Shown here piece by piece: positions 1-59,608 of a stretch of 59,608 bases of DNA. Position 1 is the stretch's first letter, and each line of letters begins with the position of its first letter. A program made the translations under genes and the position numbers. The notes below the pieces were generated by a model that saw nothing but the letters and a program-made list of their open reading frames with translations, had not been told where the DNA came from and ran no database searches. Source of the DNA: a virus. Lineage: Duplodnaviria > Caudoviricetes. Where the stretch lies: the IMG/VR virus record IMGVR_UViG_3300043602_000092, positions 1 through 59,608 of that record; one strand, 5' to 3'.

Positions 1-127
1 ATCTGGCCCTCCATCGACAACCGTCACATTGGTGACTTTCAATTCGACAACCTCGACGCCCTCCATGAGGCATTCGCCGCAGTTGATGCGCGGGGCGGTC
101 TTATCGACCACCGTGTTACTGATTGCG
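1..127. repeat. Terminal direct repeat (copy 1), assembly overlap of a circular contig
   Basis: 1-127 is identical to 59482-59608; an ORF reads through the join. Confidence 0.95.
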
Positions 128-168
128 CCGCAGCGCGGGCACTCAAGATCAAGAAGATAGATGATCAT
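1..168 (-). CDS. Small Zn-ribbon protein, 61 aa, spanning the circular junction (168 to 1, then 59481 to 59464)
   Basis: Manual translation MIIYLLDLECPRCG...INCGECLM...DEICDR*; two CxxC pairs; ATGA overlap with the stop of 165..509. Confidence 0.65.
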   Translation of the reverse strand, partial: MIIYLLDLECPRCGAISNTVVDKTAPRINCGECLMEGVEVVELKVTNVTVVDGGPD

Positions 169-509
169 TCTGCGTGGCCTTTCGCTGGGCTGGTGAGGAG
201 GTCGAGCAATTCCTGCTGGCCCCGGATGTATTCGGACAGGGCCTCACCGCGCAGCGAGATTGAGAGCGGCACTGATGATTGCGCGGCCCAGAACCTCTGC
301 AGCACCCGCGCGCTGGGCAGGGATGTCACCACCGCGTCGGCCTTGGGCGGCCATCCGAGGAATGATGCGGTCGGGGAAGTGTACAGGAACAGGGTGAAGT
401 CCTGAGTGTGGAGGACGTACCCGAGCGGAGGATCGTTCATCGCGGCGCGTGCGGCCTCGATGTTCTTGTGGATGATCCGCGCATAATCGACGTGAGTAAG
501 TTGCGTCAT
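165..509 (-). CDS. Hypothetical protein
   Basis: 114-aa ORF with 4-bp overlaps to both neighbours. Confidence 0.7.
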   Translation of the reverse strand: MTQLTHVDYARIIHKNIEAARAAMNDPPLGYVLHTQDFTLFLYTSPTASFLGWPPKADAVVTSLPSARVLQRFWAAQSSVPLSISLRGEALSEYIRGQQELLDLLTSPAKGHAE

Positions 510-685
510 GGTGAAACCTGGTTCTTGCAGGCGGTGAGAATATCGCGCGCGGTCGCCAACTGATCGACAATGCGCGGCGGGTGGGGCATCCCCTCAAGGG
601 CCTCAACCATGATCCGCATCAGGACCAGATTGAGCGAGGATGATGCGAGGGTGATCAATTGTTCGTTCGTTAGATCGGGTGGCAT
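506..685 (-). CDS. Hypothetical protein
   Basis: ATG at 685 preceded by GGAGCAAGCG RBS. Confidence 0.65.
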   Translation of the reverse strand: MPPDLTNEQLITLASSSLNLVLMRIMVEALEGMPHPPRIVDQLATARDILTACKNQVSP

Positions 686-699
686 CGCTTGCTCCATTA

Positions 700-896
700 A
701 GAAAAAAACGTCGGTCCTTGCGAGGTTTCACTGGTGCCTAACAGACATGCCGTGAGGGGAACCAGAACCTCGCCTTGTCGCGCCTTGGTCATCGAAGCCG
801 CTCCGATGGCCGCACGCTCGCCCGTTGACCGATACGGCTGCGGGGCAATACCATTCCCCTCAGGCAATCGTGCCGCGCACCTTTCGATGCGCGGCG
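700..896 (-). ncRNA. Candidate structured RNA (leader or sRNA)
   Basis: Complementary pairs 872-881/886-895 (GAAA loop on minus strand), 720-727/766-773, 753-761/854-862, 711-716/827-832; ends in a U7 tract. Confidence 0.45.
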
Positions 897-905
897 TTGT
901 TGGAT

Positions 906-1217
906 TTAGTTGATGGTGCCGCCATCGACTACGGTCAGCACCGGGGCCGCCGGGGCTTCGCGGCGAACCGGGGCCGCCTCATATTCTGCCGTCGAGAGGA
1001 ACCCCAGCATCGTCAGGATTTCGCTGCCGGTTTCCTGCACCGCGAACCCGCCGCCATCAGCGAAGGTGATCCGGGTGCCATCGCCTTCACGGCGGGGATT
1101 GAAGCAGCGGATGCGCGCGGGATTGACCGCGACCTTCACCAGCTTCGGGGCATCGCCTTCGTCCTCGCGATATGCGCGGGTGTCGATCTTGGTGAGGATG
1201 ATGAGATTGAGTGTCAT
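906..1217 (-). CDS. Small protein, FlbD/SwrD-like fold (tentative)
   Basis: AAAGGAG RBS; pattern LTKID..VNPARI..TRITFADG...VQET.SEI resembles the FlbD family. Confidence 0.5.
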   Translation of the reverse strand: MTLNLIILTKIDTRAYREDEGDAPKLVKVAVNPARIRCFNPRREGDGTRITFADGGGFAVQETGSEILTMLGFLSTAEYEAAPVRREAPAAPVLTVVDGGTIN

Positions 1218-1262
1218 AGCGTGGCTCCTTTCGAGAGCGTTGTGGATTGGCGTCTTGCCTTT

Positions 1263-1316
1263 CCTGACCCCTCAACCCCGCACTTGAGGCGGGGCAAAGG
1301 CGGCGATGGGATCAGG
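1263..1316 (-). repeat. Intergenic hairpin element, copy 1
   Basis: Minus strand CCTGAT..GCCCCGC-loop-GCGGGGT-TGAGGGGTCAG. Confidence 0.8.
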
Positions 1317-1318
1317 CG

Positions 1319-2149
1319 TTATCCGTTCATCGAATAGTCGTGGTCGAGCGGATCGTTTTCTTCGTGATTGTATTCGCGCGCGGCGTGGGCCTGCGCTGCG
1401 CGGTTGCGGCGATCCCATCGCGCGAACGCCGGGGTTTCCATGATGGCGCGGGCCGCGTGCTTCGCGCGCTCATCGCGGATGGTGCCCGCGCGATCCGCCT
1501 CGACTTCCATCGCCTGCATCTCGCGCTCGCCATCGGCAATCTGGCCCCAAGGCAGTCCGAAGTTCTCCGCGCAATCGGGGCCATAGCCGACCGTGCGCGA
1601 TGCCGGATGCGTGAGGTTCTTATTGCAGAAGCAGCAAGACTTGGTGATCTGGCCGTGCTGCGCCGCGACCGCTGCCGGATCGGCGGCAAAGGCGCGCAAC
1701 TTGTCACCGAGTGCCGGATCAGTATCGCGGGCAGGCTCGAATGTGCCCGCCTTGGTGATGCGGCCCAGCCACTTGCGGCGGCCATACTGGTCGCGTTCTG
1801 AGGACGAGGTGATGGTGAGCGATCCCGGCTCGCGAGCGCGATCCCCTGCAACATTGATCCGATAGTCGGTGAATACGATGGCGGGCAAGCGCCTGCCCGT
1901 GCGATTGGCGGTGGCCGCATCGAACAAGGCATTGATCCGGGTGAGGTCGCCAATCGCCTGAGGGGCGGCGGCGGGGCGTTCTGCGATTTCATAAAGGAAG
2001 TCGCCGCGAACTTGCGTCATCAATGCGCCGAGCGTCACTTGCTTCTGCGCTCCCGCGCGGGTCGTGACGGTGACGGTTGATCCGGGTTCCTGCTGGGCGG
2101 GGCATCGGATGGCCCATAGCGGGCCGAGCTTGGCGTAGGTGTTGGTCAT
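1319..2149 (-). CDS. DUF6011-like Zn-binding domain protein
   Basis: CCFCNKNLTHPASRTVGYGPDC motif; ATG 2149 with GAGCAAGCC RBS. Confidence 0.75.
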   Translation of the reverse strand: MTNTYAKLGPLWAIRCPAQQEPGSTVTVTTRAGAQKQVTLGALMTQVRGDFLYEIAERPAAAPQAIGDLTRINALFDAATANRTGRRLPAIVFTDYRINVAGDRAREPGSLTITSSSERDQYGRRKWLGRITKAGTFEPARDTDPALGDKLRAFAADPAAVAAQHGQITKSCCFCNKNLTHPASRTVGYGPDCAENFGLPWGQIADGEREMQAMEVEADRAGTIRDERAKHAARAIMETPAFARWDRRNRAAQAHAAREYNHEENDPLDHDYSMNG

Positions 2150-2186
2150 GGCTTGCTCGTTAATGTAGCGAAGCGGCGGTTGCCGG

Positions 2187-2226
2187 TTCTGACCCCTTGG
2201 CCCCGCGCGGTGGCGGGGCTGGGTTC
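2187..2226 (-). repeat. Intergenic hairpin element, copy 2
   Basis: Minus strand GCCCCGC-loop-GCGGGGC-CAAGGGGTCAG. Confidence 0.8.
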
Positions 2227-2238
2227 GTCGCTGGATTG

Positions 2239-2282
2239 AATGTGGGCCAAGCCAGTGGAAAAGGCAAGGCCACCTTATCATT
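2239..2282 (-). promoter_or_regulatory. Putative early promoter with TGATAAGG-N3-CCTTGCC motif
   Basis: Motif at 2263-2280; CTTGCC-N17-CCACAT spacing as in copies at 4168 and 6509. Confidence 0.65.
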
Positions 2283-2913
2283 ATTTTTCGTAGTTCTTTT
2301 CGGCCCTGATCCACTCTGCAATCTTCTGGACCCGTGCCCATTGATCGGCCTTGCTCCAATCGAACCCGGAAAGAACGAGGCTCGCCACGCCACCATCGGT
2401 GATCCCTGCAATCTCTTGCAGCATCGCGAACGCCGCGTCCTCGTCACCGAGTTGCGATGCGCGACCGACATCGTCCATCTTGATGTTCGCCGTGCCCTTG
2501 GCCTGAGGCGGCATCGCATAGGCCACGCCCCACTCAATCGTGATTGCATCGGGATGCACCAGCAGTTCGCCGTCTTGCCTGATCACCCCGGCGTCGAGTG
2601 CCGGTTTGAAGCGGGCCTTGTCGGTCTGCCAATAAAGGATTGCGCCGTCCGCCGCAGCGAGTGCCGCGAGAACATCGGAATAGTCGATCTGGGTGCAGAA
2701 GCCCCACCCGAGACTGATCAGGCCGTTGCTCATCGGCTCGATTAAGAGCAGTTCCTCAGCGGTTTCCGGGTCACGCTGCGACACGAAATAGAGCGCAATT
2801 TTTTGCAACTCACCAGGTTTCACGGCCACGTTATCAAACCCGTTCCACTTTGATCCGTGGGCGAACCCATCGAATGCTGGGCTATCGTCGAAAGTAAATT
2901 TACAGGGTGTCAT
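2281..2913 (-). CDS. Hypothetical protein
   Basis: ATG 2913 with AAAGGA RBS, overlapping the upstream stop. Confidence 0.7.
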   Translation of the reverse strand: MTPCKFTFDDSPAFDGFAHGSKWNGFDNVAVKPGELQKIALYFVSQRDPETAEELLLIEPMSNGLISLGWGFCTQIDYSDVLAALAAADGAILYWQTDKARFKPALDAGVIRQDGELLVHPDAITIEWGVAYAMPPQAKGTANIKMDDVGRASQLGDEDAAFAMLQEIAGITDGGVASLVLSGFDWSKADQWARVQKIAEWIRAEKNYEK

Positions 2914-3350
2914 TGCGCGTCCTTTCTGGAGAGAATGAAGTCGCGGGCCTCGTCCTTGGAATAAGCAACCTTGAGGCGGCGGTCGCCTTGCATGATATGG
3001 AACATGCGACCGCATCGCGGCTCGCTATCATCGGTCAGGATCGAGAGGCCCTGCTTCGCGCAGATGCTTTCAAACGTGGCCGCGTCGGTGACGTATTGCA
3101 GAACCTCAGACCAGTCGTCGGTTTCGAGCGGATCATCGTCGCCCTCCTGAAGATCGGACGGGATAACGGTGAACCGCGATCCGGTGGGATGCTCGCGCTG
3201 CGCCTGATCGAGATAGTCGATCATGATCTGGAACGCGGGGCTGGAATAAGAGGGGCAGGCATCGTTGTGCCATGAGGTGTCCGCGAAGCCCTCAGGCAGC
3301 GCGGGCATATCGGCGGCGGGAAAGTCTGGAAACTCCGTGGCGTAGGTCAT
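2910..3350 (-). CDS. Hypothetical protein (DTSWHNDACPS motif)
   Basis: ATG 3350 with GGAGCAAG RBS. Confidence 0.7.
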   Translation of the reverse strand: MTYATEFPDFPAADMPALPEGFADTSWHNDACPSYSSPAFQIMIDYLDQAQREHPTGSRFTVIPSDLQEGDDDPLETDDWSEVLQYVTDAATFESICAKQGLSILTDDSEPRCGRMFHIMQGDRRLKVAYSKDEARDFILSRKDAQ

Positions 3351-3376
3351 CGGTCTTGCTCCGAAGCGGGATGCTT

Positions 3377-3434
3377 CTGACCCCTCAACCCCGCGCGATG
3401 GCGGGGCGATAAGGGGATCGTGCGCGGGATCAGG
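3377..3434 (-). repeat. Intergenic hairpin element, copy 3
   Basis: Same consensus as copy 1; begins at the TGA stop of the upstream gene. Confidence 0.8.
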
Positions 3435-3744
3435 GTCGGCGCTCATAGAACGTCGCGTGGTAGGTGCCGCCGTGCAGTTTGAAATCTCGCACCGGCCTGA
3501 AACCGAAGCCCTCATAGTAAGGCTTCAACTTTTCAATCGAGGTGCCGAGCGCGAGCGTCACGCCATACTCGTCGGCAAGGGTGCAAAGGTCTTGCAAGGC
3601 GATTGCGCCGTTGCCCTTTGCCCCGCGATTGCGGAGGCCCATGATGCTCCAAGGGCCGCGAGCGTTTGCGGTGATTGAGTATGTGACACCGAGTTGCGTG
3701 CGATGCTCGTCGGCAAGTTCATCAAAGGCGGTCTTGGCGGTCAT
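3430..3744 (-). CDS. GNAT-family acetyltransferase-like protein
   Basis: RGAKGNG glycine motif and C-terminal LKPYYEGFGF typical of GNAT motifs A and B. Confidence 0.6.
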   Translation of the reverse strand: MTAKTAFDELADEHRTQLGVTYSITANARGPWSIMGLRNRGAKGNGAIALQDLCTLADEYGVTLALGTSIEKLKPYYEGFGFRPVRDFKLHGGTYHATFYERRP

Positions 3745-3771
3745 TGCTATTTCTCCCGCAGCGGGATGCTG

Positions 3772-3816
3772 CTGACCCCTTGGCCCCGCGACCGGCGGGG
3801 CGGGGCGGGGATCAGG
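3772..3816 (-). repeat. Intergenic hairpin element, copy 4
   Basis: Same consensus; begins at the TGA stop of the upstream gene. Confidence 0.8.
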
Positions 3817-3979
3817 CGGCGGCCTTTGGCCTTGGTGGATGGCGGGGCAATTTTCCCTCGCCGTCGCAGTAGGTGCATTGTGCGCCTTGCCTGCGATCCT
3901 TTTCCGTGAAGGCGGCACCGCCGTCGCATCGCGGGCACTGGAACCAAGTGCGGTCGTGGATTGTCTGGGCGGTGATCAT
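3812..3979 (-). CDS. Small Zn-finger protein, 55 aa (DnaJ-like CxxCxG repeats)
   Basis: Manual translation MITAQ...CPRCDGG...CTYCDGEG; ATGA overlap. Confidence 0.6.
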   Translation of the reverse strand: MITAQTIHDRTWFQCPRCDGGAAFTEKDRRQGAQCTYCDGEGKLPRHPPRPKAAA

Positions 3980-4110
3980 TTCCGGCGGGCCTCATATTCC
4001 GCCATCAATTCGTCAAGGCTCTTTTCCATCGCGGCCTTGATGCAGGCGTGGGCCTGAAATTTCGCCTCAGTGGCGAAAGTCTTTTTGCATTGGGCGCATC
4101 GGCATTTCAT
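3976..4110 (-). CDS. Small C2HC/C2H2-like Zn-finger protein, 44 aa
   Basis: CAQCKKTFATEAKFQAHAC; AAGGAG RBS. Confidence 0.6.
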   Translation of the reverse strand: MKCRCAQCKKTFATEAKFQAHACIKAAMEKSLDELMAEYEARRK

Positions 4111-4167
4111 CTGGCTTCTCCTTGGGGCGGGATGCCCCGGCGGCGGCGGCCCCAAGGGCCTTGCTGC

Positions 4168-4219
4168 ATGGACCATATGTGGCCCACCCTGCTCGAAATG
4201 GCAAGGGCACCTTATCATT
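4168..4219 (-). promoter_or_regulatory. Putative early promoter/operator
   Basis: 46/52 identical to 6509-6560; TGATAAGG-N3-CCTTGCC followed by CCACATATG. Confidence 0.75.
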
Positions 4220-4345
4220 ATTTCAGGAAAAAAGTGCTGGCAACCCGATACCTGGGTGGGGCCGAAGCGGCCACTTTTCTGGTGGGCACTGGTGCGGAAT
4301 TTCAGGGAGGGAGGTAGAGCGGAGGCCGCCGGGGCGGCCCCTCAC

Positions 4346-5035
4346 TCAGTCGCCATATACGGCCATTGCGCGGCCCCATAGGCCAAGGTCAAGGTTCCCC
4401 TGAGGCTCCGGGGCGGCCTTGGGGCGGCCTTTCCCGGCGGGGCGGGCCTTGGCGGCGGCCCGCGCGGCCTTGGCCTGATCCGCCTTTGATGGCGGCGGGG
4501 CGGCGGCCTTGGCGGCCTTGGCCTTGGCAATCTCGCTGGGCCGCGATGCCAACTCCGGTCGGCCCTTTCGCGCGTGCCGTTGTCTCTCGATATGCGAGGG
4601 CGCTTTTTTATCATGCGATGCTTCGACCGCCTGATCGAGCGGGCCGCGCGGCAGTTTGAAGTCGCGATAACCTTCTTGAATTGATCGCAGATAGAACTTG
4701 CTGGGCGGCATGATCCCGGTCGAGTTCATGACGTAGACCAGAAGCGCATCGTGCATCTCGCCTTCAAAATCATAAGGCTCAATCGGAATGTAGACCTTGC
4801 GATACATCTGGCTTTCGACGCCCTCATATCGGTCGAGGACTTGCTCGCAGGCATCGGTGAGTTTCCAGACCGCGCCTTGCACCTTGTCTCCCGGCGATTG
4901 AACGATGTCGGCCACTCCCCTGAAAACCAGAAGCCAATCATCGAGAACGATTGATCCGATGGCGGTGGCGGCGGGGCATCGGTGCCGCATCTGCTCTTTG
5001 TTCAGGTTCGATCCGTAGGCAAAATAAAGTGTCAC
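4346..5035 (-). CDS. Gamma-glutamylcyclotransferase (AIG2-like) with basic Ala/Lys tail
   Basis: YFAYGSNL, LDRYEG and VYVM motifs. Confidence 0.9.
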   Translation of the reverse strand: MTLYFAYGSNLNKEQMRHRCPAATAIGSIVLDDWLLVFRGVADIVQSPGDKVQGAVWKLTDACEQVLDRYEGVESQMYRKVYIPIEPYDFEGEMHDALLVYVMNSTGIMPPSKFYLRSIQEGYRDFKLPRGPLDQAVEASHDKKAPSHIERQRHARKGRPELASRPSEIAKAKAAKAAAPPPSKADQAKAARAAAKARPAGKGRPKAAPEPQGNLDLGLWGRAMAVYGD

Positions 5036-5057
5036 TTGCTTGCTCCGTTGTTAAGTT

Positions 5058-5116
5058 CTGACCCCTCGACCCCGGTGGGTCTTTCGACCGCCGGGGCAAA
5101 GGGCCTTTCGATCAGG
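5058..5116 (-). repeat. Intergenic hairpin element, copy 5
   Basis: Same consensus with a compensatory pair change and an extended GAAA-capped stem. Confidence 0.8.
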
Positions 5117-5324
5117 CTTCGACTTTCATCCCCATTGCGAGGGCCGCCATCGCGAGCTTGATGTATCGCGGGGTGGTGGGCGGATCGCGCTCCCAATCGC
5201 CAAGGGCAGTGCGCGAGCATCCCAATGCTTCGGAAGCATCGCGCTGATTGAGGCCCATCGCCTCTCGCCAAGAGGCGATGGAATTATCTGGGGCCGCCGG
5301 TTCTTTGATGGTCTTGGAACTCAT
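5112..5324 (-). CDS. XRE-type HTH DNA-binding protein
   Basis: WREAMGLNQRDASEALGCSRTALGDWE. Confidence 0.8.
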   Translation of the reverse strand: MSSKTIKEPAAPDNSIASWREAMGLNQRDASEALGCSRTALGDWERDPPTTPRYIKLAMAALAMGMKVEA

Positions 5325-5373
5325 AGCAATTCTCCTTCGTGGGTGGTGGCGGGGCCGAAGCCCCGCCGGTTGA

Positions 5374-6450
5374 TCAGGCGGCCCATGCGATGGGGCCGCC
5401 CAAGTTCGCGGTGCGCTGGGTGACGTATTCCCTGACCGATCCCGAAAGGGCGAGCAGGGTGCAGAAGCCATCCACCGAAACGTCGTGGCTGGATGCGATG
5501 GTCGGGGCGGCGGTTGCTACCGCGTTCACCGAGTAGCGTGTCTCGCGACCGATCCGGGTGGTGACAATCGGCAGGCCCGTTGATGCCGCGATCTGCGCGA
5601 TTGAAACCGAGGGCCATTGCGTGGCTTCTACAATCTCAGTGCGGCTCGCGCCTTGGGGCCGCATGATCATCTCTACAATCGTATGGCGCTTGCTGCCCCG
5701 GCGTGCGGTATTGCGGAAAGTGCCCGCCGATGCCTGCGTCGCGGTTTCAAAGGTGATCGCGTCGTTCTTGGCGGCCTCAACGATGGCCCAGCAGATACGA
5801 ACCCAATTCTCAGACTTGGTCGCATCGACCGTTCCCGAATGCTGCCGAAATTCAATCGTCTTGTGGCGATTGAAGGCGGTGACATTCACCTTGTGGTATC
5901 GCGGTTCTCCCGCGCGGCTCGCGCGCTGGATCGTATAGGCCAGATCAGAAATGCTGGCGGCCTGATTGATCGCGGCGGGAGAGGCGGCCAAGAGCGACCG
6001 GGTGAAAGTATTGGTCGAGTTGCGGCGGCTCATCGGCATGATGCCGTCGATCACCTTCTCGTAGGTCTGATAAAGGCGCACCGCCTTTTTGAAAAACCCA
6101 AGGCCCATCCCTGCGACACCTACATGGACGTGCATTCCCGCGTCCTTGTTAACGGTGCATCCGAAATCGGTGAGGGCTTCGCAAACGGCCCGCATCTCCT
6201 TGATGCCTTCCTCGCCCTGAAGCGGCGGGAGGGCGCGCGATACGACCTCAACTCCGTGGGTGTAGTCGCCAAGGGAACCATCTGGTACGATTTTCCAGTG
6301 GGGCGTGGCGTTGTGGCCGTAGTTCTCGACCTTGCAAGACTGCCCGAAAGCAGAAAGGCGGGCCGAGATGGCGGCGGCCAATTGTTCGCGGGTTGATCCG
6401 CGCGGAATGAAGCATTCAAACTCCGTTCCGAAAGTAAGTCCGTAGGGCAT
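5374..6450 (-). CDS. Putative amidoligase (COOH-NH2 ligase) with C-terminal DUF3489-like wHTH
   Basis: TFGTEFE, WKIVPDGSL, VEVVS, GMHVHVG, RYHKVN, TIEFRQHSGT; later MIMRPQGASRTEIVEATQW. Confidence 0.85.
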   Translation of the reverse strand: MPYGLTFGTEFECFIPRGSTREQLAAAISARLSAFGQSCKVENYGHNATPHWKIVPDGSLGDYTHGVEVVSRALPPLQGEEGIKEMRAVCEALTDFGCTVNKDAGMHVHVGVAGMGLGFFKKAVRLYQTYEKVIDGIMPMSRRNSTNTFTRSLLAASPAAINQAASISDLAYTIQRASRAGEPRYHKVNVTAFNRHKTIEFRQHSGTVDATKSENWVRICWAIVEAAKNDAITFETATQASAGTFRNTARRGSKRHTIVEMIMRPQGASRTEIVEATQWPSVSIAQIAASTGLPIVTTRIGRETRYSVNAVATAAPTIASSHDVSVDGFCTLLALSGSVREYVTQRTANLGGPIAWAA

Positions 6451-6508
6451 GGCTTGCTCCTCAGGGCGGGATTGCCCCGGCGGGTTGCCTGTATTGGCCG
6501 CCCCGTCG

Positions 6509-6560
6509 ATGGACCATATGTGGCCCATCCTGCTGGGAAAGGCAAGGCCGCCTTATCATT
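6509..6560 (-). promoter_or_regulatory. Putative early promoter/operator, divergent from terS
   Basis: Near-duplicate of 4168-4219. Confidence 0.75.
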
Positions 6561-6588
6561 TTTCTCGAATAAAAGTCGGAGGTGAATA

Positions 6589-7284
6589 ATGCCCGAAGAT
6601 CAGGCTCTTAGTGGGGAGGCCCCTGAAATCGCAGGGGAAAACAGGCCCGCCCCGGATCAGGCCGCCCCGCCCCAAGGGGATCAGGCGGCCCCGGCGGCCC
6701 CGGATCAGGCCCAAGGCGATCAGGCCCCGCGCGGGGCATTGATGACCGCCGATATGGCGGGCCGCCTCATAATGAAATCAGGCGAGCGGGTTCGCCAACT
6801 CGCAAAGGAGGGGTGGATACCAAAGCACGGAACCGGCCAAGGTGCGCGCTATGCCTTGGTGGATGTAGTGCAAGGTTACATTCGGTTCCGCGATGACGTA
6901 GACCGTCGCGGTCAGAAGACCGCCGCCGCCACGCGCATCTCAGACGCACGCGCTCGCGAGATTGAATTGCGAACCGCGATCCGAGAAGGCCGTCTTATCG
7001 ACCTTGACGAAGCACTTGATGCAGTGGAGGAATTGATAGGTCTGCTCCGCACCGAGTTGTCGGGGTTGCCTGCACGCTGCACTCGCGACTTGCAGATCAG
7101 GCGCACAATTGAAACGGTTCGCAATGACATCCTCGACCGCATCGCTGATCTTGCCGAGCAGAAAGCAAAAGATATGGGAACGCGTCGGTCTGCTGGCACG
7201 GCCATCGAAGCCAATGCCACCGGACAAGTGGGCGGAAACGAACCGAACCCATCCGCAGACATCCGGGGTGCCGGGTCCGCGTGA
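6589..7284 (+). CDS. Terminase small subunit (Nu1-like)
   Basis: GGAGG RBS; wHTH-like ERVRQLAKEGWIP followed by helical region; precedes the large subunit. Confidence 0.75.
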   Translation: MPEDQALSGEAPEIAGENRPAPDQAAPPQGDQAAPAAPDQAQGDQAPRGALMTADMAGRLIMKSGERVRQLAKEGWIPKHGTGQGARYALVDVVQGYIRFRDDVDRRGQKTAAATRISDARAREIELRTAIREGRLIDLDEALDAVEELIGLLRTELSGLPARCTRDLQIRRTIETVRNDILDRIADLAEQKAKDMGTRRSAGTAIEANATGQVGGNEPNPSADIRGAGSA

Positions 7285-9175
7285 TCCATATCTAACACCG
7301 TACATCGTGGAACCAGGACGCGCGATTGCGGCGGGTGGATACAAGCGGGTCGTTCTGGTGTTCGGTGCGCAGACCGGCAAGACCGAGTTGATGCTCGATG
7401 TCGCCGGTCAGCGCCTCGACCAGCAACCGGCACCGATCCTGTATGTCGGTCCCAACAAGCAGTTCCTTTCCGAGCAGTTCGAACCGCGCGTGATGGCCCT
7501 GCTCGATGGCGCGGCCACGCTGACGAACAAGGTCGCGCGCGGCAAGCGCATGACCAAGACCCGCAAGATGGTGGCAGGCGTCCCGTTCCGATTGGCGCAC
7601 GCGGGATCGACCACGGCCCTCAAGTCTGATCCGGCGGCCCTCGCGCTGGTGGACGAATACGATGAAATGAAATCGAACGTGAACGAGCAGGGCGGTCCCC
7701 TTGGCCTCGTTGAGCGCCGCGGTGACACCTATGCGGATTTCGTCTGCGTGGTGACTTCGACGCCGAAGCGCGGGAGAGTTGCTGCGGCGCGAGATACGAG
7801 GTCGGGCCTGATCTTCTGGGACGAGGCAGTGGTGGAAGACATCGAAAGCCCGATCTGGCAATTGTGGCAACAGGGCACCCGGCATCACTGGTGCTGGCCC
7901 TGCCCGCATTGCGGTGAGTATTTCGTCCCGCGCTTCGACCTGATGCGGTATCCGCTCAAGGCCACGCCGATGGAAGCGGGTCGCGAAGCCTACATGCTTT
8001 GCCCGCGCGATGACTGTGGCGGCATCATCGAGAACCATCACAAGGCGACCATGAACGAACGCGGCCACTACGTCGCGCCAGGTCAATCAATCACGACAGA
8101 CGGGATCGTTCATGGTGCACCGCGAGAGCGATTGACCCTGTCCTATTGGGTGTCTGGCCTTGCGTCACCGTTTGTAACATTCGGTGAACGCATCGCATCG
8201 CTGGTCGAGGCGCAGCAATCCGGCGACGACGCGATGGTCCAGCAGGCCATGAACGCCGGGTTCGGTGAGTTGCATTCTCCCGGCGGCGGTGACGTTCCAG
8301 AGTGGGCGGAAATCAAGGAGAAGTCGCGCCTGTCGGGATACGTTCGCGGTGAAGTTCCTGAGGAGGCCCTGTATCTCACCTTGACGGCGGACGTGCAGCG
8401 GCAGTCGATCCCGTGGGTGATCAGGGCGTGGGGCGCCCGCGCGACCTCATGGCTGGTGAACTACGGCTATCTCCGTGGCGATACTGCGGAGGAGGAAATC
8501 TGGGGTGCCCTTGGCGACCTCGTCGCCACGCCGGTCGATGGCGTGCCGATCAAGCTATGCTTCATCGACAGCGGATTTCGACCGGGCAAGACCGACACCC
8601 TGCCGATCAATCGCATCTATGAGTTCTGTCGCCGGTTCGGTCGCAGGGTGAGGCCGACCAAGGGATCGTCGTCGGCCATGCGGACGCCCCTGATCTTCTC
8701 CAAGATCGAGGTCAGTCGCAAGGATGGCAAGGCCGCAAAGTTCGGTCTGGACCTGGTTCGCCTCGACACCGACCACTGGAAATCATGGGTGCATGAACGG
8801 CTGCGATGGCCCTCCGAGCAAGTCGGTGCGTGGCATGTTTTCAAGAATGTTGATGACGATTACTGCCACCAACTGGTTTCCGAGGCGCGATTGAAGCAGC
8901 CGACAGGGCGGGTCGAATGGGTCCAGCGCTCAAGGGATAACCACTTTTTCGACTGCGAGGCGATGCAGGCTGCGGCTGGATACCTTCTCAATGTCCAGCG
9001 CATCCCGTTGCAAAATAAACCGAACCGCACTATGGATGGCGTTGGCGCGAAGCCAGAAACCCCACCTGAGGTAGTTCTCCAACCGCTAGACGCGCCACCG
9101 CCCACACCACCGCCCGTGACCATGCGGAGCAAAAGAACAAGGCGCATCATCAGGTCGAACTACCTTGGAGCATAG
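7124..9175 (+). CDS. Terminase large subunit, lambda gpA family
   Basis: Walker A GAQTGKTE, Walker B LVDEYD, STP, CPHC, TADVQ, DNHFFDC; start codon uncertain. Confidence 0.95.
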   Translation: MTSSTASLILPSRKQKIWERVGLLARPSKPMPPDKWAETNRTHPQTSGVPGPRDPYLTPYIVEPGRAIAAGGYKRVVLVFGAQTGKTELMLDVAGQRLDQQPAPILYVGPNKQFLSEQFEPRVMALLDGAATLTNKVARGKRMTKTRKMVAGVPFRLAHAGSTTALKSDPAALALVDEYDEMKSNVNEQGGPLGLVERRGDTYADFVCVVTSTPKRGRVAAARDTRSGLIFWDEAVVEDIESPIWQLWQQGTRHHWCWPCPHCGEYFVPRFDLMRYPLKATPMEAGREAYMLCPRDDCGGIIENHHKATMNERGHYVAPGQSITTDGIVHGAPRERLTLSYWVSGLASPFVTFGERIASLVEAQQSGDDAMVQQAMNAGFGELHSPGGGDVPEWAEIKEKSRLSGYVRGEVPEEALYLTLTADVQRQSIPWVIRAWGARATSWLVNYGYLRGDTAEEEIWGALGDLVATPVDGVPIKLCFIDSGFRPGKTDTLPINRIYEFCRRFGRRVRPTKGSSSAMRTPLIFSKIEVSRKDGKAAKFGLDLVRLDTDHWKSWVHERLRWPSEQVGAWHVFKNVDDDYCHQLVSEARLKQPTGRVEWVQRSRDNHFFDCEAMQAAAGYLLNVQRIPLQNKPNRTMDGVGAKPETPPEVVLQPLDAPPPTPPPVTMRSKRTRRIIRSNYLGA

Positions 9176-9190
9176 CTCTCCGGGTTCAAG

Positions 9191-9709
9191 ATGGCAGACC
9201 CGACCTATGACGAACTGAGGGCAGAAAACGCTGCGCTCAAGGCGCGTCTCGCAGTCGAGACACCGATCCCGGTGCTGCCGGGTGGCGGCCCATCGCCACC
9301 GCATATGACGCGCTCGACTGATCGCACCGCCATCAACGAGACACCGCGCCAGACCACCATCACCCACACCCACGTTGAGCCGACCGATGCGACGTTCCCC
9401 GCCGCACCGCTCGCGGCACCGTTCGGGGTCGGGCCGCAGCGTTCCTTGGTCGCGCGGGCATTGCAGATCAGGGCAAGGCCCAAGACCGCCACGCCCGAGG
9501 AAATCATCGAGACAATCAAGGGCCTCAAGACGATCATCGTTTCCGGCGTCGATAGTGCCGGATATGGCGACAAGCGAACCGAGTTTCGCTCGCTGGCCGA
9601 GTTGCGCCAGATACTCGCCGGTCTTGAGGAGGAGTTGGAGGAACTTCAAGGAACGGGTGGTCGCATCCGCCAGATCAGGATGACGACGCAGTGGGATAAG
9701 GGCCTCTGA
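9191..9709 (+). CDS. Head-tail joining protein (gpW-like) with N-terminal extension
   Basis: C-terminal GVDSAGYGDKRTEFRSLAEL; lies between terminase and portal. Confidence 0.75.
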   Translation: MADPTYDELRAENAALKARLAVETPIPVLPGGGPSPPHMTRSTDRTAINETPRQTTITHTHVEPTDATFPAAPLAAPFGVGPQRSLVARALQIRARPKTATPEEIIETIKGLKTIIVSGVDSAGYGDKRTEFRSLAELRQILAGLEEELEELQGTGGRIRQIRMTTQWDKGL

Positions 9710-11403
9710 TGGGGATCATCAAAGACATTTTGTCGGAAGGCATTCTGGGCAGACTGGTCGGGCCGAAAAAGAACCCACGCATGGACTTCGATGGCGGGCG
9801 CTCACGCCGCCGCCTCAAGTCGTGGACACCGACGCAATCCACCGTCAACACCATCCTCGCATCGAATGGCAGTTTGCTGCGTGCGCGTTGTCGAGATGCC
9901 CTCCGCAACAACGCGCACGCAGTCGCGGCGAGCGATAGCTTCGTCGCGAACCTTATCGGCACCGGCATCAAGCCATCGTCGCTCTATCGCAACGAGGCGA
10001 AGCCGACCAAGGCCCCGGCTCCAAAGGCCCCGCCGCCCAAGACGCCACCGTTCGCAGCATTCCCGCCGCCGCCGGGGCATAACAACCCGCCACCCGATCC
10101 GCTGCCCGACGATGCCAACCCGGAACTGCGTGCCGCGATCATGCAGCTATTCCTCGATTGGACCGACGAGTGCGATGCAGACGGCCTCGCGGACTTCTAT
10201 GGGATGCAGACCATCGTGGCCCGCGCATTGTTCGAAGCGGGTGAGTGCTTCATCCGGTTCCGCAATCGCCGCGTGATGGACGGCTACCTGGTGCCGCTGC
10301 AGATACAGTTGCTCGAAAGCGAGATGTGCCCCTACGAGAAAAACGGCAGGGCAGCGAACGGCAACTTCATCATGAACGGCATCGAACTCGACCACCTTGG
10401 TCAGCGTGCCGCATATTATTTCCACCCGATCCACCCCGGTGATGCACCGATCGAAGTGCTGCCGGTGGCGTTCGAACCCGTTCGGGTTCCGGCGTCTGAG
10501 GTGCTGCACATTTTCAAGTGTACGCGACCCGGCCAGATGCGCGGCGTGCCCCTGATCACCCCCGCCTTGGTGCGGATGTTCCTGCTCGACCAATACGACG
10601 ACGCCGAGTTGGAGCGGAAGCGGATCGCCGCGATGTTCGCGGGCTTCGTCACCACGCCTGCCCCTGAGGACGTGCTGCCCATCGACGGCATCGACGGGTC
10701 TGCCCCTCAGGAGAACATCGGCCTGTCCGGTCTGGAACCGGGAACGATGCAAACCCTGCTGCCGGGTGAGAGCATCACCTTTGCCGAGCCTGCCGATGTC
10801 GGCGGATCATATGAGGCTTATCAATATCGGCAGCAACTCGCGGTGTTCGCCGCCGTGGGCATCCCGTACAGCATCGCGACGTCCGACCTCAGGCGTGCGA
10901 ACTACTCGTCGCTGCGCGGCTCGATTGTCGAGTATCGCCGCAAGCTCGAGCAGATGCAGCACAACATCATCGTATTCCAGATGTGCGCGCCGATCTGGCG
11001 GCGGTGGTTCGACAGCGCGGTGCTTGCGCAGGCCCTCCCGATTGGCGAGAGCGACTACCTTTTGAACAAGGCGAACTACACGCGGGCAAAGTGGATACCG
11101 CAACGCAATGATTGGGTCGATCCGTTGAAGGATCGCCAAGCAGAGAAACTCGCGGTTGATGCGGGCTTCAAGAGCCGCAGCGACGTGATCGAAGCCGAGG
11201 GCTATGACCCGGAGGAAAACGATCAGCGCATTGCTGCAGATCGTGCGCGCGAGGAAGAACTTGGGCTGGACTTTGGGCCGAAGCCGCCACCGGCCCCGTT
11301 CGGCGGTGACGCTGGCGGCGATAGTCAGGAAGAAAAAGACCAGATCGAGCAGGATGCCCAAGACGCAGAAGATGCGTCGGCCACCGAAAAAGGAGATGCG
11401 TGA
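9709..11403 (+). CDS. Portal protein, lambda family
   Basis: LRARCRD, RPGQMRGVP, NYSSLR, WVDPLKD; Pro-rich insertion. Confidence 0.95.
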   Translation: MGIIKDILSEGILGRLVGPKKNPRMDFDGGRSRRRLKSWTPTQSTVNTILASNGSLLRARCRDALRNNAHAVAASDSFVANLIGTGIKPSSLYRNEAKPTKAPAPKAPPPKTPPFAAFPPPPGHNNPPPDPLPDDANPELRAAIMQLFLDWTDECDADGLADFYGMQTIVARALFEAGECFIRFRNRRVMDGYLVPLQIQLLESEMCPYEKNGRAANGNFIMNGIELDHLGQRAAYYFHPIHPGDAPIEVLPVAFEPVRVPASEVLHIFKCTRPGQMRGVPLITPALVRMFLLDQYDDAELERKRIAAMFAGFVTTPAPEDVLPIDGIDGSAPQENIGLSGLEPGTMQTLLPGESITFAEPADVGGSYEAYQYRQQLAVFAAVGIPYSIATSDLRRANYSSLRGSIVEYRRKLEQMQHNIIVFQMCAPIWRRWFDSAVLAQALPIGESDYLLNKANYTRAKWIPQRNDWVDPLKDRQAEKLAVDAGFKSRSDVIEAEGYDPEENDQRIAADRAREEELGLDFGPKPPPAPFGGDAGGDSQEEKDQIEQDAQDAEDASATEKGDA

Positions 11404-12479
11404 TGCGCAATTGGTTCACGATGAAAAAGGTCGAGGACGACGAGGAAGGCGACGACAAGAAAAATCCGTTTGCCGAAATCATGATTTATGACGCCATCGG
11501 CAAGTCGTTCTGGGACGATGATGCGGTGAGCGCGAGTTCGTTCATCGCCGCTCTCGCGGACCTGGGTGACGTGCCGGAAATCAAACTGCGCATCAACTCG
11601 CCGGGTGGCGACGTGTTCGATGGCGTTGCGATTTACAACGCAATCAAGAACCACAAGGCCAAGGTGACGGCGCATGTCGATGGCATCGCTGCGTCTGCCG
11701 CATCGTTCGTCGCAATGGCGGCGGATAAAATCGTGATGCCGTCCAACGCTTTCATGCTGGTGCATAATGCGTCGGGCTTCGCGATGGGGCAGGCCGACGA
11801 CATGCTCGCGGTGGCCGCCGATCTGCAGCGCATCGACAAGTCGATGTCCGCAACCTATGCCGCGCGCACCGGCCAGACCGCTGCGAAGGTCAAGGCCCTC
11901 ATGAAAGAGGACCGCTTGATGGACGCCACCGAGGCAAAGGCCCTTGGCTATGCCGACGAAGTGACGGCACCCGTCAAGATCGCGGCGCGGTTCTCGATGC
12001 AATTGCTTCCCAAGGCGGTCGCAGATCGCTTCAGGGCAGAGACAGGTGACGAGCAGGGCGACCCGCCTCCTCCTGCCGCGAAGCCTGAGGTGCCGGGTGA
12101 GGTGCCGGCGCCTTCCCCGGCACCGACTATTCCGCCTGAAACGGCACCCACCCCGGAGAAGCCGAAGATCAGCGATCCTGATCCGCCACCGGCACCGGGT
12201 GATGCCGCCGCTGCAAAGCAGCAGGGCATCGCGGAGCATCAGGCATACGTTGGCGCGGTCAGCGATCTTTGCACGCTCGCAGGCGCACCCGAGCTTGTCG
12301 GTGGTTACGTTCGTGCAAACGCCACGGTCGAACAGGTCCGCAAGGAACTGCTCGCTCGCCGGTCCACGCAGACGGATGTTCTCCCCCATCATCCGCTTGC
12401 CGCCCACGCAGGAGGCCCCACCGCGCCTGCGTCGGCATGGACGAAGATCACCGACAAGATCAACGCACGCCAGAAATAG
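11400..12479 (+). CDS. ClpP-type head maturation protease with C-terminal scaffold-like region
   Basis: INSPGGDVFDG, GIAASAAS, MLVHN. Confidence 0.92.
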   Translation: MMRNWFTMKKVEDDEEGDDKKNPFAEIMIYDAIGKSFWDDDAVSASSFIAALADLGDVPEIKLRINSPGGDVFDGVAIYNAIKNHKAKVTAHVDGIAASAASFVAMAADKIVMPSNAFMLVHNASGFAMGQADDMLAVAADLQRIDKSMSATYAARTGQTAAKVKALMKEDRLMDATEAKALGYADEVTAPVKIAARFSMQLLPKAVADRFRAETGDEQGDPPPPAAKPEVPGEVPAPSPAPTIPPETAPTPEKPKISDPDPPPAPGDAAAAKQQGIAEHQAYVGAVSDLCTLAGAPELVGGYVRANATVEQVRKELLARRSTQTDVLPHHPLAAHAGGPTAPASAWTKITDKINARQK

Positions 12480-12506
12480 GCAAACCAAAGAGAAGGAGAT
12501 TTCGAC

Positions 12507-13184
12507 ATGGCTGATAATGATCGCGACAACGTCAAGGAAGATCGCCGGGTTCACACGCCGCCTGCGACTGCCAAGGCCGCCGACAAGACCGCCAAGGATG
12601 CGGAGAAGGCCCGCGCGGATGCAGAAAAGCAGGCCGACGAGGGCCGCAAGCTGCTGCATGAGCGCGAGGTGAAACAAGCGGAGGCCGCGTTCGAAGCGGA
12701 GGAGAACAAGATCAAGCAGGAGCGTGAGAAAAAGGAGGAGGAACTTCGCCTCGCCAATCTCTCGCCCGAGGAGCGCGCGGCAGAAATCTCGCCGTTCGTT
12801 CACAGCGTCCCGCACTACACCCCGCAGAACGAACCGCTCCATCCTGCGGAGTTCATTCTGTCGGAGGCGAACGGGCATCGCTCGCGCGGCAATGCTTACA
12901 TCGCAGACCCGGCGAATATCCTTGCAGGGCAGATGTTGAAAAAGACGGCAGAGGCGACGGCTACGCAGCCGCCGACCTACGTTCCGGCACTGGTCGGAGC
13001 CGACTGCAATGCGATTGCAATCTACTCTGGCGGCACGATCCCCGGTGAAGGTCTGCGCATCTCCGTCATCGTTCGCGATGCCGAGGTGAACGGTCTTTGC
13101 CTTGTGTGGGGCGCGACCACCGCACCGGAGCAGATCATCGGCATCCAGACGCTCGCCGCTGCTGGCATCATCGTCCGCCTGTAA
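12507..13184 (+). CDS. Head decoration protein (gpD-like) with charged N-terminal extension
   Basis: EFILSEANGHRSR, VIVRDAEVN, LAAAGIIVR; precedes the capsid gene. Confidence 0.8.
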   Translation: MADNDRDNVKEDRRVHTPPATAKAADKTAKDAEKARADAEKQADEGRKLLHEREVKQAEAAFEAEENKIKQEREKKEEELRLANLSPEERAAEISPFVHSVPHYTPQNEPLHPAEFILSEANGHRSRGNAYIADPANILAGQMLKKTAEATATQPPTYVPALVGADCNAIAIYSGGTIPGEGLRISVIVRDAEVNGLCLVWGATTAPEQIIGIQTLAAAGIIVRL

Positions 13185-13244
13185 GGCGGCCAACCTCAAC
13201 CCGCTTCGCCGCACAGGCAAGCTCAAGGATAAAGGATAACGGAA

Positions 13245-14261
13245 ATGCTTGACATCTTTCGCGGCGATGCGTTCGGCATCGTGTCTCTGACCACTGCGAT
13301 CAACAATCTCAAGTTCGTCCCCGGCTTCATTTCGAGCAAGGGACTGTTCAATGAGAGTTCAATCTCCACCACCACGGTGTCGATTGAGGAGAAGAACAAC
13401 ACGCTGACCCTGATCGGCCCCACCCCGCGCGGTGGTCCCGGTCATGTGTTGCCCAAGGGCCGCCGCATGATGCGTATGCTTGGCGTCCCGCACTTTGAAA
13501 TCAACGACGCCGTGATGGCCGAGGAAGTTCAAGGCGTGCGCGCCTTTGGCTCCGAGGATGCCACGGAGACGGTGATGGGCAAGGTCGGTGAACGTATGGC
13601 ACAGGCCGGTCAGTCGTTGGAGTACACGCAGGAGCATTCCCGCGTCGGTGCGATCAAGGGCGTGATCACTTATGCGGACGGCACGGTCCTCAATCTCTAC
13701 ACCGAGTATGGACTTGCGCAGCCCGTCAACGTGGACATGAACCTCGACTTCGCCGGGACACCGGACGGTTCGCTCCGCGCGGCCTGCTCGACCATCATCC
13801 GCACGATGGGCACCAACCTTGAAGGGATGCCGTTCTCCGGTGTCGAAGCGATCTGCGGCGATGCGTTCTTCGACGCCCTGATCAAGCACCCGGAGGTTCG
13901 CCAGACCTATCTCAACTATCAGGCGGCGGCGGAACTGCGCACCAACTACATCACCGCAGGCCAGACGTGGGGGTCGTTCCTGTTCGGCGGCATCCTCTGG
14001 ACGAACTATCGCGGCTATGTCGGGTCGACCCCGATGGTCGAAACCAACATGGCCTATCTCTATCCGGTCGGCGTGCCGAACCTGTTCGCCACCGTCTATG
14101 CGCCTGCCGACTACATCGAGACTGTCAACACGCTGGGCAAACCCCGGTATGTGAAGCAGTACACCATGCCCAACGACAAGGGCATCAATCTCGATACGCA
14201 GATGAACGCGCTCAACTGGTGCACCAAGCCCCTCGCACTGATGCGCGCGATCCTGACCTAA
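13245..14261 (+). CDS. Major capsid protein, lambda gpE family
   Basis: DAFGIVSLTTAIN, EEVQGVRAFG, YAPADYIETVNT. Confidence 0.95.
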   Translation: MLDIFRGDAFGIVSLTTAINNLKFVPGFISSKGLFNESSISTTTVSIEEKNNTLTLIGPTPRGGPGHVLPKGRRMMRMLGVPHFEINDAVMAEEVQGVRAFGSEDATETVMGKVGERMAQAGQSLEYTQEHSRVGAIKGVITYADGTVLNLYTEYGLAQPVNVDMNLDFAGTPDGSLRAACSTIIRTMGTNLEGMPFSGVEAICGDAFFDALIKHPEVRQTYLNYQAAAELRTNYITAGQTWGSFLFGGILWTNYRGYVGSTPMVETNMAYLYPVGVPNLFATVYAPADYIETVNTLGKPRYVKQYTMPNDKGINLDTQMNALNWCTKPLALMRAILT

Positions 14262-14279
14262 AGATGACCCGAGGCGGAA

Positions 14280-14648
14280 ATGGTGGACTTCGACAGGCTG
14301 GTTCTTGGACCGGCGTCCGACATCTTCTCGATCAAGTGCCGGTTCACTCCGCTGGTCAGCCAGCCAGGTGAACCGGCCTTCGATCTGCGTGGCGTCTATT
14401 CGTCCACGCCGGTCGATGTGCAGATGCAGGACGAAACCATTTTCTCCGACCAGCAGACATCGCTGGGCATTCGGATGCGCGACTTTCCGGCGGCGGTGCC
14501 GGATCGCGGCGACACCGTTGAAATCATCGACACCATGCACCCCGCATATGGCTCAAAATATTGGATTGGCGATGTCGATCTGGATGGGCAAGGCGGCGGG
14601 ATGCTTATGCTTCGCACCCACAATCCTGCTCCGGTGGACGGCTCATGA
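14280..14648 (+). CDS. Head-tail adaptor/closure protein
   Basis: Position and size; beta-rich, DLDGQGG motif. Confidence 0.65.
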   Translation: MVDFDRLVLGPASDIFSIKCRFTPLVSQPGEPAFDLRGVYSSTPVDVQMQDETIFSDQQTSLGIRMRDFPAAVPDRGDTVEIIDTMHPAYGSKYWIGDVDLDGQGGGMLMLRTHNPAPVDGS

Positions 14649-15280
14649 GCCACTACGCGACAATGGTCGCCAACAAGGCAATGGACTACGCGAAGATCGG
14701 GTTCGGTTCGCGGTTCAAAACCTATCGGCAGACCCCGATGATGCAAGTGCAGCCGACCGACTTGCCGATGCTTGGCATCTTCATCATGCGCGAGAAGCGA
14801 TCCCCGTGGGGCAATGCCAATCACGCGGAACCGAAATTCCAGCATGAGATGACGTTGGGGTTCTCCGGCGCTGTACATGCCGACACCGACGATCAGAACA
14901 AGTTCTATCAATTGGAGCAGTGGATGTCCGAGTTGGACGACATCCTGCTATCCAACCCGAAATTCGTGATCCTCACGGCAGGCGTCGAGGCGATGGACCG
15001 GCAATCGCAATACGCCAAGGTCGGTGAGACAACCCTGTTTGAAATCCGGGTGGAGATGGTGCTGGCCTTCCAGAGTTCATTCCCGCCGAGGGTTGTCGAC
15101 GATTTCAACATCCTGCACGTCGAGACGCGGTATCCTTCGATTGATACTGATCCGGCAGAGGTGATGCAGATCGTTCGTCAATACGACCTGACGCAAAACG
15201 AAATCACCGCTGCGCTGACTAAGGCGGGACAGACGAAGGCGGGACCATCCAAAGCGGACACCGTCCGCGATCACCCCTGA
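14645..15280 (+). CDS. Putative tail terminator/completion protein
   Basis: Lies before the sheath gene; ATGA overlap. Confidence 0.55.
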   Translation: MSHYATMVANKAMDYAKIGFGSRFKTYRQTPMMQVQPTDLPMLGIFIMREKRSPWGNANHAEPKFQHEMTLGFSGAVHADTDDQNKFYQLEQWMSELDDILLSNPKFVILTAGVEAMDRQSQYAKVGETTLFEIRVEMVLAFQSSFPPRVVDDFNILHVETRYPSIDTDPAEVMQIVRQYDLTQNEITAALTKAGQTKAGPSKADTVRDHP

Positions 15281-15301
15281 CCCCAAGAGGAGAACACGAT
15301 C

Positions 15302-16855
15302 ATGCCCGTGAGTTTCAATTCCATCCCGGCAAACTGGAAGATGCCGCTATATTGGGTCGAAGTCGACCCGAGCATGGCCGGTTATCCTCGCTCCCGCCTG
15401 ACCTCGCTCATCATCGGATTGAAGGGCGAGGACGGCAGCGCGGTCGCGAACGTGCCGATCCCGGTGCCGTCGCAGGCCGATGCACGCCAGTTGTTCGGCT
15501 ACGGCTCGATGCTCGACGGAATGGTCGAGAGCTTTACCAAGAACAACTTTGCGCAGGAACTCTGGGTTGTTCCGATTGACGAAGCGGCGGCAGGCGTCCC
15601 GGCTATGGGTGCCCTCACCGTCACGCAACCCGCCATCTCCGCAGGCACGTTGCCGATCTACATTGCGGGTCGCAAGGTGCAGGTTTTTGTCGGGGCAGGC
15701 GAGGCCATCGCGGATGTCGCAAAGAAGATCGAGGAGGCGATCAACGCCGACCTCTCGATGCCGGTGACGGCACTGATCGGTGTGGGCGGCACTGTCGATC
15801 TAACGGCGAAGTTCAAGGGCGTCGAAGGCAACGAAATCGACGTGCGCCTTGCATACGGTGGTGCCCTCGCAGCCGAGCGCGTCCCGGTCGGTCTGGTGGT
15901 GACCATTCCTCCCGGACACAAACTGACCGGCGGCACCGGCAACGCAGACATCACGACTGCGCTGACGAACCTGGGTGACGAAATTTACGAGTACGTCGCC
16001 ACCGGCCTCACCGACAGCACCTCGCTCGCGCAGTTGGAAAGCGAATACGGGTTCGGTGACACTGGTCGCTGGGGGTGGTTGCGCCAACTCTACGGCCACG
16101 TCTTTGCTGCCTACAAAGGCATCGAAGTCGGAACGGACAAGGGCTATGCCGGGATCATGACCTACGGTCCCGAGAACAACAGCGGTGTGCTTTCGATCAT
16201 GGGCGTCGAAGCGCACTCCCCGACACCGCCGTGGAATTGGGCGGCGGCCTATGCGGCAAAGTCTGCCCGCGCGTTGCTGAATGATCCGGCTCGCCCGTTG
16301 CAGACGCTCGCGCTGGAAGGGTGCCTCCCGGCTCCGAAGCACCAGCGGTTCACCAAGAAGCAGTGCAACGATTTCTCAGGCGTTGGCATTGCAACGCAGG
16401 GCGTGAACGATGATGGCGTTCCCGCCATCCTTCGTGAAAGCACGACCTATCAGAAGAACCTCTATGGTCAGGGCGACGACGCCTATGAGTTGGTGCCGAC
16501 CTTGGCAACGCTGGCGGCACTCTTCCGCTCGCAGCGCCATGCGATCACCAGCAAGTATCCGCGCCACAAGCTCGCGGATGACGGCACCCGCTTCGGTGCT
16601 GGGCAGGCAATCGTCACGCCGAAGATCATCAAGGCGGAACTGATTGCGCAGTATCGGCAGGACGAGTTCTTGGGCCGCGTCGAAAATGCTCAGGCGTTCA
16701 AAAAGAACCTGATCGTGGAGCGCGATCCCAACGACCCGAACCGCATCAACGTCCTGTATCCTCCGGACCTGATCAACCAACTCCGCATCTTCGCGGTGCT
16801 GGCTCAGTTCCGCCTGCAATATAACAGGGGTGTTGATACCGAGATTGCGACGTAG
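15302..16855 (+). CDS. Contractile tail sheath, Mu gpL family
   Basis: DPARPLQTL, TSKYPRHKLADDG, PPDLINQLRIFA. Confidence 0.95.
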   Translation: MPVSFNSIPANWKMPLYWVEVDPSMAGYPRSRLTSLIIGLKGEDGSAVANVPIPVPSQADARQLFGYGSMLDGMVESFTKNNFAQELWVVPIDEAAAGVPAMGALTVTQPAISAGTLPIYIAGRKVQVFVGAGEAIADVAKKIEEAINADLSMPVTALIGVGGTVDLTAKFKGVEGNEIDVRLAYGGALAAERVPVGLVVTIPPGHKLTGGTGNADITTALTNLGDEIYEYVATGLTDSTSLAQLESEYGFGDTGRWGWLRQLYGHVFAAYKGIEVGTDKGYAGIMTYGPENNSGVLSIMGVEAHSPTPPWNWAAAYAAKSARALLNDPARPLQTLALEGCLPAPKHQRFTKKQCNDFSGVGIATQGVNDDGVPAILRESTTYQKNLYGQGDDAYELVPTLATLAALFRSQRHAITSKYPRHKLADDGTRFGAGQAIVTPKIIKAELIAQYRQDEFLGRVENAQAFKKNLIVERDPNDPNRINVLYPPDLINQLRIFAVLAQFRLQYNRGVDTEIAT

Positions 16856-16905
16856 AATAGGGCCAAGGCGCACGCGGCGGGCGTGCGTCAACGGCGGGGT
16901 GAACA

Positions 16906-17478
16906 ATGGATGTCTACGGAAAAATAACGAAACCATTTTGGGACGACCGGCCTGTCGCCATAGTTGGCGGCGGGCCTTCTCTTGTCGATTTCGATTTCGA
17001 GCAGTTGCGTGGCGCGCATGTCCTCGCGGTGAAGGATGTGGCGTCGTTCATGCCGTGGGCCGATGCGGTGCTTGGCATTGGCGCGTGGCAGGACAAGCTC
17101 GCGGGTGTACAGAGCCGCGTCTATTGGGCGATGCCCGCGCCAGCCCCGTCGCCTGCGAAGAACGTCACCTTCCTGAAGCAATCACCGGCTCTGGAAATAT
17201 CCGACGACCCGAGCGTGATCCACGGCGTGACGTGCGAGTTCGGGGCAATGCAAGTCTGCATCCACAAGCGAGCCAAGCGGATCGTATTGTTCGGCTTCGA
17301 TCATGAGGGCGAGAAGTGGGAGCGGATGGCCCTGCACTTTTCCGTGCTGGTGCCCTGCCTCAACGAGCGCGGCATCAGCGTGATGAACGCATGCCCGCAA
17401 TCCACAATTGCTTGCTTCCAGAAAACCACGCTGGATGATGGCGTGGCCGCGCTCCGCATCAAGGCCAAGGCGCAATGA
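16906..17478 (+). CDS. Glycosyltransferase-like protein (DUF115/CST-II-like)
   Basis: AIVGGGPSL and RIVLFGFD motifs. Confidence 0.6.
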   Translation: MDVYGKITKPFWDDRPVAIVGGGPSLVDFDFEQLRGAHVLAVKDVASFMPWADAVLGIGAWQDKLAGVQSRVYWAMPAPAPSPAKNVTFLKQSPALEISDDPSVIHGVTCEFGAMQVCIHKRAKRIVLFGFDHEGEKWERMALHFSVLVPCLNERGISVMNACPQSTIACFQKTTLDDGVAALRIKAKAQ

Positions 17479-17506
17479 TGCGGGTGCGCCTCACAGGAGA
17501 GAGCGC

Positions 17507-17620
17507 ATGTTCTGGTTCTGGATCGCGGCGGCCTTTATCATCGGTGGAAATTTCGGGGCGATTGCAATGGCGGTGATCGCGATGAACAAACCGCGGCGCT
17601 GGCATGAAGATCACCTATGA
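17507..17620 (+). CDS. Small membrane peptide
   Basis: AGGAG RBS; MFWFWIAAAFIIGG hydrophobic stretch. Confidence 0.45.
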   Translation: MFWFWIAAAFIIGGNFGAIAMAVIAMNKPRRWHEDHL

Positions 17621-18194
17621 CCTGACCTTTGCCTGCGTCCACACGGGCGGCCCGTTCAATCCGGTGGTCAAGCTCCGCGATGCGATCTGGCGGCACGGTC
17701 GGCAACCCTATGACCTTGTGTGCCTGTCCGACCAGCCCGAGCGATGCGAGGGGGTCAACTTCATTGACATATCAGGGTCGGGCCTCACCGGCTGGTGGGG
17801 CCGAATGCTGCTGTTCGAACCGCAGTGGCGGGGCCGGTCGAAAATAATTTTTCTGGACCTCAATACGACGGTCGTGGGTGCCTTGCTGCCACTTTGGAAT
17901 GTCCCCGGTGAGTTCGCTATCTACGCGAACGATCCCCGCATGACCGGCCATCCGGGGAAATACAATTCGTCGGTGATGGTGATCGGTGGCGGCATGGCCG
18001 GGTTCGTCTGGTCGAAGTTCGACGCGCATCGCGGGGCATTGATGAAGCGCGACCGTGGCGACCAGGTTATCGAGGAGCTTTATCCGGGTGCCGCACTCTT
18101 GCAGACGCTCGTCCCGAGAGGATTTTTTATCGACTACCGGGACGAGTTCGGCCCCGCATTGTTTGTCGGGGCAGGCGGCCCGCGCAAAGACTGA
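17604..18194 (+). CDS. GT-A fold glycosyltransferase-like protein (GT8-like)
   Basis: GWWGRMLLF, IFLDLN, YNSSVM, GDQ. Confidence 0.65.
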   Translation: MKITYDLTFACVHTGGPFNPVVKLRDAIWRHGRQPYDLVCLSDQPERCEGVNFIDISGSGLTGWWGRMLLFEPQWRGRSKIIFLDLNTTVVGALLPLWNVPGEFAIYANDPRMTGHPGKYNSSVMVIGGGMAGFVWSKFDAHRGALMKRDRGDQVIEELYPGAALLQTLVPRGFFIDYRDEFGPALFVGAGGPRKD

Positions 18195-18306
18195 TAGCAC
18201 CGCAATGATAAGGGCCTGACCGCCCAACCCGGCACCGAACCTTGCGTGCCTATAGGTGCCGTGCGAAAAAAATCCATTGCGACAACCTCACGCGATGGAG
18301 AACGTC

Positions 18307-18669
18307 ATGCCTCAAGGCCCTATCGCTGGCACCGCGCACCTCAAGGTGGACGGCCAGATGTATCCTCTCAAGGGAAGCCTCACGGTTTCCATCACCGCCG
18401 TCGAGCGCAACGGCATCGCCGGTCAGGACTACGTCCACGGCTATCAGGAATTGCCGCGCGTGCCCTACATCGAGGGCGACATCTCGACGCTGCCCGAAGT
18501 CAGCACCGAGTTTCTTGAAAGCATCACCGACGCGACCATCACCGCAGAACTGGTGAACGGGCGCACCTATGTCCTGCGCAATGCGTGGCACAAGGGTCCG
18601 GTGGAAATCAACACCAGCGACGGCCAGTTCCGCGTTCGCTTCGAAGGCGTGGACGGCGACGAAATCTAA
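18307..18669 (+). CDS. Tail tube protein, Mu gpM family
   Basis: IAGTAHLKVDG, VHGYQE.P.VPYIE, VRFEG; GGAG RBS. Confidence 0.9.
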   Translation: MPQGPIAGTAHLKVDGQMYPLKGSLTVSITAVERNGIAGQDYVHGYQELPRVPYIEGDISTLPEVSTEFLESITDATITAELVNGRTYVLRNAWHKGPVEINTSDGQFRVRFEGVDGDEI

Positions 18670-18686
18670 ACAGGAGGCGGACTTCA

Positions 18687-19046
18687 ATGGCGGGTGAAGC
18701 AGCGAAGAAGATTGTCGAGGAAGTGGATGCGGCGGCTCCACCTTCGACAGATGTAGTCATCGACCTGAAAAGGCCGGTGATGGCGAACGGCGAGATGGTG
18801 AAGAAGCTGACCTTTCGGGAACCGACAGGCGGTGACATGCAATTGTTCGGTGACAAGTGGCCGGTCAATATTGATTGGCAGACCGGCGAGGTCACACCGA
18901 ACCCGACAGTGATGGCGGTGGTGATGTCAACGCTCGCGGTGGTTCCTCCCTCGACCATAAAGGCGATGAAAGGAAAGGACTTCTCGACGTGCGCGCACGC
19001 GCTGATGGGTTTTTTCGTACCCGACGCGCAGGCGATGCAATACTAG
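18687..19046 (+). CDS. Tail assembly chaperone (Mu gp41/P2 gpE-like)
   Basis: LTFREPTGGD; ends MGFF on a slippery site. Confidence 0.85.
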   Translation: MAGEAAKKIVEEVDAAAPPSTDVVIDLKRPVMANGEMVKKLTFREPTGGDMQLFGDKWPVNIDWQTGEVTPNPTVMAVVMSTLAVVPPSTIKAMKGKDFSTCAHALMGFFVPDAQAMQY

Positions 19047-19183
19047 ATTGCTATCGTCTTGCGCGGTTCTTCGGGCAACCACCAGCATACTTTCTCGCGA
19101 TGCGTCTTGGCGAAGTCGACACGCATATAGGTTGGGTGGAAAAATTGCTCGCGGTGTCTGCCGCGAAGCGACCCGGCGGATAG
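19007..19183 (+). other. -1 programmed frameshift and gpE'-like extension
   Basis: G-GGT-TTT-TTC at 19007-19016; -1 frame open to 19183 (LARFFGQPPAYFLAMRLGEV). Confidence 0.75.
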
Positions 19184-19190
19184 GACGGCG

Positions 19191-22100
19191 ATGGCGAACG
19201 AGGAAGTCCTACGCCTCAGGGCAACAGTCGTTTCCGAAGAAGCTCTGGCGAACATCCGCGCCATCGGGCGAGAGATCGGCATCGTCCAGCAGAAGGGCGG
19301 TGCCGGTGCCAAGAATGCCAACTCAAGCTGGGGCCAACTCGCCAAGACCATCAAGGCGGTCGGCGGTGAAACTCTTGGTGCCGTCACTGGTCTGAGTGGA
19401 CTTGGCGCGGCAGGCTTGGGCGCCGCGGCTGGCTTCGGCATCGTCGCTGCCGCCGGATACAAACTGGTCAGCGGACTTGGCGACCTCTCCAAAAAAATCA
19501 TCGACCTCAACAATGCCAGCAAAGAACTTGGCATGGGCACGGATGCTCTCAAGGCATTCGCGACCGAGGCGAAGAAAGCAGGCATCGCACCCGAAGCGAT
19601 GATGCAGGGGTTGGCGAGCTTCAAGCGCAACACCGAAGATTTCGGGATGCGGATCGGTGAGTTGCGCGGCCAGATGGTTGCGATGGGTGCGGGGCCGGTG
19701 CTGGCGCGCATCAACTCCGCGACCAAGCAGATCGACAAGCTCAAGGAAGCATACGACTTCAAAGAAGTGCTGATGGAAGCTGATCCGTCAGGAATGAAGG
19801 CACGTCGCTTCTTTGAGATGATGGGCCTGGGTGCCGATGCAACGCGACTGTCTTGGGACGAACTCTCCAAGACAATGAAGGAGAAGGAACTCCTCACCCC
19901 GGAACAGGTGCAGGCGGCGAAAGATTACAACGCATCCCTGATCAAGATGGGCGAGACGTGGGACGCCCTGACGATGAAGCTTGGCGTCAAGCTATTCCCG
20001 ATGGTCGGCAAAGACCTTGCCGACCTCAACGGCATACTTGAGGCGTTGGGCAAGTTCGATGCTTGGGTTGATAGCTGGTTGGGAAAAGGTGTCGCCGCCG
20101 ATCCGGTCGGTGCGGCAGTCGGCAAACTGAACCAGTGGACCGGCCTCGACAAGTGGGACCCGTTCGGTTGGAAGGCCGAGCGCGATCAGAAAGAGAATGG
20201 TCCCGAGGCGTTGCAGAAGGGGTTGCAGGATCGCGCGCGGCAGATGCGCGAGCAGCAACAGACCGCTCCCGGTCGCGCGGCAGGCGGACCAGTATTCCAA
20301 GGCTTGGCCTATACGGTCGGTGAGAACGGCCCCGAGACATTCGTGCCGGGAGCGACAGGGGCCATCGCCCCGCGCGCGGACGGCACGCCGATTGGCAATG
20401 CGTTTGCGGCCAACGCACGGGGCACCAGTGGCGGTGACGATAGCGGGGCATCCCGCATCATTCAGGTCGGCGTGTTCGACGCCTTGGTTCAATTCAAGTC
20501 CTACATCGAGGCAGGCGGGGCACTGGGTGGGGCCGGTGGCGGCGGCGGCATTATGCGGGCCTCGCTGGGCGGCGGCACCAGTGGCGGCTATAGCGGCCCC
20601 GGCGGCGGCACGGGCGGCGGCGGCTATGGCGGTGGCGCGACCGGCGGCGGGGCCGATACCAGTGCCCCGGCGGACACCGGCAACGGCCAAAGTTCCTCGC
20701 GACCGGGGCCGGGAGGGCAGAACGCCAACGTGCCTGACACCAGTGGCGATCCGAACGCGCCACCGGCCTCATTCAACGACCGCTGGAACGCCCTTGGCGG
20801 CGGGGCCGCTGGCGGCCCATCAGGCGCGAACGCACCGAGCGGTGGCGCGTCGAGCGGCGGTCGCGTCACGGCGAAGGATCAGAACAATAAGGTCGCGACG
20901 GTCAAGGCCGCCATCAAGGAGCAGTTGCTCTCGCAAGGCGCGAGCGAGCGGTCGGCAGAGGTCGGCGCGAACGTCCTGACCGGACAGGCGATGGCCGAGA
21001 GCGGCCTCAAGAGCCAGTTCCACGACGCCGGTATCAGAAAGGGCAGGGCGGGAGGTTACGTTCCGTCGATCTATGGTGCCGACAAGGCGCGCGGCCAAGC
21101 GATGACCGCGTGGCTGGCGAAAAACAAACTGCCCGACACGCCAGAGAACCAAGGGCGGTGGATGGCGCATGAGGCGTGGACGAAATATCCGAAGACGCGC
21201 GCGGCCATCGAGACAGGCAATCAGGATCACGCAGCGGACGTTGCGACAAAGAACTTTGAAGGGCCGCAGGATCAGGGCGAGAGGCAACTCCGCACGCGGC
21301 GCAACTTCGCCAATCAGGCAGCAGCCGCACAAACGACGACTGAAAGCGGACCCAACGGTCAGGCGACGGCAACGCCCAACACCAAGGTCGCGAGCGTCAA
21401 TCCGAACGATGGCGTTGGCCTGCAGCCGAACGGCCAGAGCAATCAAGTGGCGACGGGCAATCGCCTGCTGCCGGGACGCGACCTGAGGGGCACCGACCCG
21501 CGCATCAAGGAAATCGTCACGGCGGCAGCGGAGGGATTGCCCGAGGGCTATAAAATCCAACCGACATCCGGCGTGCGCACCGCAGGGCAGGGCCAGCACA
21601 CGCATGGTCGCGCGGTCGATTGGCAGATCATCGGGCCTGACGGAAAGGCGATCAGCAATCGTGGTGACGACAGCACCGGCCTGTACACCAAGCTCGCGCA
21701 GAACGCATACGGCTATCAGGAGAAGTATCACAAAGACCTGACCGGGAAATTCCAGTGGGGCGGGCAGTTCGGCACGTCGAGTAAAAATCCGAATGAACCC
21801 GACCTGATGCACTTCGACACGGGTGGGCGCCGCGGTCGCATCTCGCGCTATAGCCGCGAGCGGATCGGAGCGACCTTGCCGCCGATGCCGGGGCAGCAAC
21901 CCAATGGGCAAAGCACCCGCGTGGCGAGCAACGATCCGAACTTCGTTCCGCAGGCACCTATCCAGCACGCCGACTTGCAGCAAAAGCTGATCGAGGAAGG
22001 CAAGCGCAGGGCGTTGCTTGAGGAGGGCAAGAAGCGAGAGGAGGCCACGCGGCGCATTGATGAAACGGTGGGAGCACAGTCGGTCAACGGCAACGTCAGT

Positions 22101-22256
22101 GTCACGGTCAACTCCAACGGCACCAAGGCCGATGCGAAGGTGGCCGAGAAGGGCGACCTCTATCAGAAAAGTTCGGTGACGCAGCACAAGCAGATGCAGA
22201 AGACCGAGGAGGCCCCGGCATCGTTCAATGATCGGTTCGCAGGAGCAGAGAAATGA
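19191..22256 (+). CDS. Tape measure protein with lysozyme-like and M15-peptidase-like domains
   Basis: Position; helical N-half; RAAGGPV..VGENGPE; AMAESGL; SGVR..QHTHGRAVD..WGG..MHFD. Confidence 0.85.
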   Translation: MANEEVLRLRATVVSEEALANIRAIGREIGIVQQKGGAGAKNANSSWGQLAKTIKAVGGETLGAVTGLSGLGAAGLGAAAGFGIVAAAGYKLVSGLGDLSKKIIDLNNASKELGMGTDALKAFATEAKKAGIAPEAMMQGLASFKRNTEDFGMRIGELRGQMVAMGAGPVLARINSATKQIDKLKEAYDFKEVLMEADPSGMKARRFFEMMGLGADATRLSWDELSKTMKEKELLTPEQVQAAKDYNASLIKMGETWDALTMKLGVKLFPMVGKDLADLNGILEALGKFDAWVDSWLGKGVAADPVGAAVGKLNQWTGLDKWDPFGWKAERDQKENGPEALQKGLQDRARQMREQQQTAPGRAAGGPVFQGLAYTVGENGPETFVPGATGAIAPRADGTPIGNAFAANARGTSGGDDSGASRIIQVGVFDALVQFKSYIEAGGALGGAGGGGGIMRASLGGGTSGGYSGPGGGTGGGGYGGGATGGGADTSAPADTGNGQSSSRPGPGGQNANVPDTSGDPNAPPASFNDRWNALGGGAAGGPSGANAPSGGASSGGRVTAKDQNNKVATVKAAIKEQLLSQGASERSAEVGANVLTGQAMAESGLKSQFHDAGIRKGRAGGYVPSIYGADKARGQAMTAWLAKNKLPDTPENQGRWMAHEAWTKYPKTRAAIETGNQDHAADVATKNFEGPQDQGERQLRTRRNFANQAAAAQTTTESGPNGQATATPNTKVASVNPNDGVGLQPNGQSNQVATGNRLLPGRDLRGTDPRIKEIVTAAAEGLPEGYKIQPTSGVRTAGQGQHTHGRAVDWQIIGPDGKAISNRGDDSTGLYTKLAQNAYGYQEKYHKDLTGKFQWGGQFGTSSKNPNEPDLMHFDTGGRRGRISRYSRERIGATLPPMPGQQPNGQSTRVASNDPNFVPQAPIQHADLQQKLIEEGKRRALLEEGKKREEATRRIDETVGAQSVNGNVSVTVNSNGTKADAKVAEKGDLYQKSSVTQHKQMQKTEEAPASFNDRFAGAEK

Positions 22257-22918
22257 GCATCAAGACGAAGCACCCGACCCCGTGGCGCGACAAGTATCAG
22301 GAAGCGCACTTTCGCGGCGTGATGTTCTTTGTCGAAACCGACGCGCGTCAGGGTGGGCGCCGCGTGGCGATGCACGAATATCCGAAGCGCAACATCCCCT
22401 ATGCCGAGGACATGGGGCGCAAGGCGAAGCGGTTTCTGGTGCAGGGCTATCTGATCGGCAAGAATTATCTGGATCAGAAGGACCGGCTGATCACCGCGCT
22501 GGAAAAAGACGGCCCCGGTCAACTTCGCCTGCCCCTGTCGTCCTTGCAGGGCGACGAGAAGGTGATGGTGATGTCGTACACCGTCACCGAGGCGCGCGAG
22601 AAAGGCGGCTACTGCTCCGTCGAGATGGATTTCATCGAATACGGCGACCCGCAGTATCGGCAGGAAATTTCGACGGCCTCCCAGATCGAGGACAGTGCAT
22701 TCAAACTTGAGGACCAGATGATCGGTCGCCCCGGTGCAGGCATCCTGACCGACAAGGGCATCGAGCGGATGCTGGGCTATGCGATGGTTCACCGCAGTGC
22801 GAACGCGGGCAGTCCGACCACCGCCGCGAGCTATGGGATGTCATGGGGCAACTTCGCTTCGTACACCCGCACCGGCAATGTCGGCATCACGCCACCCGAT
22901 GGAGTTCTGTTCCGATGA
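22253..22918 (+). CDS. Mu gpN-like DNA circularization protein, N-terminal domain
   Basis: AHFRGVMF, GGRRVAMHEYP, EDMGR, GPGQL. Confidence 0.85.
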   Translation: MSIKTKHPTPWRDKYQEAHFRGVMFFVETDARQGGRRVAMHEYPKRNIPYAEDMGRKAKRFLVQGYLIGKNYLDQKDRLITALEKDGPGQLRLPLSSLQGDEKVMVMSYTVTEAREKGGYCSVEMDFIEYGDPQYRQEISTASQIEDSAFKLEDQMIGRPGAGILTDKGIERMLGYAMVHRSANAGSPTTAASYGMSWGNFASYTRTGNVGITPPDGVLFR

Positions 22919-23583
22919 CCGGCGACGAGGCAAACGAGGTCTTGGGAATTGTCCAGCGCATCGGGCCGATGGTGTTGAAGGCTGCGGTCAGGCCAACGGG
23001 CACAATCGGCACCGCGTTGCGCAGGGCGGTCGGCATGATGGTGGCAGACCGCAACATGAGCGATCTGCAAGCGTTCGGCTTCGCGTTCAATGTCTGCATC
23101 GACCTGGCGCGGCATAGTGCGGCAACGCTGGTGACGATGGACCGCGTGCGCAAGTTTGCACTGACGGAGAAGCCGGTCAGTCTGCCCGCGATCCAGACCG
23201 TGCTGACCATCGTTCGCATGACGCTGGCGATGGAGGCGCGCATCATCGCCTATATGTCATTCCGCTCCCGCGAGGAGGTGGATGAAATCGCAACGCAGAT
23301 GAATGCCGCGTTCTCCGAGACATCCGAGATTGCCGCCGATGACCTCGACGCGGGCACCTACATGGCACTGACCCGCCTGCACGGCGATGTCGTGCGGCAC
23401 CTTGCGGAGCGCGGGCGGCAACTTCCCCGCGTCATCTCGTACACCTATCAGGTGGCGATGCCTGCGCTGCGCATGTCGCAGCGGGCCTATGCGGACCCGA
23501 GGCGTTACGTTGAATTGATCAGGGAAAATCACGTCGTGCATCCCGCCTTTATGCCCCGCGAGGGCAAGATGCTGGCGGTGTAG
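22915..23583 (+). CDS. Mu gpN-like protein, C-terminal part
   Basis: PAL..Y.D.RY.EL..EN.VVHPAFMP; own RBS and ATGA overlap. Confidence 0.75.
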   Translation: MTGDEANEVLGIVQRIGPMVLKAAVRPTGTIGTALRRAVGMMVADRNMSDLQAFGFAFNVCIDLARHSAATLVTMDRVRKFALTEKPVSLPAIQTVLTIVRMTLAMEARIIAYMSFRSREEVDEIATQMNAAFSETSEIAADDLDAGTYMALTRLHGDVVRHLAERGRQLPRVISYTYQVAMPALRMSQRAYADPRRYVELIRENHVVHPAFMPREGKMLAV

Positions 23584-23584
23584 C

Positions 23585-24874
23585 ATGGCAACTTTTGACG
23601 AGCGGTTCGGTGGCGATGCTCCGGTGGCAGAGAAGCCGCCCGTTCGCGTCATCATCACCAAGCCAGACGAACCGCAGCCCGAGCAGAAAGACGAGGGGCC
23701 AAAATACGAGCGCGACAAGAACGCCAACAAGGAGATCGCGTATCTTGAGGTCAGGGGACAATACTTCTCCAACTGGACCAGCGTGCGCGTCGAGCAAAAA
23801 TGGACCGAGGCGTTTCCGACTTTTCAGTTTGAATGCACGGAGCAAGTCGATGTTCCTCTCAGCGTTAATGGTGCGCAGTTTGTTCCCGGTGATGTCGTTA
23901 GAGTTTTGCTGGGTGGTGCCCCTGCCGTATTCGGCTACATCACCGAGAGGCATGTCGGATACGACAAGGGTCAGCATGGCGTTCGGCTTATTGGATGTGG
24001 GGATACGTCTGATCTGGTTAACTCCTCCGTCCCGCTCGATAAGCTCGATGGGCACGACAACAAGTCGGTGACGCAACTTGCGAAAGACCTGTCGGCGCAC
24101 CTCAATATTAAAATCCACGAACGCGGCAACGTCGATCAGACCCCGTTCGAGAACATTCAGGTGCAGCCGGGTGAGACACCCATTCAAGCCATCGAACGCT
24201 ACGCCAAGGAGCGCGCGATCCTGATTGGTTCCGAAGCCAACGGCGGCCTGCTCCTGATTGGCGAACATGCGGCGACCACGCGCGGCTGGCTGGTCGAGGG
24301 CATCAATATTCTCAAGGCCAACGCAGTGGCGCGCGACCCGATGGTCTACAAGAAGATTTTCGCCATAGCGCAGAACAAGGGCAGCAATTCGGAGAATGGC
24401 GACAAGGCCAACAAACTGATCGCGGAGGAAAGCGGATCATCGACGCGCAATCGGCACATGGTCGTGGTCGCGGATGTTGCCGACAAGATGCACGGTGTTA
24501 AGCGCCGCGCGGAGATGGAGAAGGTTTTCACCGAGGGGTCGTATATCGAGGCGCAGATCACCGTGCAGGGATGGTTCAAGGACGCCAACGTGTCCGACGA
24601 CATCTGGCGCGCGGGCGAATACTACGCGGTGACTTCGCCGTCCCTGATCCTGCACGACACGGTGATGGGATGCGCGGGATGCACCTACGAGCAGACCAAT
24701 CAGGGCGGCACCACCACGACATTGCAGATGGTGATGCCGATCCACATGAACGGTCGCTTCAATTTCCGGCAGGAGGCCCTCGCCTATCGCGCCAAGATCA
24801 TCAAGGACGCAAAGGATAAGGAAGCGGCGACCAAGAGCGAGCCGTGGACCGGCGGGACCATGAGGACGGATTGA
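23585..24874 (+). CDS. Baseplate hub, Mu gp44/P family
   Basis: WTSVRV, DLVNSS, VQPGET, ITVQGW. Confidence 0.85.
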   Translation: MATFDERFGGDAPVAEKPPVRVIITKPDEPQPEQKDEGPKYERDKNANKEIAYLEVRGQYFSNWTSVRVEQKWTEAFPTFQFECTEQVDVPLSVNGAQFVPGDVVRVLLGGAPAVFGYITERHVGYDKGQHGVRLIGCGDTSDLVNSSVPLDKLDGHDNKSVTQLAKDLSAHLNIKIHERGNVDQTPFENIQVQPGETPIQAIERYAKERAILIGSEANGGLLLIGEHAATTRGWLVEGINILKANAVARDPMVYKKIFAIAQNKGSNSENGDKANKLIAEESGSSTRNRHMVVVADVADKMHGVKRRAEMEKVFTEGSYIEAQITVQGWFKDANVSDDIWRAGEYYAVTSPSLILHDTVMGCAGCTYEQTNQGGTTTTLQMVMPIHMNGRFNFRQEALAYRAKIIKDAKDKEAATKSEPWTGGTMRTD

Positions 24875-24875
24875 G

Positions 24876-25886
24876 ATGAACAGGAACAGTCTGAGTGAGA
24901 TGTCGGGCCGGGTGATGCACCAGATTGTGCGCCTCACCATGAACAAGGCCAACGACAACCCGATGATGCAGGAGCTTTCGTTTGACGGCATGGTCAACGA
25001 AGGCCGCAAGATTGTCGAGCGGATGCAATCGTTCGGCATGTCGGCAATCCCGATGCCGCGCGACGAAGATGATAAGGGCGGCGGCGGTGGTGGAGGTGGC
25101 GGCGGTGGCCTTGGCAACATCAAGGGGCCTGCCGCTGAAGGCATCGCGCTATTGCTTGGCGGCCAGCGCAATCACCCGGTGGTGATCGCCGTCGATGACC
25201 GCAGGCACCGCCCGATGGGCATGAAGCCGGGTGAGAGCTTTCAATACGACCACCAAGGTCAGGGCACGCTCATTCGCAAGGCCGCGACTTTCATCATGTC
25301 GCTCGATGACGAGGGTGAAGGGAAGCAACCTGGCGGCAAGATGCTTCGCGACAAAGATGGCAGGGCGACCGGCAAGAGCGAGAAGCAGGAGCGGTTCGTA
25401 TCGGTCCGCCATATCAAAAAGGAGAAGCAGGACCGCGAGAAGGGCGGCACCCCGGAGAAAAATATCCAGACGTGGATTGATGCGGGCTGGGACTACGAGA
25501 GGGCATCGGCAGACGAGCGCGCCGAGAAGGCGAGCGCGCCCAATCATGAGGACTACAAGCACGAAGGCAAGGACGAGGACGTAAACAACGAGATGCGCGT
25601 TTCCAAAAAGCGCATTGAGTTTCGATCAGGCAACAAGGTTGTCGGATACTACGAGGGCGGCAAGTGGGTTTTCATCGGTGAGGTCAGGCTGGGCAGCGAG
25701 GATGCCGACCACAACGTCTATGGCAACAACGAAGGCAAGGGCATGACCGCGAAGAAAAGCGGTGCGGGTGCCGTGCTGATCAAGGCACCGCTGCCGGGGC
25801 CGCCGACATCGCTCGATATGCAACCGTTCGAAGCGCGCATCGCAGCACTTGAAGCGCGCATAGAGGAACTGGAGGCATCGCGATGA
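24876..25886 (+). CDS. Baseplate spike, Mu gp45 family
   Basis: ERMQSFG, GGQRNHPVVIAVDDRRHRP, KPGE. Confidence 0.85.
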   Translation: MNRNSLSEMSGRVMHQIVRLTMNKANDNPMMQELSFDGMVNEGRKIVERMQSFGMSAIPMPRDEDDKGGGGGGGGGGGLGNIKGPAAEGIALLLGGQRNHPVVIAVDDRRHRPMGMKPGESFQYDHQGQGTLIRKAATFIMSLDDEGEGKQPGGKMLRDKDGRATGKSEKQERFVSVRHIKKEKQDREKGGTPEKNIQTWIDAGWDYERASADERAEKASAPNHEDYKHEGKDEDVNNEMRVSKKRIEFRSGNKVVGYYEGGKWVFIGEVRLGSEDADHNVYGNNEGKGMTAKKSGAGAVLIKAPLPGPPTSLDMQPFEARIAALEARIEELEASR

Positions 25887-26389
25887 GGGGCGACGTCCGA
25901 TTTCATCAGCAGTTGGAGTTCCCCGCCTATGCGGTGCAGCTCGATTGGTTGATGAACGACATGAACCTGATCGAGGACGGCTTCGATCTGCAATCGGCGG
26001 TGATCGTCGCGCTGGGCACCAACGCACTCGCGCCACCCGACGAGGAATTGCCAGACCTCGACGGCACCGACCGCGCGGGATGGTGGGGCGACACCGATGC
26101 GCAGGAGTTGTGGGAAGGGTGGCCGGTCGGTTGCCTGCTCTGGTTGCTGCGTCGCGCCAAGATCACCGGGGCAGGAGCGCGAGGCGGATCGACGCTGACG
26201 CGGGCCGATGGCTGGACGCGCGATGCCATGAGGCCGTTCGTTGAGCAGCGCATTGCATCGCGGATCGACGTGGCGGCAGAGAAGGTTGATACCGACCGCA
26301 TCGACATTGCCGTCACGATCTTTCGCGGTCCTGATCGCGCAATCGAGCTTCGCTATGCGGACCTCTGGGAAGAATTGGGGAGAGGCTGA
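25883..26389 (+). CDS. Baseplate protein, Mu gp46 family
   Basis: GWWGD, GCLLWLLRRAK. Confidence 0.9.
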   Translation: MRGDVRFHQQLEFPAYAVQLDWLMNDMNLIEDGFDLQSAVIVALGTNALAPPDEELPDLDGTDRAGWWGDTDAQELWEGWPVGCLLWLLRRAKITGAGARGGSTLTRADGWTRDAMRPFVEQRIASRIDVAAEKVDTDRIDIAVTIFRGPDRAIELRYADLWEELGRG

Positions 26390-27477
26390 TGCCTTGGGCA
26401 ACACCTACGCTGAAAGAGACGCGGCGCCTGACGCGCGACTATGTGCTGTCGCAGTTGGGTGCAAAGGCGATGATCCCGAACAGCGTGCTGCGCATCATGA
26501 GCGACAGCATGTCGGGCCTTGCCCATCTCACCATGCTCTACATCGACTGGTTGTCGAAGCAGTTGATGCCAGACACCGCCGAAACCGAATGGCTCGACCG
26601 GCACGGCGTGATCTGGCTTGAGAACGCGGACGGCTCCAAGGGCAGGAAGGCGGCGTCCTACGCCAGCGGGACGGTGGAGTTCGCCGGGGTTTCCGGGGTC
26701 ATCGCTCCCATCGGCACGCTACTCCAAGCGGCCAATGGCGTGCAGTATCAGACCGTAACCGAAGCGGTCGTCGGGTCGAGCGGCGTTGGCACCAGCGAGG
26801 CGGTGGCCCTCACCGCAGGACTGATGGGCAATCTTCCTGACGGCACCAGCATTTCATTGGTGCAGCCGGTCGCTGGCATCGAATTGACGACGCTGCTGGG
26901 CGATATGGGCGGCGGCGTCAATCAGGAAACCGACGATCAGTTGCGCGAGCGCATCCTGCAGCGCATCCAGAACCCGCCGATGGGCGGCAGTCAGGCCGAC
27001 TATGTGCGCTGGGCACTGTCGGTGCCGGGTGTCACCCGCGCGTGGGCCGAGCAGGAAATCGGCCCCGGCACGATGACCATCCGCTTCCTGATGGACGACC
27101 TGTATCCCGACAATTACGGACTGCCGACAGAGGACGACATCTCAGAGGTCCGCGACTACCTCGACAAGATGCGTCCGGTCACGGTTTACGATTGCTTCGT
27201 GATGGCACCGATCCTGTTTTTCTACGACATCACCATCCGCCATCTCACCAAGGACGACCCGACCGTTCGCGGACGCATCGAGCAGCAGATCAAGGACTTG
27301 GAGATGCGCCGCTCGAAACCTGGACAGACTTGGTATCGGTCGTGGGTCGATGAGGCGATCAGTCAGGCGGTCGGTGAGGAGACGCACGAACTGGATTATG
27401 AGACGACCATCATGCCTGAACCGGCCTACATGCCGACGCTGGGCACCGTTCTCTACACGGACATTGATCCGAAATGA
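26389..27477 (+). CDS. Baseplate J-like wedge, Mu gp47
   Basis: ETDDQLRERI, PPMGGSQADYVRWA, VPGVTRAW. Confidence 0.92.
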   Translation: MPWATPTLKETRRLTRDYVLSQLGAKAMIPNSVLRIMSDSMSGLAHLTMLYIDWLSKQLMPDTAETEWLDRHGVIWLENADGSKGRKAASYASGTVEFAGVSGVIAPIGTLLQAANGVQYQTVTEAVVGSSGVGTSEAVALTAGLMGNLPDGTSISLVQPVAGIELTTLLGDMGGGVNQETDDQLRERILQRIQNPPMGGSQADYVRWALSVPGVTRAWAEQEIGPGTMTIRFLMDDLYPDNYGLPTEDDISEVRDYLDKMRPVTVYDCFVMAPILFFYDITIRHLTKDDPTVRGRIEQQIKDLEMRRSKPGQTWYRSWVDEAISQAVGEETHELDYETTIMPEPAYMPTLGTVLYTDIDPK

Positions 27478-28343
27478 CCGACCCTGATCGCCACGTCACC
27501 CGGAGCGGAGAGGACTATGCCGAAGCGATGCTCGCATTGCTTCCGCAGGGGCAGGCGTGGCCGCGCGACAGCGAGAGTGCCCTCGCGCGGGTGGTCAAGG
27601 GCCTGACGAAAATCTGGGGCGATGTCGAATATCTGGCATCGCTACTGCTTGAGCGTGAGAGCGATCCCCGCAAAACATTGCCGTCGCAGGGCGACCCGCC
27701 GCAAGCGGGTTTGCTGACGGATTGGGAGCGCAATTGGGGACTGCCCGACCCCTGCTATGAAGAACCGCAATCCGTCGCGGAGCGGCAGCAGGCACTCGTC
27801 CGTCGAATGACCATCGAGGGCGCTCAGTCGCGGGAGTTTTTCATTCAGGTCGCCAAGGAGATTGGCTACCACATCACCATCAAGGAATATCGCCCGTTCT
27901 TTGTCGCGATGGATGGCTGCGGCGATTGCCGTCAGTATGGTGCCGCCGGGGCACCCGACCCGATCATGCGCAATCAATGGGGCCAGCCCATCATGAACGC
28001 GCGCGGCGACGGGCCGGTGAAGGAAGGCGAGCTATCAGGCTGGCCGAACTACGGCTTGGGGCCGTTGGCGAACCGCTACTATTGGACGGTGTACGTCGAT
28101 CAGGCATCGCTGACATGGTTCCGTTGCGGTGCGAGCCAGACCGGCATTGACCCGCATCTGCGCATCGGCCTCGCGACCGATCTGGAGTGCCTGCTCAATC
28201 GGTGGAAGCCAGCGCACACGGTCATCATCTTCAACTATGAAGGGTTGTCGATGCCTGCCGAAAATTACGAGTGGTTCAGGGTCGGTGAACATCACTGCGG
28301 CGTCGATCCGCACTGCCACATCTGGATCGCAGGAACACCATGA
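27474..28343 (+). CDS. Mu gp48/YmfQ-like tail protein
   Basis: ALLPQGQAW, DWERNWGLPD, LEC....KPAHT. Confidence 0.88.
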   Translation: MTDPDRHVTRSGEDYAEAMLALLPQGQAWPRDSESALARVVKGLTKIWGDVEYLASLLLERESDPRKTLPSQGDPPQAGLLTDWERNWGLPDPCYEEPQSVAERQQALVRRMTIEGAQSREFFIQVAKEIGYHITIKEYRPFFVAMDGCGDCRQYGAAGAPDPIMRNQWGQPIMNARGDGPVKEGELSGWPNYGLGPLANRYYWTVYVDQASLTWFRCGASQTGIDPHLRIGLATDLECLLNRWKPAHTVIIFNYEGLSMPAENYEWFRVGEHHCGVDPHCHIWIAGTP

Positions 28344-28356
28344 ACAGGAGGGTTAA

Positions 28357-29655
28357 GTGAAATATAACGCACCATTCGGCAACACCGACGAAGATGCCGT
28401 CTACACCAACGGCAACCCCGAAACCGGCACGATGGGTTCGATCCCGCCTGCCGCGTCCATCGAATATCCGCAGCGCGAGATTGTGCATCTCATCAGCAAG
28501 ACCGGGATGGTCCCCGACAATGGCGACCTGTTCCAGCTGGCGAGCGGCGTGCAGAGCGGCAAGCTGATCTATTACGAGGACTTTGGTATCCCCAACGTCT
28601 ATCTGATCAACGCCGATCCGCCGATCTCCGCTTACAAGGCGGGGCAGCACTGGAACGTCAAGATCATCAACCCGAATACGGGGTCCGCGACGATCAGTAT
28701 CAACGACCTTCCGCCGCGCGAGCTTGTCACGCGCGATGGCGTGGCATTGAAGGGTGGAGAGTTGGCGGCTGGCGAAGTGGTCATGCTGGTCGATGACGGC
28801 GAGAGCCTTCAGCTTCAAGGCACCGGCTCCATCGGTGCCATCATGACCGCGCCGAAGAATTATTACTGCGACGCCTTTCTTGGCAACGACACGCTGTATG
28901 ACGGCACCAGTGCCACGGTGATCGCGGGCACGTCGCATGGTCCGTTCCGCACGGTCCAGCGCGCCATCACCGCCGCTCAGTCATGGAACATGAATGGCTA
29001 TTACATCGTGGTCTATTGCGCGGACGGCACCTATCCGCCGTTCTCCTGCGGAGCATTGAACGGTTCTGGTGGCGTGCAGATCACCGGCAACCTCGCCAAT
29101 CCCGGCAACGTGGTGATCAGTGCCACCGCTGGCGAGGCGATCTTCGTTTCGGCGCCCGGCTGGAACATCTGCGGCTTCAAGGTGCAGTCATCCGGTCGCG
29201 GCGTGGCCCCGCATATGGGCAACGGCGTCCGCCTGTTCGGCGGTGCGATCCTTGGTGTCTGGAATATGGATTTCGGTCCCTGCTACGACGCCCACATCAG
29301 CGTGCAATCGACCTCTACCTTGATCTTGGCGGGGCCGCAGAATGGCGTCCCCGACGCTTTCCTCCGCGTCAGTGGCAACGCACCGCAGCACATGATGTCG
29401 TTCCAGAACGGCTTCATCCATCTTGGCGGGCAGATACTTAGTATCCTTGCCCCGTTGAGCATCGGCTATTGGGCCATCTCGATGGAGAACTCCGTCATCG
29501 ACGCCTACTACGCGCCGACGATCACCGGCTACGCCAACGTGACAGGAAAGAAATATGCCGCCTACATGAACGGCGTCATCAACACAGGTCAAGGCAAGAA
29601 CTATTTCCCCGGCACCGTCGCGGGAGAGGAAAGCACAGGAGGTCAATGTGGTTGA
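28357..29655 (+). CDS. Tail fibre/spike with probable beta-helix domain
   Basis: N-terminal GNPETG..PQREI..PD..QL anchor; GND..GT..PFRTVQRA, ADGTY. Confidence 0.75.
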   Translation: MKYNAPFGNTDEDAVYTNGNPETGTMGSIPPAASIEYPQREIVHLISKTGMVPDNGDLFQLASGVQSGKLIYYEDFGIPNVYLINADPPISAYKAGQHWNVKIINPNTGSATISINDLPPRELVTRDGVALKGGELAAGEVVMLVDDGESLQLQGTGSIGAIMTAPKNYYCDAFLGNDTLYDGTSATVIAGTSHGPFRTVQRAITAAQSWNMNGYYIVVYCADGTYPPFSCGALNGSGGVQITGNLANPGNVVISATAGEAIFVSAPGWNICGFKVQSSGRGVAPHMGNGVRLFGGAILGVWNMDFGPCYDAHISVQSTSTLILAGPQNGVPDAFLRVSGNAPQHMMSFQNGFIHLGGQILSILAPLSIGYWAISMENSVIDAYYAPTITGYANVTGKKYAAYMNGVINTGQGKNYFPGTVAGEESTGGQCG

Positions 29656-30250
29656 GAACGAACACGCACTAAAAATCACCGGGATGCGGGTCTTCAGCGT
29701 CTTCAACGATTACTGGCTCGCGGACGATGGCCGCGTCTACGGCAGTGCCAAGCAGGAAATTGTCACGGCCAAGGACGCGGACTATGCGGAGTGGATCGAG
29801 AACGGCAACGTGCCGAAGTCTTGGCCGCGCGACATGAAGGGCAAGCAGACCAACGAGGCACTTCAGGAAGTGCTGACGCCCTACAATCTGTTTGCCGGGT
29901 TGCGCGACTATGTTGCCTTCAAGCGCAGGCAGAAAGAGTTCGGCGGCATGACCAGCAGTGCGGGACTTCAGGTCCACACCGACGCCGCCTCGCAGACGCG
30001 CATCATGGGCCTCTACATCCTGCAAAAAGAGAACCCGTCCGCTACGACTGCATTTCAATCCGCCGATGGAAAAATCCACAGTCTTGAAGCGGCGGATATT
30101 TTGCAGCTTGTCAACGACCTGGTAGCGCACACCAACGACTGCTTCATGATCGCGGGCAACTTGATCGCGCGCATCGACGCCAACGTCATCAAGACGCGCA
30201 GGGAGGTGGATAACGCATTCGCCACCAAGGCAGAGAAGGCAAAGAAATGA
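29648..30250 (+). CDS. DUF4376-like tail fibre assembly protein
   Basis: RRQKEFGG, VHTDAASQTRI, HTNDCF. Confidence 0.7.
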   Translation: MVENEHALKITGMRVFSVFNDYWLADDGRVYGSAKQEIVTAKDADYAEWIENGNVPKSWPRDMKGKQTNEALQEVLTPYNLFAGLRDYVAFKRRQKEFGGMTSSAGLQVHTDAASQTRIMGLYILQKENPSATTAFQSADGKIHSLEAADILQLVNDLVAHTNDCFMIAGNLIARIDANVIKTRREVDNAFATKAEKAKK

Positions 30251-30591
30251 CCATCGTCAATATCACTGTCGCGAACGACGCCGACTTCAATCGGGTCTTT
30301 CAATACAAGACGATCAGCGGCGTTCCCATCGACATCACTGGTGCGACGATGGTGATGATGCTGCGTCGCCACGCCAGCGACGAGGCGGCGGTGTTGCGGC
30401 TTGGCACTGACACCGGAGAAATCACGCTGACCGATCCGGTGCAGGGGATGTTCGCAATCAAGATAGTGCAGGACCGGCTGGAGCGATTGGAAACCGGCGA
30501 CTTCGCCCACTCGAATGTGATGACGCGCGATGGCGGCAAGCGGAGCATCTGGACCGGCACCTTCACCAACAATCCGGGGCCATCCAGATGA
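30247..30591 (+). CDS. Putative virion protein (BppU-like Ig fold)
   Basis: PIDITGAT, GEITLTDP..G. Confidence 0.55.
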   Translation: MTIVNITVANDADFNRVFQYKTISGVPIDITGATMVMMLRRHASDEAAVLRLGTDTGEITLTDPVQGMFAIKIVQDRLERLETGDFAHSNVMTRDGGKRSIWTGTFTNNPGPSR

Positions 30592-31265
30592 GTACGGTTA
30601 TCGAGGTCGAGGAAGAAACCGAAGTCGTCATCGTTCAAAGCGAGGACGATGATGTCGTCATCGTCAACGAGGAAGCTATCGTTGAGGTCATTCCGCAGAC
30701 GCTCGATGAAGCAGTGGTCGTGCAGGCACCGGAGGATGTCGAAACCATCTATGTCGGAGACGTTGGTCCGCCGGGACCGCAGGGCGTGCCGGGACCGCCG
30801 GGGCAGACGGGACCGAAGGGCGAGAAGGGCGACAAGGGCGATCAGGGATTACAGGGCATCCCCGGCACCGCGATTTACATTGGCGACGGGGCACCACCAA
30901 ACCCGACGCACGGGATGATGTGGTGGGACAGCAATTCAGGAAACACCTACCTGTATTATGCGGACCCATCATCGAACCAATGGGTGCAGCAGAACACGGT
31001 CTTCGACGCATATCTCGACGCGGGCACCCCCGGTCTGCCAGAGGCGGTCGATGATCGCGTGGCGCAATTGCTTGTCGCTGGAAGCAACATCGCGCTCGAC
31101 TACGACGACACCGCGAACACCATGACGATCAGTTCGACGGGCGGCAGTGGAACGGGTGGGATCGAAGAAGCACCAATGGATGGCATTGCATACGGACGGC
31201 AGTCCGCCGCGTGGCGTCAAGTCCTGATGGCATCGGGCGACGTTGTTGATGGAGGGAATTTCTGA
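30588..31265 (+). CDS. Collagen-repeat fibre protein
   Basis: About 12 Gly-X-Y triplets; ends VDGGNF. Confidence 0.75.
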   Translation: MSTVIEVEEETEVVIVQSEDDDVVIVNEEAIVEVIPQTLDEAVVVQAPEDVETIYVGDVGPPGPQGVPGPPGQTGPKGEKGDKGDQGLQGIPGTAIYIGDGAPPNPTHGMMWWDSNSGNTYLYYADPSSNQWVQQNTVFDAYLDAGTPGLPEAVDDRVAQLLVAGSNIALDYDDTANTMTISSTGGSGTGGIEEAPMDGIAYGRQSAAWRQVLMASGDVVDGGNF

Positions 31266-32485
31266 TGGCTGACGTACTAAGGATCAAGCGCAGGACAGGC
31301 GGTGCGCCGGGCGCCCCGGCAGGACTTGCGAACGCGGAGCTTGCGTTCAACGAGGTCGATGACACGCTCTATTATGGCAAGGGCACGGGCGGTGCAGGCG
31401 GCACGGCGACGACCGTCATTCCAATCGGCGGTGCGGGTTTGGGATCGTCGGCCCTGCCGTTGATGGACGGCACTGCGGCGGCGGGCACTTCGTCCACGCA
31501 CTCCAAGGGCGATCACGTCCACCCGACCGACACCTCGCGCGCCCCGCTCAACTCGCCTGCATTCACGGGCGTGCCGACCACGGCAACCACACCCGCGAAC
31601 GGCGACAATACGACCAAGCTCGCGACCACCGCCTTCGTGATCGCAACGCGGCTCGATCAATTGCAGCCGCCGACCGTGGACGTGCCTTGGAATAGCAAGC
31701 GTATCACCGGCCTGCTCGATCCGAGTGCGCCGCAAGACGCGGCAACCAAGGGCTATGTGGACGGCGTTGCGCAGGGCATCGACACGAAGCCGTCATGCCA
31801 ATACGCCAGCACGGCCAACCTCACGCTATCGGGTCCGCAGACGGTCGATGGTGCCGCCGCCGTCGCGGGCGACCGGGTGCTGGTGAAAGACCAGACTGTC
31901 CCGGCGAACAATGGCATCTATATCGTCCAGACCGGCGTGTGGACGCGACCGCCCGATGCGGATGTGTGGAACGAACTGGTCGCCGCTTTCACGTTCATCG
32001 AGAAGGGCACGGTCAACGCCGACAGCGGATGGGTCTGCACCGTCGATGCCGGTGGCACGCTGGGCACCACGGCAGTCGCATGGACGCAATTCTCCGGTGC
32101 GGGCCAGCTTGTCGCTGGTGCTGGTCTGGTCAAGAGCGGCAACCAGGTTGACGTTGGTGGAACGGCGGGGCGGATTTCGGTTGGTGCCGACAGTGTGGAC
32201 ATCGACGCTGCCTATGCTGGACAGGCCAGTATCACCACGGTCGGCACTATCGCGACCGGGACATGGAACGCCGCGCTCATCGCGGTGAACAAGGGCGGGT
32301 CCGGTGCGGCGACGTTTGCGGCTGGCTATCTCAAAGCCAACGGCGTCAATCCATTCACCACCTCTCCAACGATCCCGAACGCGGACATCGCAGGGCTGGG
32401 TTCGATGGCGTTGCAGAACGCAAACGCGGTGGCGATCACGGGCGGAACGATTGATGGCGTCACGTTCGACTGCGGGACATTCTGA
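31265..32485 (+). CDS. Fibre/whisker-like virion protein
   Basis: LRIKRR..AELAFNE N-terminus; APLNSPAFTG; DAATKGYVD; GDRVLVKDQ..NGIY. Confidence 0.7.
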   Translation: MADVLRIKRRTGGAPGAPAGLANAELAFNEVDDTLYYGKGTGGAGGTATTVIPIGGAGLGSSALPLMDGTAAAGTSSTHSKGDHVHPTDTSRAPLNSPAFTGVPTTATTPANGDNTTKLATTAFVIATRLDQLQPPTVDVPWNSKRITGLLDPSAPQDAATKGYVDGVAQGIDTKPSCQYASTANLTLSGPQTVDGAAAVAGDRVLVKDQTVPANNGIYIVQTGVWTRPPDADVWNELVAAFTFIEKGTVNADSGWVCTVDAGGTLGTTAVAWTQFSGAGQLVAGAGLVKSGNQVDVGGTAGRISVGADSVDIDAAYAGQASITTVGTIATGTWNAALIAVNKGGSGAATFAAGYLKANGVNPFTTSPTIPNADIAGLGSMALQNANAVAITGGTIDGVTFDCGTF

Positions 32486-32487
32486 GG

Positions 32488-33036
32488 ATGGCCGACACGC
32501 TACGCATCAAGCGGCGTGCAGCGACAGGATTGGCCGGTGCCCCAGCCTCTCTTGCGGCGGCTGAAATTGCCTACAATGAAAAAGACGACACGCTGTACTA
32601 TGGCAAGGGCGACAGTGGCGGCTTGGCGACAACCGTGCTTCCGATAGCCGGTCCCGGCACCTTCGCTCCGCTTAACTCGCCTGCGCTGACCGGCACGCCG
32701 ACTGCACCGACAGCGACAGGCGGGACCAGCACCACGCAACTTGCCACCACCGCCTTTGTCACCAACGCAGTGGTCGCGGCGGGTGGCGCGGCACCGAGCA
32801 ATGCAATTCCACTCGTTGAAGGCGTCCCGGCGGCGGGAACGTCTGCGCTATACTCGCGAGCGGATCACGTCCATCCGCGAGGCCCTGCCGTCGCAGACGT
32901 ATCCGACACCGCGCCATCATCTCCGGTCAACGGGCAACTCTGGTTCAAGAGCAACGCAGGCAAGCTGATGATCTTTATCGTGGACGCAAACTCGTCGCAG
33001 TGGGTCCAGGTCGGCGGCGCCGAGGTGAATAGGTAG
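32488..33036 (+). CDS. Short fibre-like protein, paralogue of the preceding gene
   Basis: Shared N-terminus, APLNSP, LATTAFV and DHVHP modules. Confidence 0.7.
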   Translation: MADTLRIKRRAATGLAGAPASLAAAEIAYNEKDDTLYYGKGDSGGLATTVLPIAGPGTFAPLNSPALTGTPTAPTATGGTSTTQLATTAFVTNAVVAAGGAAPSNAIPLVEGVPAAGTSALYSRADHVHPRGPAVADVSDTAPSSPVNGQLWFKSNAGKLMIFIVDANSSQWVQVGGAEVNR

Positions 33037-33044
33037 GAGCTAAA

Positions 33045-34715
33045 ATGGCATTCGATTTCCCGAACAGTCCGATTGACGGTCAGACCTTCAGCCCGACCGA
33101 TGGGCCTGACTACATCTACCGCACGGCATCAGGCGCGTGGGAAATCAGGACGGGCAGCACCAACTCCGCGTTCGTTGCGAAGGCGGGCGACACGATGACG
33201 GGGCACCTCGTCCTGCCATCGGTGCCAGCGCCGCAGGCGGGCAATGCGGTGCGCAAGGATTATGTCGATGCGGCTGACGTCAATCTGAATAACGCCAAGG
33301 TCAATCGCGCTGGCGACACCATGACTGCCGATCTGGTCATCAATGGCGGTGGCGTGCGCGTTTCCACCGGCTTCACCGCCAGCGGTGCCTACGGCGTTCT
33401 CTCGCTCAACACAATGACAGTTGGCTACGGCACCGACATCTACGGTGCGTTCAACAACAAGACGCGCTGGCTGATACGGATGGGCGAAGGATCGGCAGAG
33501 ACGGGCGGCAATGTCGGATCGGACTTCGCCATCACCGCCTACGAGGACGCAGGCGTGAATGGTCTGTACGCTCCGCTGCACATCAGGCGTTCGACCGGCC
33601 AGACCACGCTGCGCAATCTTTTAATTAAAGGCGAAGCCTACGCCTCGTTCTCAATGCAGAAGACCGGCAGCGGTCAAGCCAACCAGATATACGGCAACAG
33701 CGGCGCAAACCCGCGCTGGGCCGTGAAGCTGGGCGACGAGACCGCAGAGAGCGGCAGCAACAACGGCTCCGATCTCGCCGTCCTTCGCTTTGGCGACGCG
33801 GGTGGTTATCTGGGCAATCCGCTTCTGATCAAGCGTCTCAACGGCGAGGCGATCTTCAACGGCTACATTACGCTGAACTGCCCGACAGGCGGCGGCATGA
33901 CCATGTCAACTCCCGGCGTGGCCGACTGCGTGTTCAACATGAAGAAGGGAGCGGCGGGTGCTGCGAACACCATCCAAGGTTCAACGGGCAACTCTGCGCG
34001 CTGGATCATGTGCATGGGCAACTGGAATGCCGAGACCAGCTACAATGTCGGCAGCGACTTCATGCTGTACCGTTGCGATGGTGGCGGCAATCTCTGGGAC
34101 GCGCCGATCCAGATCCCGCGCGAGACCGGACAGGTGGTTTGCCCGAACCTGTTCTGGCCGAACGGCGGCATCTACATGATCAACATCAACAACCGCTGGA
34201 CACCGGACGGCAATCTTGTCGTCAGTGCGCGCGGCTATTGTCCCGGTGGCGGATCGTGGATCGACATCTCCGACCGGCGGACGAAGGACATCAAGTCGGA
34301 GTACAATCGCGGGCTGGATGACATCGCCAAGCTGAACCCGGTGGTCTACACCTTCAAGGCCAACGAGACGCCAGAGCCGCCAGCGTGGAAGCCGCTGCCG
34401 CAGAAGCTCGACAAGGATGGCAAGGACATCACGCCACCGGAGACGCGCGGTGTCCCGACAGAGGCACCATATGAGAACAGCCATCACCATGACGTGGCGG
34501 TGTCGCAGAAACCGTTCGTCGGCCTGATCGCGCAGGATGTCGATCAGGTGATGCCTGAGATGGTGACGAAGCGCGCGGGGTTTATCGACGGCGTGGAAGT
34601 GCCCGACATCCATGAACTGGACACCACGCCACTGATCTATGCCTTGCTCAATGCGGTGAAGGAATTGAAGGCACGCATCGAAGTGCTTGAAGGCGTTGCG
34701 ACGGGCAAGGCGTGA
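33045..34715 (+). CDS. Tail fibre with C-terminal peptidase S74 chaperone
   Basis: SDRRTKDI, GLIAQDV, NAVKELKARIEVLE; three RW..AE..N.GSD repeats. Confidence 0.85.
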   Translation: MAFDFPNSPIDGQTFSPTDGPDYIYRTASGAWEIRTGSTNSAFVAKAGDTMTGHLVLPSVPAPQAGNAVRKDYVDAADVNLNNAKVNRAGDTMTADLVINGGGVRVSTGFTASGAYGVLSLNTMTVGYGTDIYGAFNNKTRWLIRMGEGSAETGGNVGSDFAITAYEDAGVNGLYAPLHIRRSTGQTTLRNLLIKGEAYASFSMQKTGSGQANQIYGNSGANPRWAVKLGDETAESGSNNGSDLAVLRFGDAGGYLGNPLLIKRLNGEAIFNGYITLNCPTGGGMTMSTPGVADCVFNMKKGAAGAANTIQGSTGNSARWIMCMGNWNAETSYNVGSDFMLYRCDGGGNLWDAPIQIPRETGQVVCPNLFWPNGGIYMININNRWTPDGNLVVSARGYCPGGGSWIDISDRRTKDIKSEYNRGLDDIAKLNPVVYTFKANETPEPPAWKPLPQKLDKDGKDITPPETRGVPTEAPYENSHHHDVAVSQKPFVGLIAQDVDQVMPEMVTKRAGFIDGVEVPDIHELDTTPLIYALLNAVKELKARIEVLEGVATGKA

Positions 34716-34909
34716 TGTGTCGCGGCTGCGAGGCGCGGCGACGTGCTATGATTGAAACCGCGCGGCGGATTGCGCGGGCAATACGAGGCGGGCCAACCAA
34801 GGTGGATGGCCGTGAACGACAGGGTGAAAAGTTGGTTGAGCGAACATCAGACCGCGCTGATCATTTTCCTGTTCGGGCAGTTGCTCGTCATGGGAGCAGG
34901 CGCGGCTAG
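34715..34909 (+). CDS. Small basic Cys protein (tentative)
   Basis: MCRGCEARR; overlaps the next gene. Confidence 0.35.
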   Translation: MCRGCEARRRAMIETARRIARAIRGGPTKVDGRERQGEKLVERTSDRADHFPVRAVARHGSRRG

Positions 34910-35120
34910 CGGCTTCGCGTACATGGTGAAACTGGAAACGCGCGTCCACACGATGGAAACGCGCGGGGCCGAATACACCGTGCTGAGAATGGAGGAGATG
35001 AAATTGAACATCGCCAAACTCCAGCAGGACATCGCAAGGAACGAGCGCAGCATCGAGCGCATCGTGGATGTGATGACGCGCGAGCTTCACATCTCACCGC
35101 AGAAGGTGGACCCGAAATGA
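34806..35120 (+). CDS. Single-TM coiled-coil protein (holin/antiholin candidate)
   Basis: One hydrophobic helix then coiled coil; in the lysis region. Confidence 0.55.
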   Translation: MAVNDRVKSWLSEHQTALIIFLFGQLLVMGAGAASGFAYMVKLETRVHTMETRGAEYTVLRMEEMKLNIAKLQQDIARNERSIERIVDVMTRELHISPQKVDPK

Positions 35121-35347
35121 CCATTCCAGAACAGGTCGGCAAGGTCGCAAGCACCACGGTCGAGGCGATGCGGTCGGTGCCGCTCGCCATCGCGTTGCTG
35201 GTGGTCAATATCGGCTTCCTCGCGTTCGCCGCCTACGTCTTGGGAGAGGTCGCAAGCAATGCCGCCGAGCGGAACAAGAACCAGACCGACCTGATCGCGC
35301 AGATGGTCAGGGATATTCGCGACTGCAAGCAGGGACCGAAAACATAG
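35117..35347 (+). CDS. Single-TM protein (holin candidate)
   Basis: PLAIALLVVNIGFLAFAAYVL; directly upstream of the endolysin. Confidence 0.6.
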   Translation: MTIPEQVGKVASTTVEAMRSVPLAIALLVVNIGFLAFAAYVLGEVASNAAERNKNQTDLIAQMVRDIRDCKQGPKT

Positions 35348-35357
35348 GGAGCGAGCA

Positions 35358-36317
35358 ATGGCATATAATCGGATCGTGATTTCCTCAGGGCACGGCCTGC
35401 ATGTCCGTGGTGCATCGGGAATACTGGACGAGGTTGACGAGGCCCGCTTGGTAGTCGAGCAGTTGGCCGATTGCCTCAAGGCGCGCGGGGTGGATGTCGT
35501 CACCTATCACGACGATGTGAGTAAATCGCAGAACGAGAACCTCAACCGCATCACCGACTTCCACAATTCCAAGACGCGCGACCTCGACATATCGGTCCAC
35601 TTCAATGCCTACGAGCAAGTGGAAAAACCGATGGGCACCGAGACACTTTACGTCACCCAGCACGACCTGGCGGATGAGATTTCAGAAGCCATCGCAGCGG
35701 TGGGCCTGATCGACCGGGGTCCGAAGAAAAGAACCGACCTGTTCTTTTTGAACAACACCGAGATGCCGGCGCTGTTGCTGGAAATCTGCTTCGTGGACAG
35801 TGAGGCCGACGCGGAAATCTATCGCGAGAACTTCGACCTGATCTGCGAGAACATCGCGACCGTCTTGGGAGGTGACATGACCGGCGTCGAGCCGATCCCT
35901 CCCGAGAGCGCAGACTTCCATGCGATAGGGAGATGCTCGCACTTTGGCGGTCCCGAGGACGAGGGCGTGGAGGGGTGTGAGGCACTGGCGTTCATCTATG
36001 ACATCGAGATGGCCCCGCACATTTTCCTGCCGTACCAGCCCGAGGACACCACCGGCCTTGCGCGGAGAATGAACCCGCACATCCACTACATCGCGTGCCG
36101 CTGGGACTACGACCGCACGCCGAAGCCGACCCTGCTCGAGAACGTGGCCTTGGTGCGTGCGCTCAAGACCGGCGTCGAACTCACCGCGTTCCCGGCGGAT
36201 TGGGGACCGCATGAAAGCACGGGCCGCATCGCGGACCTGTCACCGGGTCTGATGTTCGACCTTGGGATTGAAACCGACGACGAGGTTGAAGTGATTTATC
36301 CATACCGGGAGGACTGA
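35358..36317 (+). CDS. Endolysin, N-acetylmuramoyl-L-alanine amidase (Amidase_3) plus C-terminal domain
   Basis: SSGHG, E, SVHFNA, LLEICFVD zinc/catalytic motifs. Confidence 0.9.
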   Translation: MAYNRIVISSGHGLHVRGASGILDEVDEARLVVEQLADCLKARGVDVVTYHDDVSKSQNENLNRITDFHNSKTRDLDISVHFNAYEQVEKPMGTETLYVTQHDLADEISEAIAAVGLIDRGPKKRTDLFFLNNTEMPALLLEICFVDSEADAEIYRENFDLICENIATVLGGDMTGVEPIPPESADFHAIGRCSHFGGPEDEGVEGCEALAFIYDIEMAPHIFLPYQPEDTTGLARRMNPHIHYIACRWDYDRTPKPTLLENVALVRALKTGVELTAFPADWGPHESTGRIADLSPGLMFDLGIETDDEVEVIYPYRED

Positions 36318-36319
36318 CC

Positions 36320-36499
36320 ATGTATTTCTTAGTCGCCGCCGCCGTCCTGATCCTGATCGCGCTCATCATCAAGTTCTGGATGGGCGTCAATCCTGAGGAG
36401 GGTTTTCTGGGCAAGGGCCTGATGATCATCATCGCGGTCTTGGTGATCGTCGGCATCCTCTCGATTTTCGGGGTGCTGCCGCACGCCACCTTTCGCTGA
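36320..36499 (+). CDS. Two-TM membrane protein, 59 aa (holin candidate)
   Basis: GGAGG RBS; two hydrophobic helices by manual translation. Confidence 0.65.
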   Translation: MYFLVAAAVLILIALIIKFWMGVNPEEGFLGKGLMIIIAVLVIVGILSIFGVLPHATFR

Positions 36500-36580
36500 T
36501 CCGCCTGCATCCCAAGTCGATCCGCTCCCGCCTTATCCGCCGGGGCCGCCGTCCATCTGCAAGGGATGCTAAAAGGGACC

Positions 36581-36619
36581 GAAATCCCCGGCGGGCGGGC
36601 CGCCGGGGTGCGTTATTTC
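36581..36619. terminator. Hairpin between convergent transcription units
   Basis: CCCCGGCGG/CCGCCGGGG stem flanked by GAAAT and ATTTC. Confidence 0.45.
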
Positions 36620-36706
36620 GGGCAGGGATGGGGGGTTATGGCCCCGGAAGCCTCAGGCCCACCAGTGGCCCTTAGAATTGATCCGTGGCTGGGCCATATC
36701 CGGCCC

Positions 36707-36883
36707 CTATCCCTCCTTGAAGCAGGCGGCCTGCCCGAGCGGGGTCATATTGATCCCGCCGGTCTGCAACTGTTTTTGCAGGGCAAGGCCGATGGCATCC
36801 GCCTCCTTCTCGTCGGCGGCAAGCAGGATCAGGCAAACTTGCTTCCCTGACACCACCACGCGGGCCTCTCGCCGGTCGCTCAT
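36707..36883 (-). CDS. Hypothetical protein, 58 aa, paralogue of 36880..37080
   Basis: Manual translation MSDRREARVVVSG...QLQTGGINMTPLG. Confidence 0.65.
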   Translation of the reverse strand: MSDRREARVVVSGKQVCLILLAADEKEADAIGLALQKQLQTGGINMTPLGQAACFKEG

Positions 36884-37080
36884 AGCTCCGTCACCTTCGT
36901 CGGTTTCCCCATGAGGGTGATGTTGATCGAACCGGACTTGAGTTGGCCGAGGATGTTTTCCGCCAGATCGTTGGCCTTGGCCTCACTGTCCGCCACGAAG
37001 ACCAAGGCGACTTCGTCGCCCTGCACCTCGACGCGCACCTCGCGGCCATAGTCGGGATTGGTGAATGATCGCGCCACCAT
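36880..37080 (-). CDS. Hypothetical protein
   Basis: Coupled start and stop with neighbours. Confidence 0.7.
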   Translation of the reverse strand: MVARSFTNPDYGREVRVEVQGDEVALVFVADSEAKANDLAENILGQLKSGSINITLMGKPTKVTEL

Positions 37081-37256
37081 CAGACGAACCCCTTTTCTGT
37101 CGCCAGCCAGACCGGCATCGTGAAGGTGCCGTCATCGTTGCGCTCGACTTGCGACTTTGGCACCCACTCCGTGCGGGCACCATCGAAGATGCGATAGGCC
37201 GCGTTGGTTTCGACCTTGAGTTCGGCGGCGATGTCCACCAGTTCATGCTTGGGCAT
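37080..37256 (-). CDS. Small phage protein, 58 aa
   Basis: Manual translation with EWVPKSQ and TMPVWLATEKG. Confidence 0.7.
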   Translation of the reverse strand: MPKHELVDIAAELKVETNAAYRIFDGARTEWVPKSQVERNDDGTFTMPVWLATEKGFV

Positions 37257-38074
37257 CACTTGCCCTCCCCGAAAGACTGCAACGCCTGCTCGATGCGGGC
37301 CGACCTTGCGATCAGTTCATTCAGGGCCTTGAGCATCGGTTCCGCCGTCATGCGGGCCGCCTGAATTTCCTCCAGCATCGCCTTGCCATCGGCCATCGCC
37401 GCGACCAGCGCCTCGTCCACATTCGGGCCGAAGTTCTCGTCGCGGATTTCCGCCACCCATGCCTGAGGGACACCGAGGTCGGATGCCACCCGCTTGTCAT
37501 TCCAGCCAGCGGCATAGCCGACAGCCTCACTGACGTAATTCTCGTCAATCTTGTTGTGGATAATTCGCCGCTCGTCGCGCGATGGGCGCCGCGGTGCCGC
37601 CTCGACGGCGACCATGACGGGATCAGGGGTGGGCGGTGGTGGATTGATTGAAACAACTTTATTGTCCATATCGTGGTTCTCCCGTTTCTTGGCAGAGGCG
37701 GATTTCAGAGCAGCGAAACAGGCAGGGCAGCGATGTTGGGTCGCGGTCCTGCCGACCTTCCAGCCTAAATTCTCAAACTTGCGGGCGACGGCCTTCTCGA
37801 CCTGTTCCTCGTCACCGCCGTGACTGCGCATCGTATTGATGTGCAGACTTTCCGTTCGCTGGCAGAAACCGCACGTTGCTTTCGCACCTCGCTTCGGCTG
37901 ACCGCCGACCGGGACCGTGCAAGTTTCAAAGGCCACATAAGGCATAGGCTCCTCCTTGGGTTTTCGGGGCGGCCTCAATGGCAGCACCGGGGTTGGACTG
38001 TCGAAGTTTGGCGACACCCACTTGGTGCCGCCGTTCATCAGGTGATCGCGCTTGTCCTTGATGCGGTCTTTCAT
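37256..38074 (-). CDS. Zn-binding hypothetical protein (alternative start at 37945)
   Basis: CGFC and CPAC; strong RBS at both in-frame ATGs. Confidence 0.7.
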   Translation of the reverse strand: MKDRIKDKRDHLMNGGTKWVSPNFDSPTPVLPLRPPRKPKEEPMPYVAFETCTVPVGGQPKRGAKATCGFCQRTESLHINTMRSHGGDEEQVEKAVARKFENLGWKVGRTATQHRCPACFAALKSASAKKRENHDMDNKVVSINPPPPTPDPVMVAVEAAPRRPSRDERRIIHNKIDENYVSEAVGYAAGWNDKRVASDLGVPQAWVAEIRDENFGPNVDEALVAAMADGKAMLEEIQAARMTAEPMLKALNELIARSARIEQALQSFGEGK

Positions 38075-38250
38075 GCCTTCCTCCTCATTGCCGCCATCCG
38101 CTTTCGGGTGCGCCACGCCTTCAAGTTCTGCGCGCGGTATCGCCGGTTGAGGCAAGGGCGGCATTCCTTGAAGGGCTGGACGCGGGGCCGCTCGCCGCAC
38201 TTGATGCAGGGCGGGGCCGGTCTTGCTTCTCGTGGATCATCAGAAGTCAC
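38071..38250 (-). CDS. Small Zn-finger protein
   Basis: Manual translation CIKCGERPR...ECRPCLN; GTG start. Confidence 0.5.
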   Translation of the reverse strand: MTSDDPREARPAPPCIKCGERPRVQPFKECRPCLNRRYRAQNLKAWRTRKRMAAMRRKA

Positions 38251-38262
38251 TGGAACTCCACG

Positions 38263-38670
38263 CTATTTTTTACAACGCCACGACTTTCCGCCTCGCGTGA
38301 CGACCTTGTGCATCCCATGCCGGGTGCAGACATCCCGCACCGCCGCGTGCCTTTGCTTCCTTGACCGCGACCGTCGCGGACTATCCTCCGTTCGTTCCTC
38401 CTCGACCAGGACCACCGGAGGAATTTTCGTCGGCGGCACGATCCGTTCGGTCTGCACCGGCACGGGTTCGGAGGTGGCGACCCGCTCCTGATCCGCCTTG
38501 CGAAGCACCGAGCCGCCGGTCGTCTGCATCACATCGGACCACGCCACATCAAAACGGTCGTGGGCGACGGGTTTGGTTTCCGCAGGGGATGGGCGGTGCA
38601 TCGCGGCGTAGGTCAGCACCGCAAGGATGCCGACCCCGCCGAGGATGGTCTTGACCGGGGCCAAGATCAC
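38263..38670 (-). CDS. Membrane-anchored protein with C-terminal Cys motif
   Basis: N-terminal TM; DVCTRHGMHKV..SWRC. Confidence 0.65.
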   Translation of the reverse strand: MILAPVKTILGGVGILAVLTYAAMHRPSPAETKPVAHDRFDVAWSDVMQTTGGSVLRKADQERVATSEPVPVQTERIVPPTKIPPVVLVEEERTEDSPRRSRSRKQRHAAVRDVCTRHGMHKVVTRGGKSWRCKK

Positions 38671-39047
38671 GCACCCATGCGCTTCTGAAAGTCGCCGCAC
38701 GTCTCGCGGATGGCCTTCGACATATTGCTGATCTGGTCGATCAGGGCCTCGTTGTGCTTGCCCTTGTCGCGGATCGCTTGCGCGGTTTCCGCCACCACCT
38801 TCATGTCGTTGTCGCATTCGATCAGGGATTGCCCGAGGCGCTTGACCATCGCCTTCACCATCTCGCCCATCTTCTCGACTTCCTTGGCGGTGGCTTCGTA
38901 TTGCGCCAGCACCGCTTCGGCAGACATCCTGCCGAGTTCATCGAGCGGCCTTTCAGGCATCGGCGTGCGCGGGTGACGCGCGATGGCTTCACCGCGTCGG
39001 ATTTCCTCCTCCAAGACCCGGAGGTGCGCGTGAGACTTATCATTCAT
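38667..39047 (-). CDS. Coiled-coil hypothetical protein
   Basis: GGAGCAAG RBS; helical. Confidence 0.7.
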   Translation of the reverse strand: MNDKSHAHLRVLEEEIRRGEAIARHPRTPMPERPLDELGRMSAEAVLAQYEATAKEVEKMGEMVKAMVKRLGQSLIECDNDMKVVAETAQAIRDKGKHNEALIDQISNMSKAIRETCGDFQKRMGA

Positions 39048-39366
39048 TGGACTTGCTCCTGAGATAACGCTGATAATATTTCTGAGCGAGCGCGAACGGG
39101 TCAGCGACCCCGTGCGCCTGCCACCACCCGACTTCGTCGCCGTGGTGATGTTGAGCCATATGATGTTGGTGCTTTAATGGCAAGGCCCACTTATCATCCG
39201 GTTTCCGACCTATGCCAGTGATGTCTTTTTCGTATCGCAACGATGACGCGCGGAGGTGCGCGGCATCGCAGGGCGGGCCTTGAAGGCAACCGCAGGCACA
39301 TCGCTGTGCCCGCAGCCATTTCAAGTAACCAAGATCACTCTGCCGGGGTCTGCGTTGCCGCAGCAT
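39040..39366 (-). CDS. DUF968-like (HNH-related) protein
   Basis: YLKWLRAQRCAC, DAAH, KPDDKWALPL..HH..QH. Confidence 0.75.
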   Translation of the reverse strand: MLRQRRPRQSDLGYLKWLRAQRCACGCLQGPPCDAAHLRASSLRYEKDITGIGRKPDDKWALPLKHQHHMAQHHHGDEVGWWQAHGVADPFALAQKYYQRYLRSKSNE

Positions 39367-39592
39367 CCGAGCTATTTCCGCTTGCGCGGCTTGGGCGAGC
39401 GTTGGGCTTCGCCTTCACCTTGGGCTTCTGAATGATCGCCAGCCGATCCGGCAGATTGTTCGACATCTGCTTGATCGCCGCCGACAGCAGCAGCGCGTCC
39501 CCCTTCGTCTTGATTGAGGACTGCACCGTCAAGGTGATCGTCCCCTCCGACGCTTCCAGTTTCACCGTCGCGTCCTTTGGTATCTTCATCAC
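39335..39592 (-). CDS. Hypothetical protein overprinted on the RecT C-terminal tail
   Basis: AAGGAGG RBS; protein-like composition. Confidence 0.55.
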   Translation of the reverse strand: MMKIPKDATVKLEASEGTITLTVQSSIKTKGDALLLSAAIKQMSNNLPDRLAIIQKPKVKAKPNARPSRASGNSSDAAATQTPAE

Positions 39593-40370
39593 TCGCCTCC
39601 TTTATCGCGGTGCCGGGATTGGCATCGCCTTCAATGACCGTCGCCCCGGTCTGCTGCGCGATGTGCGCCGCATCGAAGCCACGGTCGCCTGCGTGATTTT
39701 TCTTTGCATCACGCAATCTCTGCGCAAGCGACGTGATGGGTGTCACGTCGATGGGTTGCGCGGTTTCGATTTCCTCAGGTGTGTAGGCACCGAGCAGAAC
39801 ATCGGGAGCGAACAGGCGTGCCCACTGCCGCGATGCCGAATAGAACATCTGCACCTCCGGGTTCGTATCCCAGAGGGGCGACCCCTTCACATATTTCACG
39901 TTGTCCTTGGTGACGTGGCCGGGGTGCATCTTCGCCAGCGTCTCACTCAGGTATTCGTGCGGTTTCTCCTCACTCTTGAAGGTGCCCCAGACCTTGCACC
40001 GGCGCTCTTGCCCCTCACCGACGATTTCATATCGCAGGCGGCTCTTGAGCGGCGCGTTCTTCTCGATCACCGCGTGGATAATTCCACTCTGGAAACCGAT
40101 GCGATCCCCACCGCGCGGCACATAGGAGTTGTTGATCACCGACATGATCGGCATTCCCCACTCCAACGCCTGCATACAAAGTGCGTAGCAGACACCGGGT
40201 TGATCCCGGCAGTGCAGCGGCACCGCGACCATGCCGCGCGCGAGGCGCAGACTGATCTGCTCAAGGTCGGCCACCGACTGAATGACGATCCCGCCAAGAG
40301 TGGTGCCGATTTCAATCCCGCGCGCCTTCACCAAGTCGGTGCGCTTCTCAACTTCTGCAACGTCAACCAT
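39372..40370 (-). CDS. recT: RecT-like single-strand annealing protein
   Basis: QALEWGMPIMSV, SPLWDTNPEVQMFY..RQWARLFAPDVLLGAYTPEE. Confidence 0.8.
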   Translation of the reverse strand: MVDVAEVEKRTDLVKARGIEIGTTLGGIVIQSVADLEQISLRLARGMVAVPLHCRDQPGVCYALCMQALEWGMPIMSVINNSYVPRGGDRIGFQSGIIHAVIEKNAPLKSRLRYEIVGEGQERRCKVWGTFKSEEKPHEYLSETLAKMHPGHVTKDNVKYVKGSPLWDTNPEVQMFYSASRQWARLFAPDVLLGAYTPEEIETAQPIDVTPITSLAQRLRDAKKNHAGDRGFDAAHIAQQTGATVIEGDANPGTAIKEASDEDTKGRDGETGSVGGDDHLDGAVLNQDEGGRAAAVGGDQADVEQSAGSAGDHSEAQGEGEAQRSPKPRKRK

Positions 40371-40755
40371 TCGCTCGCTCCTTCGCCAGACGGGATGCCA
40401 AGTCACGAACCAAGCGGCGGTCTGGTGTCGCCGTGATCCGCGCATATGCGCGTGCAAGTTCCTGTCCGTCCTTTGAGGCGAGCAGGGCATCAATTGCGGG
40501 GTCCGCAGTAAAGCGGACATCGGTCGCGTTGGGAAAGAAATATGATAAGGGGCGGTTCAATGCCGTCACCAGCAATTCAATCCGCGCGCCGTTGACGCGA
40601 TTGGTGCCCGCTTCGTATTTCTGCATCTGCTGCCACGACACACCGATCATGGCCGCGACATCTTTCATCGACTGCCCGTTGGCGATCCGCGCCTCTCGAA
40701 TGCGTTCGCCAATGTAGTGGTCGCCTTTCGTTGGTGAGTTGGTCCTGTTCATCAT
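40363..40755 (-). CDS. XRE-family HTH regulator
   Basis: IGERIREAR, IGVSWQQMQKYEAGTNRV. Confidence 0.9.
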   Translation of the reverse strand: MMNRTNSPTKGDHYIGERIREARIANGQSMKDVAAMIGVSWQQMQKYEAGTNRVNGARIELLVTALNRPLSYFFPNATDVRFTADPAIDALLASKDGQELARAYARITATPDRRLVRDLASRLAKERANG

Positions 40756-41231
40756 AGTGCCCTCTGTCTCAGACCCGGCACATTCCGGTTCTCCTCATAT
40801 TGAACGTCGCGATCCTGCCAGCCGACCGCATTGAAGGCGGCCCCGACCGGCAGAACCCACAGGTGATACTTGTTCGACGTATCGACCTTGCGGCTTTCCG
40901 CCGGGAAAATCTGGAACGCCTCGCGTTCGGGACCGGCGAGTTCATTCTTGATCTGCTGCATATGCCGCCAATCGAAGATGGCCCCGCCATCGCGGCGCCT
41001 GATGTTGATATGCAGCATGTTGTTGTCGGGGCCGCAGACGCCGACTTGAACCTGATAGAGATTGTTGACGAAGCAATCGCACTTGGAGTGTTCCGCATCG
41101 AGCATGGCACGGGCGGCGGCTTCATCAATGCCGTAGTGGTTCATTGTCTCGCGCACCACTTCGATGCGCGTGATCATTTCATCGGGCCGCAATTTCACCA
41201 GCGGTTTCCAATGGCGCGGAACGTCACTCAT
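40752..41231 (-). CDS. Phage hypothetical protein
   Basis: HINIRRRDG..DWRHMQQIKN..FPAES..HLW. Confidence 0.75.
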   Translation of the reverse strand: MSDVPRHWKPLVKLRPDEMITRIEVVRETMNHYGIDEAAARAMLDAEHSKCDCFVNNLYQVQVGVCGPDNNMLHINIRRRDGGAIFDWRHMQQIKNELAGPEREAFQIFPAESRKVDTSNKYHLWVLPVGAAFNAVGWQDRDVQYEENRNVPGLRQRAL

Positions 41232-42172
41232 GGCAGCAACCCTCCCGCCTTGAGGCGCGCGTCGATCCGGGTGCGCTCATCGTTCGCCATCGGCAGTTCG
41301 CGGTGATCGTCGTCACCAGGTCCGGGCCAGCGATTTTCCACCATGCACAACGCGATCTGCTGCATCATCATGCGGTTCTGCAACCGGCCCCGCGATAGAT
41401 CATCCTTATGGACCGGCACCGAGCGAGCGCAGTATGGGTTTGCGGTTTCAATGAACAGCAGGACGAAGGTGGCGAAGACTGCGTCGGGCCGCAGGACATC
41501 CGCCGCCTCCCACACCAAGGCCCCTTGCATATGATAGCCGTAAGACCGGATCGAATATTGCAGGGCAGGGGTGGTGACATCGGCGGCGGTCTTGAGGTCC
41601 ACATAGTCGCCATCCGACATCGGGATGACATCGGGGCGAACCTTCACCCACAACCCTGTCTCCTGATCTTTCCAGAACCCGGAGCATTCTACATTGCCGC
41701 TCAAGATGCCGTTCTGCACCATCGGATCGACGGTGAGTGAGGCGGCCATCTTCTTGATCGCGTCGAGTTCTTTCGGCACGACGATGGTGAGGCCCTTCGC
41801 CTCCATATCGGCGTTCCACTTTTTGCAGACGGCGGCACCGTTGTGCCAAGGCTTTTCCTCTGCCGTCACCTTGTCGCGATACTTATCCGGCTGCATCACG
41901 AACCGCTTGTTGTAATTCTCCTCACCGAGAAAGAGATGATGCGCGGCAGACCCGAGGATCATCTGGCGGGTGCTGGGCTTCTCCTCGCGGTCGGGATTTT
42001 CGGCCCAGCGTGCATACATATGCGCGGGCGATTTCGACCAGCATGTCCTCAGGTCGGAGGATGACACCGCAGGGCCAGCGCAGATGCCGCGCGAGTGATA
42101 TTTTTCAATCGGGATGCCGGAATACCACCCCGGCTTGGTGATCGGTTTTCCAGACCACTTTTCAATCTTCAT
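41228..42172 (-). CDS. RecE/Exo VIII-like PD-(D/E)XK exonuclease (DUF3799)
   Basis: LGSAAH, KVRPD, YVDLKT, YGYHMQGA. Confidence 0.88.
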   Translation of the reverse strand: MKIEKWSGKPITKPGWYSGIPIEKYHSRGICAGPAVSSSDLRTCWSKSPAHMYARWAENPDREEKPSTRQMILGSAAHHLFLGEENYNKRFVMQPDKYRDKVTAEEKPWHNGAAVCKKWNADMEAKGLTIVVPKELDAIKKMAASLTVDPMVQNGILSGNVECSGFWKDQETGLWVKVRPDVIPMSDGDYVDLKTAADVTTPALQYSIRSYGYHMQGALVWEAADVLRPDAVFATFVLLFIETANPYCARSVPVHKDDLSRGRLQNRMMMQQIALCMVENRWPGPGDDDHRELPMANDERTRIDARLKAGGLLP

Positions 42173-42280
42173 TGGCTTCGCCTCACGAAATTTTTCAGGG
42201 AAAGTTGGTTTCGAGCCTTGGCTGGGGGAGTGGACACCGCCCACTCCCCGCGCCGACAAGCGATACAAGGTGGCGGCGGA

Positions 42281-43360
42281 TCAGGCGGCCTCTGCCAAGA
42301 CCTTCCATTCTGCTTTCGGCAGTTCGATGATCTGCGCGCCTTGGCGTTCCATCGCGGTTGCCGTGTCATAGTCGGAGACATCCTGCGCAGCGCGGGTCAT
42401 CGCGTTGTACAGGCCGAAGCGGGACAGATCGCCGCCCTCGATCAGATGGCGAAGGATCGACGTGCCGGTGGTTTCCGTCAGGCCGAAGCGCGAGGTGGTC
42501 AGCTTCACCACCTGAACCGGATCGCCTTCAATCTTGTCGGCCTGCGTGGCACTGATCTTGTCGCAGAGCGAGTTGAAGTGCGCCTCGTCAAAGGCGGCCC
42601 GCACCACGTCACCGACCTGTGCCCATGTCGCGGCATCGGTCTTGCGGCGCGTTTCGTCGGAGAGCAGGGCATAGACTTCGTCGCCCTCGATGACGTGCTT
42701 TCCGCCAACGTGATATTTCCGCGTTGAGCGCTCACCGAATGTCGCGAGGTTGGAGCAGAACCCATCATAGACGCCGCCGAGGATCGCGAGCGCACCCTGC
42801 CCGACCTCAGAATTGCTGATGGTGATCGCCGGGGCCAACATGCGGAGGATATTGTGCTGGCCGTCACCGAACTTGCCGCCGATGGCCGCCAACTCCCTCG
42901 TCACCTTGGGATCGACCGCCTTGATGTACAGGCGGGTGTCGGTGATCTGGCTCGACATCACGTCAAGGCCGCGCTCCATGATCGGCGGCAGAACCGCTTG
43001 GGCCAAGTCCTCGTTCTCCAACGGGCGATAGCGGTCGGAGAGCAATGCGCGGGCGGTCTGATCCAGCGTGCGAAGCATCCGGGGCACCGGATACTTGCGG
43101 AACCATGTATTGACGTTGTTCGCCAAGAGGCGGGGATCATCCGCGAGCATCTTGTCGTAGTATTTCTTGGGGATTTCAGTGTGTGCCGCAATCTGATCAT
43201 GCGCCACCTTGTTGATCTTTACTTGATCGCGATCCGCGACGATCAGGTCGAGGTTTTCGGTCATCTCGATATTCTTTGTCGAGACAACCATGTCTTTCTT
43301 GGCGGCGGATCGCCGCTCGATTTCCGCAGCCAACTGCTGCAAGGTAAGACCAGATTTCAT
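42281..43360 (-). CDS. DUF932-like protein
   Basis: RALLSDRY, ISNSEVG, CSN, GLYNAMT. Confidence 0.75.
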   Translation of the reverse strand: MKSGLTLQQLAAEIERRSAAKKDMVVSTKNIEMTENLDLIVADRDQVKINKVAHDQIAAHTEIPKKYYDKMLADDPRLLANNVNTWFRKYPVPRMLRTLDQTARALLSDRYRPLENEDLAQAVLPPIMERGLDVMSSQITDTRLYIKAVDPKVTRELAAIGGKFGDGQHNILRMLAPAITISNSEVGQGALAILGGVYDGFCSNLATFGERSTRKYHVGGKHVIEGDEVYALLSDETRRKTDAATWAQVGDVVRAAFDEAHFNSLCDKISATQADKIEGDPVQVVKLTTSRFGLTETTGTSILRHLIEGGDLSRFGLYNAMTRAAQDVSDYDTATAMERQGAQIIELPKAEWKVLAEAA

Positions 43361-43437
43361 GAGCTTGCTCCAATAGCGGCGGAACCGTTCCGCCCTTTCC
43401 GGTAGTACGCCTGATTTTCAGGATTGGCAAGCGGCTG

Positions 43438-43484
43438 GGAAAGGCCGCCTTGCCTTTTTTTTCGGGACGGGTGATAAGGCCCTT
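43438..43484 (+). promoter_or_regulatory. Putative rightward promoter/operator for the cro-like gene
   Basis: AAGG-CCG-CCTTGCC; TTGCCT-N17-GATAAG. Confidence 0.6.
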
Positions 43485-43498
43485 TGGATGGAGGAACT

Positions 43499-43720
43499 AT
43501 GACTGCGCAATTGGACGAACTCGACAAGGCCATGACGAAAATCCGCACGACGCGCGGGCTTTCGACAGAGGTCGCGCGGGCCTGCGGTGTACATCGGGCG
43601 GCGGTCTATCAGTGGAAGCGGGTGCCGCCGCAATGGGTCAATATCGTTGCCGGGGTTATCGACATGGCCCCGTCCTCGATCCGGCCCGACATCTTCAAGA
43701 AAACACGGAAATCTAAATGA
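43499..43720 (+). CDS. Cro/YdaS-like HTH protein
   Basis: VARACGVHRAAVYQWKRVP, IRPDIF. Confidence 0.88.
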   Translation: MTAQLDELDKAMTKIRTTRGLSTEVARACGVHRAAVYQWKRVPPQWVNIVAGVIDMAPSSIRPDIFKKTRKSK

Positions 43721-44208
43721 TCTGGACCGAGGAAGCGGACGCCCTCCTCATAAAGTTGTGGGATGAGGGCGGTACGCTGACCAAGGTGGCCGATGGAATG
43801 GCCGCCTCAGGATATAACGTCTCCCGAAGTGCAATCAGCGGCAGGCGAAGCCGCATAGGCCGTGCACGGTTCGCGCGGCAATACCACCGGGAGCAGACCA
43901 TGACCGAACCAAGAGTGCGGAACCGAAGGGCACCGATTGGCGTGGCCCCTATCGAGCCTGACCTCCCGCCACCGCCGGTCATGCGATGCGAAGGCGTCAA
44001 CTATCTCGACAATCCTGAGGATGGCTGCAAGGCGATCCTCGACGTCATCGGCACCGATGGCCTGCGGATGGTCTGCGGAATGCTTCGTGGAAATGATTGG
44101 GCTGGGTCCAGGTCGCCATATTGCAGGAAGCACTATAAACTTTTCCACAACCCACCAACCCCTCAAAGGAAAACCTATGGCGAAAGCAGCCAAGCAAGTC
44201 GAAGTTGA
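43717..44208 (+). CDS. gcrA: GcrA-like regulator
   Basis: WTEE..LIKLWDEG, SRSAISG, C-terminal Cys cluster SPYCRKH. Confidence 0.8.
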   Translation: MIWTEEADALLIKLWDEGGTLTKVADGMAASGYNVSRSAISGRRSRIGRARFARQYHREQTMTEPRVRNRRAPIGVAPIEPDLPPPPVMRCEGVNYLDNPEDGCKAILDVIGTDGLRMVCGMLRGNDWAGSRSPYCRKHYKLFHNPPTPQRKTYGESSQASRS

Positions 44209-44602
44209 AATCACCCCGAGGGTCGTGAACGGCATCGTCACTGACGTGCTGGCGGCATTCGATGATCTGGAAAGTGCCCGCGGCGCCTACATGAACAAGG
44301 CCCGCAAGCAGCGCGAGATAATCGCGGCGGTCTACGAGCGCGGCGCAGCGCAGGGCATCCCGCAGAAGGTGATGAAACTCCAGATCAGGATCGAGCAGAC
44401 GCAGACCAAGCTCAACGGCCTGATCACCGATCTGGAAAGCGAGAACCTCAAACTCTTGCAGAAGGTCGTGAAGGCGCGCGGCGACAAGAAGCAGTTGGCC
44501 TTGTTTGCCGATCTGCCGAAAGCCGTGAAGAAGCCGCGCAAGGCCAAGGCGGCCCCGGCGGAACAGAGCAACGTGGAGCAGTTCCCCACGGCGGCGGCCT
44601 AA
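44177..44602 (+). CDS. GapR (DUF2312)-like DNA-binding protein (tentative)
   Basis: IAAVYERGAAQGIPQKVMK resembles the GapR core; QLALF tail. Confidence 0.5.
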   Translation: MAKAAKQVEVEITPRVVNGIVTDVLAAFDDLESARGAYMNKARKQREIIAAVYERGAAQGIPQKVMKLQIRIEQTQTKLNGLITDLESENLKLLQKVVKARGDKKQLALFADLPKAVKKPRKAKAAPAEQSNVEQFPTAAA

Positions 44603-44603
44603 G

Positions 44604-45416
44604 ATGGCGCGGCCTGCGGAGAAGCCGTCCAAGTATGACGTGATGGACCGCCTGTTGTTCAATTACGGGAACAACACCATCGACAAGGCGCGGTTCGAAC
44701 GCGAGATGCAGGCGAGCGGCTTCACGCAGGCCGACATTGATGAGTGGTGCGTCGAGTATTACCGGAGGATAGACGATGAGCGAGAAAAAGATGGGGCCGC
44801 GCGAGCAGCAGTTGCGCGAGATGCGCGAGCAGCGCGAACAGGAACGGCTGGCATCCGTCAAGTCCAACAAGGCCAAGATCGACAAGGTGGTCGAGTTGAA
44901 GGCCAAGGGCATCGGCAAGGTGATGTCGCTCAAGGCCAGAAAAAAGTGATCGTCACCTTATCGCCGGTCTGGCTGGAAAAGGCCATCGCTGTCGGGAAGG
45001 CAATCGCCGCCGACTGCATTCAGAACAATCAGGTGCGATACGGCAACGGCCCCGACAATCCGTTGAGCTATACGGTCAACGGATGCGTTGCGGAGGCGGC
45101 TGTCGCGAAGCACTTCAGGTTGAAGTGGACACCAGAGGTCGGAAAGATCAACGCCATCGACGTTGGTGGAGTGATTGAAGTTCGCAGCAGGCCGATCCCC
45201 GGTCCCGGCCTCGACCTTGGTATCAGGCCGCACGACAAGCGCGATCTGCCGCACGTCTTGGCGTGGGTCTATGCCGACTATCGCGTCGAGTTGGTCGGCT
45301 GGCTCTACGGGCGCGAAGGGATGAACCATCCGACGCGCTGGCATGAGGCGTGCGGATGCTGGTGGAACCCGCCGCCCTATCGTTCGCTTGATGAGTTGGC
45401 GGAATTACTGAAATGA
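44604..45416 (+). CDS. Hypothetical ORF; C-terminal part (GTG 44946) PD-(D/E)XK-like
   Basis: GCVAEAAVA..DVG..IEVRS; probably more than one product. Confidence 0.55.
   Translation: MARPAEKPSKYDVMDRLLFNYGNNTIDKARFEREMQASGFTQADIDEWCVEYYRRIDDEREKDGAARAAVARDARAARTGTAGIRQVQQGQDRQGGRVEGQGHRQGDVAQGQKKVIVTLSPVWLEKAIAVGKAIAADCIQNNQVRYGNGPDNPLSYTVNGCVAEAAVAKHFRLKWTPEVGKINAIDVGGVIEVRSRPIPGPGLDLGIRPHDKRDLPHVLAWVYADYRVELVGWLYGREGMNHPTRWHEACGCWWNPPPYRSLDELAELLK
44776..44949 (+). CDS. Basic 57-aa protein nested in the +1 frame
   Basis: GGAGG RBS; MSEKKMGPREQQLREMRE; GTGA coupling to 44946. Confidence 0.6.
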   Translation: MSEKKMGPREQQLREMREQREQERLASVKSNKAKIDKVVELKAKGIGKVMSLKARKK

Positions 45417-45564
45417 CCCGGCGGCGGTGGTGGCTTCATGTCGTGATAGGGTTTGCCGCCTTCACCGCCGGTTACTGGTTTCTGACCTGGGTCCAGACGC
45501 AGCATTGATCGCAGAACTACGTTGCGATCAGCGGTGCGACTTGCACCTTGAGGAGAAACCCAAC

Positions 45565-46347
45565 ATGAGAAAACTTCTATTCGCCTGCGCTGCGCTGGCC
45601 GCGCTCGCCACGCCTGCCAGTGCTGACATCGTTAGGCCACTTGGCGGATTGAACTGGACCGTCAACGGCAGCACCACGCTGTTGAATTTCAGCACCGCGC
45701 AACCTCCCGGCAATCAACCGCAGAACAATCCCTGTATCATCTGCGGTGCCAACCAACCGAACCAGACCAACACGGCCCTTGGCTTCGGTTACACCGACTA
45801 TGGCAATCAGGGAAACCTGACCAGCGAGGCATTCTTCTCGTCGGGCAATCTGCGTGACACGGGGCTTCTGTCGGACACCATCTCTGCGGTGAACTACAGC
45901 GGTGCGCAGTTGATCGCGGTGGTCAATGCCCTTGGCGGCATCAATGGCGGCTTCGGCATCGGCATCGACGTGAACGACACCAACAAGCCTCAGACCTTGG
46001 AGAGTTTCTTTTTCCTCGACCTGACGAGCAAGACGGTGCTGGCGGCGTTCCTGCCCGACATCAACGATGGCATCGACCTGTTGGCACCGAACAACGGAAC
46101 CGGATTTCCCGACTTCCAGTTGACCGGCCTCTCGACCAACGGGCTTGTTGCTGACCATCAGTATGCGTTCTTTGCTCGCATGACGAACATCAACGATGGC
46201 CCCGACAGTTTCTTTCTCACGCCGGGAGTGCAGGCGGCGGTGCCTGAGCTTTCGACATGGGGCATGATGCTGCTGGGTTTCGCAGGCATCGGGACACTTG
46301 CGTATCGCAGGCGCCGCGATGGCGGCCCGTCGATCCGCGTTGCCTGA
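45565..46347 (+). CDS. Secreted PEP-CTERM (PEPxxWA-type) sorting-domain protein
   Basis: Signal peptide MRKLLF..ASA; C-terminal VPELSTWGMMLLGFAGIG..YRRRR. Confidence 0.85.
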   Translation: MRKLLFACAALAALATPASADIVRPLGGLNWTVNGSTTLLNFSTAQPPGNQPQNNPCIICGANQPNQTNTALGFGYTDYGNQGNLTSEAFFSSGNLRDTGLLSDTISAVNYSGAQLIAVVNALGGINGGFGIGIDVNDTNKPQTLESFFFLDLTSKTVLAAFLPDINDGIDLLAPNNGTGFPDFQLTGLSTNGLVADHQYAFFARMTNINDGPDSFFLTPGVQAAVPELSTWGMMLLGFAGIGTLAYRRRRDGGPSIRVA

Positions 46348-46434
46348 TTGGCTACCAACGATGGTGGCGGCGGCGGTCGCCGCCTTCATTGTTGGGTGGA
46401 TCGTCGGCTATCTCTTTGACGAATGGAAAAACAA

Positions 46435-47010
46435 GTGAGTTTCACCGGCAACGTGCTTGCACTCGACCTGGCGACCGTGACCGGGTGGTGCTTCGGCAGA
46501 CCCGGCAAGGTTCCGGTCTTTGGACACACGCGGTTCATCAAGCCGGGTGGATCAAGGGCGGCGGCCTATCGCGCCTTTCGAGAGTGGTTGGAAACCATCT
46601 GCGAGATGCGCAAGGAGAAACCGGACCTGATCGTCTTTGAAAGTCCTGCCATCCCCTCGATTATGGCGGGAAAAACTAACATCGACACAATCAAGTTATT
46701 GATTGGCCTCGCTGAAAATCTGGAAGAGTTCTGCCACGACTATGTGGAATTGCGCGAGGCATCGGTCGGACAGGTGCGGTCGCACTTCATCGGGCAGAAC
46801 CTCAAGGCCGCGATTGCGAAGCCGATGGTGATGGAACGCTGTCAGGCCCTTGGGTGGAATGTGGCCGACTACGACGAGGCGGATGCGTGCGCGCTATGGG
46901 ATTATCAGTGCTGCCATCTGCGGCCCGACCTTGGCGTCAAGTCCACGCCCCTGTTCGCACAGAAAAGGGCGGGACCGAAGCCCCGCCCCTCCAAGGACAC
47001 CCTGTTCTGA
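46435..47010 (+). CDS. RuvC-like Holliday junction resolvase
   Basis: VLALDLATVTGW, IVFE, DEADA. Confidence 0.85.
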   Translation: MSFTGNVLALDLATVTGWCFGRPGKVPVFGHTRFIKPGGSRAAAYRAFREWLETICEMRKEKPDLIVFESPAIPSIMAGKTNIDTIKLLIGLAENLEEFCHDYVELREASVGQVRSHFIGQNLKAAIAKPMVMERCQALGWNVADYDEADACALWDYQCCHLRPDLGVKSTPLFAQKRAGPKPRPSKDTLF

Positions 47011-47011
47011 A

Positions 47012-47992
47012 TTATGCGGCCTCGCGCGCCTCAAGTTGCGCCTGCCGCTTCACCGCCGAGAATGTGCGGCCTTCCTGAATGGTTTCCCAGAGGGAGCAAT
47101 TGTCGAGTGCTTCCTTGGTGACCTTTTTGGCCGTGTCGTTGGCGAACGCGCGATTGTAAACCGTCGCGAGGGCCTTGGCGGCGGTGATCGTAAAGAAGTG
47201 GGTCGTCGGGTAGTCGCCCGTGACCTTGTGGACCTTCTTCGTAATCAGCGTCGGAGAGTTGCTACGCAGAACGCGGAGCAGGATTTCGCGGTCGAGGCCA
47301 CGGCCTGCGACCTCGACTACCATCGCCACGGCATTCAGGAACTTGCCGTCGATGGGCGTTCCGGAGGTTTCGCCACCCTCCGTGTAGTTCGACCATGCCT
47401 GCGCAACCAGCGGCATGGTCTTGGCAATCAACTTGAGGCCGTTCTGATAGTTCGGGGCGAACGCCAGATACATATTGGTGAGGGCACCGACCGCCTTGAG
47501 TGTGCCGGGGCCGCTCACCGCGATGCGATAGGGCAGGGCCGCCTCCGCAATCGCCACCGCCATCGGATCGCCACCGGCAATCATGGCGATGAACGTGTCG
47601 ATGGAGCGCAACTTGTAAGTCTCGCTGTCGAACTCCGCGAACAGGATGGCTTCCTGCTTGCGGGTCAGGCCCTCATGGACGCGGCACTCGATTGTCTCGC
47701 GGCCAGCGAGTTGCGCCATTAACCAGCGACCGCCACCGTCAATCGCGGCATACGATCCGTTCGGGCGCTTGGCGACTTCGATGGGGCGGCACTTCGCATC
47801 ATCGAACATATTGACGCGATCATTCACCCACTTGATGCGCGTCCAAGGATCGCGCTGATAGCCACGGCCCTCGCGGCCATGAGGAGAGCGTTGGCCCTCC
47901 GGGTGTTCATCGGTGCGAACTCCGATGATTTCGCGGTCGGCATCAAGAAAGATTTTCTTGAGCGGAACCATCCTGATGACAGGAACAGTCAT
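47012..47992 (-). CDS. ParB/Srx-like domain protein
   Basis: YQR, PIEV, YAAIDGGGR, EAILF; GGAGG RBS. Confidence 0.7.
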   Translation of the reverse strand: MTVPVIRMVPLKKIFLDADREIIGVRTDEHPEGQRSPHGREGRGYQRDPWTRIKWVNDRVNMFDDAKCRPIEVAKRPNGSYAAIDGGGRWLMAQLAGRETIECRVHEGLTRKQEAILFAEFDSETYKLRSIDTFIAMIAGGDPMAVAIAEAALPYRIAVSGPGTLKAVGALTNMYLAFAPNYQNGLKLIAKTMPLVAQAWSNYTEGGETSGTPIDGKFLNAVAMVVEVAGRGLDREILLRVLRSNSPTLITKKVHKVTGDYPTTHFFTITAAKALATVYNRAFANDTAKKVTKEALDNCSLWETIQEGRTFSAVKRQAQLEAREAA

Positions 47993-48061
47993 ATCATAAC
48001 CTCCAGAAAGCGGCCTGCCGCAATGGCTGGGCCTGTTACGCCAATGTCGGCGCGAGGTGAA

Positions 48062-48102
48062 CGATAAGGCGACCTTGCCAAGTGTCAAGATCGGATGATA
48101 AG
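48062..48102 (+). promoter_or_regulatory. Putative promoter/operator for Mom-like gene 1
   Basis: GATAAGG-CGA-CCTTGCC then TGATAAG downstream, as at 43438. Confidence 0.6.
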
Positions 48103-48110
48103 TGGCGGCG

Positions 48111-48788
48111 ATGACTGAGCAATTATTTCTGAATTTTGCGGTGGATCAGAAACGGGCCACTACCGTGCAACGGATCGAACTCGATCTGGCGAAGCCGTTC
48201 ATCCAGAAGCACCACTACTCACGCAACTGCCCGACCGGACAGAACTGGTTCTTTGGCCTGTTCATCGGCACCGAGCTTTATGCCGTCGCGGCCTATGGCA
48301 TCGGGGCGAACATGGACGGCGGGGCCTCACTCGCGCGGATGACGGGCCTTCCTGTCACGCGGCAGAACCACTGCACGCTCAAGCGCCTATGCCGAAAGGG
48401 CGACAAGGGCCGTTCAATCATTCCGCTGTCGGGCTTTCTCGCGAGGTGCCACCGGATGCTCAAGCGGGAGAACGCGGTGCGCTTCGTGGTGTCGTATGCC
48501 GACCCGTCTGAGAACGGCCAGGTCGTTCCAGCACGACGCACGACTGAGTGGCAGTGCGGCGGCATCTATGCGGCGAGCAATTTCAAGTATTTAGGCAAGG
48601 TGCCTGCCGAGCGTCACTTCAAGGACGAGGCGGGCGGGTTCGTACACCGCCGCGTTCCCTATCGCCTGATGAAGCGGCGGATCGCGGCAGGCGATGCGTG
48701 GACCATGCCTCTGGCGCAGCGCGAGATGGGCCTGACGCCTTGGGTGATGATGCCAAAGGAGCGGTGGTTCCTTGACCTTGGAACCTGA
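48111..48788 (+). CDS. Mom-family (GNAT fold) adenine modification enzyme, copy 1
   Basis: FIQKHHYS, LKRL, VVSYADP, GGIYAASNF. Confidence 0.8.
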   Translation: MTEQLFLNFAVDQKRATTVQRIELDLAKPFIQKHHYSRNCPTGQNWFFGLFIGTELYAVAAYGIGANMDGGASLARMTGLPVTRQNHCTLKRLCRKGDKGRSIIPLSGFLARCHRMLKRENAVRFVVSYADPSENGQVVPARRTTEWQCGGIYAASNFKYLGKVPAERHFKDEAGGFVHRRVPYRLMKRRIAAGDAWTMPLAQREMGLTPWVMMPKERWFLDLGT

Positions 48789-48921
48789 GGATCAACCGAT
48801 TGTGGGTGGGGATCGGTGGGGATGCTACATCTGGGGCAAGCGAATAGGTCAGGATGTGCCCGCTATTTTTTCTGAGCGGGGTCAGGTCTTTCCATCTTGC
48901 CAAAGCACGCGAGTCGGATCA

Positions 48922-49312
48922 GGGTTGAAAAAGGAAAGGGCCACCGGATCGCAAGTCCGATGGCCCTTCAATCCGAAACCTTGATGCGCAAGGCGTTGGA
49001 CCTTTGATGCAAACCTATATCGGATCGCATCTTAGTCAATCCTTTCCAGCCCATCAAGGTTCCGGTTTCTCGCGGGACTGAGGGTTTTCCCTGTCCGGAC
49101 GCGCGTCCCCAACATCCGGACAAGAGGCGGTGCGCACCGCGCTCTAGTTCCCCTCCACGTCAAGTTCTGCCAACCGGCCTGCTCGCCGGATCGCGGACGC
49201 CTGCCCGAATTGGGATGGCGATTGAACGGGGTAAGGGGGACTAGAGCCTGCTTCGGTTCATGGGGAAGATATTAAGAAAGAGAACCACTTAACAGTCTCT
49301 CAGTAGGAGAGA
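48922..49312 (+). ncRNA. Structured non-coding region upstream of the primase (leader RNA or origin)
   Basis: At least five long inverted-repeat pairs; no credible ORF. Confidence 0.5.
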
Positions 49313-49326
49313 GGGAACCCCGAAAA

Positions 49327-50280
49327 ATGAAAACACCGACCATCGAGGCATCGCATAAGCGGTGGCGGGAAATCCTCCCGGCCTTGGGGGTGGCGTCGGT
49401 GATCCTGAATGGCAAACACCAACCCTGCCCCGCCTGCGGTGGCGTTGATCGGTTCCGCTTCACCGATGTCAGGGGCGACGGGGATTATTTCTGCAGCGGA
49501 TGCGGTGCGGGCAAGGGATTGAAGCTCCTGCAACTGGTCAGAGGCTGGGACTTCGCCAAGGCGGCGAGCGAAGTGGACCGCATCATCGGAAATCTTCCTG
49601 AACCGAAAGCGGTTGCCGCGAGGAAGGTCGCGAGTGTGGCGGAATTGAACGCCCTCTGGCTTGAGGCAAGTCCCGTCAACGACGACGATCCGGTGGGCCT
49701 GTATCTGCGCAATCGCGGTCTTAGTCTGCATCGGTCCCTGAAATATCATCCTCGCCTGCTGCATTATCCGACCAGGACCCACCATGCTGGAATGCTGGCG
49801 CGATTGATCGACGCGAATGGCAAACCGAAGCAACTCCACCGCACCTATCTCACCGAAGATGGCCGCAAGGCCAACGTCACGCCGGTTCGCATGTTCATGC
49901 CGGGTGATCTGCCGATGGGTGGCGCGATCCGCTTCGGTGCGGCGGCGGGATACATGGGGATTGCCGAGGGCATCGAAACCGCACTGTCGGTGACGCACCT
50001 GTTCAAGAAGCCCTGCTGGGCGACGACATCCGCCGGGATGCTTGAGGCATGGGTGCCGCCGCCAGAGGCGATGGTCATCACGATCTTTGCCGATGCCGAC
50101 AAGTCCTACACGGGGCAGGCGTCGGCCTTCAAACTTGCAAAGCGATTGGTGTTCGAAGCGCAGCGCGATGGCATCGCGCGAACGGTGGACGTGCGCCTGC
50201 CGCCGTTGGGTCAGGATTGGAACGATGTGCATTGCGAGCGCGAGGACGACTTGAGAAAGGCAAGGGACAATGCGGTTTGA
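49327..50280 (+). CDS. DNA primase (Zn-finger plus Toprim)
   Basis: HQPCPACGGVDRFRF, LHRTYL, IAEGIETALS, IFADAD. Confidence 0.9.
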   Translation: MKTPTIEASHKRWREILPALGVASVILNGKHQPCPACGGVDRFRFTDVRGDGDYFCSGCGAGKGLKLLQLVRGWDFAKAASEVDRIIGNLPEPKAVAARKVASVAELNALWLEASPVNDDDPVGLYLRNRGLSLHRSLKYHPRLLHYPTRTHHAGMLARLIDANGKPKQLHRTYLTEDGRKANVTPVRMFMPGDLPMGGAIRFGAAAGYMGIAEGIETALSVTHLFKKPCWATTSAGMLEAWVPPPEAMVITIFADADKSYTGQASAFKLAKRLVFEAQRDGIARTVDVRLPPLGQDWNDVHCEREDDLRKARDNAV

Positions 50281-50542
50281 AGCAAAGCAAACGCCGCTGC
50301 CGGATTATCGGACATGGGGAGCGTCGAGCGGCGGCTATCACTTCGTCATCGGCTACGACGACGAGGACCATGATGATCCTGAGTGGACCGGATACATCGC
50401 GAGTTGGAAAAGCGAAGCGGAAGTCATGATGCCGTTCAACACGGCACCTGCGCACATCATCGAAGGCGGGCCTTTCAAGCGGTTCATTGATGCGGAGCGG
50501 GCCTGCGAGCAGATGTTGAAAAAATTGAAGGCGAAGCACTGA
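50270..50542 (+). CDS. Hypothetical protein
   Basis: ORF within the operon. Confidence 0.6.
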   Translation: MRFEAKQTPLPDYRTWGASSGGYHFVIGYDDEDHDDPEWTGYIASWKSEAEVMMPFNTAPAHIIEGGPFKRFIDAERACEQMLKKLKAKH

Positions 50543-50553
50543 AAGGAAAGGCA

Positions 50554-50778
50554 ATGCCCAGATCGGAATATGACCAATACATGGACAGTCTTGCGGCGGC
50601 GATCAGTGAGACAGTGGATGGCGCGCGGGTGATGGACGTGGCGATGGCCTGCGTGATGGTGGCGGCACACGCGCTGAATGGCCTTGACGAAGGGCCGGGT
50701 CGCGACGCGGCGGTGAAGTTGGCCCACGAAATCATCGACAGAGTGTCAGGAGGCGACAATGCGATCACTACGCACTGA
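50554..50778 (+). CDS. Hypothetical protein
   Basis: AAGGA RBS; within the operon. Confidence 0.6.
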   Translation: MPRSEYDQYMDSLAAAISETVDGARVMDVAMACVMVAAHALNGLDEGPGRDAAVKLAHEIIDRVSGGDNAITTH

Positions 50779-52264
50779 TCAGACGGATGCACTTGAGGCC
50801 CTGCGCAGCGCAGTGGGGAACGGCGAGCGGCGGATATGTATGCAGGCACCGACCGGGTTCGGAAAGACGGTGCTGGCGTCGGCCATCGTGAACAATGCGC
50901 GTGAGCGCCGGAAAAAGGTTCTGTACACGGTGCCAACGATTGGCCTCGTCGATCAGACCGTCGAGATGTTCTACAGCCAGAAAATTTACGACATCGGTGT
51001 CATTCAGGCGAACCACAACATGACCGATTGGTCGCAGCCGGTGCAGATTGCATCGGTGCAGACATTGTCGAAGCGCGAGACGATGCCGGATGCGGACCTG
51101 GTGATGGTGGACGAATGCCACAAGTGGTTCTCGTTCTATGAACGCTGGATGTCGAAAGACAAAATGCCTGAGTGGGGCGACATTCCCTTTATCGGATTAT
51201 CGGCCACGCCTTGGACCAAGGGGTTGGGATCGTGGTTCACGCACTTTCATCGCGCCTCGACCACGCAGCAGATGATTGATGACGGGCACCTGTCGCGCTT
51301 CAGGGTCTATGCGCCGACGCATCCTGATCTGTCCGAGGTCAAGACCTTGGCGGGCGACTACCATGAGGGGCAACTGTCCAAGGCGATGCAGCAGGGATCG
51401 CTGGTTGCCGATGCGGTCGAGACATGGCAGCGGCTATGGGGCAAGGACAAGACCCTTTGCTATGCGGTGGACCGCGCCCACGCCAAGCATCTGCAGCAAC
51501 AATTCGAGGCGGCGGGTGTGCCATGCGGCTATCAGGACGCCTTCACCAAGGACAACGAACGCGCGGCGCTCAAGCGCGACTTCCATAGCGGGGCGATCAA
51601 GGTGGTGTGCAATGTAGGCACGCTGACCGTGGGGATTGATTGGGATGTGCGCTGCATCAGTATGTGCAGGCCGACAAAGTCCGACATGCTATTCGTCCAG
51701 ATCGTCGGTCGCGGCCTGAGGACGGCGGATGGCAAAGACGAGTGCCTGATCCTCGATCATTCCGACAACCACACGCGGCTGGGCTTCGTCACCGACATCG
51801 ACGCCAGCTATACCGGGTTGCATGTAGGCAGGACGCCCGACCACTCCAACCGTGGGACGGCGATCAGGCTTCCCAAGGAATGCCCGAAGTGCGCCTATCT
51901 CAAACCGCCCAAGTTGGCCCTTTGCCCTGCGTGCGGCTTCAAGGCCGAGGTGCAGAGCAGCGTGAAGCCAGATGCCGGGGAACTGCGTGAACTGCATCCC
52001 AAGCCGAAGGTGGACAAGAAAAAGTTCGCCGGGGCACCGACCACGCAAGAGGAAAAGACGATCTTCTTTGCGGAACTCAAGGGCTATGCCCACGCGCGCG
52101 GATACAAGGACGGCTGGGCCGCGAACCAGTATCGCGAGTGCGTCGGGACGTGGCCTGCGCATGACATGAAGCATGTTCGCCCGGTTTATCCGGGTGCCAG
52201 CACCATGAGTTGGATCAAGTCGCGCCTGATCGCCTATGCCAAGAGCAGGGAAGTTCGGGTGTGA
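50759..52264 (+). CDS. SF2 DEAD/DEAH helicase with C-terminal Zn ribbon
   Basis: APTGFGKT, DECH, LSATP, QIVGRGLR, CPKC/CPAC. Confidence 0.93.
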   Translation: MRSLRTDQTDALEALRSAVGNGERRICMQAPTGFGKTVLASAIVNNARERRKKVLYTVPTIGLVDQTVEMFYSQKIYDIGVIQANHNMTDWSQPVQIASVQTLSKRETMPDADLVMVDECHKWFSFYERWMSKDKMPEWGDIPFIGLSATPWTKGLGSWFTHFHRASTTQQMIDDGHLSRFRVYAPTHPDLSEVKTLAGDYHEGQLSKAMQQGSLVADAVETWQRLWGKDKTLCYAVDRAHAKHLQQQFEAAGVPCGYQDAFTKDNERAALKRDFHSGAIKVVCNVGTLTVGIDWDVRCISMCRPTKSDMLFVQIVGRGLRTADGKDECLILDHSDNHTRLGFVTDIDASYTGLHVGRTPDHSNRGTAIRLPKECPKCAYLKPPKLALCPACGFKAEVQSSVKPDAGELRELHPKPKVDKKKFAGAPTTQEEKTIFFAELKGYAHARGYKDGWAANQYRECVGTWPAHDMKHVRPVYPGASTMSWIKSRLIAYAKSREVRV

Positions 52265-52422
52265 CCTATATCGACAACACGGAACTGGAAGTTCGCGCGC
52301 GTCGGATTGCTGCAATCAAGATGGGCCTTATCAAAGACCCAGAAGGGAAAAAGCTGCCTGACGACCTGTGGCGGCAGTGCTTGGCCGATGCGATGGCAGA
52401 GGCACGCCGTGAACGTCCTTGA
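52261..52422 (+). CDS. Hypothetical protein
   Basis: GTGA overlap with the helicase stop. Confidence 0.5.
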   Translation: MTYIDNTELEVRARRIAAIKMGLIKDPEGKKLPDDLWRQCLADAMAEARRERP

Positions 52423-53179
52423 CCTATTCTCAGGCATCGGTGGTTTTTCCCTTGGCCTTGAACGGGCAGGGATGCGAACAATCGCATTCTGTGAGAATGA
52501 TCCGCGCGCCAGATCGGTGCTGACCAAGCGATGGCCTGATGTCCCAATCCACGATGATGTCACCACCCTCGACGCCACCGGGATCGACGCCCAAGTCATC
52601 TGCGGTGGTTTCCCTTGCCAAGATGTTAGCATTGCAGGAGCAGTCAGCATCGAAGGCGGAAGCACCGGCCTTTCCGGCGAACGTAGTGGCCTCTGGCGGG
52701 AATATCTTAGAACCATTCGCGTGGTACGACCGCAGTTCGCAATCGTGGAGAACGTGGCAGCGTTGCTTCATCGAGGGGTGGGCGACCTTCTCAGGGGATT
52801 GGCCGAGAACGGCTATGATGCGGAGTGGCATTGCATACGGGCCTCCGACCTGGGTGCTGCGCACGAACGGGACCGCATCTGGATTATTGCCTACCCTGTC
52901 GGCTCGCGAAGGGAAGGACTGGTCTCGCGCGCGGATTTTATCGGGGCTGGACCGTGGGGATGGCGTGGCGAAGAAGATATGCGCGCAGTCTGCGACTATC
53001 CATTCGAGCGAGGTGATCGTTGGCCTCAACCCCTGCTTCGGAGAGTGGATGATGGACTATCCGGTCGGGTGGACCGACTGCATCTGATCGGGAACGCAAT
53101 CGTGCCCAAGATCGCGGAGATAATCGGGCACGCAATCATGAGGGCAGGCAATGGCGGAAATCAGACGGTTGGAGTGTGA
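52409..53179 (+). CDS. C5 cytosine DNA methyltransferase, alpha-type polypeptide
   Basis: DLFSGIGG, GFPCQ, ENV, HERDRIW, GNAIVP; motif IX not found. Confidence 0.9.
   Translation: MNVLDLFSGIGGFSLGLERAGMRTIAFCENDPRARSVLTKRWPDVPIHDDVTTLDATGIDAQVICGGFPCQDVSIAGAVSIEGGSTGLSGERSGLWREYLRTIRVVRPQFAIVENVAALLHRGVGDLLRGLAENGYDAEWHCIRASDLGAAHERDRIWIIAYPVGSRREGLVSRADFIGAGPWGWRGEEDMRAVCDYPFERGDRWPQPLLRRVDDGLSGRVDRLHLIGNAIVPKIAEIIGHAIMRAGNGGNQTVGV
52539..53087 (+). CDS. Nested +1-frame ORF, methyltransferase beta-type polypeptide (TRD plus motif IX)
   Basis: Ends LNPCFGEWMMDYPVGWT, a motif IX-like string. Confidence 0.7.
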   Translation: MSQSTMMSPPSTPPGSTPKSSAVVSLAKMLALQEQSASKAEAPAFPANVVASGGNILEPFAWYDRSSQSWRTWQRCFIEGWATFSGDWPRTAMMRSGIAYGPPTWVLRTNGTASGLLPTLSAREGKDWSRARILSGLDRGDGVAKKICAQSATIHSSEVIVGLNPCFGEWMMDYPVGWTDCI

Positions 53180-53411
53180 CGCGCCGGTCCATTGGCCCGA
53201 GGCCCTCGTCAAACTGATCGACGCGCTGCACGATTTCATTCAGGCCGACACCGAGGTCGCCAACGACCTGTTGCGGGATGGCAGCATCACCCGCGAGCAG
53301 TATGAGTTCGGCATGAGGGATGTTCGGGCACTTGAGGTGGTGGCGAAGGCATTGGAACTGCACGGCCCCGACCCCAGCCTGCACGGACTATTGTTGGACA
53401 AAAGGAAATGA
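53151..53411 (+). CDS. Hypothetical protein
   Basis: ORF within the operon. Confidence 0.6.
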   Translation: MAEIRRLECDAPVHWPEALVKLIDALHDFIQADTEVANDLLRDGSITREQYEFGMRDVRALEVVAKALELHGPDPSLHGLLLDKRK

Positions 53412-53441
53412 TAAGGTAATGATAAGGCATCGGAGCAAGCG

Positions 53442-53747
53442 ATGGAGTGGGATGTGAGTGAGATTGTAACGGCACGGCGGCTATTGGCCGAGGCGCAGTT
53501 GAAGCGGGCCGAAGCGATGGCCTTGCAGCGTGAGGCGGACGCACTGACCAAGCAGGCCGTGCGCCTGATGGTTCGCAAGTCGCCCACTCGCAAGGCGGTG
53601 CGCGTCAAGGTTCCAATCACCGACGATATGCGGGCGGAAATCATGCGGCTGTCGAAGGACAAGCGCCTGACCATGCACGACATCGGGATCAAGGTCGGCC
53701 TCAGGAATGGTGGCCGTGTGTCCGAGGTCTTGGACGGCCAGCGATGA
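53442..53747 (+). CDS. HTH-containing protein
   Basis: TMHDIGIKVG..GRVSEVLDG; GGAGCAAG RBS. Confidence 0.7.
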   Translation: MEWDVSEIVTARRLLAEAQLKRAEAMALQREADALTKQAVRLMVRKSPTRKAVRVKVPITDDMRAEIMRLSKDKRLTMHDIGIKVGLRNGGRVSEVLDGQR

Positions 53748-54034
53748 GCGATGACGCTGCATACAACGTTGCATATGATCACGGTTTCCGCGCTGGCACT
53801 GCCCGCATCGAGCAACTTGAAGAGAGGATGCGGGGAGCAGACGCACTTATTTTTCTCTGGGAAACCAGAGCGACAAGAGCCGAAGCCCGCGTCGAGCAAC
53901 TGGAAGCGGGGCTGCGAGAGATTGACGAAGCCATTCTTGCCGAGCGCGAGGCTTGCGCCGCCATCGCCGCCAAACGCCCCCATCATAGCGGCATCGAGAT
54001 AGCTGAACTTATCCATAACCAGAGGGACGCATGA
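53744..54034 (+). CDS. Hypothetical coiled-coil protein
   Basis: ARIEQLE, AEREACAAIA; ATGA couplings. Confidence 0.65.
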   Translation: MSDDAAYNVAYDHGFRAGTARIEQLEERMRGADALIFLWETRATRAEARVEQLEAGLREIDEAILAEREACAAIAAKRPHHSGIEIAELIHNQRDA

Positions 54035-54282
54035 CCGACGCCGACATCCTCAGGGCCAAGGTGGTGGAGTGGATCAGTCAGGGCGACCTGACACCGGAAC
54101 TCGACATTGATCAGGCGGTGGCTGTGCTGATCGGGGCGTTCGAACGATCAAAGGCCCAGATCGCCTCACCTATCCCGGCGGAACAGTGGGCGGAAATATT
54201 CCACAAGGTGATGATGGATCAGGACAATCAGTTGCGCTTCACCTATCTCAAGGGCACCTATCGGGCGAGGACGCTGAATTGA
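54031..54282 (+). CDS. Hypothetical protein
   Basis: ATGA coupling. Confidence 0.6.
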   Translation: MTDADILRAKVVEWISQGDLTPELDIDQAVAVLIGAFERSKAQIASPIPAEQWAEIFHKVMMDQDNQLRFTYLKGTYRARTLN

Positions 54283-54482
54283 CCGCTATCGAGAAGATCA
54301 TGGAACAGTTGGCGTGGCGTGGCCCATCTGGGAAGGTGCAGGGGCATATCATCATCACCCGCGAACATGCCGAGGAAATCATCGAGATGGTTGCTGCTGG
54401 CGCGGGCCGATATTGGGAAGGCCGCTGGCGCGACGAGGCGAAAGAGAACGACCGCCTGCGTGCAGGGAGATGGGCGAAATGA
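54279..54482 (+). CDS. Hypothetical protein
   Basis: TTGA and ATGA couplings. Confidence 0.5.
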   Translation: MTAIEKIMEQLAWRGPSGKVQGHIIITREHAEEIIEMVAAGAGRYWEGRWRDEAKENDRLRAGRWAK

Positions 54483-54700
54483 TCAAACTGGACGAGCAGA
54501 TTGCGGAATTGAAGCGCGAGTTGGCCCAGCGCGAGAGGGTCTATGCGCGCCTGATCGCGGCAGGAAAGCTCAAGGCATCGGTGGCGCAATATCAGGTCGC
54601 ATGTCTTGAGGCGGCCCTGATCACCGTGGCGCGGGTGAAGTCGCTCGACATCGCCCTCACCGAAATGATCCCCGATGCCAAGCCGAGGCAGATGCAATGA
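54479..54700 (+). CDS. Small phage protein
   Basis: EQIAELKRELAQRERVYARLI..GK. Confidence 0.7.
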   Translation: MIKLDEQIAELKRELAQRERVYARLIAAGKLKASVAQYQVACLEAALITVARVKSLDIALTEMIPDAKPRQMQ

Positions 54701-54891
54701 GTGCGCAGGGCATAAGCTGGTTGATGGACGGGGTGGTCGCAAGCTGGCGCAAGGTCTGGCGCGATGACTGCAAAGCGAAATGCCGCATCGTTCCGTTCGG
54801 CAAGTGGTGCCTGATGCCCTTGGTCGATGGCGATCCCGACAGCAGTCCGTTTGAAATCGCGAACGTCTACACCGAGGACACGTTCCGGTGA
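54697..54891 (+). CDS. Hypothetical protein
   Basis: Coupled ORF. Confidence 0.55.
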   Translation: MSAQGISWLMDGVVASWRKVWRDDCKAKCRIVPFGKWCLMPLVDGDPDSSPFEIANVYTEDTFR

Positions 54892-55220
54892 GTGAGTGGA
54901 CAATCCATCATGCGCCGCGATACCGCCACCGCACATTCGCTGAAGGCAAGGCCGAGCGGATCAAGGATAGAACGCCGATGAAGCAGATGAGCGAAGAAGG
55001 TCTATCCAGCGTGAACTACGACGCCGAAACCAAGGCGGTGACGTTCGTCTATGACGACGACGCCAGGTTCGACGTGGCCGCGTGCATTGCCTACGCCTTC
55101 GACATCACCGATGGGCAGACCGACCGGGTGACAATCTACCGTGGGGACCAGATGGCGCACCGCTATCGCCTCACCGGAACCGGATCGTGGTCGGATGCGG
55201 TGAGTGGCAATGCGGTATAA
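54888..55220 (+). CDS. Hypothetical protein
   Basis: Coupled ORF; start uncertain. Confidence 0.55.
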   Translation: MSEWTIHHAPRYRHRTFAEGKAERIKDRTPMKQMSEEGLSSVNYDAETKAVTFVYDDDARFDVAACIAYAFDITDGQTDRVTIYRGDQMAHRYRLTGTGSWSDAVSGNAV

Positions 55221-55328
55221 AGTTCCGGTTCGGTCCCTGCCCCGCTGTTCTGCTTGCTCCAGCACATGGGTCAAACCGAGAGGGGTGGCGGTTGTGACGC
55301 GACCGCCACCCCCGCATCGGAGGGCCTG

Positions 55329-55919
55329 ATGTTCAAGATCGAGTTCGATTATGCAGAGGCATCGAAGGTCGCCACATCGCTGGGCACCGCGGTGGATCAG
55401 ATACCCTACGCGATGGCCCTCGCCCTGAACCGCAGCGCAGACGTAACCCGCAACTTCCTGATCAAGCAGACGTGGCCGGGTGCAGTGCAACAAAGGAACA
55501 GTTCGTTCATTGCCGCATCCCTCACCACCAAGGAAGCAAGGGCAACCAAGACCAGCCTATCCGTCGAGATTTACGACAAGCTCGATAGAGGCAATCTGAA
55601 CATGCAGGCGAAAGGCGGAACCCGCACGCCAAAGGGCGGGTCGAGCCTCGCCATCCCTGCTTCCGACATCAAGCGCACGTCCAAGGGCGTGCCCCAACGC
55701 CTGCGTCCCAAGAACCTGAAAGTGGCGTTCAAAAAGAATGGGTTGCTATACGCACGCGACAAGAAGGGCAGGCTCAAGCTCATGTATGCCCTCAAGGCTG
55801 CGACCAAGATACCAAAGCGCGTGCCATTCGAAGCCGACTTCCATGCCTCGATGCAGAGGGAACTACAACGCACCATCCCCTTGGCTATCGCCCACGCAAT
55901 GAAGACCAGACGCAAGTGA
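55329..55919 (+). CDS. Basic lambda gpZ-like (neck/tail completion) protein
   Basis: QIPYAMALALNRSA; Lys/Arg rich; GGAGG RBS. Confidence 0.65.
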   Translation: MFKIEFDYAEASKVATSLGTAVDQIPYAMALALNRSADVTRNFLIKQTWPGAVQQRNSSFIAASLTTKEARATKTSLSVEIYDKLDRGNLNMQAKGGTRTPKGGSSLAIPASDIKRTSKGVPQRLRPKNLKVAFKKNGLLYARDKKGRLKLMYALKAATKIPKRVPFEADFHASMQRELQRTIPLAIAHAMKTRRK

Positions 55920-56052
55920 GGGGGTGGGTCGGATATGGTCAGGATGATGGCAAGGGATAGGCAGCGCGCCTCACCAGTGCGATAGATCGAAGCGAGAGGG
56001 TCGGATGAGCATCGAAATCAAAACCGCACCCACGGGCGCGGCTGGGCGATCA

Positions 56053-56107
56053 AGGTACTACAAAGGCCTCCTCGTAATGCGGGGACCGCGCGACCGCATA
56101 GTTTTTG
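56053..56107 (+). other. Candidate cos site (cosQ-like plus cosN-like)
   Basis: AGGTACT, 17 nt, then ATGCGG-N11-CCGCAT and AGTTTTTG; layout parallels lambda GGGTCCT..TTACG-GGGCGGCGACCT-CGCGG-GTTTT. Confidence 0.55.
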
Positions 56108-56165
56108 AATATCTGGCCCCGCCTGAAACGGGTTTGGTTTGCAACGCAACAGGGGAGCATGGCCT

Positions 56166-56915
56166 TTGAGCTTGGCGATTGATCGCGACGATGGCCCCGG
56201 ATCGGGCCTCACCTATCGGCCCATTGGCGACCTGAGGGCCTATGCCCGCAATAGCCGCACCCATACTGCGGAACAGGTGCTGGAGATTGCGGGATCAATC
56301 CGGGGATGGGGATGGACCATGCCCGTTCTGGTCGATCCGACCGGGGAGATTATCGCGGGGCACGGGCGGGTGCTGGCGGCGGACCTGATCTATCAGGGCC
56401 GCGACGGCAACCCGGCGGGCACCCTGAGGATGGCGACGGGCGAGGCGATCCCGGCGGGGATGATCCCGGTGCTGATCGCGGCGGGATGGACCCCGGAGCA
56501 GACGCGGGCCTATGTGATTGCGGACAATAAGATCGGTGAGAACGCGGGCTGGGATCAGGAAATCCTCCGGGTCGAGTTGAATGACCTGAGGGAACTTGGT
56601 GTCGATCTGGGCACCTTGGGCTTCGATGAAGCGGACTTGCGGGAACTCGCCATCGGGGTCGAGGCGTTGGGCGCGATGCCGGAACTGAATAGCGGTGAGC
56701 GCTCAGAGTTTCGCGAGATGACATTCGTGCTGCTGGCCGACCAGGCGGACGCAGTTGCCGAGGCGGTGAAGTTGGCGGTCGAGGTGCTGGGTCCGCTGAC
56801 CGATGCGAACCGGAACCAGAACCGGAACGGCAATGGTCTGGCAGAGGTGTGCCGTGCGTATCTGGCGGCGGCCCATGATGACGAACCGGACATGAGGCCG
56901 CGCGACGAGAATTGA
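56166..56915 (+). CDS. ParB/Srx N-terminal domain protein of the DNA-modification-associated type
   Basis: YARNSRTH, GWTMPVLVD, IIAGHGR, YVIADNK; start uncertain. Confidence 0.88.
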   Translation: MSLAIDRDDGPGSGLTYRPIGDLRAYARNSRTHTAEQVLEIAGSIRGWGWTMPVLVDPTGEIIAGHGRVLAADLIYQGRDGNPAGTLRMATGEAIPAGMIPVLIAAGWTPEQTRAYVIADNKIGENAGWDQEILRVELNDLRELGVDLGTLGFDEADLRELAIGVEALGAMPELNSGERSEFREMTFVLLADQADAVAEAVKLAVEVLGPLTDANRNQNRNGNGLAEVCRAYLAAAHDDEPDMRPRDEN

Positions 56916-56936
56916 ACCACAACAGGGAGAAGGCGG

Positions 56937-57110
56937 ATGGCTAAAGTTGAACCCAAGATGACGAAGAATGCGATGGCGGCGGCGATCCTCGCGATGCCCT
57001 ATGGCGAATTGATCAAGGTCGCGGAGCAGTTGGCCGACATCAAACTGTCGCGCCTTGAGACGCGCGAGGATTTTGCAAAGCTCCTGCACGATTGGGCGGA
57101 CGGGCAATGA
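56937..57110 (+). CDS. Hypothetical protein, 57 aa
   Basis: Manual translation MAKVEPK...LLHDWADGQ; ATGA coupled to the Mom-like gene. Confidence 0.65.
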   Translation: MAKVEPKMTKNAMAAAILAMPYGELIKVAEQLADIKLSRLETREDFAKLLHDWADGQ

Positions 57111-57829
57111 CCGCGTTGGTGAATGCCAAGTCGATCAGGCTTGAGCCGATTGAGAAGCGCGATGCCGACGCCTTGGTGAAGCGGGTCCACTATTCGGGCA
57201 AGTATGTTCGGAACTCGTCGCTATCGCTGGGCGTCTTTCTCAACGGTCGCCTTGAAGGCGCGATGCAGTTCGGATCGTCGCTCGACAAGTCGAACGTCAT
57301 AGGTCTGGTGAGGGATACGCCGTGGAATGGATTTCTCGAATTAAACCGGATGGCGTTCAGCGACGTCTTGCCGAGGAACTCCGAAAGCCGCGCGCTGGGG
57401 ATCGCGCTGCGGATGATCAAGAAAAGTTATCCGCACATCGAGTGGGTGGTGAGCTTCGCGGACGCCTGCCAGTGTGGCGACGGGACTATCTATCGAGCCT
57501 CAGGGTTCGTCCTCACCAAGATCAGGGTGAACAAGGACGTGCTGCGATTTCCGGACGGGACCATCGGGCACAAGATGACGCAAGTGACGGGGAAAAATAG
57601 GCTTGCGCACTTCGCGAAGAACGGCGGCCTCTGGTCGGGATCAGGCGATGCGATCCCCGGCTTCATGCTGCGCTATATGTATTTCATCCACCCGACTGCA
57701 CGCGGGCGCCTGACCGTTGCAGAGGTTCCCTTCTCAGAGATAGACGCAAAGGGAGCGGGGATGTACAAGGGCAAGCCGATTGTGCGTGGGAAGCAGGCGA
57801 TGACCGGGCACCACCCGGAACAGCGGTGA
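57107..57829 (+). CDS. Mom-family (GNAT fold) adenine modification enzyme, copy 2
   Basis: HYSGK, LELNRM, PRNSES, VVSFAD, GTIYRASGF, RYMYF. Confidence 0.85.
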   Translation: MTALVNAKSIRLEPIEKRDADALVKRVHYSGKYVRNSSLSLGVFLNGRLEGAMQFGSSLDKSNVIGLVRDTPWNGFLELNRMAFSDVLPRNSESRALGIALRMIKKSYPHIEWVVSFADACQCGDGTIYRASGFVLTKIRVNKDVLRFPDGTIGHKMTQVTGKNRLAHFAKNGGLWSGSGDAIPGFMLRYMYFIHPTARGRLTVAEVPFSEIDAKGAGMYKGKPIVRGKQAMTGHHPEQR

Positions 57830-57853
57830 GGCAGCGACAACCCCCACGCTCCA
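57784..57853 (+). tRNA. Degenerate tRNA-Gly-like element (anticodon ACC)
   Basis: 7-bp acceptor GCGTGGG/CCCACGC, U discriminator, encoded CCA; CCGG/CCGG stem with GC-ACC-AC loop; D and T arms non-canonical. Confidence 0.65.
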
Positions 57854-57865
57854 ATCGGTCTTGAT

Positions 57866-58027
57866 TTACTCGTTGGAAGTGGTGACCTGATCCTTGGGAA
57901 CGCACTTTTCCGAGCCGTCCTGCAAGGTGACGACAACCTGATCCTCGTCGCCGTCCTTGAAGCCTTCGTCGCCTTTCTTGGCGGGGCGTGAGCTTCGGAT
58001 CGGTCGGCCTTGATAGGTCTGTGGCAT
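57866..58027 (-). CDS. Hypothetical protein, 53 aa
   Basis: GGAGG RBS; manual translation MPQTYQGRP... Confidence 0.6.
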   Translation of the reverse strand: MPQTYQGRPIRSSRPAKKGDEGFKDGDEDQVVVTLQDGSEKCVPKDQVTTSNE

Positions 58028-58160
58028 TGTATTTCCTCCGGTTTTCGCAACGGCAGGGGTGCCGTCGCGATCACAACGCGGATGGAACCGGAGAGTTGCA
58101 CCGAGTGCAGTGCGTTCGTGCGTGGTGGTCCTGGGTCCGCCTGGGTCCGCGAAGCACTAT

Positions 58161-58361
58161 TCAGTGCAGACCTTGCTCATCGACAATCTCGCCGTTGCTG
58201 ATCGCGACATGCGCGACACCGCAGTCATGGCGCACGCAGTTGATCTGGATGCCATCCACCGTCAGGCCGACCTCAAGCCGCGCAAAGTCGCGGGCCGATA
58301 TGTCGCGCGGCATCTCCTCAAGGCAGCGGCGGCAGTGCAGGAACGAAACTATTTCTGCCAT
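58161..58361 (-). CDS. Small Zn-binding protein
   Basis: HCRRC and CVRH. Confidence 0.65.
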   Translation of the reverse strand: MAEIVSFLHCRRCLEEMPRDISARDFARLEVGLTVDGIQINCVRHDCGVAHVAISNGEIVDEQGLH

Positions 58362-58594
58362 TGCACCGTTCCCGTCTTGCGGCCATCCGAGCCGTAGACC
58401 GTGGTCGTATTGCCTGAGGTTGTGGAGCGGGCCTGCACCTTGCCATCGGCACCGTAGTAGGTGGTGTGGCCTTGGCTATCGGTGAGTGCGCGACCGGCGT
58501 TGCGGCCATCGGCCCCATAGAATTGCTTCTGTTGCTCTGCCGATGCCGCATCCGATGCGAGCAACAGGAAAGCGACGGCGAGTAGTCTGGTCAT
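58349..58594 (-). CDS. Small secreted protein with three YG(A/S)DG repeats
   Basis: Signal peptide ending ASA; AAGGAG RBS. Confidence 0.7.
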   Translation of the reverse strand: MTRLLAVAFLLLASDAASAEQQKQFYGADGRNAGRALTDSQGHTTYYGADGKVQARSTTSGNTTTVYGSDGRKTGTVQWQK

Positions 58595-59067
58595 GCGAGG
58601 GTTCTCCTTTTGTTGAGCAGCCAATCCTGACCGGCCTCAAGGCCAAGCTCGTAAAGTTTCGGGGCGGTCTTTCGTGCGTAATAGTAGTCGAGCAGGCCAT
58701 AGACCCGGTTGCGGGTGACGGCTCGATGGAGATAGTCCGTTCGGAACGGCACCCCGAAATAGTCGGTGATGTGGCCGTCTGAGTTATCAATGGTCGGATC
58801 GACCACCACGCCTTCCTCGTCAATGCACCATGCGTGATCGAGCGGCACCCCGTGGCAGGAAATCTTGCCCTCGACATAGGTGAGGTGAGGGAAGTCCAGC
58901 GTGAGAAGGGTGGCGTTCTGATAGCACTGCTTCTGCACCATGCGGGGCAGGGCATACGAGTGCGGCCCGATGGGATAGTCGCGGCCATGCTTCAACAGGA
59001 AGGCGGTCGGCGCATTGCCGGGGAAGTGGCGGTCTATCGCCTCAAGGTATTCTCGCAACTGGCTCAT
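58591..59067 (-). CDS. Transglutaminase/papain-like Cys-His-Asp protein
   Basis: QCYQNA, YVEG, HAWC, VVDPT. Confidence 0.65.
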   Translation of the reverse strand: MSQLREYLEAIDRHFPGNAPTAFLLKHGRDYPIGPHSYALPRMVQKQCYQNATLLTLDFPHLTYVEGKISCHGVPLDHAWCIDEEGVVVDPTIDNSDGHITDYFGVPFRTDYLHRAVTRNRVYGLLDYYYARKTAPKLYELGLEAGQDWLLNKRRTLA

Positions 59068-59483
59068 CGTTTCATTCCATGCGGGGCGGGATCGGGCCAC
59101 TTCCAGATCAGTTCGCCATTGAAGGCCATCGTGGGTCGGAGGATGTCACCGGCCTGAATGTGCGCCTCGACATCATTCGCGCCGAGATAGAAGAACGGCG
59201 TCGGCAATTGCGACCGCATCAGGTCGATGGTTTCGCCTGCTTCGCCCACGCCATAGAACAGCGCCGGACCCGCGATCAGGGTTTTGCCGATACTGAAATA
59301 GGATTGCTCCGCAGGCGGCACGAACAGGCCGAACTCATAGACGCAGTAACCGACGCTGCGCGCGAGCATCCCGTGGTCGATGGAGCCGGGATCAAGGCCC
59401 GCCGCGCGCTTCGCGGTATCAATGTCGGGGAAGTCCTGCGTGGACCATGCGCGGTGTTTCGGATTAACGATCACATATTTCAT
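59064..59483 (-). CDS. DUF3846-like hypothetical protein
   Basis: VYEFGL, IAGPALFYG..GETIDL; GGAGG RBS. Confidence 0.6.
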   Translation of the reverse strand: MKYVIVNPKHRAWSTQDFPDIDTAKRAAGLDPGSIDHGMLARSVGYCVYEFGLFVPPAEQSYFSIGKTLIAGPALFYGVGEAGETIDLMRSQLPTPFFYLGANDVEAHIQAGDILRPTMAFNGELIWKWPDPAPHGMKR

Positions 59484-59608
59484 CTGGCCCTCCATCGACA
59501 ACCGTCACATTGGTGACTTTCAATTCGACAACCTCGACGCCCTCCATGAGGCATTCGCCGCAGTTGATGCGCGGGGCGGTCTTATCGACCACCGTGTTAC
59601 TGATTGCG
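59482..59608. repeat. Terminal direct repeat (copy 2)
   Basis: Identical to 1-127. Confidence 0.95.

What the first reader, a model, noticed from the sequence alone, without database searches (positions are those of the whole stretch)
57107..57853. Cryptic tRNA-Gly-like RNA overlapping the 3' end of a Mom-family gene: a possible private glycine donor for DNA hypermodification
Seen: 57784-57853 has a perfect 7-bp acceptor stem (GCGTGGG/CCCACGC), then T and an encoded CCA. A CCGG/CCGG stem closes a 7-nt loop GCACCAC with ACC (Gly) at the anticodon position. The D arm is vestigial, the T loop reads GGCAGCG rather than TTCRANY, and the T stem has a bulged A. The element overlaps about the last 14 codons and the TGA of the Mom-like gene. 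Known: G1-C72, C2-G71, G3-C70, U73 and C35/C36 are the bacterial GlyRS identity elements; Mu Mom has been reported to use glycyl-tRNA-Gly as donor for adenine modification; staphylococcal non-proteinogenic tRNA-Gly species escape EF-Tu through altered T arms. Inference: the RNA keeps what is needed for charging and has lost what is needed for translation, so it may supply Gly to Mom outside the ribosomal pool. Standard tRNA finders would probably miss it.
Basis: partly seen in the sequence, partly recalled or inferred. Interest (0 to 1): 0.92.

Follow-up and report, generated by a model that had tools for sequence, protein, structure and literature searches.

The report
Phage tRNA-Gly mimic tied to Mom
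The 70-base stretch at the end of this phage's Mom gene belongs to a conserved, previously undescribed family of glycine-tRNA-like genes found beside one branch of Mom DNA-modification genes in over 200 phage sequences, and it probably gives the enzyme its own supply of activated glycine.

Summary
Window 57784-57853 has the acceptor stem, U73-CCA, NCC loop, reduced D region and bulged T stem as described. On its own it looks like chance: fold z is -0.49, no tRNA finder or Rfam family matches, and acceptor+CCA sites occur at the shuffled rate. Comparison with other phages shows it is real.

- **Mom to element:** 104 of 108 loci chosen only for a Mom relative carry the same element. The other 4 are Mom fragments.
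- **Blind model test:** a covariance model built from 21 full-cloverleaf relatives, without the window, gives one hit in the 59.6-kb phage. It covers exactly 57784-57853 (38 bits, E 1e-7).
- **Covariation:** 97-98% of cells pair, against about 38% when partners are slid. 13 of 17 and 16 of 21 pairs show double changes.
- **Invariant features:** G1-C72, C2-G71, G3, U73, C35/C36 and a bulged A in the T stem.
- **Degraded decoding features:** U33 in 22 of 77, G55 in 79 of 91, loops of 6-8 nt, and a D arm that is often reduced.
- **Element to Mom:** of 122 IMG/VR sites with the bulged-T-arm motif, 111 touch a Mom gene (86 after it, 25 before it).

Mu-type Mom genes lack the element. The best reading is a dedicated, non-ribosomal glycyl carrier for Mom. 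Charging and use by Mom are untested.

The parts
56139..56915 (+). ParB-like gene upstream of Mom. The same ParB-Mom-element order is seen in Psychrobacter phage Y8A.
   Evidence: phrog_620 ParB-like partition protein, E 5.9e-41. Order in L109: ParB/sulfiredoxin, Mom, two elements, terS.
56937..57110 (+). 57-aa ORF of no known family. Its TGA overlaps the Mom ATG (ATGA).
   Evidence: No Pfam or PHROG match.
57107..57829 (+). Mom-family gene (240 aa). The Mom domain covers residues 10-210. Codons 226-240 and the stop are spelled by the 5' two-thirds of the tRNA-like element.
   Evidence: PF25680, 173.6 bits, E 5.3e-51. phrog_1384, E 1.2e-43.
57784..57853 (+). tRNA-Gly-like element, 70 nt, of the short class with a reduced D arm.
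   Evidence: The only hit of model R1 in the whole window: 38 bits, E 1.1e-7, model positions 1-76. R1 was built without this sequence.
57784..57790 (+). Acceptor stem, 5' strand GCGTGGG (G1, C2, G3 invariant in the family).
57791..57803 (+). 13-nt connector that replaces the D arm.
57804..57818 (+). Anticodon-like arm: CCGG / loop GCACCAC / CCGG. C35 and C36 equivalents are at 57811-57812. Position 33 is C, not U.
57825..57842 (+). T arm: GGTGA (holds the Mom TGA), loop GGCAGCG, then ACA-A-CC with the bulged A at 57840. The closing pair is an A.A mismatch in this copy.
   Evidence: The bulged A is present in 91 of 91 distinct elements.
57843..57853 (+). Acceptor stem 3' strand CCCACGC, then U73 (57850) and the encoded CCA (57851-57853).
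   Evidence: Sequence identity between loci falls from 0.74 to 0.28 immediately after the CCA.
57866..58027 (-). Convergent 53-aa ORF that ends 13 nt after the CCA. It marks the end of the mom-element unit.
   Evidence: No family match.

Best explanation
Window 57784-57853 is a gene for a tRNA-Gly-derived RNA belonging to a conserved family physically coupled to one clade of Mom genes. I propose five steps. (1) The RNA is transcribed with mom. (2) It is cut out to a 68-76-nt molecule ending in CCA. (3) The host glycyl-tRNA synthetase charges it with glycine, because it keeps the bacterial glycine identity set. (4) Mom uses it as the glycyl donor for N6-adenine modification of phage DNA. (5) Its altered T arm, D region and anticodon loop keep it away from EF-Tu and the ribosome, so Mom has a private pool of activated glycine late in infection.

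Shown here: the family, its structure, its invariant residues and its two-way linkage to Mom. Inferred: steps 1 to 5.
For: **Conservation beside Mom.** Of 108 loci fetched only because they encode a Mom relative, 104 carry the element next to Mom. These are the 21 used to build R1, 53 of 57, and 30 further loci. The 4 without it (L024, L026, L027, L028) hold only Mom fragments.

**Structure.**
- Long class (21 sequences): 98.4% of 437 cells pair, against 75.3% shuffled and 36-46% slid. 16 of 21 pairs change on both sides.
- Short class, including the window (45 sequences, MAFFT only): 97.5% of 764 cells pair, against 77.7% shuffled and 35-41% slid. 13 of 17 pairs change on both sides.
- RNAalifold predicts the same helices and the bulge without any input from me.

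**Conservation is at the RNA level, not the protein level.**
- U73 falls in codon phases 1, 2 and 0 in 33, 30 and 10 of 73 read-through ORFs. Eight loci have the stop codon inside the element.
- In Psychrobacter phage Y8A both copies are intergenic.
- The change that creates the stop in the window and L001 (T stem GGCGC to GGTGA) is compensated in L001 by GCG to TCA beyond the stop.
- Boundaries are sharp. Mean pairwise identity is 0.74 over the last 20 nt against 0.28 after the CCA, and 0.585 over the first 20 nt against 0.33 before G1.

**Glycine identity.** G1, C2, G3, G71, C72, U73 and C74 are invariant in 91 of 91 distinct elements. C35 and C36 are present in 77 of 77 seven-nt loops, and all 91 loops contain CC. 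These match the identity set in PMC9976931. ARAGORN labels 7 elements tRNA-Gly. The true tRNA-Gly(UCC) of a host genome has the same GCG...CGC-T-CCA ends.

**Loss of decoding features.**
- U33 in only 22 of 77 loops.
- Position 34 is A in 38 of 77.
- Loops of 6, 8 or 11 nt in 14 of 91.
- G55 in 79 of 91.
- An invariant bulged A between positions 63 and 64, inside the three T-stem pairs said to set EF-Tu affinity (PMC7826273).
- TGC or GGC in place of TTC in the T loop, which parallels the staphylococcal non-proteogenic tRNAGly.

**Reverse linkage.** 86 have Mom directly upstream and 25 have Mom directly downstream on the same strand. For example, L190 runs element 6534-6609, then Mom from 6620, PF25680 E 6.6e-39.

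**Copy number.** Tandem copies occur in L109, L146, L197 and L233. This fits a product that acts in trans and is dosage dependent.

**Enzyme requirement.** Mu Mom needs Gly-tRNAGly and rejects Gly-tRNAAla.
Against: - There is no evidence that the RNA is made or processed. The only RNA run is held as contigs and covers just 57520-57754.
- Mu Mom works with all three ordinary E. coli tRNAGly. Mu, D108, PAN70, pAEv1818, SWEP2, Alsa_3, AS-szw, VP16 and Phynn have no element. So a private tRNA is not needed for the chemistry.
- The window's copy is one of the weakest (38 bits, 89th of 94). It has an A.A mismatch closing the T stem and another at the outer anticodon-stem pair, so it may be decaying.
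- Cutting the RNA at G1 would sever mom from its stop codon in most loci.
- Charging of D-arm-reduced, non-U33 molecules by GlyRS is untested. The review notes that T. thermophilus GlyRS also reads G10, U16 and C50-G64.
- EF-Tu avoidance is inferred from sequence only.
- Exceptions to the linkage: L183 (ParB, element, terminase, no Mom seen) and L144 (Mom 1.4 kb away).
Confidence: 0.6

Rival explanations
1. A tRNA mimic that acts in cis on the mom transcript. Mom, GlyRS or RNase P would bind or cut the tRNA-shaped part of the mom mRNA to limit or time synthesis of a toxic enzyme, or to stabilise the 3' end. The RNA would not serve as a glycyl donor.
For: The element overlaps the mom reading frame or abuts it in 111 of 122 sites and in 104 of 108 Mom loci. 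Cleavage at G1 would remove the stop codon in 73 of 82 distinct tails. Mom expression is tightly controlled in Mu (abstracts listed). Silva et al. suggest that Mom recognises the acceptor end.
Against: An operator would not need an invariant encoded CCA, U73 and C35/C36 together. The element works on either side of mom, and as tandem intergenic copies. That fits a diffusible product better than a fixed cis site. Full cloverleaves with D arms persist in 28 of 91 distinct elements.
Confidence: 0.15
2. An ordinary phage tRNA-Gly used in translation, either to supplement codons or to replace host tRNA-Gly hit by a defence nuclease. On this view it merely sits next to mom.
For: Phage tRNAs are common, and anticodon-loop variants that evade host nucleases have been described (PMC10264068, abstract). 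Some long-class members look nearly canonical. L058 reaches the Rfam tRNA threshold (30.6 bits against 29). ARAGORN elements tRNA-Gly. L190 has a canonical D arm and a TTCAATT T loop.
Against: The bulged A in the T stem is invariant (91 of 91). G55 occurs in 79 of 91, U33 is missing in 55 of 77, A34 occurs in 38 of 77, and loops are not 7 nt in 14 of 91. The D arm is reduced in about two-thirds of elements. The linkage to Mom runs both ways. It is the only tRNA-like gene in a complete 59.6-kb phage.
Confidence: 0.1
3. A decoy for host factors that attack Gly-tRNAGly or its acceptor end, such as GNAT toxins of the TacT type or tRNA nucleases. It would protect the host pool that Mom and translation both need.
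For: TacT recognises U73 plus G71 (PMC9976931 passage). Both are invariant in the family.
Against: This does not explain why the element is tied to Mom rather than spread among phages. No such host factor is seen in any locus.
Confidence: 0.05
4. A chance inverted repeat, a conserved protein tail, or a phage attachment-site copy of a host tRNA 3' end.
For: Within the window alone the fold and motif counts are at chance level.
Against: Covariation, three-phase reading and intergenic copies argue against chance or a protein tail. The prophage copy in Bradyrhizobium sp. TZ2 shares only the last 7 nt (CGCTCCA) with that host's tRNA-Gly, which is too little for an att core. The window is a complete virus record, not a prophage junction.
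Confidence: 0.02

Closest known systems
Non-proteogenic tRNAGly NP1-NP3 of Staphylococcus aureus and S. epidermidis, the glycyl donors for FmhB/FemA/FemB (PMC7826273, passages read)
   Same: Both are extra tRNA-Gly species that keep charging by GlyRS. Both lack the TTC/pseudouridine T-loop signature (TGC or TGT in staphylococci; G55 in 79 of 91 elements here). Both are altered in the part of the T stem that sets EF-Tu affinity. Both are paired with a tRNA-dependent transferase that works outside the ribosome.
   Different: The elements are phage-borne and sit beside or overlap the transferase gene. The recipient is DNA adenine rather than a peptidoglycan precursor. They carry an invariant bulged A in the T stem and often a reduced D arm and an odd anticodon loop. 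Weak EF-Tu binding has been measured in staphylococci but not here. That paper says such tRNAs were known only in staphylococci.
Phage Mu Mom with host Gly-tRNAGly (Silva et al. 2026, PMC13219725; sections 9, 10 and 14 read)
   Same: The enzyme family is the same (PF25680). The presumed chemistry is the same: glycyl transfer from a tRNA-Gly acceptor end to N6 of adenine.
   Different: Mu, D108 and seven other Mom-bearing phages tested have no element and rely on host tRNA. The paper does not mention tRNA-like, phage tRNA, viral tRNA or ParB. Its supplements could not be seen.
Canonical bacterial and phage elongator tRNA-Gly (Rfam RF00005)
   Same: Both have a 7-bp acceptor stem, U73-CCA and C35/C36. 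The long class has a four-arm cloverleaf. A host tRNA-Gly(UCC) scores 49.6 bits with the family model.
   Different: The elements have a bulged T stem and G55, frequently lack U33, and have loops of 6-8 nt. About two-thirds have a reduced D arm. Most score below the Rfam and ARAGORN thresholds.
3' tRNA-like structures of plant RNA viruses, and tmRNA
   Same: A tRNA-shaped, possibly aminoacylatable module is joined to a coding RNA.
   Different: There is no pseudoknotted acceptor. The host is a DNA phage. The module lies on either side of the gene or in tandem. ARAGORN finds no tmRNA.

Membership tests
Canonical elongator tRNA (Rfam RF00005 / ARAGORN) | Score at or above the curated threshold (29 bits), or a call by a tRNA finder | tested here: not met
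   Window: no ARAGORN gene and no Rfam tRNA match at E <= 10. In the family, L058 scores 30.6 bits. ARAGORN of about 230 elements.
Canonical elongator tRNA (Rfam RF00005 / ARAGORN) | Four-arm cloverleaf with a D arm | tested here: not met
   The window has a 13-nt connector in place of the D arm. The 75-77-nt class has a covarying D stem.
Canonical elongator tRNA (Rfam RF00005 / ARAGORN) | 7-nt anticodon loop with U33, and a T loop starting T54-T55-C56 | tested here: not met
   In the window the loop is GCACCAC (C33) and the T loop is GGCAGCG. In the family U33 occurs in 22 of 77 and T55 in 11 of 91.
Substrates of bacterial GlyRS (glycine identity set) | U73, G1-C72, C2-G71, C35, C36 (PMC9976931, section 23) | tested here: met
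   All are present in the window and invariant in 91 of 91 distinct elements. C35/C36 are present in 77 of 77 seven-nt loops.
Substrates of bacterial GlyRS (glycine identity set) | Actual glycylation | not testable with these tools
   This needs an aminoacylation assay.
Non-proteogenic tRNAGly (staphylococcal type) | Glycine identity kept, T loop lacks TTC, T stem altered | tested here: met
   The T loop starts GGC in 31, TGC in 24, CGC in 8, AGC in 8 and TTC in only 6 of 91. The bulged A is present in 91 of 91. Compared with passages of PMC7826273.
Non-proteogenic tRNAGly (staphylococcal type) | Weak EF-Tu-GTP binding and no ribosomal decoding | not testable with these tools
   Inferred only from the position of the bulge within the first three T-stem pairs.
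Non-proteogenic tRNAGly (staphylococcal type) | Preferred use by a dedicated tRNA-dependent transferase | tested here: inconclusive
   The genomic linkage to Mom is very strong. There are no biochemical data.
Mom protein family (PF25680), for the overlapping gene | Pfam score above the gathering cut-off over the whole domain | tested here: met
   173.6 bits against a cut-off of 27.1, profile positions 2-201 of 202.
Phage attP copy of a host tRNA 3' end | A long identical stretch shared with the host tRNA, located at a prophage end | tested here: not met
   Only 7 nt are shared with the host tRNA-Gly in Bradyrhizobium sp. TZ2. The window is a complete virus with terminal repeats.

The most novel reading that the evidence does not exclude
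Mom of this clade and its tRNA-like RNA form an orthogonal enzyme-carrier pair, and RNA maturation controls enzyme dosage. The invariant bulged T arm would be both a positive determinant for Mom and a block to EF-Tu, so glycine is channelled to DNA without touching the translational pool. The RNA is also embedded in the mom reading frame. Each RNase P cut that matures a carrier would therefore leave a mom message without a stop codon. Carrier supply and synthesis of a toxic enzyme would be reciprocally coupled on one transcript.
Probability: 0.2. Interest if true: 0.95.

Novelty: new variant of a known kind. Interest (0 to 1): 0.9.

Why it matters
Dedicated non-ribosomal tRNAs were known only from staphylococcal cell-wall synthesis (PMC7826273). 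Mom's need for Gly-tRNAGly was reported only in 2023-2026.

A phage-encoded, structurally stripped tRNA-Gly welded to the Mom gene would be the first carrier RNA dedicated to DNA hypermodification. It would show how a virus insulates a tRNA-consuming enzyme from EF-Tu and translation. It would also offer a natural orthogonal tRNA scaffold only 68-70 nt long, with no D arm and a bulged T stem.

The finding explains the odd, frame-shifting C-terminal tails of annotated Mom proteins. It also shows that tRNA finders and published phage annotations miss a whole RNA family.

It is directly testable in a cultured system (Psychrobacter phage vB_PmaS_Y8A, two intergenic copies) and in Bradyrhizobium prophages.

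Tried and rejected
- **Single-sequence tests.** Fold z-score, motif counts, ARAGORN and Rfam give no signal in the window. They were superseded by the comparative analysis.
- **Conserved protein tail.** Rejected because the conserved 3' end is read in all three phases, stops fall inside the element, and some copies are intergenic.
- **attP or host tRNA fragment.** Rejected.
- **Expression.** Of the 24 listed runs, 23 are marked 'DNA?' (soil, rhizosphere or unlabelled metagenomes) and one is an RNA run holding a 0.07 share. When laid, its single 235-nt contig covers 57520-57754 only. Contigs cannot show RNA ends. This is no evidence either way.
- **Terminators.** The scan finds none in the window. 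In L033 it finds only a minus-strand site. In L015 it did not list the hairpin plus T-run that I read about 35 nt after the CCA and that RNAfold folds. I draw no conclusion.
- **RNase P cue.** The base at -1 is not conserved: C 50, T 23, G 11, A 7 of 91.
- **Tree of 194 Mom proteins (FastTree).** The element-before-Mom order needs 4 changes on the tree, and at least 3 are forced by supported branches. Many long-branch warnings apply, and element-less Moms scatter. I take this only as a hint of repeated rearrangement.
- **Specificity of R1.** R1 does not separate the family from true tRNA-Gly: a host tRNA-Gly scores 49.6 bits. The bulged-T-arm motif does separate them.
- **Anticodon loops of 68-nt members.** MAFFT suggested 5-nt loops. 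The CM alignment fits 7-nt loops by shifting the stem, so I dropped that claim.
Full report
**1. What the window shows**

The window is a complete virus record of 59,608 bp with direct terminal repeats (CheckV 100%). The ORF 57107-57829 is a Mom-family protein. It matches PF25680 (E 5.3e-51, residues 10-210 of 240) and phrog_1384. A ParB-like gene precedes it (56139-56915, phrog_620), followed by a 57-aa ORF whose stop overlaps the Mom ATG.

- A perfect 7-bp stem GCGTGGG/CCCACGC, then T, then CCA.
- A CCGG/CCGG stem closing the loop GCACCAC.
- No D arm.
- The T loop GGCAGCG.
- A bulged A at 57840.

The element starts in codon 226, after the Mom domain has ended. The TGA lies in the 5' strand of the T stem.

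**2. Alone, the element is not distinguishable from chance**

- The fold z-score is -0.49, and 57 of 200 shuffles fold at least as well.
- ARAGORN finds nothing in the window.
- Rfam finds no tRNA at E <= 10.
- A perfect 7-bp stem plus N-CCA occurs 4 times in the window, against 4.55 +/- 2.1 in shuffles.
- With an internal 4-bp stem and 7-nt loop the count is 1 against 0.76.
- Only the added requirement of CC at the loop centre is rare (0.05 per shuffle), and that requirement was chosen after the fact.

**3. Comparison changes the picture**

I fetched loci solely because they encode a Mom relative: 28 from genomes and 80 from IMG/VR, the latter being the best 80 of 154 relatives.

The Mom C-terminal tails looked like one nucleotide motif read in different frames. 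After anchoring on the conserved G.MY.G motif, 81 of 82 distinct homologue tails showed the same unit. The one mis-parsed locus, L059, was recovered later. The unit has these parts:
- GCG plus four variable bases.
- An NCC-containing hairpin.
- A T arm ending in CCGACC or a variant of it.
- The exact complement of the four variable bases.
- CGC-T-CCA.

The acceptor stems differ between loci by compensatory changes. For example, the window has GCGTGGG/CCCACGC, L047 has GCGCCCG/CGGGCGC, L067 has GCGCATC/GATGCGC and L102 has GCGGGGA/TCCCCGC.

There are two length classes:
- 75-77 nt, with a full D arm.
- 68-71 nt, with a short connector instead. The window belongs here.

**4. Structure tests**

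| Set | Cells paired | Shuffled | 3' partners slid | Pairs changed on both sides |
|---|---|---|---|---|
| Long class, 21 sequences, MAFFT, cloverleaf with a one-base T-stem bulge | 98.4% of 437 | 75.3% | 36-46% | 16 of 21 (107 cells) |
| Short class, 45 sequences, MAFFT only; includes the window and two phage Y8A copies | 97.5% of 764 | 77.7% | 35-41% | 13 of 17 (139 cells) |

RNAalifold on the short-class alignment predicts the same three helices and the same bulge on its own.

I built a covariance model, R1, from the long class only. It gives one hit in the whole window on both strands. That hit is exactly 57784-57853, at 38 bits and E 1.1e-7.

R1 also hits 53 of 57 loci and 31 of 31, of which 30 were new. 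Together with the 21 training loci, 104 of 108 Mom-selected loci carry the element. The four without it have only Mom fragments (query residues 23-182, 6-149, 8-96 and 8-96).

**5. The conservation is in the RNA, not the protein**

- In 73 of 82 distinct tails (the 81 parsed homologue tails plus the window's own; L059 left out) the ORF runs through the element. U73 then falls in codon phase 1, 2 or 0 in 33, 30 and 10 cases. Eight tails, counting the window's, have the stop inside the element.
- Element lengths of 68, 69, 70 and 76 nt shift the frame within the supposed coding tail.
- In Psychrobacter phage vB_PmaS_Y8A the Mom CDS ends 8 nt before the first of two tandem copies. Both copies lie in the gap before terS and neither is annotated.
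- Mean pairwise identity is 0.74 over the last 20 nt and 0.28 over the 20 nt after the CCA. It is 0.585 over the first 20 nt and 0.33 over the 20 nt before G1. The unit runs from G1 to A76.
- The window and L001 have GGTGA where the Bradyrhizobium copies have GGCGC in the T stem, and this creates the stop. L001 compensates with TCA for GCG on the far side, beyond the stop. The window has ACA, leaving one A.A mismatch.

**6. What is kept and what is lost**

These figures come from 91 distinct elements aligned to R1.

Kept:
- Invariant in 91 of 91: G1, C2, G3, G71, C72, U73, C74 and the bulged A between T-stem positions 63 and 64.
- Position 70 is C in 86 and U in 5.
- C75 is present in 89 and A76 in 87.
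- C35 and C36 are present in 77 of 77 seven-nt loops, and CC is present in all 91 loops.

These are the bacterial glycine determinants (U73, G1-C72, C2-G71, C35, C36; PMC9976931, section 23 passages).

Lost or relaxed:
- U33 is present in 22 of 77 loops.
- Position 34 is A in 38, U in 25, C in 13 and G in 1.
- Loops of 6, 8 or 11 nt occur in 14 of 91.
- Position 55 is G in 79 of 91.
- T loops start GGC, TGC, CGC or AGC in 71 of 91 and TTC in only 6.
- The D arm is reduced in about two-thirds.

For comparison, the staphylococcal non-proteogenic tRNAGly carry TGC or TGT instead of TTC and bind EF-Tu weakly. EF-Tu affinity for the tRNA body is set by the first three T-stem pairs (PMC7826273 passages). 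The invariant bulge lies inside those pairs.

A true tRNA-Gly(UCC) from a host genome (Bradyrhizobium sp. TZ2) has the same GCG...CGC-T-CCA ends but canonical D and T arms.

**7. Linkage tested in the other direction**

The motif GGCGG-N7-CCGACC-N4-CGCTCCA, which includes the bulge, was scanned over all IMG/VR contigs. All 120 loci give full-length R1 hits. I then searched these loci with a Mom profile built from the first set:

| Position of Mom relative to the element | Sites (of 122) |
|---|---|
| Directly upstream, same strand | 86 |
| Directly downstream, same strand | 25 |
| 1.4 kb upstream (L144) | 1 |
| None seen | 10 |

Of the 10 with no Mom seen, 8 have under 300 nt of upstream sequence in the locus.

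- In L190 the order is a DUF1599 gene, the element (6534-6609), then Mom from 6620 (PF25680, E 6.6e-39).
- L130 has a different GNAT (PF00583) tail to tail with the element.
- L183 has ParB_N, the element and a terminase, with no Mom.
- Tandem copies occur in L109, L146, L197 and L233.

**8. Limits of the family**

R1, run with filters off, finds nothing near the Mom genes of Mu, D108, PAN70, pAEv1818, Arthrobacter SWEP2, Staphylococcus Alsa_3, Aeromonas AS-szw, Enterococcus VP16 or Pantoea Phynn. The best score is 10.7 bits.

In the cultured-phage collection only phage Y8A (49% identity) belongs to the window's Mom clade. The next best is Mu-type at 36%.

**9. Detection and prior knowledge**

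- ARAGORN of about 230 elements. Seven are labelled tRNA-Gly and 12 are labelled 'tRNA-???' with a two-base anticodon.
- Of the 18 loci scanned, Rfam's tRNA model reaches its threshold at the element only for L058. L102 and L099 match tRNA-Sec weakly.
- The paper describing phage Y8A used tRNAscan-SE and states that no tRNA genes were identified (PMC10434257 passages).
- Silva et al. 2026 have zero occurrences of tRNA-like, phage tRNA, viral tRNA, ParB or C-terminal. Their supplements were not available.
- Four library searches found no description of such an element.

I therefore regard the family as undescribed within what could be searched.

**10. Mechanism**

Mom needs Gly-tRNAGly, accepts all three E. 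coli isoacceptors and rejects Gly-tRNAAla. Free aminoacyl-tRNA is scarce because EF-Tu sequesters it, and EF-Tu inhibits the staphylococcal transferase by doing so.

An RNA that keeps exactly the GlyRS determinants and the CCA end, loses decoding features, and is welded to mom in two gene orders and in tandem copies is best read as a dedicated glycyl carrier for Mom (confidence 0.6). Transcription, processing, charging, EF-Tu avoidance and use by Mom are all inferred.

- **Main rival:** a purely cis-acting tRNA mimic that controls the mom message (0.15).
- **Ordinary decoding tRNA:** disfavoured by the invariant bulge and the loop and D-arm changes (0.1).
- **Decoy role:** 0.05.
- **Chance, a protein tail or attP:** excluded by the calls above.

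The window's own copy is a weak member (38 bits, 89th of 94, with two A.A mismatches). It may be less functional than its relatives.

**11. Verdict**

This is a new, widespread variant of the non-proteogenic tRNA idea, here attached to a DNA-hypermodification enzyme. It can be tested directly in a cultured phage.

Noticed in passing
window 56139-56915; L109 1897-2508; L183 9924-10487: A ParB-like (ParB_N/sulfiredoxin) gene sits just upstream of the Mom-element unit in the window and in Psychrobacter phage Y8A. In L183 it sits next to an element with no Mom at all. It may be a third partner of the system.
   Followed up: partly
window 56937-57110: A 57-aa ORF with no family match ends in ATGA, overlapping the Mom start codon. 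The position recalls com in Mu, but the protein has no cysteines.
   Followed up: no
L130 35-556 (+) and 558-631 (-): An element lies tail to tail with a GNAT of a different Pfam family (PF00583, E 7e-6) instead of Mom.
   Followed up: partly
L102 453-527: A canonical tRNA with a CAU anticodon (Rfam 56 bits; ARAGORN tRNA-Met) lies 1.7 kb upstream of Mom in a locus that also has a full-cloverleaf element.
   Followed up: no
G001:C1 7421029-7421098 (+), 7428059-7428128 (-), 7752281-7752350 (+): Bradyrhizobium sp. TZ2 carries three Mom-element units. Two of them are 7 kb apart and convergent.
   Followed up: no
L245 (G001:C1 167496-167566): A weak R1 hit (24.3 bits, E 0.056) with GCG...CGCTCGA ends and no ARAGORN call. 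It may be a decayed element or chance.
   Followed up: no
L157, 4-439 and 740-1184 nt after the element: Two successive Mom-domain ORFs follow a single element.
   Followed up: no
Alignment A3, anticodon position 34: G34, which would give the GCC anticodon, is almost absent: 1 of 77 against A 38, U 25 and C 13.
   Followed up: no
OQ059336.1 39393-40157 (from PMC10434257): Phage Y8A is reported to have a second, Mu-like Mom (ORF69), far from the ParB-Mom-element unit. My tblastn at E <= 1e-3 found only one place in that record.
   Followed up: no
L190 6127-6528: The gene just upstream of the element is a DUF1599 protein ('nucleotide modification associated domain 1', E 5e-7).
   Followed up: no
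window 58034-58069 (-): A weak Rfam PhotoRC-I match (13.3 bits against a threshold of 45, E 1.4). Most likely chance.
   Followed up: no
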